From Novosphingobium sp. (GTDB lineage Bacteria > Pseudomonadota > Alphaproteobacteria > Sphingomonadales > Sphingomonadaceae): a DNA stretch of 64,000 bases. The first letter of the stretch is position 1, and each line of letters opens with the position of its first letter. The position numbers were made by a program, and so were the translations under genes. Positions 1 to 64,000 of this stretch are shown one piece after another. The notes beneath the pieces are model-generated. The model worked only from the letters and a program-made list of their open reading frames with translations. It did not search any database and was not told where the DNA came from. The stretch spans positions 846 to 64,845 of the forward strand of contig JBOHIC010000053.1 in assembly GCA_050725835.1 (NCBI GenBank). The letters run 5' to 3'.

Positions 1-1
1 C

Positions 2-733
2 GAACAGCCCGAACGGCGCGGAGAGATCGAGCGCGGGATCGACCAGTGCGAGTTTGTTGCCCTCCGGCGCGCTGGTGAGCGCCGCGAACGCTTGCGGCAC
101 GCTCATCCCCAGCTTGTCCCACAGCAGCGCGCCGACCAGCGCCGCCGCGCCGACATAAAGCACGACCTGGATCAGGTCGCTCCAGATCACCGATTCGAGC
201 CCGCCCATGAAGGTGAACACCAGCCCGAACCCGAGCAGGATCAGCGCGGCGATCATCACGTGGCTGGGCGATACGTCGAGGAACAGGATCATCGAGACGG
301 CGATCGCCGCAAGATAGAGCCGCGCGCCCGAGGCGAGGATCCGCCCGATCAGGTACATCGCCGCCGCCGCGCGTCGCGCAGTGGCATCGAACCGGCTCTC
401 GAGCAGCTCGTAAACCGTAGTCACCCTGAGCGCGTAGAACCGCGGGATCAGCACGTTGCCGACGATCCACGCCGCGATCAGCGCCGCGCCGACCCCGCCG
501 AGATAGGTCCAGTTGCCGCGAAAGCTCGAATCCGGCACCCCGAGGAAGGTCGCCGCCGACTGCACCGTCGAGAGCACCGAGATCGCCACCAGCCAGGTCG
601 GGGCGTGGTGGCCCGCAAGGAAATAGTCCTCCGCCTTCATCCCCCGCCGCGTGGTCAGCCAGCCAGCGGCGGCGAGCATCGCGACATAGCCGCCGAGCAC
701 CGCCCAGTCGGCGAGGGTGAAGGTGGTGTGCAT
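2..733 (-). CDS. Sodium:solute symporter (SSS) family transporter, N-terminal part (runs off window start)
   Basis: Hand translation from ATG at 733: [20 protein letters not shown]...EDYFLAG...[18 protein letters not shown]...[10 protein letters not shown]...[13 protein letters not shown], typical SSS motifs. Not in the ORF track because it is truncated by the window edge. Confidence 0.85.
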
Positions 734-935
734 CGAACCGGCAGTCACCACATCCGTTCGGTCGAAGCAAATGCCCGCTGCGGGTTGCCTTACCCCGCCG
801 ACTTTGCTAGCGGGCCGCTCATTCGAGCCGATCCCACAGGGATTCGGCGCGGTTTTGCTTTGTTTTACGTCAGGTGCTCCCCCGCGCCAGCATTCAGCGG
901 GGTTCTCGCCTTTCGGCTGTGAGGTGTGTCGATTT

Positions 936-1142
936 ATGCAGATTCTCGTCCGCGACAACAACGTCGATCAGGCCCTGCGCGCGCTCAAGAAGAAGCTGCA
1001 GCGCGAGGGCGTGTATCGCGAGATGAAGCTGCGCCGCCACTACGAAAAGCCGAGCGAGAAGCGTGCCCGCGAAAAGGCCGCCGCCGTGCGCCGCGCCCGC
1101 AAGATGGAGCGCAAGCGGATGGAGCGCGACGGGGTCAAGTAA
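936..1142 (+). CDS. rpsU: 30S ribosomal protein S21
   Basis: [46 protein letters not shown] at 936 preceded by GAGGTG. Confidence 0.97.
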
Positions 1143-1171
1143 GCTTGAACCGGCGTTATCGTTCAGCCATG

Positions 1172-1196
1172 AGGGCGCGGAGCAATCCGCGCCCTT
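1172..1196 (+). terminator. Hairpin after rpsU, possible intrinsic terminator
   Basis: AGGGCGCGGA-GCAA-TCCGCGCCCT, 10-bp stem with GNRA loop; only a short T tail. Confidence 0.5.
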
Positions 1197-1215
1197 CGCA
1201 TATCAGGAAGCCCCG

Positions 1216-1779
1216 ATGACCGAGATCACCCGCGTGCCGCTGCCCCCGATCGCCAAGGGCGCGCTGACCAAGCTGTGGATCGGCGTCGCCGCGGTCGCGC
1301 TCGCTGCGGGCGGGCTGGCCTATGCCACGCTGCCGCCGAGCGTGGACGTCGAGACGATCAAGGCCGGAACCGGCGTGTCGCCGACGATCGAGGACGTCGC
1401 GCTGATCAACTACAAGGGCAGCCTCGCCAGCGGCAAGGTGTTCGACGAGGGCAAGAACGCGGTGTTCCCGCTGCAGGGCGTGATCCCCGGGTTTACCCAG
1501 GCGCTCACCCAGATGCAGAAGGGCGGCAAGTACAAGGTCGAAATCCCCTCCGAGCTCGCTTACGGACCCGAGGACCAGAAGAACCCGCAGACCGGCGCGG
1601 TCGAAATCCCCGGGGGCTCGGACCTGACCTTCGAGATCGAGCTGATCGACTTCCGCAACCGCGCCGAAATCGAGGCGCAGCAGCGGATGATGCAGCAGCT
1701 CCAGCAGCAGATGCAGGGCGCGGGCGGCCCTCCGGGTGCAGGTGCCCCGCCGCCGGGCGCTCCCGCACCCAAACAGTAA
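1216..1779 (+). CDS. FKBP-type peptidyl-prolyl cis-trans isomerase with N-terminal membrane anchor
   Basis: [52 protein letters not shown] upstream of ATG 1216. Confidence 0.92.
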
Positions 1780-1789
1780 GGACGGAGGC

Positions 1790-2077
1790 ATGTCGGTCGA
1801 TACCGCCACCGTCGCGAAGATCGCGTCGCTGGCCCGGATCAAGCTGAGCGAGGCCGAGGTCGCGGCGATGGTCCCCGAACTCAACGGCATCCTCGCCTGG
1901 GTCGAGCAGCTTGGCGAGGTCGACGTCTCCGGGGTTCAGCCGATGACCGCGGTGATCGCCAACACTCTGCGCCTGCGCGACGACGTCGTGACGGACGGCG
2001 GGGTGCGCGAGGCGGTGCTCGCCAATGCTCCGGCGCGGCAGGACGGGTTCTTCGGCGTGCCCAAGGTGATCGAGTGA
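1790..2077 (+). CDS. gatC: Asp/Glu-tRNA amidotransferase subunit C
   Basis: [17 protein letters not shown]...LRLRDDVV...[18 protein letters not shown]; directly upstream of gatA. Confidence 0.95.
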
Positions 2078-3558
2078 CCGACCTCACCGAGCTCGGCGTC
2101 GCCGCGATCCGCGACGGGGTTTCCGGCGGCGATTTCACCGCGGTCGAAGTGGCCGAGGCGTTCAACGCCAACGTCGCCGTAGCCGGCGCGCTCAACGCCT
2201 TCATCGTCGCCACGCCGGAGAAGGCGCTCGAAGCCGCGCGCGCGACCGACGCGCGCCGCGCCGCCGGCCAGCCGCTCGGGGCGATGGGCGGGGTGCCGAT
2301 CGGAATGAAGGATCTGTTCGCCACCAAAGGCGTCCAGACCACCGCGGCGAGCCACATCCTCGAAGGCTTCGTCCCCGAATACGAAAGCACCGTCAGCCAG
2401 AAGCTGTGGGATGCCGGCGCGGGAATGCTCGGCAAGCTCAATCTCGACCAGTTCGCGATGGGCTCGTCGAACGAGACTTCGTACTTCGGCAACGTCATCA
2501 GCCCGTGGCGGCGCTCTGACGGCGGCAATGCCGCGCTCGCCCCCGGCGGCTCGTCGGGCGGAAGCAGCACCGCGGTCTCCGCGCGGCTCGTCCCGGGGGC
2601 GACCGGCACCGACACCGGCGGCTCGATCCGCCAGCCCGCCGCCTTCACCGGAATCTGCGGGATCAAGCCGACTTACGGGCGCTGTTCGCGCTGGGGCATC
2701 GTCGCTTTCGCCTCAAGTCTCGACCAGGCCGGGCCGATGGCGCGCGACGTGCGCGACTGCGCGATCATGCTCGGGGCGATGGCCGGGTTCGACCCCAAGG
2801 ATGCGACCAGCCTCGACGTGGCCGTTCCCGAGTGGGAAGCCGGGCTCAATCCCAACCTCGCGGGCAAGCGTGTGGGCATTCCGCGCGAATACCGCATGGA
2901 CGGGATGGACCCCGATGTCGCCGCGAGCTGGGACCGCGGGATCGAGTGGCTGCGCGACGCGGGCGCCGAGGTGGTCGACATCTCGCTTCCGCACACCAAA
3001 TACGCGCTCCCGGCCTACTACATCATCGCCCCCGCCGAAGCCTCCTCGAACCTCGCCCGTTACGACGGGGTGCGCTACGGCCTGCGCGAGCTGCCGCAGG
3101 GCGCGAACCTGCAAGACATGTACGCCGCGACCCGCGCCGCCGGCTTCGGGGCCGAGGTCAAGCGCCGCATCCTGATCGGCACTTACGTGCTCTCGGCCGG
3201 GTTCTACGACGCCTATTACACCCAGGCGCAGAAGGTCCGCGCGCTGATCGCCCGCGATTTCGCCGCGGCGTGGAACAACTGCGACGTAATCCTCGCCCCG
3301 ACCGCCCCGAGCGCCGCGTTCGCTTTGGGCGACAAGAGTGACGACCCGCTGGCAATGTATTTGAACGACGTCTTCGCCGTCCCGGCCTCGCTGGCGGGCC
3401 TCCCGGCAATGAGCGTCCCCGCCGGCCTCAACCGCGAGGGCCTGCCGCTTGGGCTGCAGATCATCGGCAAGGCCTTCGACGAGCAGGGCGTGCTGAATGC
3501 CGGGCTGGCGATTGAGAGCCGTGCGGGATTTAGCGCCAAACCGGAGAAGTGGTGGTGA
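2074..3558 (+). CDS. gatA: Asp/Glu-tRNA amidotransferase subunit A
   Basis: Amidase signature PGGSSGGS and [27 protein letters not shown]. Confidence 0.97.
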
Positions 3559-5054
3559 GCGAATACCGCATCCAAGGCGCCACCGGCGAATGGGAGGTCG
3601 TGATCGGCCTTGAGGTCCACGCGCAAGTCACTTCCAACGCCAAGCTGTTCTCGGGCGCGGCGGCGGCGTTCGGGGCGGAGCCGAACTCGCAGGTGAGCCT
3701 GGTCGATGCGGCGATGCCGGGGATGCTGCCGGTGCCCAATCGGGAGTGCATCCGCCAGGCGGTGCGCACCGGGATGGCGATCGAGGCCTCGATCAACCAG
3801 TGGAGCCGGTTCGACCGCAAGAACTACTTCTACGCCGACCTGCCGCAGGGCTACCAGATCAGCCAGCTCTACCATCCGCTGGTGGGCGAGGGGGCGATCG
3901 AGGTTTCGCCCGACGACAAGAACCCCGATCAGGTCAAGACCATCGGGATCGAGCGAATCCACGTCGAGCAGGATGCGGGCAAGCTGATGCACGATCAGCA
4001 CCCGACGATGTCCTACGTCGATCTCAACCGCTCGGGCGTGGCGCTGATGGAAATCGTCAGTCGTCCCGACATGCGTTCGCCCGCCGAAGCAGGAGCTTAC
4101 CTGCGCAAGCTCAGGTCGATCCTGCGCTATGTCGGCTCGTGCGACGGCAACATGGAGGAAGGCTCGATGCGCGCCGACGTCAACGTCAGCGTGCGCAAGC
4201 CCGGCGGCGATCTCGGCACCCGGACCGAGACCAAGAACGTCAACTCGGTGCGTTTCGTCATGGCGGTGGTCGAGAGCGAGGCGCGCCGCCAGGTCGATCT
4301 GATCGAGGACGGCGGCAGCGTGGTCCAGGAAACCCGGCTCTACGATCCGGGGCGGGGCGAGACCCGCTCGATGCGCAGCAAGGAAGACGCGCACGATTAC
4401 CGCTACTTCCCCGATCCCGACCTGCTGCCGCTCGAGCTCGACGAGGCCTTTCTCGCCGAATGCCGCGCCAGCCTGCCCGAGCTGCCCGACGCCAAGCGCC
4501 GCCGCTACGAGGCCGAGCTCGGCCTTTCGCCCTACAACGCCGGGGTGCTCACCGCCGAGGTCGAGACCGCGCGCTGGTTCGAAGCGCTGCTCGCCGCCAC
4601 CGCCGCCAAGTCCGGCAAGGGCGAGGGCGAGGTCGCCAAGCAGGCCGCCAACTGGCTCCTCTCGGAACTGTTCGGCGCGCTCAATAAGCTTGGCAAAGGG
4701 TTGGAGGATTCGCCCGTAACGCCCGAAGGCGGCGCGGAACTTCTCGGCCTGATCGCGACCGGGACGATCTCGGGCAGCATCGCCAAGCAGGTTCTCGAAA
4801 AGATGCTCGAGAGCGGCGAGGGCGCGGGTGTCATCGTCGCGCGCGAGGGGCTGACCCAGACCAGCGACACCGGCGCGATCGACACCGCCGTGGCCGAAGT
4901 GCTGGCCGCCAACGCCGACAAGGTCGAGCAGTACAAGGCGGGCAAGGACGCATTGTTCGGGTTCTTCGTCGGGCAGACAATGAAGGCGATGGCGGGCAAG
5001 GCCAACCCGCAGCTGGTCAATCAGGTGCTTCGCGGCAAGCTTGCTGAAACGTAG
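3555..5054 (+). CDS. gatB: Asp/Glu-tRNA amidotransferase subunit B
   Basis: [55 protein letters not shown] start overlapping the gatA TGA. Confidence 0.97.
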
Positions 5055-5131
5055 ACGTTTTCGATACTTGTGAAACGCAATGCGACTTTGTAGCCTCGCA
5101 ATTCGTCGTTTTGACGAATCAGGGGGCACCG

Positions 5132-5530
5132 ATGCGGGCTTTTGGCGTTGCCGCGCTTTGCGCGACTTTTTTGACTGTGGGCTGCGCTCCGGCACCCGCG
5201 CCTGTCGACAATCGGAACAGTGCGCTCACGCAGGGCAATGTTCAGTTGAACCTGAAGGTTGGGCAAACGAGCAAGGCTCAGGTTCTCGAAGTCTTCGGCG
5301 CTCCGAACATTACAACCCGCGACTCGGCTGGCCAGGAAGTCTGGACCTACCAGCGGCACGCAACGGTCCAGCAGTCGAGTTCTCAAGCCAACTTCTGGAC
5401 CATCCTCTTGGCGGGAAGTGGGTCGTCAGCAAGTGGTCTCTCCGAAACTTCACGTACGATGACCCTGATCATCAAGTTCGATTCAGCGGATGTCGTGAGC
5501 GACTTTCGCAGCCGTACCAGCGATTTCTAG
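5132..5530 (+). CDS. Lipoprotein with SmpA/OmlA (BamE-like) domain
   Basis: Lipobox LTVGC; LKVGQTSKAQVLEVFGAPN...EVWTY matches the G-x-T...V...G-x-P...W-x-Y pattern of the SmpA/OmlA family. Confidence 0.7.
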   Translation: MRAFGVAALCATFLTVGCAPAPAPVDNRNSALTQGNVQLNLKVGQTSKAQVLEVFGAPNITTRDSAGQEVWTYQRHATVQQSSSQANFWTILLAGSGSSASGLSETSRTMTLIIKFDSADVVSDFRSRTSDF

Positions 5531-5539
5531 GAGGGGCAG

Positions 5540-6139
5540 ATGCGTAGGATTTTTCTGGCACTAGCGCTTTCAGCCTTGGTCGCGCCAACAGTAGCAGAGG
5601 CAAAGAAGGCTCCGGCATTGACCCCAATGCAGGTCCAGGCGCTACAGTCACGCGAGTTCGAAACGACCAAGGAGAATCTGTTCGCGGCCTCGATGACCGT
5701 GATGCAGGATCTCGGCTATCAGGTGCAGTCCGCAGATCTCCAGACCGGTTTCATTACCGCCGTTAGTGCGACGCAAAACAAAACCAATTTCTGGGAGGCT
5801 TTGGGCGGCGGTCGTTCCTCAGGAAACACCAAGGTCACTGTTTTTATTATGAATCTGCCTAATGGTATGGCTCGGGTAAGGTTGAATTTTCTTAACACGA
5901 AGATTCTTTCCACCGCGTATGGGCAGAGCAGTCAAGACGACAAGCCCATTCTAGATGCCCAAGTTTATACTAATACTTGGGACAAGATCGACGAAGCGCT
6001 TTTCGTAATGGGTGCCTTGGTGGCTTCACCACCGGTCGAGGTGCCTGCCGGCGCGAAGCCTGCGGCAGATGAGCCAGTCAAACCTGCCGAAAGCAAACCC
6101 GAGTCTGCTCCGATTGACGCGGCGAAGCTAGCCACTTAG
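5540..6139 (+). CDS. Secreted hypothetical protein (possible BamC-like helix-grip fold)
   Basis: Signal peptide MRRIFLALALSALVAPTVAEA; GAGGGG SD; REFETTKENLFAASMTVMQDLGYQVQSADLQTGFIT; low-complexity P/A/E/K tail. Fold call is inference. Confidence 0.7.
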   Translation: MRRIFLALALSALVAPTVAEAKKAPALTPMQVQALQSREFETTKENLFAASMTVMQDLGYQVQSADLQTGFITAVSATQNKTNFWEALGGGRSSGNTKVTVFIMNLPNGMARVRLNFLNTKILSTAYGQSSQDDKPILDAQVYTNTWDKIDEALFVMGALVASPPVEVPAGAKPAADEPVKPAESKPESAPIDAAKLAT

Positions 6140-6149
6140 TAAAGAGCGT

Positions 6150-6704
6150 GTGAAGCACACTTATCTGAGAAATGTTTCCGGACTATGGCTGTTGATCAGC
6201 GCGTCGAACGTTCAAGCTTCCGAAGTCGATCAGATCAGATTAGCCGAAGCCACTGTCTTACCGTCTTTCACCAAGAGTGCGGGAATCTCCGGAGCCGGTT
6301 TGCTTTGCTTGCCGAAGGGCGTCTTGCAGATCGGCGATTTCGTAGAGAGCAATCGAGACTTTCAACGCCGTCTTGAGATTGCCATTGAGCGACGCAACGG
6401 CGCTGTGGCGTTTGTGCCGACTGCAGGTTTGGGTTCCGAACTCACTGTGCGTCTGGTGGAACTTGAATCCAAACTATGCGCCAAGTCGTGGGGCGTATTC
6501 GGTTTAGGCAATACAAAGGCGCTGTCGGGCAAGGTTCGGTTGGTTTTTGCATGGACCATGCATTCCGGGTCACCGCCAATTTCGACCGACACTGAGGTCA
6601 TAGAACTCCACATCGGCAAAAAGAATGCTGCAACTCCCGCAGCATTGTTTGACCAAGCTTTAGAGGTCCTGGTCGAGCGCGTCCGAGATCAGCACACAAA
6701 ATAG
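6150..6704 (+). CDS. Hypothetical protein, probably exported
   Basis: 184-aa ORF co-oriented with the two upstream genes, same AT-richer composition, hydrophobic N-terminal stretch LWLLISASNVQA. Confidence 0.55.
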   Translation: MKHTYLRNVSGLWLLISASNVQASEVDQIRLAEATVLPSFTKSAGISGAGLLCLPKGVLQIGDFVESNRDFQRRLEIAIERRNGAVAFVPTAGLGSELTVRLVELESKLCAKSWGVFGLGNTKALSGKVRLVFAWTMHSGSPPISTDTEVIELHIGKKNAATPAALFDQALEVLVERVRDQHTK

Positions 6705-6717
6705 GTGTTAACAGCAC

Positions 6718-6745
6718 AAAGGGCGGCGGATCGCTCCGCCGCCCT
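6718..6745 (-). terminator. Intrinsic terminator between convergent genes
   Basis: AGGGCGGCGGA-TCGC-TCCGCCGCCCT 11-bp stem; followed by TTTG on the minus strand. Confidence 0.7.
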
Positions 6746-6767
6746 GTAGATCCTGCGATGCGGCGGC

Positions 6768-7067
6768 TCAGCCCTCGCGGGTGCCGCTCATCGGGAAGGC
6801 GCCGAAGGCGCCGGCCTTGATCGTCCCGGTGATCGCGTCGCCGTCCACGGTAGCTTCGCCCTCGAGCGTCATCGGCATCGGCACGGTCATGTTCGAGGTC
6901 CAGGTCAGGGTGTTGCCGCTGACTTTGCCGTTATCGAGGTTGAGCGAGCCCATCGGCCCGGCGTTGCTGCCGGTGAAGGTGTCGCCATCGGCGACCACCG
7001 TGAACTTGCTCGATTGGTCGCCCATCGGGGTCTTGGTGACGACATTGTAGGTGCCGGAAACGGACAT
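6768..7067 (-). CDS. Small beta-strand-rich conserved hypothetical protein
   Basis: 99 aa, AGGAGAG SD, host-like codon usage; GTYNVVTKTPMG...TLTW...VDGDAITG...GAFG pattern. Confidence 0.75.
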   Translation of the reverse strand: MSVSGTYNVVTKTPMGDQSSKFTVVADGDTFTGSNAGPMGSLNLDNGKVSGNTLTWTSNMTVPMPMTLEGEATVDGDAITGTIKAGAFGAFPMSGTREG

Positions 7068-7135
7068 CGCTGCTCTCCTCCTTACATTGGGGTAAGTAGG
7101 CTTTTCACTCGCCGTCGCCGGTCACTCTGTCAACT

Positions 7136-7159
7136 CCCCTCCCCAGTGGGGAGGGGCTT
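7136..7159. repeat. Solo REP-like palindrome, CCCCTCCCC family
   Basis: CCCCTCCCC-AGT-GGGGAGGGG-CTT; same core as the arms at 55651 and 61855. Confidence 0.75.
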
Positions 7160-7166
7160 CAGCGGA

Positions 7167-10022
7167 TCACTCCGCGGGCGGCGCGATCTGCACCGGCAGG
7201 CCCAGGCCTTGCAGCTGCGGCTCGACCACCTTGCGGTCGCCGACCACGACGAAGACCAGACCCTCGCCCTGGAGCCAGGTTCCGGCCGCAGCATTGAGCG
7301 CGGCGCCGTCGATGGCGCGCCAGCGGCTGGGGAGGGTAGCGACGTAGTCGTCGGGGCGGCCGAGCCGGTCGTTCACCACGATCGCACCGAGCACCTGGGC
7401 GTTGGTTTCGTAGCGGTTGGGCAGACCGCGGATGTTGCCGTCGGTGACCCGGTTGAGTTCGACGGGTTCGACCGGCCTGGCCGCCGGGAAGGCCTTCATT
7501 TGCGCGAGCAGCACCCGAATCGAATCCCCTGTGCGGTCCGACTGGACCGGCGCGGCGAGGGTGAAGCTGCGCGGGCCGAGCGGCGAGGGGACCGAGCTGC
7601 GCACCCCGTAAGACCAGCTTTTGTCCTCGCGCAGGTCCATGTTGAGCCGGCTGAGGAAGCCGTTGCCGAGCACCTCGTTGGCGAGGTCGAGCGCCTCCTT
7701 GCCCTGATCGCGCCCGGTCAGCGCCAGCACCCGACCCGCGACGATCACCGATTGCGGTGAATTAGGCCGGTCGATCAGCACGATCCGCGGCCTGGGGGTG
7801 GGCACCGCGGCGGCGAGCGGCTTGACCGGCCTGGTCGCAGCGGGCGCGGCCCAGCGCCCGAACGCCTGCTCGAGCAGCGGCTTGAGCTGCGCCATCTCGA
7901 TATCGCCGACCACGGTGATCCGCGCGAGGTCGGGGCGCAGCCATTTGTCGTGCGCGGCGCGCAGGGCGGCGGGGGTCAGCGCGCCGAGCGAGGCGGCGTC
8001 GCCGAGCCCGTCGCCGGGCAGCCCGTAGGGATGCCCCTTGCCGAACAGCAGCGGCGCGAGCGAGCGCGCTGCCAGCGCACCCGGCGAGGCGATGGTCTGC
8101 GAAAGCTGGGCGAGCCGCTGGTCGCGCACCCGGGCGACATCCTCGGGCTTGAACCCGGGATTGCGCGCGACATCGGCCATCAGCGCGAGCGAGGGCGCTA
8201 GGTTGGCGCTGAGCGCGGAGAGCGACACGCTCGAGCTGTCGAGCCCGGCGCCGGTCGAAATCGCCGCGCCGAGGCGCTCCTGCTCCTCGGCGATCTGGGT
8301 GGCGGTGCGGGTGATGGTGCCCTCGTCGAGCAGCGCCAGCATCAGCCCTTGGGTCCCCGGGGTGTCGAGCACGTCGGCCGAGGTGCCGGCGTCGAAATTG
8401 AGGCTGACCAGCACTTTGGGCACGGTGGTGCGGCGCGCCAGCGCAACCGGGATGCCGTTCGACAGCGTGGTCCGCTCGACCGCCGGGAAAGCGAGATCAC
8501 CCACAGCGGCGACCTGCGGGGCCTCGCGTTTGGGTCCGACCGCCAGCTTGGCCGCGGGCTTCTTCGCATCGGGCGCGGCCAGCGCGGTGGTGGCTTCGTC
8601 GCCCCAGCCGCCCATCGCCTCGCCCTTTTCGGTGCGGGTCCCGGGGGAGACCGCAAGCGCATAGACCGGGCGGGTCAGCCAGCGCGCCATCGCCGCCTGG
8701 ACCTCGGCCGGGGTCAGCGCGGCAGTGCGCGCGAGATCGGCCTTGAGCTTCAAGGGATCGCCCGAATAGAGCTGGCCCTCGGCGAGCTGCGCGCCCTTGC
8801 CCGAGAATCCGCCGACACCTTCGAGCGCGCCGATCTGTTGCGAAACCGCGCTGGTCGCAGCGCGGCGGACTTCGTCCTCGCTTGGGCCTTCGGCGATGTA
8901 TTGGGCGATCAATTCGTCGAAGCGTTTTTCCGCCACCGCGCGCTCGACTCCGGGCTTCACGTCCATGCTCGCCTGGAGGAACGCGGTCTGCTCGAACTGC
9001 AGCGCGCCGGCGGTGACCGCCACCGCCAATTGCTCGTTGCGGACCAGTTCGTTGTCGAGCCGCGACGAGGACAGCCCGCCGAGGATCCGCATCGCCACAT
9101 CGAGCGCGGGCGCATCGGCATCGTTGAGCCCGGGGCCGCTCCACGCGCGGTAGAGCCGGATCACCGGCACTTGGTCGGCCATTTCGCGCTTGACCGGCGC
9201 GGCGAGGGTGACCGGACCGCCCGCGACCCTGGCGACCTCGGGCCCGCGCGGAATGTCGCCGAACCACTTTTCGACCAGCGCCCGCGCGGTAGCGATATCG
9301 ATGTCGCCGGCGAGCGCCAGCACGACGTTGTTGGGGGCGTAGTTGCCCTTGAACCACTGGCGCACGTCATCGAGGCTGGCGGCGTCGAGATCGGCCATCG
9401 AGCCGATGGTCGAGTGGCGATAGGGATGGCCGACCGGGAACAGCCCGTCGCCGATCGCGTATTCGGCGAGGCCATAAGGCTCGTTGTCGCCCTGGCGCTT
9501 CTCGTTCTGGACCACGCCGCGCTGCTTATCGAGCTTGTCCTGGCTGACCGCGCCGAGGAGGTGCCCCATCCGGTCGCTTTCCATGAACAGCGCAAGGTCG
9601 AGCGCGCCGGTGGGGACGGTTTCGACGTAATTGGTGCGGTCGTACCAGGTCGAACCATTTGTGCTGGTCGATCCGGCGGCTTCGAGCGGAATGTCGAAGT
9701 TCTCGACGTTTTCAGAGCCGCCGAACATCAGGTGCTCGAACAGGTGAGCGAACCCGGTGCGCCCCTTGGGCTCACTCTTCGATCCAACCCGGTAATACAG
9801 CGTCACCCCGACGATCGGCGCCTTGCGATCGGTGTGGACGATGGTGGTCAGGCCGTTGGGCAGGGTGAAGCTCTCGTAGGGAATGTCCACCGCCTTGACG
9901 AGTTCGCTCAGCGGCGCAGGCTGGGCGGCGGCGACCGGGGCAGAGGCCACCTCGCGCTGCGGCGCGGCGGCGCAGGCCGAGAGGCTGAGGGCGAGCAGCG
10001 AGGAAACGAGATAGCGGCGCAT
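7167..10022 (-). CDS. M16 family zinc peptidase (insulinase/PqqL-like), lipoprotein signal
   Basis: GFAHLFEHLMF (HXXEH), QRGVVQNEKR, doubled M16 domain architecture; LSLSAC lipobox. Confidence 0.92.
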   Translation of the reverse strand: MRRYLVSSLLALSLSACAAAPQREVASAPVAAAQPAPLSELVKAVDIPYESFTLPNGLTTIVHTDRKAPIVGVTLYYRVGSKSEPKGRTGFAHLFEHLMFGGSENVENFDIPLEAAGSTSTNGSTWYDRTNYVETVPTGALDLALFMESDRMGHLLGAVSQDKLDKQRGVVQNEKRQGDNEPYGLAEYAIGDGLFPVGHPYRHSTIGSMADLDAASLDDVRQWFKGNYAPNNVVLALAGDIDIATARALVEKWFGDIPRGPEVARVAGGPVTLAAPVKREMADQVPVIRLYRAWSGPGLNDADAPALDVAMRILGGLSSSRLDNELVRNEQLAVAVTAGALQFEQTAFLQASMDVKPGVERAVAEKRFDELIAQYIAEGPSEDEVRRAATSAVSQQIGALEGVGGFSGKGAQLAEGQLYSGDPLKLKADLARTAALTPAEVQAAMARWLTRPVYALAVSPGTRTEKGEAMGGWGDEATTALAAPDAKKPAAKLAVGPKREAPQVAAVGDLAFPAVERTTLSNGIPVALARRTTVPKVLVSLNFDAGTSADVLDTPGTQGLMLALLDEGTITRTATQIAEEQERLGAAISTGAGLDSSSVSLSALSANLAPSLALMADVARNPGFKPEDVARVRDQRLAQLSQTIASPGALAARSLAPLLFGKGHPYGLPGDGLGDAASLGALTPAALRAAHDKWLRPDLARITVVGDIEMAQLKPLLEQAFGRWAAPAATRPVKPLAAAVPTPRPRIVLIDRPNSPQSVIVAGRVLALTGRDQGKEALDLANEVLGNGFLSRLNMDLREDKSWSYGVRSSVPSPLGPRSFTLAAPVQSDRTGDSIRVLLAQMKAFPAARPVEPVELNRVTDGNIRGLPNRYETNAQVLGAIVVNDRLGRPDDYVATLPSRWRAIDGAALNAAAGTWLQGEGLVFVVVGDRKVVEPQLQGLGLPVQIAPPAE

Positions 10023-10088
10023 GAACGGTCCCCGAAAAATGCGTTGGCCTTCAGATGAGCCGGTTTTGCGAGGGGTTACAACCGCAAC

Positions 10089-12284
10089 CTAACGGTTGGT
10101 CACGACAATTCGACCAACGGCGTGCGCCGCCACTTCGGCGCGGGTGAAATGGACCGGCTTGAGTCCGTGGCGCACGAACAGTTCGGCCTGGTCGGCGTAG
10201 TGTTTGCTGGCGGGCCGGGTGGTGGCGGCGCCGTAGGGCTGGATCGATTGCGAGGTCACCGGACCGCCGCCCTTGGGCCATTCGACGAACATCAGGAAAC
10301 TGTCGCCGTGCTTGATCGACAGGCGCCCGTCTGGGTCGACGTTCCAGGTGGTCGCGGCGCGCAGTGTGTCGCCGCCGCCATCGGCGGGGAGATCGACCTT
10401 ACCCTGGCGGATGCGGATGACTTCGCCGAGCGGCGGATCGAGCCGGCCGAAGTATTTGACCAGATGCGTCGCCGCGTCGGTCAGCACCTCGCGCGGGCTG
10501 GGCGGGACGCGGTGGTTGTAGCTCGCGCTCATCACCGGCTTGAGCACCATCACCGCGAGTGCATCGGCCGGGCCCTTGCCGTCGGCGGTCCAGTCCCACC
10601 GCGCGAGCAGCGCCTGGGCCCTGGCCAGCGCGGGCTCGCGCGCCAGGTCGAGCGCGGCAATCCCGTCCATCGTCCATTTGACGTAGCCGGCGTTGTCATA
10701 GGCGGTATCGTATTTGATCGCTTCGAGCCGGGCGCGGCCGATCGGGCCGGGCTGGCTCAGCAGCCGCACGGCGCGGCGAGCGCGGTTGGTCATGTCGAAC
10801 TCGATCCCGAGCGCGGGGTCGAAGCCCGTGGGATCGAGTTCGCTACCCGGCCCGGCGGCGACGAAGGGCGTGTTGTTGGCGTTGAAGACGAAGCCCGACG
10901 CGGGGTTGATGACCTTGGGCACCACGCTCCACGGCGCCGCGCCCTGCCAGATCAGGTCGCTGCGGTCGCCCGGCAGGACACCGCGCCAGTCCACGGAAGC
11001 GTTCCGCGCCGGGAGCCGCGCGTTGTAGACGAAGGCGATGTTGCCGGCCTTGTCGGCGTAGACGAAGTTGGTCGCGGGCACGCCCTGCATCGCCATCGCC
11101 GCCTGCCACTCGGCGAAGTTGGTGGCCTTGGTCAGGCGGTAGTATTCGGTCAGCGCATCGAGCGTATCCATCCCTGCGTAGCGCAGCGCGAAAGCGCCGC
11201 GCGCGTTCTCGATCACCGGGCCGTGGGCCGAGCGCGCGACGACCTTGCGCACCGGCAAAACGAACGGTCCGAACCGCACCGGCAGCCACACCGTGGTCCG
11301 CTCGAGCGGGCGCCATTCGCCGTCGAGCCGGTAGGAATCGCCGTCTTCGCTCATCACCAGCTTGTAAACGTCGGCGAGGTCGGGCCGGTTGACCGTGTTG
11401 GTCCAGCCGAGGTGCTCGTTGTGGCCGAGGAAGGGATAGGGCGAACCCGGGAAGGTCGCCCCGGCGAAATGCCAGCCCTCATCGCTCTCGATCACCAGCT
11501 CGTACCACGCGACCCCGCCGCGGTAGGGCTGGTGCGAGTTCGAGACCAGCCGGGTGACCCCGTCGGGCGCGCGTTGCGGGGCGATAGCGAAGGCGTTTGA
11601 GCCGGCCAGCGCGCCGTCTTCGCCCATGTGGAGCGGAAGCGGCAGGCTGTCCCCGCCGCCTTGGTCCAGCTCCGGCTGGGGCTTGCCGTCGAGCGGCGCG
11701 CCGAAGTCGCGCACCGGCTCCTTGCCCTCGACCAACGGCTTGAGCACCCGGTCGATCGCCGCGAAGAATGGAAAGCGCAGCGCGAAGCCGGTCGCGATGT
11801 CCTCGCCGTTGAGCGGGAACAGCCGCGCCAGTTTCACTTCTTCCGGGTGACGCTTGGCGTAGAGGTTGAGCCCGCTGGCGTATGCGTCGAAGAGCGCGCG
11901 GGTCGCCGCCGGCTGCTCCGGGTAGAAGCGCCTCGCCTGCGCCCGTGCGGCGAACAGGTGATAGACGTAATCGACAGCCGCGCCTTCGGTCCCGGCCACC
12001 GCGCCGAAACGCCCGCGGGTCATCGCCGCGACGTCCTGGAGGGTGGAAAAGTCGTCTTCTGCGTGGGCCCAGGCGACCCCGAAGGCGACGTCGGCGTCGG
12101 TCTTGCCGTGGATGTGCGGCACCCCCCATTCGTCGCGGGTGATTTCGGCGGAATTGGCGCGCGGCGGCGGCGGCGGGCCGGGCTGCTCGGCGAAGTAGGG
12201 CTCCCAGCTCGCCAGCACCACCGCCACCAGCAGAATCGCCGCAAGCAGGCTCCAAACCGTTCGTCCGAGCCATTTGCGCCGCAT
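10089..12284 (-). CDS. Penicillin acylase / Ntn-hydrolase family amidase
   Basis: ITRDEWGVPHI, AFGVAWAHAED, beta-subunit start GSNAFAIAP, NSHQP, GHNEHLGWTNTVN; start placed at MRRKWLG (12284). Confidence 0.9.
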   Translation of the reverse strand: MRRKWLGRTVWSLLAAILLVAVVLASWEPYFAEQPGPPPPPRANSAEITRDEWGVPHIHGKTDADVAFGVAWAHAEDDFSTLQDVAAMTRGRFGAVAGTEGAAVDYVYHLFAARAQARRFYPEQPAATRALFDAYASGLNLYAKRHPEEVKLARLFPLNGEDIATGFALRFPFFAAIDRVLKPLVEGKEPVRDFGAPLDGKPQPELDQGGGDSLPLPLHMGEDGALAGSNAFAIAPQRAPDGVTRLVSNSHQPYRGGVAWYELVIESDEGWHFAGATFPGSPYPFLGHNEHLGWTNTVNRPDLADVYKLVMSEDGDSYRLDGEWRPLERTTVWLPVRFGPFVLPVRKVVARSAHGPVIENARGAFALRYAGMDTLDALTEYYRLTKATNFAEWQAAMAMQGVPATNFVYADKAGNIAFVYNARLPARNASVDWRGVLPGDRSDLIWQGAAPWSVVPKVINPASGFVFNANNTPFVAAGPGSELDPTGFDPALGIEFDMTNRARRAVRLLSQPGPIGRARLEAIKYDTAYDNAGYVKWTMDGIAALDLAREPALARAQALLARWDWTADGKGPADALAVMVLKPVMSASYNHRVPPSPREVLTDAATHLVKYFGRLDPPLGEVIRIRQGKVDLPADGGGDTLRAATTWNVDPDGRLSIKHGDSFLMFVEWPKGGGPVTSQSIQPYGAATTRPASKHYADQAELFVRHGLKPVHFTRAEVAAHAVGRIVVTNR

Positions 12285-12483
12285 GCTTACCCCTCCGCCA
12301 AGCTCGCTGGGTAACCGCCGCGCAACCATTGCGATAGTCAAAAGGGCGCAGCGATGCGAAAGTTGCGCGCGGGGGAAAATTCTGCCGCGTTCCGTCTCTG
12401 AAGCCTCGACAGCGCCGATTCGCACGATAGTCTCCCCGCCATCGCGCCGCAGCGACGGCGGAACCAAGGAAGAGGACACCCGC

Positions 12484-13605
12484 ATGCACTTCAAGATCGC
12501 CGCGACGATCGCCGCACTTCCGCTGCTGGCGCTGGCCACTCCGGCTTCCGCCCAGGCCCGGGGCGAAAAAATCGCCAACAGCTACATCTGCGTGTTCAAG
12601 AACGCCGCGGTTGCCCGCGGCAATGTCGCCGCCGAAGCCAATCGCTCGGCAAGCGCTGGCGGCGGCCAGGTCGGCCACGTCTACGAGAACGCGATCAAGG
12701 GCTTCTCGGTCAACGCCTCGGCGCAAGGCGTGGCGATGATGCGCGCCCACAACCCGAACATCGCCTATTGCGAGCAGGATCAGGTCGTCGCGCTGGTCGA
12801 CAGCGTCAACGGCAAGGGCAAGCCCGGTGGCGGCACGACCCAGCCGCCGCAGACCACCCCATGGGGCATCACCCGCGTCGGCGGCGGCGTCGGTGGGGCG
12901 ACGGGCACCGCATGGGTGATCGATACCGGGATTGATTACACCCACCCCGACCTCAACGTGGATACGGTGCGCAGCCGGACGTTCCTGGGCGCGAGAACCA
13001 AGCCCAACGACGAAAATGGCCATGGCACGCATGTCGCCGGCACAATCGGCGCGTACGACAACGCGATCGGGGTGATCGGCGTCGCTCCCGGCGTCAGGGT
13101 GGTCGCGGTGCGCGTACTCGGCCGCACCGGCAGCGGCACCACCTCGGGGGTCGTCGCAGGAATCGACTATGTCGCCGGCGCGGGCAGCCCGGGCGATGTC
13201 GCCAACATGAGCCTCGGTGGCGGGGCTAGCAGCGCGCTCGACACCGCGGTGGTCAATGCCGCCGCGGGCGGGATTCGTTTCGCGCTCGCCGCGGGCAACG
13301 AGACCGACGACGCCAATAACCATTCGCCGGCGCGCGCCAACGGACCCAACGTCTTCACCGTCTCCGCTTTCGCGCAGGGCGACACCTTCGCCAGCTTCTC
13401 GAACTACGGCAATCCGCCGATCGAGTTCTCCGAACCGGGCGTGGCGGTCAAATCGACCTGGCTGAATGGCGGCTACAACACGATCAGCGGCACCTCGATG
13501 GCGACGCCGCACCTCGCCGGGCTGCTCCTGCTCGGGCAGGTCCGCGATGGCGGCAGCGTCACTGGCGATCGCGACAATACGCCGGACACCATCGGCGTAC
13601 ACTGA
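12484..13605 (+). CDS. Secreted subtilisin-like S8 serine protease with I9-type propeptide
   Basis: Catalytic triad motifs VIDTGID, HGTHVAG, GTSMATPH; VANMSLGG; signal peptide. Confidence 0.95.
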   Translation: MHFKIAATIAALPLLALATPASAQARGEKIANSYICVFKNAAVARGNVAAEANRSASAGGGQVGHVYENAIKGFSVNASAQGVAMMRAHNPNIAYCEQDQVVALVDSVNGKGKPGGGTTQPPQTTPWGITRVGGGVGGATGTAWVIDTGIDYTHPDLNVDTVRSRTFLGARTKPNDENGHGTHVAGTIGAYDNAIGVIGVAPGVRVVAVRVLGRTGSGTTSGVVAGIDYVAGAGSPGDVANMSLGGGASSALDTAVVNAAAGGIRFALAAGNETDDANNHSPARANGPNVFTVSAFAQGDTFASFSNYGNPPIEFSEPGVAVKSTWLNGGYNTISGTSMATPHLAGLLLLGQVRDGGSVTGDRDNTPDTIGVH

Positions 13606-13627
13606 GGGGGACCAGCGTACGCACACG

Positions 13628-13662
13628 AAAGGGCGGCCCGGCAACGGGCCGCCCTTTTTGTT
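13628..13662 (+). terminator. Intrinsic terminator (potentially bidirectional)
   Basis: AAAGGGCGGCCCG-GCAA-CGGGCCGCCCTTT followed by TTGTT. Confidence 0.85.
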
Positions 13663-13672
13663 GCGCACGGGG

Positions 13673-13701
13673 CTTGTGTGGCCAAACCGCCACACTACCT
13701 T
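13673..13701 (+). promoter_or_regulatory. Possible RpoH (sigma32)-type promoter of clpB
   Basis: CTTG-N17-ACTACCT about 30 bp upstream of the clpB ATG; loosely matches the alphaproteobacterial CTTG...CCTATAT consensus. Confidence 0.35.
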
Positions 13702-13728
13702 GCGGTGTAGCAGCAGGATGACACACCG

Positions 13729-16308
13729 ATGAATCTCGAGAAATTCACCGACCGCGCCAAAGGCTTCCTCCAGTCGGCGCAGACCGTCGCGGTGCGGATG
13801 AACCACCAGCGGATCACGCCGGAACACGTGCTCAAGGCGCTGCTCGAGGATGGCGAGGGCATGGCCGCCGGGCTGATCCAGCGCGCCGGTGGCAACCCGC
13901 AGGTCGCGCAGGCCGAGGTCGACAAGGCGCTGGCGAAGATCCCGGCGGTGACCGGCGGATCGCAGCAGGCGCCGGGGCTCGAGAGCGACGCGGTGCGGGT
14001 GCTCGACCAGGCCGAGCAGATCGCCGCCAAGGCGGGGGACAGCTTCGTTTCGGTCCAGCGGATGCTCCAGGCGCTGGCGCTCGGCGCGACCAATCCGGCT
14101 GGGCAGGCGCTCAAGGCGGCCAAAGTCGATCCCAAAGCGCTCGAAGCGGCGATTGCCGAGCTCACCGGCGGGCGCAGCGCCGACAGCGCCAGCGCCGAAA
14201 ACGCTTACGAGGCGATGAAGAAATACGCCCGCGATCTCACCCAGGCGGCGCGCGACGGCAAGCTCGATCCGGTGATCGGCCGCGACGAGGAAATCCGCCG
14301 CACCATCCAGATCCTGGCTCGCCGGACCAAGAACAACCCTGCGCTGATCGGCGAACCCGGGGTGGGCAAGACCGCCATCGCCGAAGGTCTGGCGCTGCGC
14401 ATCGCCAACGGCGACGTCCCCGACAGCCTCAAGGACCGCCGCCTGATGTCGCTCGACATGGGCAGCCTGATCGCCGGGGCGAAGTATCGCGGTGAGTTCG
14501 AGGAGCGGCTCAAGGCCGTGCTCGACGAGGTCAAGGGCGCCGGCGGCGAGATCGTCCTGTTCATCGACGAGATGCACACGCTGATCGGGGCGGGAAAGAG
14601 CGAAGGCGCGATGGACGCGTCGAACCTGCTCAAGCCCGCGCTGGCGCGCGGCGAGCTGCACTGCATCGGCGCGACCACGCTCGACGAGTACCAGAAGCAC
14701 GTCGAGAAGGACCCGGCGCTGCAGCGGCGGTTCCAACCGGTGTTCGTCGGCGAGCCGACGGTCGAGGACACGATTTCGATCCTGCGCGGGCTCAAGGAGA
14801 AGTACGAGCTGCACCACGGGGTGCGGATCGCCGACAACGCGCTGGTCTCGGCCGCGACGCTTTCCAACCGCTACATTTCCGACCGCTTCCTCCCCGACAA
14901 GGCGATCGACCTGATGGACGAGGCGGCGAGCCGGATCCGGATGGAGGTCGAGTCCAAGCCCGAGGAGATCGAGGGGCTCGACCGGCGGATCATCCAGCTC
15001 AAGATCGAGGAGCTGGCGCTGGGCAAGGAGACCGACCAAGCGAGCAAGGATCGGCTCGCTACACTGCGCGCCGAACTCGGCAACCTCGAGCAGCAGTCGG
15101 CCGAGCTGACCACGCGCTGGCAGACCGAGCGCGACCGCATTGCCGCCGAGGGCAAGATCAAGGAAGCGCTCGACGCCGCCCGGCTCGAGCTCGAGCAGGC
15201 GCAGCGCCAAGGCGATCTCGCCAAGGCCGGCGAGCTGTCCTATGGGCGCATCCCCGAGCTCGAGAAGCAGCTCGCCGAGGCCGACGCCGCGGAGAAGGGC
15301 AATGTCCTGCTGCGCGAGGAAGTCACCGCCGACGATATCGCCGGGGTGGTCAGCCGCTGGACCGGAATTCCGGTCGACCGGATGATGGAGGGCGAGCGCG
15401 AGAAGCTGCTCAAGATGGAAGAGGCGATCGGCAAGCGGGTGATCGGGCAGTCCGATGCGGTAGTTGCGGTCTCGAAAGCGGTGCGCCGCGCCCGCGCCGG
15501 CTTGCAGGACCCCAACCGGCCGCTCGGCTCGTTCCTGTTTCTTGGGCCCACCGGGGTCGGCAAGACCGAGCTGACCAAGGCGCTCGCCGGGTTCCTGTTC
15601 GACGACGAGCACGCGATGGTCCGGATCGACATGAGCGAATTCATGGAGAAGCACTCGGTCGCCCGGCTGATCGGCGCGCCGCCGGGCTACGTCGGCTACG
15701 AGGAGGGCGGGGTGCTGACCGAGGCCGTGCGCCGCCGGCCCTACCAGGTTGTGCTGTTCGACGAGGTCGAGAAGGCCCACGCCGACGTGTTCAACGTCCT
15801 GCTCCAGGTGCTCGACGACGGGCGGCTGACCGACGGGCAGGGCCGCCAGGTCGATTTCACCAACACCCTGATCATCCTCACCAGCAACCTCGGCAGCCAG
15901 TTCCTCGCGGGACTGGACGAGGGGCAGGATGTCGAACTGGTCGAACCGCAGGTGATGGAGGTCGTCCGCGGCCATTTTCGCCCCGAATTCCTCAACCGGC
16001 TCGACGAGATCATCCTGTTTCACCGCCTCGGGGTCGAGCACATGGCGCCGATCGTCGAAATCCAGGTCGGGCGCGTCGCGAGCTTGCTCAAGGACCGCAA
16101 GATCGGGCTCGATCTCACCGACGCGGCCAAGCGTTGGCTCGGCCGGGTCGGCTACGATCCGGTTTACGGCGCGCGGCCACTCAAGCGCGCGGTGCAACGT
16201 TACCTGCAGGACCCGCTCGCGGAAAAGCTGCTCGCCGGCGAGATCCCCGACGGCAGCACGGTCAAGATCGACGAGGGCGACGGCGCGCTGAAGTTCGTTC
16301 GGGCCTAA
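13729..16308 (+). CDS. clpB: ATP-dependent chaperone ClpB
   Basis: Two Walker A motifs ([16 protein letters not shown]), [10 protein letters not shown], coiled-coil M domain, [10 protein letters not shown]. Confidence 0.98.
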
Positions 16309-17282
16309 CCCCGCCGGAGCAGGTGCTCGGGCGGTCGCGGGGGTTCGAAATCCTCGCGCCGCCAGATCGGATCGGCGGGTTCCTCGGGATCGGGAATGGC
16401 GAAGTCGAGATAGCCGAAATAGGTCGCGATGCGCCGCTCGGCCGCGTCGAGGATCGCGGTGCGGCCATGCATGAAGCGCGTGTTGTCGAGCATCAACACG
16501 TCGCCGGCCTGCCAATCGACCGCCAGCGCCAGGCGGTCGCCGGTGGCCTTGATCGCCTGGAGCCAGGCTTCGGGAACGGGGCGCAGATCGTCGAGCAGGG
16601 GGAAATTTGGGCGTCCGTTGTTGAACCGGGCGAATAGCAGGAAGTTGCCGAAGGCGGGTTCCTCCGCAAACATCGGCTTGTGCAACGCGGGCCGTGAAAA
16701 ATGGCGGACGATGCGTCCGTCGGAGGACCGGATGAACCGGTAAGGACAGCCCGCCGGAGGGCTTTGCAGCAAAGCGTCATCGGGCTGGGCGGCGCCAAGC
16801 CAGTACTCGAGCAGCTCGGGCCAGACGCCCTTGATATAGACCAGCCGCCGCCCGCTCAGCCCGGCGCGGACCTCCTCGGGCAGTTTGCGAGCCAGGTCGA
16901 TCCCGTCGCAGATCGTGGTCTGGCCGCCCAGCGAAGGCGCGGACAGGCAGCCGAAGAACGCTACGTCGGGCTTCCACGGCTCGCGCGACAGCTCGGGGTG
17001 GAGCGAGAAGGCGTTGGTCCCGCCGTCGACCGAATAGACCGAATGCGCCGGATCGAGCGGAGTGCGGCCGGGGCTCTCGTTGACCACGGCGGTGCGGCAA
17101 AACCCCTGCGCGAAGGCGCGAAACGTGGCGAGGTCCGCACCGAACCCGCGCAGCAACAGCGCGCCATGCTGCTTGTAAGCCGCAACCACGTCCGCGCGGT
17201 CGCAATCGAGCAGCGAGGCTTCCCCGGCGGACTCGACCAGCACGAGCGGGCGACCGGGCTGGGGCGGGGTAAACACGGCCAT
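16305..17282 (-). CDS. TauD/TfdA family Fe(II)/2-oxoglutarate dioxygenase
   Basis: HPE (HxD/E) motif, GGQTTICDG, WQAGDVLMLDNTRFMHGR. Confidence 0.88.
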   Translation of the reverse strand: MAVFTPPQPGRPLVLVESAGEASLLDCDRADVVAAYKQHGALLLRGFGADLATFRAFAQGFCRTAVVNESPGRTPLDPAHSVYSVDGGTNAFSLHPELSREPWKPDVAFFGCLSAPSLGGQTTICDGIDLARKLPEEVRAGLSGRRLVYIKGVWPELLEYWLGAAQPDDALLQSPPAGCPYRFIRSSDGRIVRHFSRPALHKPMFAEEPAFGNFLLFARFNNGRPNFPLLDDLRPVPEAWLQAIKATGDRLALAVDWQAGDVLMLDNTRFMHGRTAILDAAERRIATYFGYLDFAIPDPEEPADPIWRREDFEPPRPPEHLLRRG

Positions 17283-17332
17283 GGTGCTTCCGCCGATAGC
17301 CGAGCCGACCGGGCCAAGCTATAGCTTCGGCG

Positions 17333-18313
17333 ATGACGCCGCTCACCCAGATCGCAGGTTCGCCCGACAGTTACCTCCACTCGTTCGAAGGGACGCAGGC
17401 GGTGATCGTGCCGATGGACCGCGCTGCCTATCGCCGCTCGATTTTTCTCGATCGGCGGATATCGCCCGCGGACGAAAAGCTGGTGCGGGTCGATGCCGGG
17501 CAGCTCGGCGCGGCCGCTCCGGCGCCGCAGCCGGCGCACTGGATTTTCCATGTCGCGCACTGCGGCTCGACCCTGCTCGCCCGGGCGCTCGAGGCGCTCG
17601 CCCCCGGCGATAGCGGAGGCCTGGTGCTGCGCGAGCCGCTGGCGCTGCGCCAGCTCGCGCTCGCGCCCGACCCGTCTCGGCTGCGCCTCGCGCTCGGAAT
17701 GCTGACCCGGCGCTACCCCGGGGCAGCCGAGACCGTGATCAAGGCCAACGTTCCGGTCAACTTCATGCTCGGCGAGATTGCAGCGGCGGGCGCAGTGGAC
17801 TGCGCGCTCGTGCTCTATTGCGGGCTTGAGGACTATCTCGCAGCGATCCTGCGGAGCGACAACCACCGGGCCTGGCTGCGCAACGTCACCTGTCTGCTCG
17901 CCGCGCATTTTGGCGACACTTCGGGGCTGAGCGACGGCGAACTCGGTGCGACGCTGTGGATCGAACAGATGCGGCGCTTCGCCGGACTTATCGCGGCTCG
18001 CCCGGAAACTCGCAGCCTCGATGCCGAGGTCCTGTTCGCTTCGCCCGCGCGTGCGCTGCGCGGGGTCTCCGACCACTTGCGCCTCGATTGCGGCGACGAG
18101 CAGATCGCCGAACTCACCACCGGACCCTTGTTCTCGACCTATTCGAAAAGCCCCGCGCACGCGTTCGACAATGCCGCAAGACTGGCGCGGCGCGAAGCGC
18201 TGGGCCCGGCGATCGGCGCCGATATCGCACAGGCCCATGCCTGGATTGCGCGCCACGCGGCGGACGCCGAGGCGGTCACCGGCGCGGTCGGCGCGGCGGC
18301 GGTCGAAGCCTGA
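17333..18313 (+). CDS. Sulfotransferase-like P-loop protein
   Basis: WIFHVAHCGSTLLARAL resembles the PAPS-binding loop; LREP and VIKAN motifs follow. Function is inferred. Confidence 0.6.
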   Translation: MTPLTQIAGSPDSYLHSFEGTQAVIVPMDRAAYRRSIFLDRRISPADEKLVRVDAGQLGAAAPAPQPAHWIFHVAHCGSTLLARALEALAPGDSGGLVLREPLALRQLALAPDPSRLRLALGMLTRRYPGAAETVIKANVPVNFMLGEIAAAGAVDCALVLYCGLEDYLAAILRSDNHRAWLRNVTCLLAAHFGDTSGLSDGELGATLWIEQMRRFAGLIAARPETRSLDAEVLFASPARALRGVSDHLRLDCGDEQIAELTTGPLFSTYSKSPAHAFDNAARLARREALGPAIGADIAQAHAWIARHAADAEAVTGAVGAAAVEA

Positions 18314-18331
18314 AAGGGCTGACCTGCTGAC

Positions 18332-18368
18332 AAAAGGAGGGGGCGGCGAAGTTGCCCTCGCCGCCCCC
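18332..18368 (-). terminator. Terminator after the TonB-dependent receptor
   Basis: GGGGGCGGCGA-loop-TCGCCGCCCCC stem followed by TCCTTTTG on the minus strand. Confidence 0.7.
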
Positions 18369-18391
18369 GAATTTCGTAGTCCGGTCGAGCC

Positions 18392-21595
<3,204 letters not shown>

Positions 21596-21865
21596 GGTGT
21601 CGTCCCCTTGCATCGGCGCCCGCGAGAATGCGCGGACGTCGAACCGGACGAAGGAACCCCAAGGCAAACGCACAAGCTCACCCGGCCGGTCCCCTCGGCC
21701 GCAGATGCGTGATGGATGTGCGAAACGCGGCTCGCTTTCAATGGCAAAGCGGAAGTTTCGACAGTTTCGTTCTCGCTGTGGCAATTCAACAACAGCGCGG
21801 CGCAAGCCCGCGCGATTCGTTTCGCCTGAAACCGGTTGGACTGCTTGACGCTGGGCCGGGGGCCG

Positions 21866-21883
21866 TTTAATCGAGCGGTTAAA
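21866..21883 (+). promoter_or_regulatory. Palindromic operator overlapping the predicted -10 of the thiolase operon
   Basis: TTTAATCGAGCGGTTAAA; TTGACG (-35-like) at 21845-21850; near-identical copy at 54849-54866. Confidence 0.65.
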
Positions 21884-21905
21884 TTCGTTTCGAAGGACAT
21901 GAGAC

Positions 21906-23078
21906 ATGCCGACAGCCTATATTGTCGATGCAGTGCGCACCGCGGGCGGGAAGCGCGGCGGACGGGTCGCCGGTGTCCACCCGGTCGATCTCGCCGCGGC
22001 CTCGCTCGATGCGCTGGTGGCGCGCACCGGGGTCGATCCGGCGGCGGTCGAGGACGTGGTGATGGGCTGCGTCGGGCAGGGCGGCGAGCAGGCGATGCAG
22101 GTCGGGCGCAACGCGGTGCTGGCCTCCAAAGTGCTGCCGCAATCGACCCCCGCGGTGACCATCGACCGCCAGTGCGGCTCCTCGCAGCAGGCGATCCAGT
22201 TCGCCGCGCAGGCGGTGATGAGCGGAACCCAGGACGTGGTGATCGCCGCGGGGGTCGAGAGCATGACCCGCGTGCCGATGGGCTCGACCGCGATGTTCCA
22301 CATGAAGGAGGGGCTGGGCCACTACAAGTCGGCCGGGCTCGAGGAGAAATATCCCGGCATCCGCTGGTCGCAGTTCACGGGCGCCGAGATGCTGGTGACG
22401 AAGCACGGTCTGTCCAAGGACGACCTCGACCGCTTCGCACTGGCGAGCCACCAGAAGGCCGCCGCGGCGACCGAGGCCGAGGCGTTCCGCGACGAGATCG
22501 TTCCGATCGAGGTCGAGACCCCCGAAGGCAAGGTCTGGCACACGGTCGACGAGGGCATCCGCTTCGGCGCGACGCTCGAAGGGATCGCCGGGGTCAAGCT
22601 GCTCTCGGAGGACGGCGCGCTGACCGCGGCGACTTCGAGCCAGATTTGTGATGGGTCGTCGGCGGCGCTGGTGGTCTCGGAGGAGGCGCTCAAGCGCTAC
22701 GGGCTGACCCCGCTGGCGCGGGTGCACAATCTCACCGTCACCGCCGGCGATCCGGTGATCATGCTCGAAGAGCCGCTGTTCGCCACCGACCGCGCGCTCC
22801 AGCGCGCCGGGATGAAAATCGGCGACATCGACCTGTTCGAAGTCAACGAGGCCTTCGCCTCGGTCCCGCTCGCCTGGCTCAAACACACCGGGGCAGACCC
22901 GGCCAGGCTCAACGTCAATGGCGGGGCGATCGCGCTGGGCCACCCGCTCGGCGCCTCGGGGACCAAGCTGATGGCGACGCTGCTCCATGCGCTCAAGGCG
23001 CGCGGGCTCAAATACGGTTTGCAGACGATGTGCGAGGGCGGCGGCGTCGCCAACGTCACGATTGTCGAGATGGTTTGA
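21906..23078 (+). CDS. Acetyl-CoA C-acyltransferase (thiolase)
   Basis: TIDRQCGSS (active Cys), EVNEAFA, NVNGGAIALGHPLGASG, TMCEGGG. Confidence 0.95.
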   Translation: MPTAYIVDAVRTAGGKRGGRVAGVHPVDLAAASLDALVARTGVDPAAVEDVVMGCVGQGGEQAMQVGRNAVLASKVLPQSTPAVTIDRQCGSSQQAIQFAAQAVMSGTQDVVIAAGVESMTRVPMGSTAMFHMKEGLGHYKSAGLEEKYPGIRWSQFTGAEMLVTKHGLSKDDLDRFALASHQKAAAATEAEAFRDEIVPIEVETPEGKVWHTVDEGIRFGATLEGIAGVKLLSEDGALTAATSSQICDGSSAALVVSEEALKRYGLTPLARVHNLTVTAGDPVIMLEEPLFATDRALQRAGMKIGDIDLFEVNEAFASVPLAWLKHTGADPARLNVNGGAIALGHPLGASGTKLMATLLHALKARGLKYGLQTMCEGGGVANVTIVEMV

Positions 23079-23091
23079 ACGGAGATTTACA

Positions 23092-23877
23092 ATGAAGCTC
23101 GATAACACCGTCGCCGCCGTGGTCACCGGCGGGGCATCCGGCCTTGGCGCCGCAACCGCCCGCGCGCTTGCCGCCAAGGGGGTCAAGGTCGCGCTGTTCG
23201 ACCTGCAGAAGGACAAGGGCGAAGCGGTCGCGGCCGAGATCGGGGGCACGTTCTGCGAGGTCAACGTGACCAGCGACGAGAGCGTCGCCGCCGGCTTCGC
23301 CAAGGCGCGCGAGGCTCACGGGCAGGAGCGCGTGCTGGTCTGCTGCGCGGGCACCGGCGCGGCGATGAAGACCGCCAGCCGGAGCAAGGAAGACGGCTCG
23401 ATCAAGTTCTATCCGCCGAGCGCGTTCGACTGGCTGATCCAGATCAATTTGGTGGGCACCTTCCGCTGCGTCGCGATGTCGGCGGCGGGGATGATGAGCC
23501 TCGATCCCTGCACCGAGGACGGCGAACGCGGGGCGATCGTCAACACCGCCAGCGTCGCGGGCGAGGACGGGCAGATGGGCCAGGTCGCCTATTCGGCCTC
23601 GAAGGCCGGGGTGATCGGGATGACGCTCCCCATCGCGCGCGACCTGATGAGCGAGGGGATCCGGGTGAACACGATCCTCCCGGGGATTTTCGAGACCCCG
23701 CTGATGCTCGGCGCGCCGCAGCAAGTGAAGGATGCGCTGGCCGCCTCGGTGCCGTTCCCCAAACGGTTGGGCAAGCCTGAGGAATACGCCGGGCTGGCGC
23801 TGACCATGATCGAGAACTCGTACTTCAACGGCGAGGACGTGCGCCTCGACGGGGCGATCCGCATGGCGCCTCGTTAA
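23092..23877 (+). CDS. SDR family 3-hydroxyacyl-CoA dehydrogenase (type II, HSD17B10-like)
   Basis: VVTGGASGLG, IVNTASVA, YSASKAG, TLPIARDL, YFNGEDVRLDGAIRM. Confidence 0.92.
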   Translation: MKLDNTVAAVVTGGASGLGAATARALAAKGVKVALFDLQKDKGEAVAAEIGGTFCEVNVTSDESVAAGFAKAREAHGQERVLVCCAGTGAAMKTASRSKEDGSIKFYPPSAFDWLIQINLVGTFRCVAMSAAGMMSLDPCTEDGERGAIVNTASVAGEDGQMGQVAYSASKAGVIGMTLPIARDLMSEGIRVNTILPGIFETPLMLGAPQQVKDALAASVPFPKRLGKPEEYAGLALTMIENSYFNGEDVRLDGAIRMAPR

Positions 23878-23890
23878 GGAGTTTGGGCTG

Positions 23891-24760
23891 ATGGGCTACA
23901 CCCAGATCAAGCTCGACATCTCGGAGCGGATCGCCACGATCACGCTCGACCGTCCGGATAAGATGAACGCCTTCACCCGGACGATGATGGCCGAGCTGAT
24001 CGACGCGCTCGACGAAACCGACGGGGACGACGCGGTGCGTGCGGTGATCGTCACGGGTTCGGGCGAGCGTGCGTTCTGCGCCGGGGCCGACCTCACGCCG
24101 GAGGGCGGTGGACAAGTGTTCTCCAGCCCCGGCAGCGTCGAGGACCTCTCGAGCGACGAGGTGCGCGACGGCGGCGGGCGGCTGACGCTGCGGATGTTCC
24201 AGTCGAAGAAGCCACTGATCTCGGCCTGCAACGGCGCGGCGGTGGGCGTGGGCGCGACGATGCAGCTGCCGATGGACATGCGCCTTGCCAGCGACAACGC
24301 CCGCTTCGGCTTCGTCTTCGCGCGCCGCGGGATCACGCCAGAGGCGGCGTCGAGCTGGTTTCTGCCGCGGATCGTCGGGATCAACACCGCACTCGAATGG
24401 TGCATGACCGGGCGGATTTTCGGCGCAGAGGAAGCCTTGCGCGCCGGGCTGGTGCGCTCGGTCCATCCGCAGAGCGAGCTGATGGATGCGGCGCGCGGGC
24501 TGGCGCGCGAGATCGCCGACAACACCTCGTCGGTGTCGATCGCCATGACCCGCGCAATGCTGTGGCGGCTCTCGGCGACCGAGCATCCGATGATGGCGCA
24601 CCGGATCGACAGCCGCGCGATCTATCGCCTGTCCAAAGGCGCCGACGCCAAGGAAGGTGTGCAAAGCTTCCTCGAGAAGCGCCCGCCCGCCTTCCCGCTC
24701 GGCGTCGCGAGCGATATGCCCGACTTCTACCCGTGGTGGGAGGAGCCACCCTTCGCATGA
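23891..24760 (+). CDS. Enoyl-CoA hydratase/isomerase (crotonase) family protein
   Basis: AFCAGADL, NGAAVGVGATM, RRGITPEAASSWFLPR, EGVQSFLEKR. Confidence 0.92.
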   Translation: MGYTQIKLDISERIATITLDRPDKMNAFTRTMMAELIDALDETDGDDAVRAVIVTGSGERAFCAGADLTPEGGGQVFSSPGSVEDLSSDEVRDGGGRLTLRMFQSKKPLISACNGAAVGVGATMQLPMDMRLASDNARFGFVFARRGITPEAASSWFLPRIVGINTALEWCMTGRIFGAEEALRAGLVRSVHPQSELMDAARGLAREIADNTSSVSIAMTRAMLWRLSATEHPMMAHRIDSRAIYRLSKGADAKEGVQSFLEKRPPAFPLGVASDMPDFYPWWEEPPFA

Positions 24761-25389
24761 GCCAGACCGCGCAGATCGCCCCCGACGCCCCGCCCGGCGC
24801 GCGTGACCTGCTGCTGCAGACCGCGTCGGACATCATGCGCGAGGGCGACATCGTCGACATCTCGCTGTCCGAGCTATCGCTGCGCTCGGGGCTCAATTCC
24901 GCGCTGGTGAAGTACTACTTCGGCAACAAGGCCGGGCTGATGAAGGCTCTGCTCGACCGCGACATGGCCGACATCGTCAATTCGGTCCACGCGCTGATGC
25001 GCAAGGACTGGGAGCCCGAGGCGCGGCTGCGCCACCATATCGGCGCGGTGGTCGATACCTATTACAAAACGCCTTACCTCAACCGCCTGCTGATGCGGCT
25101 GGTGCGCGAGAGCGATCCCGACGAGGCGCACCGCATCGCCGAAAGCTACCTCACCCCGCTCAGCGGCGCCTACGACAAGCTGATTGCCGACGGCGTGGCG
25201 CAGGGGGTGTTCCGCGACGTCGATCCGCAGCTGTTCTATTTCACCCTGACCGGCGCGGCGGACCGCTTCTTCTCGGCGCGGCTGGTGCTGCGCCACTGCT
25301 TCGACCAGGACACCCTGACCGAAGAGCTGCGCGACCGCTACCGCGCGCACTGCATCGATTTCATCATGGCGGGCGTGCTCAGGCACTGA
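24757..25389 (+). CDS. TetR family transcriptional regulator
   Basis: N-terminal HTH ISLSELSLRSGLNSALVKYYFGNKAGL; ATGA overlap with the upstream gene. Confidence 0.9.
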   Translation: MSQTAQIAPDAPPGARDLLLQTASDIMREGDIVDISLSELSLRSGLNSALVKYYFGNKAGLMKALLDRDMADIVNSVHALMRKDWEPEARLRHHIGAVVDTYYKTPYLNRLLMRLVRESDPDEAHRIAESYLTPLSGAYDKLIADGVAQGVFRDVDPQLFYFTLTGAADRFFSARLVLRHCFDQDTLTEELRDRYRAHCIDFIMAGVLRH

Positions 25390-26252
25390 TGAGCGAGCAC
25401 TGGCACATCGGAGTTTTGGGCGGTTCCGGCCTCTCCGCCGGGATCGAGCTGGACGATGCGCAGGAAATCGAAGTCGCCAGCCCGTTCGGCATGCCGTCGG
25501 GGCCGGTGACGACCGGGCGGCTCGGCGGGGTGCGCTTCACTTTCCTCGCGCGGCATGGGTCGGGGCACACGATCCCGCCCGACGCGGTCAACTACCGCGC
25601 CAATATCGACGTGCTCAAACGCTGCCGGGTCAGCGACGTGATCGCGCTTTCGGCCTGCGGCTCGCTGCGCGAGGATTTCTCGCCGGGCCACCTCGTCGCG
25701 GTGGACCAGCTGATCGACCGCACCAGCGGGCGCGAGCGCAGTTTCTTCGGGCCGGGGCTGGTCGCGCATGTCAGCCTCGCCGATCCGGTCTGTCCTCGGC
25801 TCTCCGGACTCGCGGCCGATGCAGCGGCGGATGCAAGGGCGACCGTCCACCGCGCCGGCTGCTATGTCGCCATCGACGGACCGCAGTTCTCGACCCGCGC
25901 CGAAAGCCGGCTTTACCAATCGTGGGGCGCCGACGTGATCGGGATGACCGGGATGCCCGAAGCGCGGCTCGCGCGCGAGGCCGAGCTGGCTTATGCGATG
26001 CTGGCGATGGTCACCGATTTCGATTCATGGCGCGAAGGCGAGGCGGTTTCGGCGGGTGAAGTGTTCACGACGATGCAGGTCAACGCCGAACTGGCGCGGG
26101 CGACTTTGATCGCTTTGGCCAAGAGCCTGCCCGCCAAGCGCAGTCCGAGCTTCGCGGACACGGCGCTCGACGGGGCCGTCGTAACCGCGAAGGACGAGCG
26201 CGATCGGGTGCTGGCGGCGAAGCTCGATGCGGTCGCGGGGAGGGTGCTGTGA
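25389..26252 (+). CDS. mtnP: S-methyl-5'-thioadenosine phosphorylase
   Basis: IGVLGGSG, FLARHG, VNYRANI, GPQFSTRAES, DVIGMTGMPEA, VTDFDSW. Confidence 0.9.
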   Translation: MSEHWHIGVLGGSGLSAGIELDDAQEIEVASPFGMPSGPVTTGRLGGVRFTFLARHGSGHTIPPDAVNYRANIDVLKRCRVSDVIALSACGSLREDFSPGHLVAVDQLIDRTSGRERSFFGPGLVAHVSLADPVCPRLSGLAADAAADARATVHRAGCYVAIDGPQFSTRAESRLYQSWGADVIGMTGMPEARLAREAELAYAMLAMVTDFDSWREGEAVSAGEVFTTMQVNAELARATLIALAKSLPAKRSPSFADTALDGAVVTAKDERDRVLAAKLDAVAGRVL

Positions 26253-26881
26253 GCGAGGTCGTCCTGCACGACTATTGGCGCTCCTCCGCGGCCTACCGGG
26301 TGCGGATCGTGCTCAATCTCAAGGGCGTCGCTTACCGTTCGGTGCCGGTCAATCTCGCCGAGGGCGAGCAGCGCGGCGATGCTTTCCGCACCATCAACCC
26401 GCTCGCGCTGGTCCCGGTGCTCGAGGTCGACGGACACCTGCTGAGCCAGTCGCTGGCGATCATCGACTACCTCGACGCGAAGTTCGAGGAGCCGAAGATG
26501 GTCTCGGCCGATCCCGCCACACGCTCGCGCACGCTCGCCCAGGCATTGACCATCGCCGCCGAAATGCACCCGCTGCAGAACCTGCGGGTGCAGAATTACC
26601 TCCGCGACGAATTGGGCGCCGATGCCGAGGCGCTCACCCGCTGGCTCCACCGCTGGCTCGGCGACGGGCTCGCCGCGCTCGAAGCGCAGGCACCCGAGGA
26701 CGGGCTGTTCGGCGGCGATATGCCCAACCTCGCCGATGTCTGCCTGGTCCCGCAGATGTACAGCGCCCGGCGCTTCGGCCTGCCGCTCGAACCCCTGCCG
26801 CGGCTGGTGCGGATCGACGCGGCCTTGCGCGCGCTCCCCGCCTTCGCCGCCGCCGCGCCCGAGGCGGTCAAGCCGGCATAG
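26249..26881 (+). CDS. maiA: Maleylacetoacetate isomerase (GST zeta class)
   Basis: YWRSSAAYRVRIVLNLKG, SQSLAIIDYLD, MHPLQNLRV, LADVCLVPQ. Confidence 0.9.
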   Translation: MSEVVLHDYWRSSAAYRVRIVLNLKGVAYRSVPVNLAEGEQRGDAFRTINPLALVPVLEVDGHLLSQSLAIIDYLDAKFEEPKMVSADPATRSRTLAQALTIAAEMHPLQNLRVQNYLRDELGADAEALTRWLHRWLGDGLAALEAQAPEDGLFGGDMPNLADVCLVPQMYSARRFGLPLEPLPRLVRIDAALRALPAFAAAAPEAVKPA

Positions 26882-26920
26882 CCCTTGCGCGGCCAACCGG
26901 TTGCACTAGTAACCGCTTCG

Positions 26921-27382
26921 ATGGCCCAGCCGAGCAACCGCCTTGCCGATTTCCTGCCCTATCTGCTGTCGGTGACCTCGAACGCGGTTAGCGACCTGAT
27001 CGCCGGGGAGTATCGCGCGCGGTATGGGCTGAAGATCCCCGAATGGCGGGTGATGGCGGTGCTCGGCGACGCCGGGGCGAAGACCCAGCGCGACCTCGTC
27101 GACGCCACCCGGATGGACAAGGTCGCGGTCAACCGCGCGTGCAAGGTGCTCGAAGAGCGCGGCCTCGTCGCGCGCAGCCCCAACGCGCGCGACGGACGCT
27201 CGCACCATCTGGGGCTGACTGCGGCGGGGACCGAGGTCCACGCCCGGATCATGCCCCACGCGCTCGACATGGAGCGGCGGCTGTTCGCGATCCTCAGCCC
27301 CGCCGAGACCGCCCAGTTCAAGCACCAGCTCGCCCGCGTTCTTGATCAGGCGCGGGTGCTCGAGGAAGGACCCAAGACTTGA
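26921..27382 (+). CDS. MarR family transcriptional regulator
   Basis: FLPYLLSV, IPEWRVMAVL, MDKVAVNRACKVL, DGRSHHLGLT; start could instead be TTG 26885. Confidence 0.88.
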   Translation: MAQPSNRLADFLPYLLSVTSNAVSDLIAGEYRARYGLKIPEWRVMAVLGDAGAKTQRDLVDATRMDKVAVNRACKVLEERGLVARSPNARDGRSHHLGLTAAGTEVHARIMPHALDMERRLFAILSPAETAQFKHQLARVLDQARVLEEGPKT

Positions 27383-28386
27383 AACTCGCTTCGCTTCCCG
27401 GGGGCCGCGACGGCCGGCTGGCCGTGGTCTCGCGCGATCTCGCGTGGTTTGCCGAGGCGGGGCATGTGGTGCCGACATTGCAGGCCGCGCTCGACGACTG
27501 GGAGCGCCACGAACCGGCGCTGCGCGCGCTCGCCGAAGAACTCGAACACGGGGCGATCCCGCGCGAGCGGTTCCACGAACGCGAGGCGCTCGCCCCGCTG
27601 CCGCGCGCCTACCAGTGGGCCGACGGCTCGGCCTACGTCAATCACGTCGAGCTGGTGCGCAAGGCGCGCGGGGCCGAACTGCCCGAGAGCTTCTGGCACG
27701 ATCCGCTGATGTACCAGGGCGGCAGCGACGACCTGCGCGGCGCACGCGCGCCGATTACCTTGGCCGACGAGGCGTGGGGTTGCGACATGGAAGCCGAAAT
27801 CTGCGTAGTCACTGGCGACGTTGCGCAGGGAACCGACGCGGCGGCGGCGCGCGCTGCCGTCCTGCTCGTCGGGCTGGTCAACGATGTGAGCCTGCGCAAC
27901 CTCATCCCGGGCGAGCTCGCCAAGGGCTTCGGCTTCGTCCAGTCCAAACCCGCGACGCATTTCTCGCCGGTTTTCGTTACCCCCGACGAACTCGGCGAGG
28001 CCTGGCGCGAGGGGCGGCTGCACCGTCCGCTGATGGTCGATCTGAACGGCCAACCCTTCGGCCGGGCCGAAGCGGGCGAAGAGTGCACCTTCGATTTCGG
28101 CACGCTGATCGCCCATCTCGCCAAGACCAGGCGGCTCGGCGCGGGCTCGATCGTCGGCTCGGGCACGGTCTCGAATCGCGATCCCGACGGATCGCCGGGG
28201 CGTCCGGTGAGCGCCGGGGGTAAGGGCTACAGCTGCATTGCCGAGCTGCGGATGGTCGAGACGATCGGCGCGGGCGCGGCAAAGACCGATTTCCTGCGTT
28301 ATGGCGACACGGTGCGGATCGAGATGCGCGATGCCGCCGGGCATTCGATCTTCGGGGCGATCGAGCAGGAAGTGGTGCCGCTCTAA
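27379..28386 (+). CDS. Fumarylacetoacetate hydrolase family protein
   Basis: MKLASL...RDGRLAVVSRDL, LMYQGGSD, CDMEAE, LVNDVSLR, QSKP, GSGTVSN; TTG start. Confidence 0.9.
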   Translation: MKLASLPGGRDGRLAVVSRDLAWFAEAGHVVPTLQAALDDWERHEPALRALAEELEHGAIPRERFHEREALAPLPRAYQWADGSAYVNHVELVRKARGAELPESFWHDPLMYQGGSDDLRGARAPITLADEAWGCDMEAEICVVTGDVAQGTDAAAARAAVLLVGLVNDVSLRNLIPGELAKGFGFVQSKPATHFSPVFVTPDELGEAWREGRLHRPLMVDLNGQPFGRAEAGEECTFDFGTLIAHLAKTRRLGAGSIVGSGTVSNRDPDGSPGRPVSAGGKGYSCIAELRMVETIGAGAAKTDFLRYGDTVRIEMRDAAGHSIFGAIEQEVVPL

Positions 28387-28387
28387 G

Positions 28388-28526
28388 ATCTTCCCCGGAA
28401 CGGGGAGGTGGCCCGAAGGCTGACGGAGGGGTCGAAACCTCGCCGCAAACCTCACGCCTGCGGCAAGGTCTCGACCCCTCCACCACCGCCTGCGGCGGCA
28501 GTCCCCCTCCCCGTTCCGGGGAGGAT
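28388..28526. repeat. Inverted REP-like doublet (CIR-like), between convergent genes
   Basis: Left arm ATCTTCCCCGGAACGGGGAGG...GGAGGGGTCGA; right arm reverse complement ATCCTCCCCGGAACGGGGAGG...GGAGGGGTCGA. Confidence 0.85.
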
Positions 28527-28532
28527 TTAAGC

Positions 28533-29543
28533 TCAGCTCTGCCCGGGCTTGGCCGCGAAGGCGTCGGCGATCGAGCAGGCCGCCGGGCCGAGAATGACGA
28601 TGAACAGCACCGGCAGGATGAACAGGATCAACGGCACGGTCATGATCGCGGGCAGACGCGCGGCCTTTTCTTCGGCGCGCATCATCCGCTCGTTGCGGAA
28701 TTCGGCCGAGAGCACGCGCAGCGCCGAGGCGAGCGGGGTGCCGTAGCGTTCGGTCTGGACCATCGTCGTGGTCACGCCCTTCACCGCCTCGAGGTTGACG
28801 CGGTAAGCGAGGTTTTCGAACGCCTGGCGCCGCTCGGAGAGGAACGACAGCTCGATCGCGGTGAGTGCGAATTCGTCACCGAGCTCGGGGTAGGCCCGGC
28901 CGAGTTCCTTGGCGACGCGGTTGAACGCGGCGTCGACGGTGAGGCCGGCTTCGGCACAGATCACCAGCAGGTCGAGCGCGTCGGGCAGACCCTTGCGGAT
29001 CTCGTTGGTGCGCTTGTTGATCTTGTTGCTGAGGATGATGTCGGGCAGCTTGTAGCCGAACCCGACCGCCGCGGCGAAGCCGAACAGCCGCTTCATCCCG
29101 CCCCATTCGGGAAAGTAGTTGATCCCGTAGATCAACAGCCCGGCGACCCCGCCGAGCACGATCGGCACGACCATCCGGCCGAAGATGACCGCGACCGCCC
29201 ATTCCTTCTTGCGGATGCCGGCCTGGGCGAGCTTTTGCTGCGCGACCTTGAGCTGGCTGTCCTGGAGCACCTTGAGCGACGACAGCGTGTCGCGCATCTT
29301 GTCGGTGGCTTCGTTCTTGCGGATCAGGCTGGCGCGCTTCCGCGACGTCCCGGTGACGATCCCCGCCTTGAGCTGCTCGCGCCGCTCGTTGAGCGCCTTG
29401 ACCCGCTTCTGCATCGGGTCGCGGATGGTGATCGCGGTATAGATCGCGAACATCACCGCCAGCGCCGCGAGCGCCGCCAGCAGCGTGCCGGCGAAGATAA
29501 CGTCGACGCCGAGAAGGGTCGGACCGGGAGGGGTATTCAACAT
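28533..29543 (-). CDS. tadC: Tad pilus inner-membrane platform protein TadC
   Basis: LPDALDLLVICAEAGL, ERYGTPLASALRVL, RAEEKAARLPAIMTVPLILFILP. Confidence 0.93.
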   Translation of the reverse strand: MLNTPPGPTLLGVDVIFAGTLLAALAALAVMFAIYTAITIRDPMQKRVKALNERREQLKAGIVTGTSRKRASLIRKNEATDKMRDTLSSLKVLQDSQLKVAQQKLAQAGIRKKEWAVAVIFGRMVVPIVLGGVAGLLIYGINYFPEWGGMKRLFGFAAAVGFGYKLPDIILSNKINKRTNEIRKGLPDALDLLVICAEAGLTVDAAFNRVAKELGRAYPELGDEFALTAIELSFLSERRQAFENLAYRVNLEAVKGVTTTMVQTERYGTPLASALRVLSAEFRNERMMRAEEKAARLPAIMTVPLILFILPVLFIVILGPAACSIADAFAAKPGQS

Positions 29544-29564
29544 GATGCTATGCGTCCCTCTCGC

Positions 29565-30536
29565 TCAGATCTCGAAGCTGACCATCTTGGCCATGATGAA
29601 AGCGCCCAGGCTCATCCACACCGCGCCGCCAAGGCCGGTGGCGATCAGCCGCTCGTCGGTGAAGAAGCCGGCGAGGTACTTGGGATTGATCCACCAGATC
29701 ATCCCGAAAACCAGGAACGGCAGGCACCCGACGATGTAGGCCGAAGCCTTCGATTCAGAACTCATCGCCCGAATCTTCAGCTTCATTTGCGCGCGCTTGC
29801 GCAGCACGTCGGCGAGGTTCGAGAGCGTCTCGGCAAGGTTGCCGCCGGTCTCCCGCTGGATCGCCAGGGTGATGCAGAAGAAGTTGAACTCGGAGATGTT
29901 GAGGCGGTCCGCGGTTTCCTGCAGCGCCTCTTCCATCGTTCGGCCGATGCGGATGCGCTCGGTCACCAGCTTGAATTCCTCGCCGACCGGGCCGGGGACT
30001 TCGCTCGAGACCACCCCGAGCGTTTCGGTGACCGGGAGCCCCGAGCGCAGGCCGCGGACGAGCAGTTCGATCGCGTCGGGGAACTTGGTGTTGAATTTGC
30101 CGGTGCGCTTCTTGACGTGGAAGCCCACCACCATGTGCGGAATCCCGGCGCCGAACACCGCGCCGATCCCGAGCGAGAGCAGCGCCGCGCCCGACTTGAG
30201 GTAGATCAGCACGGTGATCGCCAAAGCGACCCCGAGCGAGGCGTAGAGGTACTGCGACACCGTCCACGGCTTGCCGCTGCGGTGCAGCCTGAGGGCAAGC
30301 GCGGCGATGCGCGATTCCGACCCGGCGATGTTGTGCAGCTTGGGCTTGCGCGCGGCGACCGCCTTGCGCAGCTGGGCCTCCATCCGATCGTTCGTGCTTT
30401 CGGAGTGCCGATCGCGCAGCCCCTGAAGCCTGCGCGCGCCTTCCTTCGCCGGCGACGGGCCGGACAGCGCCATGAAGCCGAGGACCATGAAGGTCATCAG
30501 ACCCCCGGCAATCAGCAGCAGCTGGACAATGCTCAT
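29565..30536 (-). CDS. tadB: Tad pilus inner-membrane platform protein TadB
   Basis: FPDAIELLVRGLRSGLP, IQRETGGNLAETL, KIRAMSSE. Confidence 0.93.
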   Translation of the reverse strand: MSIVQLLLIAGGLMTFMVLGFMALSGPSPAKEGARRLQGLRDRHSESTNDRMEAQLRKAVAARKPKLHNIAGSESRIAALALRLHRSGKPWTVSQYLYASLGVALAITVLIYLKSGAALLSLGIGAVFGAGIPHMVVGFHVKKRTGKFNTKFPDAIELLVRGLRSGLPVTETLGVVSSEVPGPVGEEFKLVTERIRIGRTMEEALQETADRLNISEFNFFCITLAIQRETGGNLAETLSNLADVLRKRAQMKLKIRAMSSESKASAYIVGCLPFLVFGMIWWINPKYLAGFFTDERLIATGLGGAVWMSLGAFIMAKMVSFEI

Positions 30537-30604
30537 CTGCGCACCACGCCTTCCTCAATCGTCTATCGTGTGCAGCGGCCCCTGGCGGGATCGCCGCGCG
30601 GGCT

Positions 30605-31888
30605 TCAGGCCGCTTCGACCGTCGCCGCCGGCTTGGGCTTCTTGGCGAGCATCGCCTTGAGGTCGAACTTGCCGAGCAGCGATTTCTTGGCCGGATCGAC
30701 CGCGTCGACGACTTCGCCGTCGCCGATGTTCATCACCGCCTTGGCGACTTCGCGGATCGCCGCGCCGGCCTTCGACGAACGGTTGGCGTCGGCGAAGGTC
30801 TGGCCGAGCTTGGCGGCGTTGGCGGCCGCCTTGACGTCGTAGGGCACGGTGTAGCCGATCTTGCGTTCGATCGAGGCCTCGAAGTCGGGCCGCGAGATTT
30901 CGGCGACGCCCGGCATAACCTTGTTGGCGACGACGATCGTCTGAACGTGGCTGGCGTTGGTCTTGAGCCACGACAGGATGCGGATCGCATCGCGCGCGGA
31001 GGCCAGCGTCATTTCGGTGACGAGCAGCACGACGTTCACTTCCGCGAGCAGGTGCGGGAAGTTGATCAGCATGTTGCGCGGCAGATCGACCACGGTCATC
31101 TCGAAGGCCTGGCGGAACTCTTCCTCGAGCTGCACGAAGGCCGCGCCGTCGGTCATCAGCGGCGAGTTCATCGGCGCTTCGGCCGAGAGGATCGCAAGGT
31201 TGTCGTTGGCGCGGATCATCGCGCGTTCGATGAACAGCCCGTCGATTCGGCTGGGGTTCTCGATCGCGTCGGTCAGCCCGCGGCCGGGCTCGAGATCGAG
31301 CGCCAGCGCACCGGTGCCGAAGTGGACATCGAGATCGAGCAGCGCGGTCGGCATCTTGTTGTCGGCGCTGAACAGCCAGGCGAGCGAGGTCGCCAGGGTC
31401 GAGGCCCCAACTCCGCCGCGGGTGCCGATGATCGCGGTCGAAATGTGCTTCTTGACCGCGCCGCCTTCGAGATGCTTGGGCGCGGCGAACACCGCCTGGG
31501 CGTTGATCAGCGCATCGCGGATCTGCCCCGGCGAAAGCGGCTTGAGCAGGTAGTCGTGGATGCCGCTGCCAAGCAGATCGCGGTAAAGCCGAACGTCGTT
31601 GACCTGGCCGACCGCGATCACCACCGTGCCGGGCTCGCAAACTTCGGCCAGACCGTTGATGTCGTTGAGCGGATCGCCGCTCTCCGACAGGTCGACCATC
31701 AGGATGTTCGGACTGGCGGTGATCGAGAGCGACTGGACCGCGTTGCGCAGCCCGCCTTTGTTGCACTTCTCGGGCTGCCAGCCCATTTCGATCACGACCG
31801 GACGCAGCACGTCGAGCGCGGCATCGTCGCAGATATAGGCGGCGAAGGCGTCGCGATTGCCCTGCACGGGTTTCCAAGGAGCGTTCAT
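30605..31888 (-). CDS. cpaE: Pilus assembly protein CpaE/TadZ (receiver-like + MinD-like)
   Basis: GIHDYLLKP, GTRGGVGASTLA, LLDLDVHFGT; position in the cpa cluster. Confidence 0.9.
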   Translation of the reverse strand: MNAPWKPVQGNRDAFAAYICDDAALDVLRPVVIEMGWQPEKCNKGGLRNAVQSLSITASPNILMVDLSESGDPLNDINGLAEVCEPGTVVIAVGQVNDVRLYRDLLGSGIHDYLLKPLSPGQIRDALINAQAVFAAPKHLEGGAVKKHISTAIIGTRGGVGASTLATSLAWLFSADNKMPTALLDLDVHFGTGALALDLEPGRGLTDAIENPSRIDGLFIERAMIRANDNLAILSAEAPMNSPLMTDGAAFVQLEEEFRQAFEMTVVDLPRNMLINFPHLLAEVNVVLLVTEMTLASARDAIRILSWLKTNASHVQTIVVANKVMPGVAEISRPDFEASIERKIGYTVPYDVKAAANAAKLGQTFADANRSSKAGAAIREVAKAVMNIGDGEVVDAVDPAKKSLLGKFDLKAMLAKKPKPAATVEAA

Positions 31889-31893
31889 GTCAC

Positions 31894-32544
31894 TTACTTC
31901 CCACTCTGCGTCGATTGCTTGGTCAGGCCATCGGCGCCGGTCGGCTTGGCCTCCCGATAGGTGTCGATCGCCTTGGTCGAGCTCATCACCACGGTTTCGC
32001 CGGTGCCGGTCTCGCCCTTGAGCAGGTGCTCGGGGTTGGCGACCATCGCCGCGAGGTTGGCGTTAGAGGCGCAGCCGTAGTTGGTGCTGGTGGCGTTGCT
32101 CAGGTTGGTGTCCGACTTGGCCGACCAGTCCGGGCAGCCCGGGACGCTAGCGGTCGAGCGGGTCACGACGACGCGCGCCGTCCCGGCGTTGACGAAGCCC
32201 GGGGTGGCCGGCGCTTCGCTGCCGACCAGCAGGCCATAACGCCCCGCGACGCCTTCGACCGCGGCGCGGGTGGCGCCGCTGTCGAGCGGATCGTCGACCG
32301 CGATGCGATCGCCGTAGCGCAGGTCGAGCGCCTCGAACCAGCCGGCGAGCCGGCGCTGTTCGGGCAGCGACAGGCCGCCCGGGCCGGTCGTCACGTCGAG
32401 CGTGAAGTTGGTCCGCGAGACCACCGGCTGGTGGACGCTTTCGAGCGAGCGGTTGGTCGCCGCGCCGCCGATGCAGCCGCTGAGGGCGAGGCCGAGCGAG
32501 ATGGCGGCCGCCGCACGAAGTTGGGATTTGCGCATGGTCGTCAC
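31894..32544 (-). CDS. cpaD: Pilus assembly lipoprotein CpaD
   Basis: Lipobox LSGC, CPDW, NYGCASNANLAAMVANPEHL. Confidence 0.9.
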   Translation of the reverse strand: MTTMRKSQLRAAAAISLGLALSGCIGGAATNRSLESVHQPVVSRTNFTLDVTTGPGGLSLPEQRRLAGWFEALDLRYGDRIAVDDPLDSGATRAAVEGVAGRYGLLVGSEAPATPGFVNAGTARVVVTRSTASVPGCPDWSAKSDTNLSNATSTNYGCASNANLAAMVANPEHLLKGETGTGETVVMSSTKAIDTYREAKPTGADGLTKQSTQSGK

Positions 32545-32549
32545 CTTTC

Positions 32550-34136
32550 TCAGTTCAGGTTGAAGCCGGGGGCGGCGGCGGCGTTGGCCGTGCGCTCGCG
32601 CCCCTTCTTCTTCGGCTTGGCCGGCAGGGCCGCCGGGTTGTCGTCGAGCCCGACCTTGGGCGCGGCGGGAGCGGCCGGAGCGGCGGTCGGCATCGGCCGG
32701 CTGGCGCCCGACTTGCCGTCGTTCTCCATGTTGCCGAACAGCCGCTGGATGTCGTTGGGGTTCTGGAACCCGTCGGTCGGCAGCTTGATCTCGCTGCCGT
32801 CGACCGGATTGACCAGGTACGGCGTGACCACGATCACCAGCTCGGTTTCGCCGCGCTGGAAGTTGGTCGAACGGAACAGCGAGCCGATGATCGGCAGGTC
32901 GCCCGCGCCAGGCAGTTTCTTGACCGTGTTTTGGGCGTTGTTGCCCATCAGCCCGGCGATCATGAAGCTCTGGCCCGAGCCGAGCTCGACCGTGGTCTCG
33001 GCCCGCCGCACGGTGAGCGCGGGGACGTTGAAGCCGTTGAGCGTGATCGAACCCTGGCTCGACAGCTCGGACACTTCGGGCCGCACGCGGATCGAGATGC
33101 GGCCATTGGAGAGGACCGTCGGAGTGTAGGCCAGGCTGACGCCGAACTTCTTGTATTCGACCGAGGTCGTGCCGAGGCCCTGGCTGATCGGGATCGGATA
33201 TTCGCCGCCCGCGAGGAAGTCCGCGGTTTCGCCCGAGAGCGCGGTCAGGTTGGGCTCGGACAAGCTGGTGACCAGGCCGAGCGTCTCGCCGAGGTCGAGT
33301 GCGCCGAGCAGGTCGAGCCCGAACAGGCGGCCCGCGCCTGCAAGGGTGGTCCCCGACGAGATCGGATTGACCGACGAACCATCGACTTCGACGAAACCGC
33401 CCGGATTGTTCGGATCGGGAATCTGGATCTTGAGCTTGCTGCCCACGCTCAGCGCCTGGCCGGGGCCGGCGTAGTGCGTGTTGAGGAAGTTGCCGCGGCC
33501 CTGGCCGATGCCGAACTGGAACCCGCTCGATCCGTCGATGGCCGAGAGGTTGGTGCCGATCTGACGGACCAGGGTGCGGCTGACTTCGGCGAACTTGACG
33601 CGCAGGTTGACCTGCAGCGGGGTTGCCATCTTGAGCCGGGTGATGACGTTGGCGTCCTTGCCGACGAAGGCCGAGACGAGGCGCTGGGCCTCGGCGGCGT
33701 CCTCGGGCGAGGCCACCGTGCCGGTCAGCAGGAAGGTGCCGGTGCCCATGGTCGAGACCGCGATCTTGGCGTCGGGCATGGCGAGGCGCAGCATCTGATC
33801 GACGCTGTCGATGTTCGAGCCGACCCGGATGTTGGCCGACCAGATCACGTCGCCCGCTGCGTTGCTGGCGTAAACCGTGGTCTCGCCGCCGGCCTTGCCG
33901 AAAACGTAGAGCTGGCGGGCCGACTTGACCTGGACGTCGGCGACCGAATCGTTGGCGACGAAAACGTCGGCCATGGTCCCCGAAACGGTGACCAGCTGGC
34001 CGCGTCCGATCGACAGGTTGATGTCGCTCGCGGGGCGCATCACCGACTGCGCGTGGGCCGTTCCGGCCGGCAGCAGCGCCAGCGGGGCGGCCGCGCAGGC
34101 GGCGGTGAGCAGGGTGGTGACTAGACGGCGCTTCAT
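32550..34136 (-). CDS. cpaC: Pilus secretin CpaC/RcpA
   Basis: QVNLRVKFAEVSR, EPNLTALSGETADFLAGGEYP, TTVELGSGQSF, ETELVIVVTP; start placed at MKRRLV with AAAGG SD. Confidence 0.92.
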   Translation of the reverse strand: MKRRLVTTLLTAACAAAPLALLPAGTAHAQSVMRPASDINLSIGRGQLVTVSGTMADVFVANDSVADVQVKSARQLYVFGKAGGETTVYASNAAGDVIWSANIRVGSNIDSVDQMLRLAMPDAKIAVSTMGTGTFLLTGTVASPEDAAEAQRLVSAFVGKDANVITRLKMATPLQVNLRVKFAEVSRTLVRQIGTNLSAIDGSSGFQFGIGQGRGNFLNTHYAGPGQALSVGSKLKIQIPDPNNPGGFVEVDGSSVNPISSGTTLAGAGRLFGLDLLGALDLGETLGLVTSLSEPNLTALSGETADFLAGGEYPIPISQGLGTTSVEYKKFGVSLAYTPTVLSNGRISIRVRPEVSELSSQGSITLNGFNVPALTVRRAETTVELGSGQSFMIAGLMGNNAQNTVKKLPGAGDLPIIGSLFRSTNFQRGETELVIVVTPYLVNPVDGSEIKLPTDGFQNPNDIQRLFGNMENDGKSGASRPMPTAAPAAPAAPKVGLDDNPAALPAKPKKKGRERTANAAAAPGFNLN

Positions 34137-34188
34137 CGCAGTGCCTTTCCGGTTGGCGCCGTTCGCGCCCGTGATCCCGATCCGCATC

Positions 34189-35229
34189 TCAGTTCCCCCC
34201 CACCGGTTCGGTGACCGTGGTCTTGCCGCGGGTGACGCGGACCACCGGACCCGAACGGACCACGGTGGTGGTCGTGCGCGCCCCGCCACCGGCGAGCTGG
34301 GCGCCGGCGGAAGCACCGGCCGAGCGCATGAACTCGCGGGCGAGGGCATCGCGCGAGGCGGGCATGGTCTTGCGCTGGAAGCGCGAGACGTCGCCGCCGG
34401 TGACGAAGGTTCCCATCGCGTCCTGCGGACGGTTCATCGCCTGGCTGAGGATCTTCTCTTCTTCGGCCTTCGACGCGCCGGCGGGGACCTTGACCGCGCC
34501 GCTGGCGAGCGCCTGCTCGAGTTCCGACTGGTTGTCGGCGAGGCTGCGCAGCGACAGGCTGATCGTGCCGATGGTCTGGGCGACGGCGATCTTCTCGCCG
34601 ATCCGCGGGGTCACTTCGAGGGTGACCGTCTTGGACGATTTCACCACGGTCTTGCCGTCGACGATTTCGGTTTCGGTCGACTGGTCGGTGGCGAGCACGC
34701 GCAGGTTGCGCAGGATCGTTTCCGACGCCTTGAGCGGCTGGTCTTCGGACGTCTTGACCGTCTGGGTCAGCACCAGGTCGACATGGTCGCCCGGGAACAC
34801 GAACCCGCCGACGCCGGTCTTCTGCGAAACCGGGATGGTGACCGCGCGCATGCCGGGGCCGAGCGCGGCGGCGAGGAAGCCGCGGTCGCCTGGGCTGACC
34901 AGGGCGCCCTGGGTGACCGGCTGGCCGGCGGTGATCGGATAGCGCACCACCGTGCCGAGCAGCTTCTGCATGTCGGCTTCGCCATCGAGGAAATAGGCGT
35001 CCTGCACCATTTCCTTGGGCCAGGCGGTGAACGAGATCGAATCCGCGGTGATGATGGTGCCGACCGGGAGCGCGCGCTGGGCGACCAGCACCTTGGGTCC
35101 CTTGGGCGCCTGTTGCGCGGCCTCGGCTTGCGGGGCGCTGGCCCCGGCAAACAGGCTGCGTGCGGCCATGGCCGTGCCGATCGCCACGACCAGCGCGCCG
35201 AGCAGCAACATCAGCTTCTTCCTATCCAT
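34189..35229 (-). CDS. cpaB: Flp pilus assembly protein CpaB (SAF domain)
   Basis: VLVAQRALPVG, GMRAVTIPV, GFVFPGDHVDL, LRNLRVLATDQ, VTLEVTP. Confidence 0.93.
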   Translation of the reverse strand: MDRKKLMLLLGALVVAIGTAMAARSLFAGASAPQAEAAQQAPKGPKVLVAQRALPVGTIITADSISFTAWPKEMVQDAYFLDGEADMQKLLGTVVRYPITAGQPVTQGALVSPGDRGFLAAALGPGMRAVTIPVSQKTGVGGFVFPGDHVDLVLTQTVKTSEDQPLKASETILRNLRVLATDQSTETEIVDGKTVVKSSKTVTLEVTPRIGEKIAVAQTIGTISLSLRSLADNQSELEQALASGAVKVPAGASKAEEEKILSQAMNRPQDAMGTFVTGGDVSRFQRKTMPASRDALAREFMRSAGASAGAQLAGGGARTTTTVVRSGPVVRVTRGKTTVTEPVGGN

Positions 35230-35289
35230 GGCTTTGCTAGCCCCCTCGATAAATCCCGAAGTCCAGTCTCACGACATCGGGCAAACTGG

Positions 35290-35304
35290 TTAAAATCAGG
35301 TTCA
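35290..35304 (-). promoter_or_regulatory. CtrA-like box upstream of cpaB
   Basis: Minus strand TGAA-N7-TTAAC, one mismatch to TTAA-N7-TTAAC, about 60 bp upstream of the cpaB ATG. Confidence 0.55.
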
Positions 35305-35805
35305 CCCCACTCCGGCGCCCGATGCCGGAAGCGACTGGAAAGCGGGGAGGTAGTTGCTGGCGAGCACCCACAGGCCCGCGCTGGAGATCGCGACGCCATA
35401 AGGAATGGCGACTTTGTCGCGCTGGCGGCGGGCGATGTGCCAAGCGCCAAAGACGATGGTGAGCACGCCGCCGATCAGCGCCATCATCACCAAAAGCTTG
35501 AGAAACCAAAGCGGTGCGATCCACAGCGCGAGCGCGCTCAGCAGCTTGACGTCACCGCCGCCCATCGCGCCGAGCGCGAACAGGCCGGCGAGCACCGCGA
35601 AGGTGGCGAAGGCGAGCCCGAGCTGCCAGGCGACATCGGGCCACAGCGCCAGCCCGCTGCTCCACCAGAACAGCGGCGCGCCGAGCGCGATCGCGGCGTT
35701 GAGCCAGTTGTCGATGCGGCGGGCGCGCAGGTCGGTAAACGCGGCGATCAGCAGCGCGATTGCCAAGCCCACCACCAAAACGTAGGAGAAACCGCCGCCC
35801 TGCAT
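35302..35805 (-). CDS. cpaA: Prepilin peptidase CpaA/TadV (A24 family)
   Basis: AAFTDLRARRIDN, MGGGDVKL, IPYGVAIS. Confidence 0.92.
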   Translation of the reverse strand: MQGGGFSYVLVVGLAIALLIAAFTDLRARRIDNWLNAAIALGAPLFWWSSGLALWPDVAWQLGLAFATFAVLAGLFALGAMGGGDVKLLSALALWIAPLWFLKLLVMMALIGGVLTIVFGAWHIARRQRDKVAIPYGVAISSAGLWVLASNYLPAFQSLPASGAGVG

Positions 35806-35890
35806 GAAATGCCCCCTGGTCCAGGAAGCACTCCTAACCGGCAGGACTTACCAAAAAGTAACCACCCCCAAGAAGCCGGAATTAGCCAAG

Positions 35891-36862
35891 GTGACACTCC
35901 CCCGCGACGCATCCCAGCCGCACTTCGACCGGCGTTCCATTCCCGCGGGCGCGCGCGAGGGGGTCTGGCGCGCGGCCGACGGTCACGCCATCCGCCGCAT
36001 CGACTGGCCGGCCCCCGAGGGGCCGCCGCGCGGTTCGGTGCTGTTCTTCGGCGGGCGCGGCGATGCCTATGAGAAATATCTCGAAACCTTCGAACATTGG
36101 CGCGGGCAAGGGTGGCAGGTGACCGCCGCCGACTGGCGCGGGCAGGCGGGCTCGGGCCGGCTCGGGCTCGACGACCGGACCGGACATATCGACGACTTTT
36201 CGACCTGGGTGGCCGATCTCGCGGCGCTGTGGCGCGATTGGAAGGCCGAAACCCCCGGCCCACACGTGCTCGCCGGGCATTCGATGGGCGGGCACCTGGT
36301 GCTGCGCGCGCTGGCAGAAGGCAAAGTCGATCCCGTCGCGGCGGTGCTCTCCGCGCCGATGCTTGGGTTCCTCCCCGATCGCGTCCCGCTCGGCCTGTTG
36401 CAAGCCGCCGCGAAGCTGATGTGCAAGATCGGAGATCGTCGCCGGCTCGCCTGGAAATGGAGCGAAAAGCCCGGCCAGCTGCCCGAGGGACGGATCGCCC
36501 TGCTCACCCACGACGAAGCGCGCTACGCCGACGAAGTCTGGTGGCGCGAGGCTCGGCCCGCGCTGGCGATGGGACCGGGGAGCTGGGGCTGGGTCGAGCG
36601 CGCCTACGCCTCGATGCGGCTGCTGGCGCGTCCGGGAGCGCTCGAGCGGATCGCGACCCCGGTGTTCATCGTCGCCACCACCGCCGACCGGCTGGTCGCC
36701 TACGGCGCGATAGCGCGCGCTGCAAAGCGCCTGCCGAACGCCGAGTTGCTCACTCTCGGCGATGAGGCTCGGCACGAGGTGCTGCGCGAGGCCGACGCGG
36801 TGCGCAATCGCGTGCTTGGCGCAATCGACGCGTTTCTCGACCGCGCCGCGCCGGCGCAGTGA
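35891..36862 (+). CDS. Alpha/beta hydrolase (lysophospholipase PldB-like)
   Basis: DWRGQAGSGR, GHSMGG nucleophile elbow, ARHEVLRE; GTG start inferred. Confidence 0.88.
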   Translation: MTLPRDASQPHFDRRSIPAGAREGVWRAADGHAIRRIDWPAPEGPPRGSVLFFGGRGDAYEKYLETFEHWRGQGWQVTAADWRGQAGSGRLGLDDRTGHIDDFSTWVADLAALWRDWKAETPGPHVLAGHSMGGHLVLRALAEGKVDPVAAVLSAPMLGFLPDRVPLGLLQAAAKLMCKIGDRRRLAWKWSEKPGQLPEGRIALLTHDEARYADEVWWREARPALAMGPGSWGWVERAYASMRLLARPGALERIATPVFIVATTADRLVAYGAIARAAKRLPNAELLTLGDEARHEVLREADAVRNRVLGAIDAFLDRAAPAQ

Positions 36863-37944
36863 CGCTCGACTGCGATATCGCGATTGTCGGCGCAGGCATC
36901 GCCGGCGCATCGCTCGCCGCGCATCTGGCCGGACGCGCGCGGGTCGTGATGCTCGAAGGAGAGGTGCGGCCAGGCTACCATTCGACCGGCCGCTCGGCGG
37001 CATTCTGGTCGGAAAGCTACGGCGGCTCGGCAATCCAGCCGCTCACCACCGCTTCGGGTCCGTTCCTGCGCGACAATGGCTTCCTCGGGCCGCGGGGCGG
37101 GCTGACGATCGCCCGCGCCGGGGAGGAGGCGGAGCTCGAAGCTTTCGCCGCGACCTTCACCGCCGCGGGGGTGCGGGTCGAACTGCTCGACCGACCCGGA
37201 TTGACCGAGCGAATCCCCGGGCTGCGCGGCGAATGGACGCAAGGCGCGCTCGAGCCCGAGTGCAGCGACATCGACGTCGCGGGGCTGCATCAGCGGTTCA
37301 TCGGCGACGCCACCCGCGGGGGGGTGGAGCTGCTGTGCAACGCCCACCTCGAAAACGCGGAGTTCGACGGGACCGCCTGGCGGCTGGCGCTGCGCGACGG
37401 GCGCGCGCTGCGTTGCGGGGTGGTGGTCAATGCCGCGGGCGCCTGGGCGGATGAAGTCGCCGGGCGCTGCGGCGCGGTGCCGCTCGGCATCCAACCGTTC
37501 CGCCGCACCGTCGTCCAGCTGCGCACCGCACCCGCCGCCGCGGCTAACCTGCCGCTGGTTATCGACCTCCACGAGCAGTTTTACTTCAAGCCCGAAGCGG
37601 GACGCTTGTGGCTCAGCCCGCACGACGAGACCCCCACCGATCCCTGCGACGCGGCCCCGGAAGAACTCGACATCGCCATCGCCATCGACCGCTTCGAGAA
37701 AGTGGTCGACTGGCCGGTCGAACGGGTCGAGCACAAGTGGGCCGGGCTGCGCTCGTTCGCGCCCGATCGACTCCCGGTTTACGGCTTCGATCCGGCGCAT
37801 CCCGGGTTCTTCTGGTGCGCCGGGCAGGGCGGCTTCGGCATCCAGACCGCGCCCGCCGCGGCCGATCTCGCCGCGCGGGTCCTGCTCGGTGAAGCGCCCG
37901 GGGCGGTCGATCCGGCGCCGTTCTCGCCGGCGCGCTTTCGCTAG
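36859..37944 (+). CDS. FAD-dependent oxidoreductase (DAO family)
   Basis: [50 protein letters not shown]. Confidence 0.9.
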
Positions 37945-38372
37945 CCCGCCAAAGCCGCGTCGCTCGCGAGCCGGTCGGCGCGTTCGTTTTCGGGGTGGCC
38001 GTCGTGGCCCTTGACCCAGATCCATTCGACCCGGTGCGGGCGCACCGCGGCGATCAGCTCCTGCCACAGGTCGGCGTTGAGCACCGGCTTCTTCGCGGCT
38101 GTCTTCCACCCGTTGCGCTGCCAGGCGAAGCACCACTTGGTGATCCCGTCGATCATGTAGCGGCTGTCGGTGTGGAGTTTGACCCGGCACGGCTCCTTGA
38201 GCGCTCCGAGCGCGCGGATCGCCGCGGTCAGCTCCATGCGGTTGTTTGTGGTAGCCGGATCATAACCGGCGAGTTCCTTCTCGCGGCTGCCCATGCGCAG
38301 CACCACGCCCCAGCCGCCGGGGCCGGGGTTGCCCTTGCAGGCCCCGTCGGTGAACGCCTCGACCAGCTTCAT
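37941..38372 (-). CDS. rnhA: Ribonuclease HI
   Basis: [39 protein letters not shown]. Confidence 0.96.
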
Positions 38373-39352
38373 GGCGCGGCGAAGACTCCGGCGTTGGCGG
38401 GGTCGGCATAGAATTCGAGCCGCCGCGCGAAAGCCAGCGGATCCTTGCGGGTGACCAGCGCGTCCGCAGGGGTGTTGAGCCAATCGTAGGCCCGGCTGAG
38501 CAGGAACCGCAGCGATGCGCCGCGAGCGAGCAGCGGCAGCGCCGCGCGCTCGGCGTCGCTCAGCGGGCGCTCGGCCTCGTAGCCTTCGAGCAAGGCCCGC
38601 GACAGCGCCGGATCGAAGCGTCGCCCGGCGGCGCCGAAACACCATGCGGCATGGGTCACCGCGACATCGTAGGCGGTCAGGTCGGTGCAGGCGAAATAGA
38701 AGTCGATCAGCCCGCAAACCCGATCTCCCAGCATCAGCACGTTGTCGGGAAACAGGTCGGCGTGGATCACCGAGCACGGCAGGTCGGTCGGCCAGTGGGC
38801 CGCCACTTCGGCGAGTTCGGTCGCAACCAGTCCGGGCAGCGCCGGGTCGATCGTCGCCAGCCGCTCGGCCCCGCTGGTTTCGGCAAGCCGGGTCCATTCG
38901 GCCGGTCCCATCGCGTTCGCCCGAACCGGTCCGAAGTCCGCCGCGGCGCGGTGGGTCTGCGCCAGCGCGCGGCCGACAGCGGCCGCTTGCGCCGCAGTCG
39001 GCAGGCTCACCGAAACACCCGGCAGGAACTCGATCAGCGCCACCGCCTTGCCCTCGATCGTGCGGAACGCTGCGCCCGAGCGGTCGTGGATCGTGCGCGG
39101 CACCGGGCAACCGCGCGCGGCGAGATGATCGAGCAAGCCGAGGAAGAACGGCAGGTCCGCCGCGTCGATGCGGTATTCGTACATCGTCAGGATGAAGCGC
39201 GTCCCGCGTCCATCGGCGCCGGTGGTTTCGACCAGCCAGTTGCTGTTGGAGACGCCCTCGGCGATGCCTTTGACCGAACGGAGTTCGCCGACGTCGAATT
39301 CGGCGATCAGCGCGCCGAGCGTCTCCGCCCCGAGCTGGGTGTAAACCGCCAC
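38369..39352 (-). CDS. thrB: Homoserine kinase (type II, APH fold)
   Basis: VAVYT..., [42 protein letters not shown] start overlapping the ispH stop. Confidence 0.92.
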
Positions 39353-40314
39353 TAGTCGACCAGCTGGCGCGGCAGCTTGAACACCATGTTTTCCTGCGCG
39401 GTGACGAATTCCTCGACGCTCACCGCGCGCAATTCCCCGAGCCGTGCGATCACTTCGCTGACGAGCTGCTCGGGCGCGGAAGCGCCGGCGGTCAAACCGA
39501 GCACGGCGATCCCGTCGAGCCAGCGCGGGTCGATGTCGTTGGCGCGCTGGATAAGCTGGGCGCACGCTCCGGAACGCTGCGCAACCTCGACCAGCCGGAC
39601 CGAATTCGAGCTGTTCGGCGCGCCGATCACCAGCACCAGCTCGCACTGCGCGGCGATTTCCTTGACCGCGGCCTGGCGGTTCGAGGTGGCGTAGCAGATG
39701 TCCTCTGCCTTGGGGCCGACGATCCCCGGATGGCGTTCCCTGAGCGCGGCTACGATTTCGCGCGTGTCGTCGACCGACAGCGTGGTCTGGGTGAGGAACG
39801 CTAGCGGCGCATCGGCGGGAAAGTCCAGCGCGGCGACATCGGCCACGGTTTCGACCAGGGTGATCGCGCCCGCGGGCACCTGGCCCATCGTGCCGATAAC
39901 TTCGGGGTGGCCCTTGTGCCCGACGAAAACTATGTGCCGCCCGGCCTCGATCTGGCGCTCGGCCTGGCGGTGGACCTTGCTCACCAGCGGGCAGGTTGCG
40001 TCGAGCCAGTCGAGCCCGCGGGCGTCGGCATCGGCCGGGACCGATTTGGGCACCCCGTGCGCGCTGAACACCACCTGGGCGCCATCGGGCACTTGGTCGA
40101 GTTCCTCGACGAACACCGCGCCTTTGGCCTTGAGGCTATCGACTACGAAACGGTTGTGAACGATCTCGTGGCGCACGTAGATCGGCTGGCCGAAACGCTC
40201 GAGCGCACGCTCGACGATCTCGATCGCGCGGTCGACCCCGGCGCAAAACCCTCGCGGCGCGGCGATCAGAACGCGCAGCGGCGGTTTGTCCGGGGGCGGA
40301 AAGGGGGCGTTCAT
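39352..40314 (-). CDS. ispH: 4-hydroxy-3-methylbut-2-enyl diphosphate reductase
   Basis: [37 protein letters not shown]. Confidence 0.97.
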
Positions 40315-40387
40315 CTCGGCCCCCCTAGCGCTTCGTTGCGTGCGCCGCTAGGGACGCCAGCATACGACTTTCCGAGGGATTTTTCGA

Positions 40388-41038
40388 ATGACCGCCACCC
40401 GCCGCCTGCTGTCCGCCTCGCTGATTGCCCTGGCCCTGGCCGGATGTCGCGGGACCGGCGATCTCGTGGTCGACGAGAGCGTTGGGATCACCGCGGTGCG
40501 CGGGGCTTGCCCGGCGGTGGGGATCCCCGACTATACCGGTGACGTCACCCTGTTCAGCACCCCCGGGAGCACCGATTCGCGCGCAATCGACGTGGTCGCG
40601 AACATGACCAACCTGCGCAACACCTGCGCCGAGAACACCGACAAGGTCTATGCCGGCGTCAGCTTCGACGTCCAGGCGCAGCGCTACGACACCCGCGGCG
40701 CGCGGCAGGTCCAGCTGCCCTACTTCGTCACCGTGCTGCGCGGCGGCACCGCGGTGATCGCCAAGCGCATCGGCACGGTCACGCTCAACTTCGCCGATGG
40801 CCAGGGCCGCGCCCAGGCGAGCGCCCAGGGCGGCGCCTTCGTCGACCGCGCCGAGGCGACGCTCCCCGCCGACATCCGCGAGCGGATCACCCGCAAACGC
40901 AAGGCCGGTGATCCCGACGCCGCGCTCGACCCGCTCGCCGATCCCGAGGTCAAGGCCGCCGTCGCCCGCGCGACCTTCGAGGTGCTGGTCGGCTTCCAGC
41001 TCGACCAGGCGCAGATCGCCTACAACGCGACGCGGTAG
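40388..41038 (+). CDS. Conserved hypothetical lipoprotein
   Basis: Lipobox LAGC, host-like codon usage, divergent from ispH. Confidence 0.75.
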   Translation: MTATRRLLSASLIALALAGCRGTGDLVVDESVGITAVRGACPAVGIPDYTGDVTLFSTPGSTDSRAIDVVANMTNLRNTCAENTDKVYAGVSFDVQAQRYDTRGARQVQLPYFVTVLRGGTAVIAKRIGTVTLNFADGQGRAQASAQGGAFVDRAEATLPADIRERITRKRKAGDPDAALDPLADPEVKAAVARATFEVLVGFQLDQAQIAYNATR

Positions 41039-41071
41039 GCAAGGCTGCGCAAAGTCGCTAACGGCGCGGCC

Positions 41072-42817
41072 ATGCCTGCGCCCGCCACTCTTCACGCCGC
41101 CTTTGCCGGCCACATTTCCGCCGCGCTCGATGCGCTTGTCGCCGCGGGCACGCTGCCCGCGGGGCTCGACCGGAGCAACGTCACAGCCGAGCCGCCGCGC
41201 GATCCGGCGCACGGCGATCTCTCGACCAACGCGGCGATGGTGCTGGCCAAGCCCGCGGGGATGAACCCGCGCGCGCTGGCCGAGGCACTGGTCGGCGAGC
41301 TGGGCAAGGTTCCGGCGGTGACTTCTGCCGAAATTGCCGGGCCGGGCTTCATCAACCTGCGCATCGCCGACGCCGCATGGCTCGAGGAACTGCGTGCGGT
41401 CGCGGCGCTCGGGGCGGACTATGGGCGTTCGGCAGTCGGCAGTGGCAGCACGGTCAACGTCGAATACGTCTCCGCCAACCCGACCGGGCCGATGCATATG
41501 GGGCACTGCCGCGGCGCGGTGGTCGGCGATGCGCTCGCTTCGCTGCTCGAATTCGCCGGGCACAAGGTGATCCGCGAATACTACGTCAACGACGCCGGCG
41601 GGCAGGTCGACGTCCTCGCCCGCTCGGCACACTGGCGCTATCTCGAGGCGCTCGGCGAGGCTGCCGGCGAGGTGCCGGAAGGACTCTATCCGGGCGACTA
41701 TCTGGCGCCGATCGGGCAAGCGCTCGCCGACGAGGCTGGCGACAGCTATGTCGCGGCCCCCGAAAGCGAGTGGCTCGCCGTGTTCCGCCACCGCGCGGTC
41801 GCGGCGATGCTCGAGATGATCAAGGCCGACCTCGCCCTGCTCGGCATTCACCACGACCTGTTCTCATCAGAGGCCGAACTCCAGGCAGCGGGCAAGCCCG
41901 CGCAGGCCGAAGCCTGGCTGCGCGCGCGCGACCTGGTCTACGACGGTGTCCTCGAAGCGCCCAAGGGCAAGACCGTCGACGACTGGGAGCCGGTCGAACT
42001 GCCGCTGTTCCGCTCGACCCGCTACGGCGACGATCAGGACCGCCCGATCAAGAAGAGCGACGGCAGCTGGACCTATTTCGGCGCCGACCTCGCCTATCAC
42101 TTCCAGAAGGCCGCCAGCGCCGACGCGCTGGTCGATATCTGGGGCGCGGACCACGCCGGCACGGTCAAGCGGATCAAGGCCGCGGTTGCGGCGATGACCG
42201 AGGGCGCCGGCAAGAAAAAGCCGTTCGAGATCAAGCTGGTGCAGATGGTCCAGCTGCTCCGCGACGGCGAGCCGGTGAAGATGTCGAAGCGCTCGGGCAA
42301 TTTCGTCACGCTCGCCGAGGTGGTGAGCGAAGTGGGCAAGGACGTGGTCCGCTTCACCATGCTCACCCGCAAGCCCGAGGCGCAGATGGACTTCGACTTC
42401 GCCAAAGTGGTCGAGGCCTCGAAGGACAACCCGGTGTTCTACGTCCAATACGCCCACGCGCGGATCCGCTCGACCCTCCGCAAGGGCGCGGCCGAGGGTC
42501 TTGCGCCGTCGCCGGACCATCTCGACCGGCTCGGCGCGGAAGAGCTGGCGCTGGTCAAGCTCGCCGCGCAGTTCCCGCGGCTGGTCGAAGCTGCCGCCGC
42601 GGCGCGCGAGCCGCACCGCGTGGCATTCTTCCTCGGCGACCTTGCCGCTGCGTTCCATGCTTTCTGGAATCTCGGCAACGACCGCCCGGACAAGCGCATC
42701 ATCGCGGCACAAGATGGTGAACTGACCTCCGCAAGGCTTTATCTCGCCGCGCAAATCGGGCAGCTTGTGAAGAACGGCCTGGCGCTGCTCGGCGTCGAGG
42801 CGGTCGAGGAGATGTGA
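41072..42817 (+). CDS. argS: Arginine--tRNA ligase
   Basis: [36 protein letters not shown]. Confidence 0.97.
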
Positions 42818-42819
42818 TC

Positions 42820-43503
42820 ATGGCCGGGGGCGACGACGACGACCGCATCGAGGGCGAGGAATTCGCGCCCGGGGACGCTCCGCTCGACACCGAACGCCTC
42901 GCGCTCGACGACGAGGAGCGGCTGCCCTGGCTCGAATCCGCCGACGACGACTATGACGGCGGCGAGGGCGGCGGGACCGGGCGGCTGATTGCGCTGGCCG
43001 CGGCCGGGCTGGTGGTGCTCGCGGTGCTGGTCTGGGTGATCTGGTGGGCGAGCCGCGGCGAAACCGACCCCGCGCTGGTCGCCGACGGGAGCACCATCGA
43101 AGCGCCCAAGACGCCGTACAAGGAAGCGCCCAAGGACCCCGGCGGGCGCAAGATGGCGGGGACCGGCGATACCAGTTTCGCCGTCTCCGAAGGCCAGACC
43201 CGCCCGGCGCGGCTGGGTGACGGCGCGCCCGCGCCAGCGGCCGATGCCGACGGCAAGGCCCCCGCCGCGGGCTCGGTCGGGGTCCAGGTCGGGGCCTATT
43301 CGTCGCAGGCCGGGGCCGAAGCGGCCTGGGCCAAGATGGTCCAGCAGCACTCGGCGCTTTCTGGCGTCGGCCACCGCGCGGTCCAGGGCCAGGCCGATAT
43401 CGGCACCGTGTGGCGGCTCCAGGCGCTCGCGTCCGATTCAGCGGCGGCGAACGCGTTGTGCGCCAAGCTCAAGGCGGGCGGGCTGTCCTGCCAGGTGAAG
43501 TGA
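42820..43503 (+). CDS. SPOR-domain membrane protein (FtsN-like position)
   Basis: Acidic N-terminus with RLPWLE, one TM helix, C-terminal VQVGAY...A..LC..LKAGGLSC SPOR domain; conserved argS-SPOR-nagZ order. Confidence 0.8.
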   Translation: MAGGDDDDRIEGEEFAPGDAPLDTERLALDDEERLPWLESADDDYDGGEGGGTGRLIALAAAGLVVLAVLVWVIWWASRGETDPALVADGSTIEAPKTPYKEAPKDPGGRKMAGTGDTSFAVSEGQTRPARLGDGAPAPAADADGKAPAAGSVGVQVGAYSSQAGAEAAWAKMVQQHSALSGVGHRAVQGQADIGTVWRLQALASDSAAANALCAKLKAGGLSCQVK

Positions 43504-43572
43504 CCCGCTAATCCACACTTCAGGCCGCGCACTCGCTTGCGTGAGGCCCGGAAAACTGCGACTCTCGCGGCC

Positions 43573-44592
43573 ATGACTCCGGCGATCTTCGGCCTTTCGG
43601 GAACGGCGCTGACTGCCGACGAGCGTGCGTTTTTCGCCGACACCGATCCGGCGGGCTACATCGTGTTCGGGCGCAACGTCGAAAGCCGCGAGCAGCTGCG
43701 CGCGCTGACCGACGACCTGCGTTCGATCCACGGCCGCGACAAGCTGCTGATCACCGTCGATCAGGAGGGCGGACGAGTTGCCCGGCTCAAGCCGCCGGTG
43801 TGGCCGGCCTGGCCTGCCGGAGCGGCGTTCGACCGGCTTTATGACCTCGCCCCGGCCAGCGCGATCGAGGCGGCGCGCGCCAACGCCGAGGCGCTCGGCC
43901 ACGACCTCGCCGAGGTCGGGATCACCTGCACCCATGCCCCGGTGCTCGACGTGCGCCAGGCGGGCGCGCACGACGTGATCGGCGACCGCGCCTATGGCTA
44001 CGAACCGCTGCGGGTGGCGGCGATCGGCCGCGCGGTGCTCGATGGGCTGTCGCGCGCAGGGGTGGTCGGGACGATCAAGCACATGCCCGGCCACGGCCGC
44101 ACCAGCACCGATACCCACAAGGAACTGCCCACCGTAACCGCCAGCGAAGCGGAACTGGAGAGCGACATTGCGCCGTTCCGCGCGCTCGCCGATGCGCCAA
44201 TGGCGATGACCGGGCACCTGCTGTTCACCGCCTGGGACGCCGAGCGGCCGGCGACGCAATCGCCGTTCATCGTCGCCGAGATTATCCGCAAGCGGATCGG
44301 GTTCGGCGGGCTATTGCTGACCGACGATCTCGACATGGAAGCTCTGTCGGGAACGGTTCCCGAGCGCGCCGAGCGGGCGGTGGCGGCGGGCTGCGACATC
44401 GCGCTCAACTGCTGGGGCAAGATGGCCGACATGGTCGGCATTTGCGAACGCCTGCCGGCGATGAACTCCGGAACCGCGGCGCGGCTCGAGCGGGCGCTCG
44501 CGGTGACCCGGCTCGACGGCGCCCGCGGCTACCAGGCCGAACTGATCGCCAAGCGCGATGCGCTGCTCGGGCTGGTCGGAGCGCGGGCATGA
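43573..44592 (+). CDS. nagZ: Beta-N-acetylhexosaminidase (GH3)
   Basis: VDQEGGRVARL, KHMPGHG, LTDDLDMEAL. Confidence 0.93.
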   Translation: MTPAIFGLSGTALTADERAFFADTDPAGYIVFGRNVESREQLRALTDDLRSIHGRDKLLITVDQEGGRVARLKPPVWPAWPAGAAFDRLYDLAPASAIEAARANAEALGHDLAEVGITCTHAPVLDVRQAGAHDVIGDRAYGYEPLRVAAIGRAVLDGLSRAGVVGTIKHMPGHGRTSTDTHKELPTVTASEAELESDIAPFRALADAPMAMTGHLLFTAWDAERPATQSPFIVAEIIRKRIGFGGLLLTDDLDMEALSGTVPERAERAVAAGCDIALNCWGKMADMVGICERLPAMNSGTAARLERALAVTRLDGARGYQAELIAKRDALLGLVGARA

Positions 44593-45413
44593 TCCTTCGA
44601 CCGGCTCAGGACAATCGGAAAACCCTGTTCGGCCCCGCGCTCGACGCGCCGATGGAAGATTGGGACGGCCCTGCCACTGCCGCGACCGACGACGCCGCGC
44701 TCTACCTCGAGCTCGACGGATGGGAAGGGCCGCTCGATCTGCTGCTCGATCTCGCGCGGCGGCAGAAGGTCGATCTGCGGACAATTTCAATCCTATCGCT
44801 GGTCGATCAATACCTTGATTACATCGAGCGGGCCGAGGCGCTGCGGCTCGAGCTGGCAGCCGATTACCTGGTGATGGCCGCCTGGCTGGCCTACCTCAAG
44901 TCGGCGCTGCTGCTCCCGCGCGAGGAGCAGGAAGACCCAAGCCCCGAGGAACTGGCGCTGCGGCTCCAGCTGCGGCTCCAGCGACTGGCGGCGATGCGCG
45001 AGGCGGCGGCGCGGCTGATGGGGCGCGACCGGCTCGGCCGCGACGTGTTCCGTCGCGGCGCGCCCGAGGGCCTTCGGGTCGACCGCAAGAACCACTGGCA
45101 GTGCGACTGGTTCGCGCTGGTTCACGCCTATGGCCAGGTCAAGGCGCGCACCGTGCCGGTGGTCCACATGGTCCGCGACCGGATGGTGATGACGCTCGAT
45201 TCGGCGCTGGCGCGGGTTGCGGCGATGCTCGGTGTGGCGCTCGACTGGATGCGGCTCGAGGACTTCCTGCCGCCGCACGCCGAACCGCGGCTGCGCCGCT
45301 CGGCGCTGGCCTCGAGCTTCGTCGCCACGCTCGAGCTGGCGCGGCTGGGCAAGGCCGAGATCGCGCAGGAAGAAATGTTCGGCGAACTGCGGGTGCGGGG
45401 GATCAGGGCATGA
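44589..45413 (+). CDS. scpA: Segregation and condensation protein A
   Basis: WEGPLDLLLDLARRQKVDL, AADYLVMAAWLAYLKS, ASSFVATLEL. Confidence 0.93.
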   Translation: MILRPAQDNRKTLFGPALDAPMEDWDGPATAATDDAALYLELDGWEGPLDLLLDLARRQKVDLRTISILSLVDQYLDYIERAEALRLELAADYLVMAAWLAYLKSALLLPREEQEDPSPEELALRLQLRLQRLAAMREAAARLMGRDRLGRDVFRRGAPEGLRVDRKNHWQCDWFALVHAYGQVKARTVPVVHMVRDRMVMTLDSALARVAAMLGVALDWMRLEDFLPPHAEPRLRRSALASSFVATLELARLGKAEIAQEEMFGELRVRGIRA

Positions 45414-46009
45414 GTCAGCCCGACGCCGTGGTCCGCGCGGTCGAAGCGACCTTGTTCGCCGCCGAGGCGCCGATGACCACCGAGGCGATTTCGGCGCATC
45501 TCGGCGGAGTGGCGGTGAACGACGCGCTGGCCGAGTTGGCCGAACACTACGCCGGCCGCGGAATCGAACTGGTCGAGCGCGGCGGGCGCTGGCACTTCCA
45601 GTCCGCCGCCGATCTCGCCCACCTGCTGCGCCGCGAACGCGAGGAAGTGCGCCGCCTTAGCCGCGCGGCGACCGAAGTGCTCGCGATCGTCGCCTATCAC
45701 GAGCCGGTCAGCCGCGCCGAGATCGAGGCGATCCGCGGGGTCCAGACCGCCAAGGGCACGCTTGACGTGCTCCTCGAGGCTGTCTGGGTGCGGATCGTCG
45801 GGCGGCGCGAGGTGCCGGGTCGGCCGGTGATCTATGCCACGACCAGCGAGTTTCTCACCCATTTCGGTCTCGAATCGCGGCGCGATCTGCCGGGAATCGA
45901 CGAGCTTCGCGCCGCCGGATTGCTCGATCCGGTCGAGGATGCGCTGGCCGAGGCGATGGAAACCGCGGGTGCGGCGACTTCGCCGAGCGAAGAAGAATCC
46001 GCCGACTGA
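45410..46009 (+). CDS. scpB: Segregation and condensation protein B
   Basis: VEATLFAA, LSRAATEVLAIVAYHEPVSRAEIE, YATTSEFL. Confidence 0.93.
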   Translation: MSQPDAVVRAVEATLFAAEAPMTTEAISAHLGGVAVNDALAELAEHYAGRGIELVERGGRWHFQSAADLAHLLRREREEVRRLSRAATEVLAIVAYHEPVSRAEIEAIRGVQTAKGTLDVLLEAVWVRIVGRREVPGRPVIYATTSEFLTHFGLESRRDLPGIDELRAAGLLDPVEDALAEAMETAGAATSPSEEESAD

Positions 46010-46105
46010 CTGGCGTCCGGGCCGGTGATGGCCTAAATAGAGCGCAACGGGGGCGTGCGGCGCGCAGCGCAGACGACGCGCCGGCCCGCTTCGAGGAGTT
46101 GTGAC

Positions 46106-46360
46106 ATGGGTTTCGGATCAATCTGGCACTGGGTGATCGTGCTCGTGGTGGTCCTCGTGCTGTTCGGCCGCGGCCGGGTGGCCGACGTCATGGGCGAGTT
46201 CGGCAAAGGGCTGAAGAGCTTCAAGCAGGGAATGGCCGACGAGACCACCGATCGCCCGGTAACCCCGCCGCCGGCGCAGATCCCGGCCCCGCCTGCTACA
46301 GCGCAGTCCGCCGAGACCGCCGAGATCGCCGATAAGTCCAGCGGCCCCGGCCAGCCCTGA
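46106..46360 (+). CDS. tatA: Twin-arginine translocase TatA
   Basis: MGFGSIWHW...LFGRG...[19 protein letters not shown]. Confidence 0.95.
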
Positions 46361-46382
46361 TCGATATTGCGGGCGGTAGCCC

Positions 46383-46703
46383 ATGTTCGATGTAGGCGCC
46401 TCCGAACTCCTGGTCATCGTGATCGTAGCGATCGTCGCGATCGGGCCGAAAGACCTGCCCTTCGCGCTGCGCACCGCGGGGCGCTGGATCGGCAAGGTCC
46501 GCCGCGTCTCGGGCCATTTCCGCTCGGGCATCGAGACGATGATTCGCGAGGCCGAGCTCGAGGAGATGGAAGCGAAGTGGCGCGATCAGAACGCCGCGAT
46601 TATGGCGGCGCATCCGCCCGGCGATGCGGCTGCCGAGGCGGCGTTGGCCGGACCCGACCCCGGCACCGGGCCCGCACCGAAGCCATCGCAGGACCCGACC
46701 TGA
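46383..46703 (+). CDS. tatB: Twin-arginine translocase TatB
   Basis: MFDVGASELLVIVIVAIVAIGPKDLP. Confidence 0.95.
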   Translation: MFDVGASELLVIVIVAIVAIGPKDLPFALRTAGRWIGKVRRVSGHFRSGIETMIREAELEEMEAKWRDQNAAIMAAHPPGDAAAEAALAGPDPGTGPAPKPSQDPT

Positions 46704-46704
46704 G

Positions 46705-47529
46705 ATGCTCAAAGTCAAGGATATCGACGAGAGCCAGGCGCCGCTGCTCGATCACCTGATCGAACTGCGCACCCGGCTGCTGCGCTGCGTCTTTGCGCTT
46801 GGAATAGCCTTTGCCGGTTGCTTCTATTTCGCCGACGAGATCTTCGGCTTCCTCGTCCGTCCGCTGACCGAGGCGTTCCCGCCGGGCCAGGGCAAGCTCA
46901 TCTACACCAAGCTCTACGAGGCGTTCTTCGTCGAGCTCAAGGTCGCGCTGTTTGCGGCGTTTTTCGTCTGCTTCCCGATCATCGCCAACCAGCTCTGGGC
47001 ATTTGTCGCCCCCGGACTCTACGCCAAGGAGAAGAAAGCCTTTCTCCCGTTCCTGTTGGTTACGCCGCTGTTCTTCTTCGGCGGAGCGGCGCTGGCCTAC
47101 TACGTGGTGATGCCAACCGCGTTCAAATTTTTCCTGACCTTCGAGGGCACCAAGGGCGGGCTCCAGCTCGAGGCGCTTCCCGGGACCGGAGATTACCTCA
47201 GCCTGGTGATGCAGTTCATCCTCGCTTTTGGCATGAGTTTCCTGCTGCCGGTTCTGCTTGTGCTGCTCAACGTCGCCGGGATCGTCAGGCGCGCTCAGCT
47301 GGCCGCGGCGCGGCGTTACGTCATCGTCGCGATCACCGTGGTCGCGGCGGTCGCCACCCCGCCCGACGTGGTTTCGCAACTGCTGCTCGCTGTGCCGCTG
47401 ATGCTGTTGTTCGAAGGCGCGCTGGTGGTGATGAGGGTCACCGAACGCAAGGCCGCGCGCGAAGCCTCCGCGGCGGCTGCGGACGATGCGCCGGGCGCGG
47501 AATCCGCCCCGCCCGAACCGCTCGGCTAA
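46705..47529 (+). CDS. tatC: Twin-arginine translocase TatC
   Basis: LLDHLIELRTRL, QLWAFVAPGLY, ATPPDVVSQ. Confidence 0.96.
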   Translation: MLKVKDIDESQAPLLDHLIELRTRLLRCVFALGIAFAGCFYFADEIFGFLVRPLTEAFPPGQGKLIYTKLYEAFFVELKVALFAAFFVCFPIIANQLWAFVAPGLYAKEKKAFLPFLLVTPLFFFGGAALAYYVVMPTAFKFFLTFEGTKGGLQLEALPGTGDYLSLVMQFILAFGMSFLLPVLLVLLNVAGIVRRAQLAAARRYVIVAITVVAAVATPPDVVSQLLLAVPLMLLFEGALVVMRVTERKAAREASAAAADDAPGAESAPPEPLG

Positions 47530-47547
47530 TCGCGCCTCGCTGGCGCA

Positions 47548-47576
47548 AACAAAAAGGGCGGGGTTTCCCCCGCCCT
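47548..47576 (-). terminator. Intrinsic terminator between convergent genes
   Basis: AGGGCGGGG/CCCCGCCCT stem followed by TTTTGTTT on the minus strand. Confidence 0.8.
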
Positions 47577-47602
47577 CTGTAATTTCGAGCTAGAGCAGCG
47601 CC

Positions 47603-47818
47603 TTACGGGCTGGTCGGGGAATCGTCCTCGTTGTCGGCGAGCACGAAAATGCCCGCGCCGATGAGGATGACCGCGAGGATCAGCAGGATGGTCGAATCGT
47701 CACCGAATTCGCTCGCATCCGAAACCGGAGCGGCCGCACGGCTCACGTCGGCAGCGAGGACCGGCGAGGCAGTCATGGTGAAGGCTGCGGCAGCAGCAAC
47801 CAGGTTACGGAACTTCAT
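47603..47818 (-). CDS. Small exported, single-TM protein of unknown function
   Basis: 71 aa; AAGGAG SD; signal peptide ending VLA/A, acidic linker, TM ILLILAVILIGAGIFVLA, acidic tail ending PTSP; own terminator. Confidence 0.75.
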   Translation of the reverse strand: MKFRNLVAAAAAFTMTASPVLAADVSRAAAPVSDASEFGDDSTILLILAVILIGAGIFVLADNEDDSPTSP

Positions 47819-48050
47819 CGAGTGTTCTCCTTTGGGACTCAGCTCACACCGGCACTTAATACAATCGTGTCAGACGCACAAGGCCTATGTCGGCGTCTGA
47901 AAACCCCTACAAAACAACTGTGTCGGTTGGGTGACAGGGCCCCCCGCGCTCCACTGCTGTCACGCCCGAAACCAATCGATTGGGGATTTCGTTCCATCGG
48001 AGCCGAAAATTTCCCGCCGAGCGTGCTTGACTGCGCCTAATGGTTGTCCG

Positions 48051-48066
48051 TTTACGCCGAGTTAAC
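48051..48066. promoter_or_regulatory. CtrA-like box upstream of the small protein gene
   Basis: TTTA-CGCCGAG-TTAAC, one mismatch to TTAA-N7-TTAAC. Confidence 0.45.
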
Positions 48067-48120
48067 AGCGCGCAGCCGTTGTGCGCGGCTGTCGGCGCAT
48101 TGGCAACGCCGCGCCGTGTA

Positions 48121-49776
48121 TCACTTTGTATCCGCCGCCGCGAACACGCGCACCCCGCCCACCCAGGTCTCGCTGACCCGCGTCGCGCGGATTTCCGCAG
48201 GCGTGGCGAGCAGCGGATCGCGGTCGATCAGCACGAAGTCGGCGCGCTGGCCTTTGGCGATCCGGCCGAAGCGTCCTTCGGCGAAGCCCGCCCAGGCGCC
48301 GTCGGCGGTGTAGGCGGCGAGCGCCGCCTCGCGGGTCACGCGCTCTTCGGGCCGCCAGCCGCCGTAGGGCTGCCCCTCGGCATCCTGCCGCGTGATCGCC
48401 GCCGCGAACCCGGCGAAGGGATCGGGCTCTTCGACCGGCGCGTCCGAGCCGAACGCGAGCTTCGCCCCGGTCGCCGCGATCGTTTTCCATGCATAGGCGC
48501 CCGCGAGCCGCGCCGGACCGAGCCGCGCTTCGGCCATCGTCCGGTCCGAGGTCTGGTGGACCGGCTGCATCGAAGCGATCGCGCCGTACTTGCCGAATTT
48601 GGGGATATCTGCGGGATCGACCACCTGGGCATGCTCGATCCGCCAGCGCCGATCGCCCCTGTAGGTTTCGGAAAGCTCACCGATCGCGCCCAGTAGGGCG
48701 GCGTTGGCCTCGTCGCCGATCGCGTGTGCGGCGACCTGGAAGCGGTCGAACGCGGCGCGGCTCATCAGATTCTTGAGCTGGGTGTCATTGGTCAGGCGCA
48801 AGCCGCTGTTCTTCGGGTCGTCGGCGTAGGGGGCCTTGAGCGACGCGCCGCGCGAGCCGAGCGCGCCGTCGAGGTAGAGCTTGACCCCGTTGAGCCGGAG
48901 CCGGTCGGCGTAGAGCCACGGGCTGGGGCCCGGGCCGCCGATCAGCGTCATCGCCTCGACGCCCGAAGCATAGGACATGATCCGGACGTTGAGCGTGCCG
49001 TTGTCGCCTGCGCGGCGGAACGCCTGCCAGTCCTCGATGCTGGTCCCCATATCGGCTGCCGCGGTGACCCCGCGTTTGGCGAGCAGCGCCTGCGCGGTCT
49101 GCAGCGCGAGGTCGCGGTCCTCGGGGCGGGGCGGGGGAACCACCCGGTCGACCATGTCGGTCGCGGCATCGACCATCACGCCCGCGGGTTTGCCGCCCGG
49201 CAGCCGCTCGATGCGCCCTCCCGAAGGGTCCTTGGTCGCGGCGCCAACCTCGGCCAGCGCCAAGGCGCGGGAACTGGCCCAGCCGGCGTGTCCGTCGACG
49301 CGCGAGAGCCAGGCCGGGCGGTCGCCGACCACGGTGTCGAGCTCGGCGGCGGTCGGGAAGCGGCCGAGCCCCCACAGCTCCTGGTTCCAGCCGCGGCCGA
49401 TGATCCACGGCCGGTCTGGGTGGGCCTTGGCGTATTCGGCGATTTTCGCCTGGGCATCGGCGAGCGAGCGTGTTTGCGAGAGGTCGAGTGTCAGCGCGCC
49501 GAACCCGATCCCCATGACATGCGCGTGCGAATCGATCAGCCCGGGGATCATCACCCGGCCTTTGCCGTCGACATAGAAGTCGGGCTTGTTCGGCCGCTTG
49601 TCGCCGCGGCGCAGCACCTGCTCGATCCGCCCGTCGTCGCCGATCAGCAGGCCGGTGAAACGTTCTACCTTGCCGCTCTCGTCGAGGGTGACGCCCTCGA
49701 CGTGATCGACCAGCGTGTCGGCCACAGCAGGTGAAGCCAGCGCCAGCACCAGCGCGATCGTCGTCGATACTCTCAT
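48121..49776 (-). CDS. Amidohydrolase 3 family (YtcJ-like) metal-dependent hydrolase, exported
   Basis: PGLIDSHAH, DGHAGWASS, KLYLDGALGSRGA, HAIGD, RIEHAQ, FGSDAPV; start MRVSTTIAL at 49776. Confidence 0.88.
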   Translation of the reverse strand: MRVSTTIALVLALASPAVADTLVDHVEGVTLDESGKVERFTGLLIGDDGRIEQVLRRGDKRPNKPDFYVDGKGRVMIPGLIDSHAHVMGIGFGALTLDLSQTRSLADAQAKIAEYAKAHPDRPWIIGRGWNQELWGLGRFPTAAELDTVVGDRPAWLSRVDGHAGWASSRALALAEVGAATKDPSGGRIERLPGGKPAGVMVDAATDMVDRVVPPPRPEDRDLALQTAQALLAKRGVTAAADMGTSIEDWQAFRRAGDNGTLNVRIMSYASGVEAMTLIGGPGPSPWLYADRLRLNGVKLYLDGALGSRGASLKAPYADDPKNSGLRLTNDTQLKNLMSRAAFDRFQVAAHAIGDEANAALLGAIGELSETYRGDRRWRIEHAQVVDPADIPKFGKYGAIASMQPVHQTSDRTMAEARLGPARLAGAYAWKTIAATGAKLAFGSDAPVEEPDPFAGFAAAITRQDAEGQPYGGWRPEERVTREAALAAYTADGAWAGFAEGRFGRIAKGQRADFVLIDRDPLLATPAEIRATRVSETWVGGVRVFAAADTK

Positions 49777-50657
49777 GCTTTCCCCCGCTTGGGCAAGCGC
49801 CGGATCAGCGCGCTGGTGTCTTGCCGTCCGCCGCCGAGCGCCTGGACCTCGGCGTAGAACTGGTCGATCATTGCCGTCACCGGGAGCGAAACGCCGAGCG
49901 AGCGGCCTTCCTCGAGCGTCAGCCCAAGGTCCTTGCGCATCCAGTCGATCGCGAAGCCGAAGTCGAACTCGTCCTTCGCCATCGTGTGCCAGCGATTGTC
50001 CATCTGCCAGCTTTGCGAAGCCCCGCCCGAGATCGCCTCGTACACCCTGTCGAGATCGAGGTGCGCCGCCTCGGCGAAGCGCAGCGCCTCGGAAAGGCTG
50101 GCCAGCACGCCCGAAAAGGCGATCTGGTTGACCATCTTGGCGGTCTGCCCCGCGCCGGCCTTGCCGACGTGGACGATCCGCTTGGTATAGCCTTCCATGA
50201 TCGGCCGCGCCGCCTCGATCGCTTCGGCCCGGCCGCCGCACATCACGGTGAGCTGGCCGGCCTCGGCCCCGGCCTGGCCGCCGGTGACCGGGGCATCGAC
50301 GCAGTGCACCTGGAGGTCGCGCGCCTCGACCGCGATCTGCCGAGCGATCCGCGCCGAGACAGTGGTGTGATCGATGAACGCCGCGCCTTTGCCGAGCGCG
50401 CGGAACACGCCCTGCGGTCCGAGCACGACATCGGCGAGATCGTCGTCGTTGCCGACGCAGGTGAGTACTACGTCGGCGCCCTCGGCCGCTTCCGCCGGGC
50501 TGGCGGCAACGCGGGCCGCCAGGCCTGGGTTGGCCTCCTGCCACTTGGCCAGCCGCGCCTCGCTGCGGTTATAAACGGTGAGCCGGTGCCCGGCCGCGCC
50601 GATGTGCCGCGCGATCGCCCCGCCCATCACCCCGAGGCCGAGGAAGGAAACGTTCAT
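49773..50657 (-). CDS. NAD(P)-dependent oxidoreductase, 3-hydroxyisobutyrate dehydrogenase family
   Basis: FLGLGVMG, VYNRS, DAPVTGGQAGA, GAGQTAKMVNQ, KDLGL. Confidence 0.92.
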   Translation of the reverse strand: MNVSFLGLGVMGGAIARHIGAAGHRLTVYNRSEARLAKWQEANPGLAARVAASPAEAAEGADVVLTCVGNDDDLADVVLGPQGVFRALGKGAAFIDHTTVSARIARQIAVEARDLQVHCVDAPVTGGQAGAEAGQLTVMCGGRAEAIEAARPIMEGYTKRIVHVGKAGAGQTAKMVNQIAFSGVLASLSEALRFAEAAHLDLDRVYEAISGGASQSWQMDNRWHTMAKDEFDFGFAIDWMRKDLGLTLEEGRSLGVSLPVTAMIDQFYAEVQALGGGRQDTSALIRRLPKRGKA

Positions 50658-50747
50658 CGCCGCCGACCGTCCAGAGCTTTCCGTAGGATCATCCCCGGGG
50701 TTCTTAGTGGCTTGTGCGGCGCGCGCCAGCCGCTATCGCCGCGGCCC

Positions 50748-51134
50748 ATGAGAATTCTCTCGATGCCGCGCGTCGTCCGCTTCGCCACGGTCGCCTTCTG
50801 GGCGGCGACGGTGCTCGCGGTGACGATGGCGGTGCTGCCCAAGCCGCCCGAGACCCCGATCGACCGCTTCGGCGACAAGTTTGCGCACATCATCGCTTTC
50901 GCCGTCCTCGCCGCGCTGGCCACTGTCGCTTACGGACGCGAGGCCAAGTGGCGGATCGTCGAGCGGCTGTGCTTCCTCGGCGCCGCAATCGAGGTGGTGC
51001 AGACCATCCCCGCGCTCCACCGCAGCCCCGACGTGCGCGACTGGATCGCGGATTCCGTGGCGGTGCTGGCGATGGTGTGGCTCGCCGGACTGATCGTGCC
51101 GCCGCGGGTTTCCAAGCATTCGTCGTTCGGCTAG
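50748..51134 (+). CDS. VanZ-like small membrane protein
   Basis: DKFAHIIAFAVL, IEVVQ...HRS...DWIAD; start may be 50763. Confidence 0.75.
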   Translation: MRILSMPRVVRFATVAFWAATVLAVTMAVLPKPPETPIDRFGDKFAHIIAFAVLAALATVAYGREAKWRIVERLCFLGAAIEVVQTIPALHRSPDVRDWIADSVAVLAMVWLAGLIVPPRVSKHSSFG

Positions 51135-51145
51135 GCCGCGGCCCG

Positions 51146-52396
51146 ATGCACCAACTTGTCCCCTCCAGCGAAACCGGCGCGCAGGCGCTGCTCACCATCG
51201 CCGATATCCGCGCCGCGGCGGATCGGATCGCCGGGTCGGTCGTGCGCACCCCGACGCTGCATTCGAAGACCCTGAGCGCGATCGCCGGGGCCGAGATCTG
51301 GCTCAAGTTCGAGAATCTCCAGTTCACTGCCTCGTACAAGGAGCGCGGCGCGCTCAACGCATTGCTCCTGCTCGGCGGCGAGGGCAGCAACCGCGGGGTA
51401 ATCGCGGCCTCGGCGGGCAACCATGCGCAGGGGCTGAGCTACCACGCCACCCGGCTCGGCTTACCCGCGACGATCGTCATGCCCAAGACCACGCCTTCGG
51501 TGAAGATCATGCAGACCGAGGCAGTGGGCGGCACGGTGGTGCTGGAAGGCGAGACCTTCGACGACGCCTATGCCCACGCCCGCCAGCTCGAGGGCGAGCT
51601 CGGGCTGACTTTCGTCCACCCGTTCGACGATCCGAATGTTGCTGCAGGGGCGGGCACGGTCGCGCTCGAAATTCTCGAGGACGTGCCCGAAATCGACATG
51701 CTGGCGATCCCGGTCGGCGGCGGCGGGCTGGCTTCGGGCATGGGCACCGCGGCGCGCGCCATTCGCCCCGACATCGGCCTGATCGGAGTCGAGGCCGAGC
51801 TGTTCCCCTCGATGTACAACCGGCTCAAGGGGACCAGTCTTCCCGCCGGCGGCGACACCATCGCCGAAGGGATCGCGGTCAAGGAACCGGGCGAGTTCAC
51901 CGCGCAGGTCCTCGCCGGGTTGCTCGACGATTTCGTTCTGGTCAGCGAGAGCCAGCTCGAAAGTGCGGTGGCGCTGCTCCTCCAGATCGAAAAGACCGTG
52001 GTCGAAGGAGCGGGCGCTTCGGGACTCGCGGCGGTGCTCGCGCACCCGCACCTGTTCAAGGGCCGCAAGGTCGGGATCGTGCTCACCGGCGGCAATATCG
52101 ACACCCGCCTGCTCGCCAACGTGCTGCTGCGCGATCTCGCCCGCTCGGGCCGGCTGGCGCGACTCAGGCTAACCCTCCAGGACCGCCCCGGCGCGCTGTT
52201 CAAGGTGATGGAAGAGTTCAGCCGCCACAGCGTCAACATCATCGAAATCTGGCACCAGCGGATCTTCACCCACCTCCCCGCGAAAGGGCTGATCACCGAC
52301 ATCGAGTGCGAAGCGCGCGACCGCGAACAGCTCGAAGCCCTGGTCGCCGCGCTCCGCGCCAAGGGCTACAAGGTAGACCCGGTCGAGATGGGGTGA
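51146..52396 (+). CDS. ilvA: Threonine ammonia-lyase with C-terminal ACT domain
   Basis: KFENLQFTASYKERGA (PLP Lys), ASAGNHAQG, PVGGGGL, ACT motif DRPGAL. Confidence 0.88.
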   Translation: MHQLVPSSETGAQALLTIADIRAAADRIAGSVVRTPTLHSKTLSAIAGAEIWLKFENLQFTASYKERGALNALLLLGGEGSNRGVIAASAGNHAQGLSYHATRLGLPATIVMPKTTPSVKIMQTEAVGGTVVLEGETFDDAYAHARQLEGELGLTFVHPFDDPNVAAGAGTVALEILEDVPEIDMLAIPVGGGGLASGMGTAARAIRPDIGLIGVEAELFPSMYNRLKGTSLPAGGDTIAEGIAVKEPGEFTAQVLAGLLDDFVLVSESQLESAVALLLQIEKTVVEGAGASGLAAVLAHPHLFKGRKVGIVLTGGNIDTRLLANVLLRDLARSGRLARLRLTLQDRPGALFKVMEEFSRHSVNIIEIWHQRIFTHLPAKGLITDIECEARDREQLEALVAALRAKGYKVDPVEMG

Positions 52397-52454
52397 GCCG
52401 GTTCGGCACAGGTTCCGGGCGGTTCGTCACCAGGCTGTGCAAAATAAGACTCCA

Positions 52455-52487
52455 TTAACCAGGTTTCGTGGTTAAAACCGTTTCAAC
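52455..52487 (+). promoter_or_regulatory. CtrA-like sites upstream of the arginyltransferase gene
   Basis: Inverted repeat TTAACCA-N7-TGGTTAA (52455-52475) overlapping TTAA-N7-TCAAC (52472-52487). Confidence 0.5.
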
Positions 52488-52553
52488 AGGCCGGGGGGAG
52501 GGGCATACCCACGGCCTCGGCCAAGCGCATCCGCCAAGGGAACATCACCGCCC

Positions 52554-53405
52554 GTGAACGCACCCGTTCGCTTTCCCCGGTTCTTCGTCACCAGCCCGGC
52601 GCCGTGCCCCTATTTGCCGGGGCGCAGCGAGCGCAAGGTGTTCACCGAGCTCAAGGGGCCGCACGCCGACGCGCTTAACGACGCGCTCGGGCGGATCGGC
52701 TTCCGCCGCAGCCAGACCGTGGCTTACCGCCCCTCATGCATCGGCTGCGCTGCCTGCGTCTCGATCCGGGTGGTGACCGAGGAGTTCCGCGCCTCGGCGA
52801 CGCAGAAGCGCAACCTCAAGCGCAATGGCGACCTTGTTACCTCGATTTGCCGCCCGTGGTCGACCGCCGAGCAGTTCGAGCTGCTCCAGCGCTACCTCGG
52901 GGTGCGCCATCCCGGTGGCGGGATGGCGGCGATGGACGAGACCGATTTCGCCGACATGGTCGAGCACACGCCGGTCGACAGCTTCGTGATCGAATACCGC
53001 GAGCCGGGAGTGGACGGCATGCCTGGCCGGCTGGTCGGGGCCTGCCTGACCGACCGTCAGGCCGATGGGCTGTCGATGATCTATTCGTTCTTCGATCCCG
53101 AGCACACCGCGCGCACCGGCCTCGGAAATTATATCATCCTCGATCACATCCGCCGCGCCGCGGAGGCCGAGCTGCCTTACGTCTATCTCGGCTACTGGGT
53201 CGAAGGCGCGGTGCGGATGCAGTACAAGATCCGCTACCGCCCGATCGAACGGCTCGGCCGCGCCGGGTGGGAACGGATCGGCGAGGCCGAGCACGATGCG
53301 CTCATTCTCGGCGCCGCCCGCGCGCGCCGCGCCGAAGCGCCGCTGCCCGGCAGCACCAAGGACGGCGTCCCCGGCGGGCAGGAGCAATACCGCTTCGTCG
53401 ATTGA
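52554..53405 (+). CDS. ate: Aspartate/glutamate leucyltransferase (Ate/Bpt, arginyl-tRNA-protein transferase family)
   Basis: [51 protein letters not shown]. Confidence 0.9.
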
Positions 53406-53412
53406 GCGCGCG

Positions 53413-54837
53413 CTAGGCGGGGGCCCCGCTGATCGCCTTGATCTCCATGAAGTCCTTGAGCCCGAACAGCCCGCCTTCGCGGCCGTTGCCCGATTGCTTG
53501 TAGCCGCCGAACGGCGCGCCAGGGGCGGGACCCCACGAGTTGATCGCGACCATTCCGGCGCGCAGCTGCGGCGCGATTTCCGCGGCCTTGGCCGGATCGC
53601 CCGAGATCACCGCGGAGAGCCCGTAGTCGGTGTCGTTGGCGATGGCGATGCCCTGCTCGAGGCTGTCGTAGGCCATCACCGTGGCGACCGGGCCGAACAC
53701 CTCTTCCCTGGCGATGCGCATGTCGGGAGTGACGCCGGAGAACACCGTCGGCTTGATGTAGTAGCCGCGGTTGAGGTCGGCCGGGCGGTCGGTCCCGCCG
53801 GTCTCGAGCGTGGCGCCCTCGTCGATCGCCGACTGGATCAGCCCCTGGATCTTCTCGTACTGGGTCTTGTTGACGACCGGGCCGATGTGCATCCCTTCGG
53901 CCAGCGGATCGCCCACTGGGGTCGCCTCGAACATCGCCTTGGCGAAAGCTGCGGCCTCGGCCTCGCGCTCGCGCGGGACGAGCACGCGGGTCGGCGCGAT
54001 GCAGCTCTGCCCGGTGTTGATCAGCACACCCTGGAGCGTGGCGGGCAGAACCGCGGCGAAGTCTGCATCCGGCAGGACCAGGTTGGGCGATTTGCCGCCG
54101 AGTTCCTGGTGGACCCGCTTGACCGTCGGCGCGGCGGCGACCGCCACCGCGATCCCGGCGCGGGTCGAGCCGGTGAAGCTGACCATTTCGATATCCGGGT
54201 GGCCGCTGATCGCCTGGCCGACGCCCGGGCCGTCACCGTTGACGAGGTTGAACACCCCCGGCGGCACCCCCGCGGCGTCGAGGATCTCGGCGAAGATCAT
54301 CGCATTGCTCGGGCATTCCTCGCTCGGCTTGAGCACCATGGTGTTGCCCGCGGCGAGCGCCGGGGCGACCTTGAGCGCGATCTGGTTGAGCGGCCAGTTC
54401 CACGGGGTGATCATGCCGACCACGCCGATCGGCTCGTAAACGATCGTGTTGGCGCCCTGCCGCTCGGAAAAGGTGAAGTCCTGGAGCGCGCCGATCGTGC
54501 CCATGAACCCGCCGATCCCCGCGCCGACCTGCGCCATTTCGGCGAAGCTGACGGGCGCGCCCATCTCTTCAGCCATCGATACCGCCAGATCGTGCCCGCG
54601 CTTTTTGTACTCCTCGACGATCCGCCCCATCAGCGCCAGCCGCTCCTCGCGGGTGGTTTGGCTGAAGCTCTCGAAAGCGCGGCGCGCTGCCTTGACCGCC
54701 TTGTCGACGTCGGCCTGGCTGCCCAGCGTGATTGCGGTCACCGGCTCCTCGGTGCCCGGGCTGATCACCTCGTGGCGCTTGCCGCCCTCGCTGTCGACCC
54801 ACTTGCCGTCGATGTATTGCTGCAGCCGCTCGCGCAT
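53413..54837 (-). CDS. NAD-dependent aldehyde dehydrogenase
   Basis: ITPWNWP, FTGSTRAG, ELGGKSP, NTGQSCIAP, EEVFGPV, GGYKQSGNGRE. Confidence 0.95.
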   Translation of the reverse strand: MRERLQQYIDGKWVDSEGGKRHEVISPGTEEPVTAITLGSQADVDKAVKAARRAFESFSQTTREERLALMGRIVEEYKKRGHDLAVSMAEEMGAPVSFAEMAQVGAGIGGFMGTIGALQDFTFSERQGANTIVYEPIGVVGMITPWNWPLNQIALKVAPALAAGNTMVLKPSEECPSNAMIFAEILDAAGVPPGVFNLVNGDGPGVGQAISGHPDIEMVSFTGSTRAGIAVAVAAAPTVKRVHQELGGKSPNLVLPDADFAAVLPATLQGVLINTGQSCIAPTRVLVPREREAEAAAFAKAMFEATPVGDPLAEGMHIGPVVNKTQYEKIQGLIQSAIDEGATLETGGTDRPADLNRGYYIKPTVFSGVTPDMRIAREEVFGPVATVMAYDSLEQGIAIANDTDYGLSAVISGDPAKAAEIAPQLRAGMVAINSWGPAPGAPFGGYKQSGNGREGGLFGLKDFMEIKAISGAPA

Positions 54838-54848
54838 CGCGAATCTCC

Positions 54849-54866
54849 CTTAATGGCTCGATTAAA
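54849..54866 (-). promoter_or_regulatory. Palindromic operator abutting the aldehyde dehydrogenase SD
   Basis: Minus strand TTTAATCGAGCCATTAAG, 15/18 identical to the site at 21866. Confidence 0.6.
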
Positions 54867-54958
54867 TTTGATCCGTTTTCGGTCGCGGCGAGATGGATTG
54901 CAACATGCAATTCTATGAGGGGGAGGCGTGCGTTCATGGAGGCCGTCGCAATCCTGAA

Positions 54959-54980
54959 CAAGGTCACACCAAGGTCACAC
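54959..54980. repeat. Perfect 11-bp tandem repeat (2 copies)
   Basis: CAAGGTCACAC-CAAGGTCACAC in the intergenic region upstream of the aldehyde dehydrogenase. Confidence 0.7.
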
Positions 54981-55015
54981 CCGAACAATGGTCTCGCCGA
55001 AAATTGCCGTCTCGC

Positions 55016-55573
55016 TCAGCCGCTGCCGTAAAGCTCGGCTTCGGCCGCCCTGCGCTTGACCAGCCCGGGCAGAACCTTGCCGCCTGCGCGGACCCAGCGC
55101 GCAAACTCCGCGCGGGCGGCGGCGAAATCGCCGGCGCGGTGACGCTTGGTGAGGGTGGCGCGGCGGATTGCGCCGGTGTTGTAGTGGAAGCCGACCAGCG
55201 CATCGAACTGGGGCTGGGTGGTCGGCGCGCCTGCTAGCGCGGCTGATACCTCGCCGGCATAGCGGACAAGGTCGCGCTCGAGCCGATCATCGCACTCGGC
55301 CTGGGTCCATACCGTACCGGGGCCGATCCCCGCGCCGGTCGCGCCCCAGCCGATGGTCCACGGCGCTCCGCCCGTGCCGGGGTCGGGGTAAGCCGCGAAG
55401 CGGCGGTCAGGACGGCGGCGAGCGCAGCCTTCGAAGCGCTTGATCAGCGCGATCCCGGCGGGGCCGATGCTGAGCTGCGCGGGTGTCGGCTCGGAAGCGC
55501 AGGACACGGGGGCAGGCTCGTCACGCGCCTTCATCCGGCGCAGAGCTTCGAAGAAATTCTGTCCGAAATCCAT
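55016..55573 (-). CDS. GH24 (phage-type) lysozyme, orphan
   Basis: LIKRFEGC...AYPDPGTGGAPWTIGWGAT, QPQFDALVGFHYNTG, FARW...GGKVLPGLVKRRAAE; start placed at MDFGQ (55573). Confidence 0.88.
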   Translation of the reverse strand: MDFGQNFFEALRRMKARDEPAPVSCASEPTPAQLSIGPAGIALIKRFEGCARRRPDRRFAAYPDPGTGGAPWTIGWGATGAGIGPGTVWTQAECDDRLERDLVRYAGEVSAALAGAPTTQPQFDALVGFHYNTGAIRRATLTKRHRAGDFAAARAEFARWVRAGGKVLPGLVKRRAAEAELYGSG

Positions 55574-55650
55574 GGGCGTGCTTCCCGAATATGAGAAGCC
55601 GCCCAAGTAAACCGCAGATGCCTGTGTAGGAAAATGGTTTGTTCGAGGCG

Positions 55651-55748
55651 AAGCCCCTCCCCGGCGGGGAGGGGCTGGGGTGGGGGCTCTGAGCTTGCCG
55701 AACAGCGCTGAACCCCCATCCCAACCCTTCCCCAACGGGGAAGGGCTT
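55651..55748. repeat. Inverted REP-like doublet, CCCCTCCCC family
   Basis: Left AAGCCCCTCCCCGGCGGGGAGGGGCTGGGGTGGGGG; right reverse complement AAGCCCTTCCCCGTTGGGGAAGGGTTGGGATGGGGG. Confidence 0.85.
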
Positions 55749-55756
55749 AGGTTGCG

Positions 55757-57148
55757 CTAGATGTGGATCGGCTTTCCGGTCACCGCCATCGCCGCTTCCT
55801 TGATCGCCTCGGAATGCGTCGGGTGGGCGTGGCAGGTGTAGGCGATGTCCTCGGAGGTCGCGCCGAATTCCATCGCCTGCGCGGCCTGGGCGATCATCGT
55901 CCCCGCCACGCTGGCGATGCACCACACGCCGAGCACGCGGTCGGTCCTGGCGTCGGCGATGACTTTGACGAACCCGTCGGGCTCCTGGTTGGTCTTGGCG
56001 CGGCTGTTGGCCATCATCGGGAACTTGCCGACCTTGATCTCGCCGTTCGCCTTGGCCTCGTCCTCGGTCAGCCCGACCCCGGCGATCTCGGGCATGGTGT
56101 AGACCACCCCGGGGATCACCTCGTGGTTCACGATCCCGGTCTGCCCGGCGATGTTCTCGGCCACCGCGATGCCCTCGTCCTCGGCCTTGTGCGCGAGCAT
56201 CGGCCCGGGGATGACGTCGCCGATCGCCCAGACGCCCTCGACCTTGGTGCGGAAGTCGTGGTCGGTTTCGATCTGGTGGCGTTGGTTGAGTTCGAGTCCG
56301 ATCACGTCGAGCCCCAGACCTTCGGTGTTGGGCCGCCGTCCGATCGAGACCAGCACGCAGTCGGCCTCCAGCGTCTCGGAAGCGCCGCCTTTGGCCGGTT
56401 CGAGCGTGAGCGTGGCCTTGCCGCCCTTGACGCTCGCCGCGGTGACCTTGGTCGCGAGCCTGAGCGTCATGCCCTGCTTCTTGAAGATCTTGGCGGCTTC
56501 CTTGCGCACGTCCAGATCCATGCCGGGGAGCAGCTGGTCGAGGAATTCGACCACGATGACCTCGCTGCCGAGCCGCCGCCAGACCGAACCGAGCTCGAGC
56601 CCGATCACTCCGCCGCCGATCACCACCATCCGCTTGGGCACTTTGGGAATTTCGAGCGCGCCGGTGCTGTCGACGATCACCTTCTGATCGATTTCCACAC
56701 CCGGGAGCGGGGTGACCGACGAGCCGGTGGCTATGACGATGTTCTTGGCGGTGACCGACTTGCCGCCGACCGAAACGGTGTGGGCGTCGGTGAAGCTCGC
56801 CAGCCCTTTGAGCCATTCGACCTTGTTCTTCTTGAACAGGAACTCGATGCCCTTGGTCAGCCCGCCAACCGCATCGAGCCGCTGCGCGTGCATCTTGCCA
56901 AGATTGAGCTTGGGGCTGACCTCGATCCCCATCTCGGCCATCGCGCCGTTCTTCGCCGCGTCGAAATACTCCGAAGCATGAAGCATCGCCTTCGAGGGGA
57001 TGCACCCGACATTGAGGCATGTCCCCCCCAGCGTCTCGCGGCTCTCGGCACAAGCGGTCTTCAGCCCCAGCTGCGCCGCACGGATCGCGGCAACATAGCC
57101 GCCCGGGCCGGCACCGATGACGAGGACGTCGTAGTCGTATTCAGTCAT
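55757..57148 (-). CDS. lpdA: Dihydrolipoyl dehydrogenase (E3)
   Basis: VIGAGPGGY, GGTCLNVGCIPSK, GGGVIGLE, HAHPTHSE. Confidence 0.97.
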   Translation of the reverse strand: MTEYDYDVLVIGAGPGGYVAAIRAAQLGLKTACAESRETLGGTCLNVGCIPSKAMLHASEYFDAAKNGAMAEMGIEVSPKLNLGKMHAQRLDAVGGLTKGIEFLFKKNKVEWLKGLASFTDAHTVSVGGKSVTAKNIVIATGSSVTPLPGVEIDQKVIVDSTGALEIPKVPKRMVVIGGGVIGLELGSVWRRLGSEVIVVEFLDQLLPGMDLDVRKEAAKIFKKQGMTLRLATKVTAASVKGGKATLTLEPAKGGASETLEADCVLVSIGRRPNTEGLGLDVIGLELNQRHQIETDHDFRTKVEGVWAIGDVIPGPMLAHKAEDEGIAVAENIAGQTGIVNHEVIPGVVYTMPEIAGVGLTEDEAKANGEIKVGKFPMMANSRAKTNQEPDGFVKVIADARTDRVLGVWCIASVAGTMIAQAAQAMEFGATSEDIAYTCHAHPTHSEAIKEAAMAVTGKPIHI

Positions 57149-57156
57149 TTCCAAAC

Positions 57157-57525
57157 CTAGCTTGCCTTTCGCACGGGAAAAACCGTTACGCGATCCCCGG
57201 AATTGCCGAGAACCACCATGTGTCCTTCGATCCGCCCAGATTCCAGCGCGACGAGGATACGCGGGATGATTTCTTCAACGGTTTGCGGCTCGAACCGCAC
57301 ATAGAGAATGCCGGGCGGGGCAGACATTCCGTCCAAAAACACCAGCTCACCAAAATCGCTGTCACAGGTCAGCAGAATTCGGCCTTCACGAACAGCAAGA
57401 TCCAACACGTCCTCATCGGGGGCTGATTGCCCGAGCCGATCAATCGACCGAACCGTATCGTATCCCGCGGCGATCAATGCATTGGCAACCCGGCTCCCCA
57501 AGTTGGCATCGCACAGAAGTTTCAA
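57157..57525 (-). CDS. DUF5615 PIN-like (VapC45-type) toxin
   Basis: MKLLCDANL...APDEDVL..A..EGRILLTCDSDFGELVF; TTG start overlapping the DUF433 stop. Confidence 0.85.
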   Translation of the reverse strand: MKLLCDANLGSRVANALIAAGYDTVRSIDRLGQSAPDEDVLDLAVREGRILLTCDSDFGELVFLDGMSAPPGILYVRFEPQTVEEIIPRILVALESGRIEGHMVVLGNSGDRVTVFPVRKAS

Positions 57526-57764
57526 GCGGCTCGCGCCTTGGCGATCGCGACGAAGTCCTCATCATGGATCAAATCCGCGGCGAACTGCGCGGCGGCCTGA
57601 ATATGTTCAGGGCCGATACCGGGATACTCTTCCGCGATCTGCTCGTTGGTCCAACCTGCTCCTACCAGCTTGAGTACGCGTTCGACCGAATAGCGCGTGC
57701 CCTTGAAGGTCAGTTTCCCGCCCAGGACCTTGGGGTCGGAATGAATCTGCTGTTTCCAGTCCAT
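57522..57764 (-). CDS. DUF433 antitoxin
   Basis: IHSDPKVLGGKLTFKGTRYSV..VL...GW..EQIAEEYP.I..EHIQAA. Confidence 0.9.
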   Translation of the reverse strand: MDWKQQIHSDPKVLGGKLTFKGTRYSVERVLKLVGAGWTNEQIAEEYPGIGPEHIQAAAQFAADLIHDEDFVAIAKARAA

Positions 57765-57771
57765 CTGCGCC

Positions 57772-59004
57772 TCACAAGTCGATCAGCAACCGCGTCGGGT
57801 CTTCTATCGCTTCCTTGATGGTCTTCAAAGCCGTAACCGCCTCGCGGCCATCAATCAGGCGGTGGTCATAGCTCAGCGCGAGGTACATCATTGGGCGGAT
57901 CACGATCTCGCCGCCGCGGACCACCGGGCGGTCCTCGATCCGGTGGAGGCCGAGCACGGCGCTCTGCGGCGGGTTGACGATCGGGGTCGACATCAGTCCG
58001 CCAAAGATCCCGCCGTTGGAGATGGTGAAGGTGCCGCCGGCCATGTCGGCCATGGTCAGGCTGCCCTCCTTGGCGCGCTTGCCGAGGTCGCCGATCGCCT
58101 TTTCGATCTCGGCGAAGCCCAGCTTGTCGACGTTGCGCACCACCGGGACGACCAGGCCGTTGGGAGCCGAGACCGCGACCGAGAGATCGACGTAATCGAA
58201 ATAGACGATCTCCTCCCCGTCGATCTGGGCGTTGACCGCGGGGATGTCCTTCAATGCGAGGCACGCGGCCTTGGCGAAGAAGCTCATGAAGCCGAGCTTC
58301 ACCCCGTGCTTCTTCTCGAACACGTCCTTGTACTTCTCGCGCGCGGCGATCACCGCCGACATATCGCAATCGTTGAAAGTGGTAAGCAGCGCGGCGGTGT
58401 CCTGCGCGGACTTGAGCCGCTTGGCGATGGTTTGACGCAGCCGGGTCATCCGCACCCGTTCCTCGCGGCGCTCGCCGGTGACCGCAGCCGCAGGAGCAGC
58501 TTCGGTCGGGGCGGGGGCGGGAGCCGGCGCGGCGGTCTTGGCCTGCGCCGCGGCGACCACGTCTTCCTTGGTCACGCGCCCGTCCTTGCCGGTGCCCTTG
58601 ACGCTGGTCGGGTCGATCCCGTGCTCGAGCACCGCGCGGCGCACCGAGGGGGAGAGCGTCGCGGTTTCGGCGGCGGGCGCTGGCGCAGCCTTGGCCACCG
58701 TGTCCGACGCGGGCGGCACCGGCGCTTCGGTCCGCGCCGCAACCGGCTCAGCCCCGGCGGCGGGGGTGCCGTCCTCGATTGTCGCGATCACCGCGCCGAC
58801 CGCGACGTTGTCGCCCGCCTTGGCGAGGAACTGGCCCATCGTCCCGGCGACCGGTGCGGTCACCTCGACCGCGACCTTGTCGGTCTCGAGGCTGGCGATC
58901 GGCTCGTCGAGCCCGACCGCTTCGCCGGGCTGCTTGAGCCATTCGCCGATGGTCGCCTCGGCGACGCTTTCGCCCAGGGTGGGGACTTTGACTTCGGTGG
59001 ACAT
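57772..59004 (-). CDS. sucB: 2-oxoglutarate dehydrogenase E2 (dihydrolipoamide succinyltransferase)
   Basis: Lipoyl domain [11 protein letters not shown]3-binding domain [21 protein letters not shown]. Confidence 0.97.
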
Positions 59005-59006
59005 GG

Positions 59007-61838
59007 TCAGGCTTTCTTCCTGCGGCGAATTTCGGAGCGGACCGAGAGGCCCAGCGCGTTGCCGATCAGCGCGCCCTGTTCGGCCTCGTGGCGCTTGGCG
59101 AGCCCGGTGGCGGGCGAGGCGCTGGCGACGCGGCCGGCAAAGCGCGCGCGCGCCACCCCACAACGTTCTGGGCACCTGGCTTCGCCCAGCGCCTGCTCGA
59201 TCTCGGGCTCGACAAAGAACCACGCGCCGTTGTTCTTGGGCTCTTCCTGGCACCAGACCACGTCTTCGAGCTTGGGCATCTTGGCCAGCCGCGCGGCGAG
59301 CGGTTCGCCGGGGAAGGGGTAGAGCTGCTCGATCCGGATAATCTGGGTGCCTTCGACTTCGGCGGCGTCGCGCGCTTCCATCAGGTCGAGCGCGACCTTG
59401 CCCGAGCACAGCACCACCCGCTTGGTATCTTCATCGGCCGCGCCGTTCTTGTCCGAGAGGATGCGCTTGAAGTGCGCCTCGCCGACGAACTCGCTCGCTT
59501 CGCTCCGCGCCAGCGGATGGCGCAGCAACGACTTGGGGGTCATGATCACCAGCGGCTTGCGGAACGGACGGTGCATCTGGCGGCGCAGCACGTGGAAATA
59601 GTTGGCCGGGCTGGTGATGTTGCAGACCTGGATATTGTCCTGGGCGCAAAGCTGGAGGAACCGCTCGAGGCGTGCCGAGCTATGCTCGGGCCCCTGGCCC
59701 TCGTAGCCGTGCGGGAGCAGCAGGACGAGGCCGTTGGCACGCAGCCATTTTGCCTCGGAAGCGGCGATGTACTGGTCGATGATAATCTGCGCGCCGTTGG
59801 CGAAATCGCCGAACTGGGCGTCCCACAGCACGAGGCTCTTGGGATCGGCGCTGGCGTAGCCGTATTCGAAGCCGAGCACGCCGTATTCGCTCAAGGGGCT
59901 GTCGTGGACCTCGAAGCGCCCGTGCGGCAACGTGCCGAGGGGGATGTATTTGTGCTCGTCGGTCTGGTCGACCCACACCGCGTGGCGCTGGCTGAAGGTG
60001 CCCCGGCCCGAATCCTGGCCCGAAAGGCGCACCCCGTAGCCTTCGGAGAGCAGCGCGCCGAAGGCCAGCGCCTCGCCGGTCGCCCAGTCGAACCCGGCCC
60101 CGCTGGCGAACATCTCGCGCTTGGCGTCGAGCACCCGGGCTAGGGTCTTGTGGATCGTCACGCTGCCGGGAACCGTGGTTAGCGTGCGGCCGAGGCTGTC
60201 GAACAGTTTCTGCTCGATCCCGGTATGGATATTGCGCCGCGCGGTTTCGGGATCGGCGGGGGCGTGGAGGCCGCTCCAGCGCCCGGCGAACCAGTCGGCC
60301 TCGTTGGACTTGTAGCTTTTGGACGCCTCGAACTCCTGCTCGAGCGTCTGGGTGAAGCGCATCGCGGTTTCGGAGGCGTAATCCTTGTCGATCACCCCCT
60401 GTTCGACCAGCCGGCCGGCATAGATTGCGCTGACCGCGGGGTGCTGCTTGATCCGGGCATACATCAGCGGCTGGGTGAAGCTGGGCTCGTCGCCCTCGTT
60501 GTGGCCGAAGCGGCGGTAGCACCACATGTCGACCACGATGTCGCGGCCAAAGGTCTGGCGATAGTCGATCGCCAGCTTGCAGGCGAAAGTCACCGCCTCT
60601 GGATCGTCGCCGTTGACGTGGAGGATCGGCGCCTGGACCCCCTTGGCGACGTCCGAGGGGTAAGGCGAGCCGCGCGAAAACTGCGGGCTGGTGGTGAAGC
60701 CGATCTGGTTGTTGATGACGAAGTGGATGCACCCGCCGGTGTTGTAACCGCGCACGCCCGAGAAGCCGAAACACTCCCAGACGATGCCCTGCCCGGCGAA
60801 GGCCGCGTCGCCGTGGATCAGCACCGGCAGCACGGTCTTGTGCTTGTCTTTGCCGATATCGTCGCGGAACACCTGCTGCGCGCGCGCCTTGCCGAGCACG
60901 ATCGGGTCCACCGTCTCGAGGTGCGAAGGATTGGGGACCAGGCTCATGTGCACCGAAATCCCGTCGAACTCGCGGTCGGTGCTGGTGCCGAGGTGATATT
61001 TGACGTCGCCCGAACCGCCGACGTCCTCGGGGTTGGCGGTGCCGCCGGAGAACTCGTGGAAAATTACGCGGTAGGGCTTGGCCAGCACGTTGGCGAGCAC
61101 GTTGAGCCGGCCGCGGTGGGCCATCCCGTAAACGATCTCCTTGACCCCGCGGACCCCGCCGTACTTGATCACCGCCTCGAGCGCGGGGATCATCGCCTCG
61201 CCCCCGTCGAGCCCGAAGCGCTTGGTCCCGACATATTTGCGCCCAAGGAACTTCTCGTACTGCTCGCCGCGGATCACCGCGCCGAGGATCGCCTGCTTGC
61301 CTTCGGGGGTGAAGTCGATCGCCTTGTCGCCGCCTTCGATCCGGTCCTGGATGAAGCGCCGCTCCTCGACGTCGGCAATGTGCATGTATTCGAAGCCGAC
61401 CTTGCCGCAGTAATTGCGCTTGAGGATCTCGACCAGCTCGCGGATCGTGGTCCACTGGAGGCCGAACACCCCGCCGAGGAAGACCTTGCGATCGAGCGCG
61501 GCGCCGGTGAAGCCGTGATATTCGGGCGAGATGTCGGCTGGCAGCTCCTGCTTGGCGAGGCCGAGCGGATCGAGATCGGCGGCAAGGTGCCCGCGCACGC
61601 GGTAAGTGCGGATCAGCAGCATCGCGCGGATCGAATCCGCCGCGGCTTCCTCGACCGCCTTGGCGTCGAGCGGCGCGCCGCCCTTGGCCGCGGCGGCCTT
61701 GATCGCGCTGCGGATCGTGGTCGGATCGAGCGCCTGGGTGAGGTCGTCCTCGGCCGCGCCCAGCCGCCAGTTGGGCCGCGCCCAGCTCGGCCCGGGCTGC
61801 GGGTCGTCGGGGAGGAAGTCGCTGGTCTCGTAGCCCAT
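59007..61838 (-). CDS. sucA: 2-oxoglutarate dehydrogenase E1
   Basis: [47 protein letters not shown]; start at MGYETS (61838). Confidence 0.97.
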
Positions 61839-61854
61839 AACTCGGTTCCAATCC

Positions 61855-61969
61855 CCCCTCCCCGGTGGGGAGGGGTAGTGAGACTTGGCAGCGTGCTGCC
61901 TAGTCGCAGCGGGGTGGGTTCCGCGCTTGCATCGAACCCCCACCCCAACCCCTCCCCACCGGGGAGGGG
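61855..61969. repeat. Inverted REP-like doublet, CCCCTCCCC family, with an extra hairpin in one arm
   Basis: CCCCTCCCC-GGT-GGGGAGGGG...GGGGTGGG versus CCCACCCC-AA-CCCCTCCCC-ACC-GGGGAGGGG. Confidence 0.85.
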
Positions 61970-61979
61970 CCTATTCTGT

Positions 61980-62876
61980 TCACGCCAGCTCTTTGAGCAT
62001 CTCCGCCAGCGTCTCGCCGAGCAGACTGGGCGAGGGGCTGACGCGGATGCCGGCGGCTTCCATCGCCGCGATCTTGCTGTCGGCGTCGCCCTTGCCGCCC
62101 GAGACGATCGCCCCGGCGTGGCCCATGCGCCGTCCGGGAGGCGCGGTCTTGCCGGCGATGAAGCCCGCGACCGGCTTGCGCCGCCCGCGTTTGGCCTCGT
62201 CGATCAGGAACTGCGCGGCCTGCTCCTCGGCGTCGCCGCCGATCTCGCCGATCATGATGATCGATTTGGTTTCGTCATCCGCCAGGAACAGCTCGAGCAC
62301 GTCGATGAAATTGGTGCCGTTGACCGGATCGCCGCCGATCCCCACCGCGGTGGTCTGGCCGAGCCCGGCATTGGTGGTCTGGAACACCGCCTCATAGGTC
62401 AGCGTGCCCGACCGGCTGACCACGCCGACGCTGCCCTTGGAGAAGATGTTGCCGGGCATGATCCCGATCTTGCACTCGTTCGGGGTGAGCACGCCGGGGC
62501 AATTCGGCCCGATCAGACGCGACTTCGATCCAGACAGCGCGCGCTTGACCCGGACCATGTCGAGCACCGGGATGCCCTCGGTGATGCAGACGATCAGCGG
62601 CACCTCCGCGTCGATCGCCTCGAGAATCGAATCCGCGGCGAATGGCGGGGGGACGTAGATGCAGCTCGCGGTGGCACCGGTGGCGGCGACGGCTTCGGCG
62701 ACGGTATCCCAGATCGGCAGGCTGGTTTCGGCGTGGGTGGTCCCGCCTTTGCCCGGCGTCACCCCGCCGACCATCTGCGTGCCATAGGCCAGCGCCTGCT
62801 CGGTGTGAAACGTGCCGGTCGCGCCGGTCATCCCCTGGGTGATGACCTTGGTGTTCTTGTCGACGAGGATGCTCAT
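61980..62876 (-). CDS. sucD: Succinyl-CoA ligase alpha subunit
   Basis: [37 protein letters not shown]. Confidence 0.97.
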
Positions 62877-62890
62877 ATCTCAACCAACTC

Positions 62891-62991
62891 CGTCATCCCG
62901 GCGAAGGCCGGGACCCAGCCCCAAACAATTGACGCCGCTTCGCGTCGAATTTTCCATCTTCGGTCTGGACCCCGGCCTGCTCCGGGGTGAC
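62891..62991. repeat. CGTC-tagged REP doublet, left
   Basis: CGTCATCCCGGCGAAGGCCGGGACCCAG - 46-nt spacer - CTGGACCCCGGCCTGCTCCGGGGTGAC. Confidence 0.9.
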
Positions 62992-62999
62992 AACCGGAT

Positions 63000-63293
63000 C
63001 TATCCGAACAATCCTTCGTAGAGATCTTCCCAATTCGGGTTCATCTCTTCGATCACTCGCAGCTTCCAAAGCCGCTTCCATTCCTTCATCTGCTTCTCGC
63101 GCTTGATGGCGCCTTCGATGTCGTCATGCCGTCCGTACCAGACCAGCATCTTGCAGCCATACTTGGCGGTGAAGCCACCAAATGTGCCGTCTTTGTGTTG
63201 CCAAACGCGTCCGGGCAAATCGCTGGTAACACCAATGTAGAGTGTGCCGTTGCGGCCACTAGCCATCATTTACACATATCCGCCCTTTTCCAC
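63000..63293 (-). pseudogene. GIY-YIG nuclease (UPF0213/COG2827-like) with in-frame TAA at codon 8
   Basis: GAGGAG SD, then GTG GAA AAG GGC GGA TAT GTG TAA ATG ATG GCT = MEKGGYV*MMASGRNGTLYIGVTSDL...HK...FTAKY...AIKREKQMKEWKRLWK..IE.MNPNWEDL. The ORF track reports only the part after the stop (63000-63269). Confidence 0.8.
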
Positions 63294-63307
63294 TCCATCT
63301 CCTCGCT

Positions 63308-63408
63308 CGTCACCCCGGCGAAGGCCGGGGCCCAGCCCCAATCAGACGACGCCGCTTCGCGTCGATTGTATTCGCTCGGTCTGGGTCCCGGCCTTCGCCG
63401 GGATGACG
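63308..63408. repeat. CGTC-tagged REP doublet, right
   Basis: CGTCACCCCGGCGAAGGCCGGGGCCCAG - 45-nt spacer - CTGGGTCCCGGCCTTCGCCGGGATGACG. Confidence 0.9.
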
Positions 63409-63421
63409 GAGCTTGTTTCGG

Positions 63422-64000
<579 letters not shown>

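Follow-up and report, generated by a model that had tools for sequence, protein, structure and literature searches.

A probable, decayed Ssn-type GIY-YIG gene bracketed by CGTC-tagged hairpin dimers between mdh and sucD of Novosphingobium

The mdh-sucD gap and its published counterparts

The DNA analysed here, called the window, is a 64,000-nucleotide stretch of a Novosphingobium sp. genome (GenBank assembly GCA_050725835.1, contig JBOHIC010000053.1). It includes the mdh and sucD genes, which are separated by 545 nt. This gap is taken up by one unit, made of a GIY-YIG reading frame and two flanking dimers of palindromic repeats (Table 1). Since only 5 nt remain between the unit and the sucD start (62876), and 4 nt between the unit and the mdh stop (63422), the gap is filled. 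A preliminary description, made from the letters of the window, had reported this arrangement, with repeat doublets bracketing the gene, and the unit at 62882-63417 bears it out. We refer to the frame as ssn, after the family to which we assign it.

The translation of ssn, from 63293 to 63000 on the minus strand, starts VEKGGYV*MMASGRNGTLYIGVTSDL... and aligns with the homologue N-termini MEKGGWVY and MEKRGYVY. Note that the asterisk marks an in-frame TAA. The open reading frame beyond it, of 89 codons, matches the Pfam GIY-YIG domain (PF01541, E=6e-10) and contains no other domain. When the frame is read through, its AF2 model is a compact GIY-YIG fold (pLDDT 94.5). Foldseek comparison of this model gave UPF0213 protein BH0048, Slx1 and the UvrC N-terminal domain as the nearest solved folds (E 7e-4 to 7e-2, TM ~0.55). 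Of known families, UPF0213/COG2827 (BH0048, EF2693 and E. coli YhbQ) and the Slx1 nuclease domain are nearest by solved fold. The fold similarity to BH0048 has E=7e-4, the corresponding phmmer match is marginal (E=0.25), and the window protein is related to UPF0213/COG2827 at the superfamily level only. Slx1 additionally has a RING/PHD domain and works with a partner protein. To our knowledge, neither UPF0213/COG2827 nor Slx1 has been reported as repeat-flanked. No solved Ssn structure was found by sequence search or fold search. NCBIfam gave no informative match for the protein, and neither PADLOC (defence) nor PHROGs (phage) gave matches for the locus. The base composition of ssn differs from that of its neighbours. 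Its GC content is 0.53 and its GC3 is 0.67, versus 0.67-0.68 and 0.90-0.91 in sucD, mdh and sucA; the AT-richer codons mentioned in the preliminary description are thus confirmed.

In each ~100-bp dimer, a CGTC-tagged palindrome, CGTCAYCCCGGCGAAGGCCGGGRCCCAG, is present twice, in inverted orientation. This consensus, first written down in the preliminary description, is exact in three of the four units. It does not hold for the fourth (62960-62991), which has 3 mismatches and reads TGTC instead of CGTC. The two dimers are direct copies of each other, being 90% identical in the first 58 nt and 84% identical in the last 32 nt. At the outer ends of the unit, complementarity runs 9 nt past the CGTC tags. 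The window has 5 copies of the core palindrome where chance would give 0.52, and 5 was reached in 0 of 100 shuffles. Folded as single-stranded DNA, the dimer 5' of ssn has an energy of -45 to -47 kcal/mol (z -7.8 to -8.6 versus shuffled controls); for the dimer on the 3' side, z is -3.8 to -4.2. We also considered that the dimers might be a known RNA family, and set this aside since Rfam gave sub-threshold miRNA-hairpin noise alone.

The 2.67-Mb assembly has just 10 units, arranged as 5 head-to-head dimers, all intergenic. Two of the five flank ssn. The flanking sequence places the other three within or beside core operons (nuo genes; downstream of an aldolase-like gene). Mini-hairpins analogous to that in the spacer at 63348-63363 are also found in the dimers of contigs C118 and C210. 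Separately, the sucD-sucA gap (window 61836-61979) holds a second, unrelated palindromic dimer with no CGTC tag, CCCCTCCCCGGTGGGGAGGGG ... CCCCTCCCCACCGGGGAGGGG. This is presumably another REP family in the same operon.

Table 1. Features in and around the mdh-sucD gap, and the other dimers of the genome (window positions unless a contig is named)
Feature	Position	Strand	Remarks
Whole unit	62882..63417	.	outermost arms 62882-62921 / 63378-63417, 93% complementary over 40 nt
ssn-type GIY-YIG frame, 97 codons	63000..63293	-	GTG at 63293 preceded by GAGGAG; TAA at codon 8
TAA nonsense codon (codon 8)	63270..63272	-	at first Tyr of GIY motif, inside strand beta1; ATG ATG directly after
89-aa ORF	63000..63269	-	starts at ATG abutting TAA
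Head-to-head dimer of CGTC-tagged palindromes	63308..63408	.	5' of gene; SRM units 63378-63408 and 63308-63338, inverted pair 90% complementary
Head-to-head dimer	62891..62991	.	3' of gene; unit 62891-62921 intact, unit 62960-62991 degenerate
Small central hairpin GACGC-CGCTTC-GCGTC in dimer spacer	63348..63363	.	identical sequence at 62931-62946 in other dimer
sucD (succinyl-CoA ligase alpha subunit)	61980..62876	-	same-strand downstream neighbour of ssn
mdh (malate dehydrogenase), 3' part	63422..64000	-	same-strand upstream neighbour of ssn
Other three dimers of genome	C112 13791-13923; C118 3478-3580; C210 533-632	.	intergenic, small central hairpin in each spacer

Both parts of the unit have published counterparts. 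Ssn proteins are ~100-aa, single-domain GIY-YIG enzymes that act as site-specific single-strand DNA endonucleases (Chenal et al. 2025, Nat Commun 16:2388, PMC11893778). In Neisseria, a repeat called NTS, CGTCATTCCCGCGMAVGCGGGAATCYRG, lies on either side of ssnA, which encodes a small GIY-YIG protein (SsnA of N. meningitidis); NTS was generalised to Ssn-related motifs (SRM) by a degenerate search pattern (PMC11893778). In that work, an SRM was found near 71% of homologues, and on both sides of 42%. Assayed in vitro, four homologues cut single-stranded DNA only and in one orientation only, with the cut falling a few nt to the 5' side of each enzyme's own motif (PMC11893778). Binding was to the protein's own hairpin, solely as single-stranded DNA in one orientation, and required the CGTC head; mutants of the motif Tyr kept binding and lost cutting (PMC11893778). 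The same authors equate the family with CDD cd10448 (GIY-YIG_unchar_3), list Sphingomonas among SRM-rich genera, and liken the NTS-ssnA-NTS architecture to insertion sequences and RAYT/REP systems (PMC11893778). The repeats have an older description. In CGTC REPs, which are mostly alphaproteobacterial, a GC-rich stem lies between a CGTC head and a CCAG-type tail (Di Nocera, De Gregorio & Rocco, BMC Genomics 2013, PMC3733652). Mostly, they form head-to-head dimers with spacers of 20-100 bp, some containing small stem-loops, and they 'apparently lack a dedicated transposase' (PMC3733652), which was the starting point of the preliminary description. We conclude that the GIY-YIG enzyme identified in 2025 is the partner of the CGTC REPs of Di Nocera et al. 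2013. The proposal that the locus represents a distinct new system does not stand, the Ssn family with its SRM/NTS hairpins being already in Chenal et al. 2025 (PMC11893778).

The published SRM pattern, HGTCWYN(0-2)YYVSBRHN(0-5)WNVSBRGN(0-2)RNCYNB, matches the window at 62891-62918, on the 3' side of ssn, and at 63308-63335 and 63381-63408, on the 5' side. Hence, three of the four units match exactly. The sequence AAGGTCATCACCCAGGGGATGACC in sucD itself, considered as an SRM, does not match. An Ssn locus is defined by at least one SRM within 500 bp on both sides of the gene, and by a single-domain GIY-YIG protein of <150 aa. At the window locus there are SRMs within 500 bp on both sides, and the single-domain GIY-YIG frame has 97 codons. 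The definition further asks for homology to N. meningitidis SsnA (blastp E<1e-10) with cd10448 as the top CDD hit, and for an intact catalytic motif (two motif Tyr residues, Arg, the metal-binding Glu and Asn). The window copy, in which the first of these Tyr residues is lost, is a pseudogenised member.

Insertions beside sucD and possible movement of the cassette

Homologues were drawn from two sources. The first comprised 61 related genomes, including that of the window, in which a reversed-pattern control gave 0 matches. Copy number of ssn in these genomes is 0-10, several copies have stop codons, and identity to copies in the other genomes reaches at most 61%. The second was a scan of 185,579 species genomes, which gave 597 confirmed relatives, from which 80 loci were kept. 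The retained loci come from Pseudomonadota, Planctomycetota, Chloroflexota, candidate-phyla-radiation lineages and others. Because even the closest ssn orthologue is only 77% identical at the protein level, synonymous sites between the two are probably saturated.

Within the genus, 29 loci were compared and the mdh-sucD gap was readable in 23. It varies from 33 to 1086 bp and is empty, or has a single REP dimer (CGTC-type in L132), or has unrelated small ORFs. In none of the 23 readable gaps did we find ssn. In these same-genus loci (L112-L139), sucC is not between mdh and sucD, and the contents of the hypervariable gap differ by species, being REP dimers or small ORFs for secreted or membrane proteins. 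We found sucC between mdh and sucD in only one locus (gap 1216 bp), which belongs to another family of the order. The order mdh-ssn-sucD, with the same hairpin type, is present in nine other Sphingomonadales genomes: Sphingopyxis, Sphingomonas, Sphingobium, Altererythrobacter, Parasphingorhabdus and one unclassified alphaproteobacterial assembly. The preliminary description had suggested looking for empty, single-dimer and filled alleles. All exist, the first two in the same genus and the last in the window and other Sphingomonadales.

If the arrangement had been inherited vertically, ssn and its host should share a history. For nine syntenic loci (the window and eight others), pairwise ssn identity and SucD identity have r=-0.27. 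Given this, and the lack of ssn in the same-genus gaps examined, simple vertical inheritance of mdh-ssn-sucD is unsupported. In every mdh-ssn-sucD locus, the GC3 of ssn is below that of sucD. The low GC3, and the disagreement with host SucD relationships, suggest that the cassette reached a hot spot by horizontal exchange and not by long vertical descent.

Across the homologues, sucD is the most frequent neighbour of ssn (~13 of 110 loci). In three betaproteobacterial loci (L057, L078 and L089), Ssn cassettes with NTS-like hairpins are between sucC and sucD. Each of the three proteins comes from a different clade, so the cassettes inserted beside sucD independently. Two further loci, L020 and L150, have the cassette between sucD and sucA. 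A further pattern concerns three Sphingomonadales loci, where a 27-43-nt duplicate of the 5' coding end of sucD lies immediately left of the left hairpin (L031 ~4835-4862, L033 ~4855-4881, L034 ~4812-4854). In L033, the duplicate is identical at 27 of 27 nt. The duplicate follows an extra small membrane-protein ORF, and an intact sucD, with a new ribosome-binding site, comes after the right hairpin. This looks as if a cassette had inserted into the sucD start and duplicated a long target, or as if a circle carrying sucD homology had integrated.

Taken further, such loci could mean that Ssn cassettes are autonomous mobile units and more than genes associated with repeats. They would insert repeatedly at sucD, next to its 5' end or within it, as well as in other core-operon gaps, possibly via a circular intermediate. 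The betaproteobacterial cassettes from three clades, the sucD duplicates in three Sphingomonadales loci, and the disagreement between cassette and SucD are circumstantial reasons for entertaining this. We consider it unlikely. If it were true, prokaryotes would have a new kind of transposition or homing, built around a hydrolytic GIY-YIG single-strand nuclease. Other neighbourhoods also recur. In L040, L065, L068, L079 and L080, ssn is beside or between ORFs that resemble hsdM and hsdS, of type I restriction-modification, by sequence motifs only. The five ssn proteins fall in two clades, with four in one.

State of the ssn copy in the window

In 58 aligned full-length homologues, Y8 is invariant; the window frame has TAA at this codon. 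In the AF2 model, strand beta1 comprises residues 5-11, and Y8 is in mid-strand. Orthologues read GT[ACT] TAC ATC at the site, and the window has TAA, then ATG where orthologues have ATC. Hence, one base change (TAC-to-TAA) made the stop. There is a second departure. At a position where 97% of 149 homologues have Glu, the window frame has Gly (residue 46 of the 89-aa ORF, in beta3). Otherwise, 30 of 31 conserved positions are intact in the window frame. In the catalytic motif, TAA takes the place of the first Tyr, but the frame keeps the second Tyr, Arg, His, Glu58 and Asn77.

Given the TAA, which is known from a 309-contig assembly, and the Glu-to-Gly change, the window copy is probably dead. 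We say only 'probably' because the abutment of TAA and ATG could permit reinitiation. A lone nonsense change, and the replacement of Glu46 by Gly, amid otherwise intact conservation, fit recent inactivation. In-frame stops occur in 6 of 150 homologues and, across surveys, in ~4-10% of family members.

Stop-start reinitiation of the 89-aa ORF, at the ATG abutting TAA, is conceivable. The product would be without beta1 and the first Tyr of the motif. Such a protein might be nuclease-dead and still bind hairpins, and might have been kept to regulate or protect SRM sites. The GAGGAG Shine-Dalgarno sequence and the 7-codon leader ahead of TAA ATG are suitable for this, the conserved columns are well kept, and Tyr mutants of SsnA still bind single-stranded DNA (PMC11893778). 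However, most of beta1 would be lost from a three-stranded sheet, which, judging by the model, should destabilise the fold, and Gly replaces a strongly conserved Glu in beta3. Furthermore, a very recent nonsense mutation accounts equally well for the good conservation, and other family members are pseudogenised too. We regard a retained binding protein as improbable.

Similarly improbable is that the gene is intact, and that TAA arose in assembly or base calling or, the assembly being of metagenome type, is a minority allele. In favour of this, the assembly is fragmented, at 309 contigs, and the remainder of the gene is well conserved. Yet the adjoining codon differs too (ATG versus ATC in orthologues), a second conserved site is changed, and in-frame stops are common in the family. 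Recent inactivation is therefore the reading we retain.

If ssn is dead, the five remaining dimers, in the TCA operon, the nuo operon and elsewhere, would be orphan hairpins. Orphan repeats and dead genes are normal for Ssn/SRM, because members bearing stops recur and repeats with no ssn occur. In one related genome (G007), there are 22 CGTC units of a window-like type, GTCATCCCGGCGCAGGCCGGGATCG, and no ssn homologue at E<=1e-5; this is an orphan repeat family. In the genus, the window-type motif is scarce, with mostly 0-26 units per genome, and one genome with 81, mainly of a related stem type.

The probably inactive copy bears on the mechanism put forward in the preliminary description, in which nicks in REP hairpins or cruciforms would spread repeats and gene by way of recombinational repair. 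On this view, an active, RAYT-like 'REPtron' would now mobilise CGTC dimers, and itself, by nicking extruded hairpins. The parallel has substance. Like RAYT/REPIN systems and IS200/IS605 TnpA, the window has a small gene between inverted hairpins that are also scattered as gene-less dimers; in Ssn as in those systems, the enzyme recognises single-stranded DNA hairpins, and enzyme and repeat co-evolve. Unlike RAYT/REPIN, the window protein is GIY-YIG rather than HUH and the tag is CGTC rather than GTAG, so it is no RAYT. RAYT and IS200/IS605 enzymes are HUH Y1 tyrosine enzymes with a covalent intermediate; a GIY-YIG nuclease is hydrolytic and has an unrelated fold. We know of no strand-transfer activity for Ssn. 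Hence, the Ssn system may work like RAYT, without being a RAYT member.

Active mobilisation could explain the inverted-hairpin bracket, which shares the geometry of RAYT/REP and IS200/IS605 elements. It also suits the near-identical proteins in distant phyla (for instance L072 and L092, or L040 and L006), the patchy copy number of 0-10 per genome, and the empty, dimer-only and filled alleles at one site. Against this, the gene is broken at the Tyr of the catalytic motif, and there are just 5 dimers in the genome. Moreover, G007 keeps its 22 units without any ssn match. For Ssn, hydrolytic cleavage of single-stranded DNA alone has been shown (PMC11893778), and transposition or joining is known for none. 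Active mobilisation by the window's nuclease is very improbable, and we keep to a recently inactivated Ssn copy.

Pairing of nuclease and hairpin across the family

The bracket was tested de novo, with no prior motif. We searched for inverted repeats between the 200 bp upstream and the 200 bp downstream of each gene, requiring a score of at least 14, with shifted positions in the same loci as controls. Such a repeat was found in 89 of 104 loci (86%), compared to 1 of 598 control positions (0.2%). The published motif behaves accordingly. Over 109 homologous loci, there are 3.25 SRMs per kb up to 200 bp from the gene and 0.054 per kb beyond 500 bp, a 60-fold difference. An upstream SRM(+) together with a downstream SRM(-) occurs in 40 of the 109 loci, and this 37% is near the 42% of Chenal et al. 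2025.

The position of the hairpins is regular. The head is nearly always (C)GTC, usually ~55-95 nt before the matched start and in plus orientation. The inverted copy is 0-60 nt 3' of the gene, often overlapping the last codons. In L002, L013, L044 and L056, where the 3' hairpin overlaps the gene end, protein tails like ...GFPLSRE* are encoded by an NTS-type repeat in reverse complement, and the stop codon sits in the TGAC(G) tag. The commonest architecture is a single SRM(+), the gene and a single SRM(-). The dimer-gene-dimer architecture of the window recurs in L040, L052, L077 and L087, from distant lineages. Hence, it is a recurrent variant and no oddity of the window locus.

Hairpin and protein also vary together. 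Protein distance and hairpin distance are correlated (Mantel r=0.46, reached in 0 of 999 permutations). Hairpin types coincide with clades of the protein tree, and hairpin sequences differ by locus and clade (ATTCCCGCGAAAGCGGGAAT, ACCCTGAACTTGTTTCAGGGT, GCCCCGTGCTTGACACGGGGC, ACCCCGGGCTTGACCCGGGGT). Among paralogues in the same genome, only 1 of 25 pairs shares a hairpin. The preliminary description had proposed that a GIY-YIG family partners CGTC-type REPs, and that REP sequence should co-vary with nuclease phylogeny. Both are upheld, the first by the bracket and the second by the Mantel test. We conclude that the gene-repeat pairing is specific, and co-evolving, across ~150 loci. Coincidence, with ordinary intergenic REPs (terminators or mRNA stabilisers) accumulating in operon gaps independently of the gene, might be read into the dimers without a nuclease gene, in nuo-operon gaps and elsewhere, but such chance adjacency is ruled out by the 60-fold SRM enrichment and the bracket, and refuted also by hairpin-protein co-variation, so its probability is next to nil.

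These patterns allow the window to be placed. Like Ssn loci, it has a ~100-aa single-domain GIY-YIG gene between inverted CGTC-headed hairpins that match the SRM pattern, in a family whose hairpin type co-varies with the protein and whose distribution, across phyla, is patchy and multi-copy. The window protein is 53-61% identical to proteins of L002, L013, L015 and L089, which are flanked by exact NTS-type hairpins, ATTCCCGCGAAAGCGGGAAT. The architecture, the published motif pattern and this identity argue for Ssn membership. Three things distinguish the window from described Ssn loci. In its copy, the first motif Tyr has become a stop codon and a conserved Glu has become Gly; each flank has a full head-to-head dimer with a structured spacer, not a single motif; and the host genome has just 10 units, not hundreds. 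Note that the window's clade is alphaproteobacterial and known from sequence alone, while the biochemistry is of other Ssn members. The repeats themselves are CGTC REPs in the sense of Di Nocera et al. 2013, who describe 20-40-bp palindromes with a terminal CGTC tag, being CGTC-tagged, multi-copy, extragenic palindromes in head-to-head dimers. Unlike CGTC REPs as described in 2013, they flank a GIY-YIG gene. Very probably, therefore, the window holds an Ssn member with its cognate SRMs (CGTC REPs as head-to-head dimers), in a cassette that may have been acquired horizontally and whose nuclease copy was probably inactivated recently.

The locus is a decayed example of a published kind, and adds little that is new. 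What is added is a documented case of decay, in which the motif Tyr has become a stop codon while the genome retains orphan dimers, a recurrent dimer-gene-dimer variant, and hints of horizontal cassette movement into a hot spot next to sucD. There is also independent statistical confirmation, de novo and across ~150 loci, of the gene-hairpin bracket and its co-variation. The link between GIY-YIG enzymes and CGTC REPs, published in 2025, was re-derived independently from raw sequence. Hence, the gene-repeat pattern is robust.
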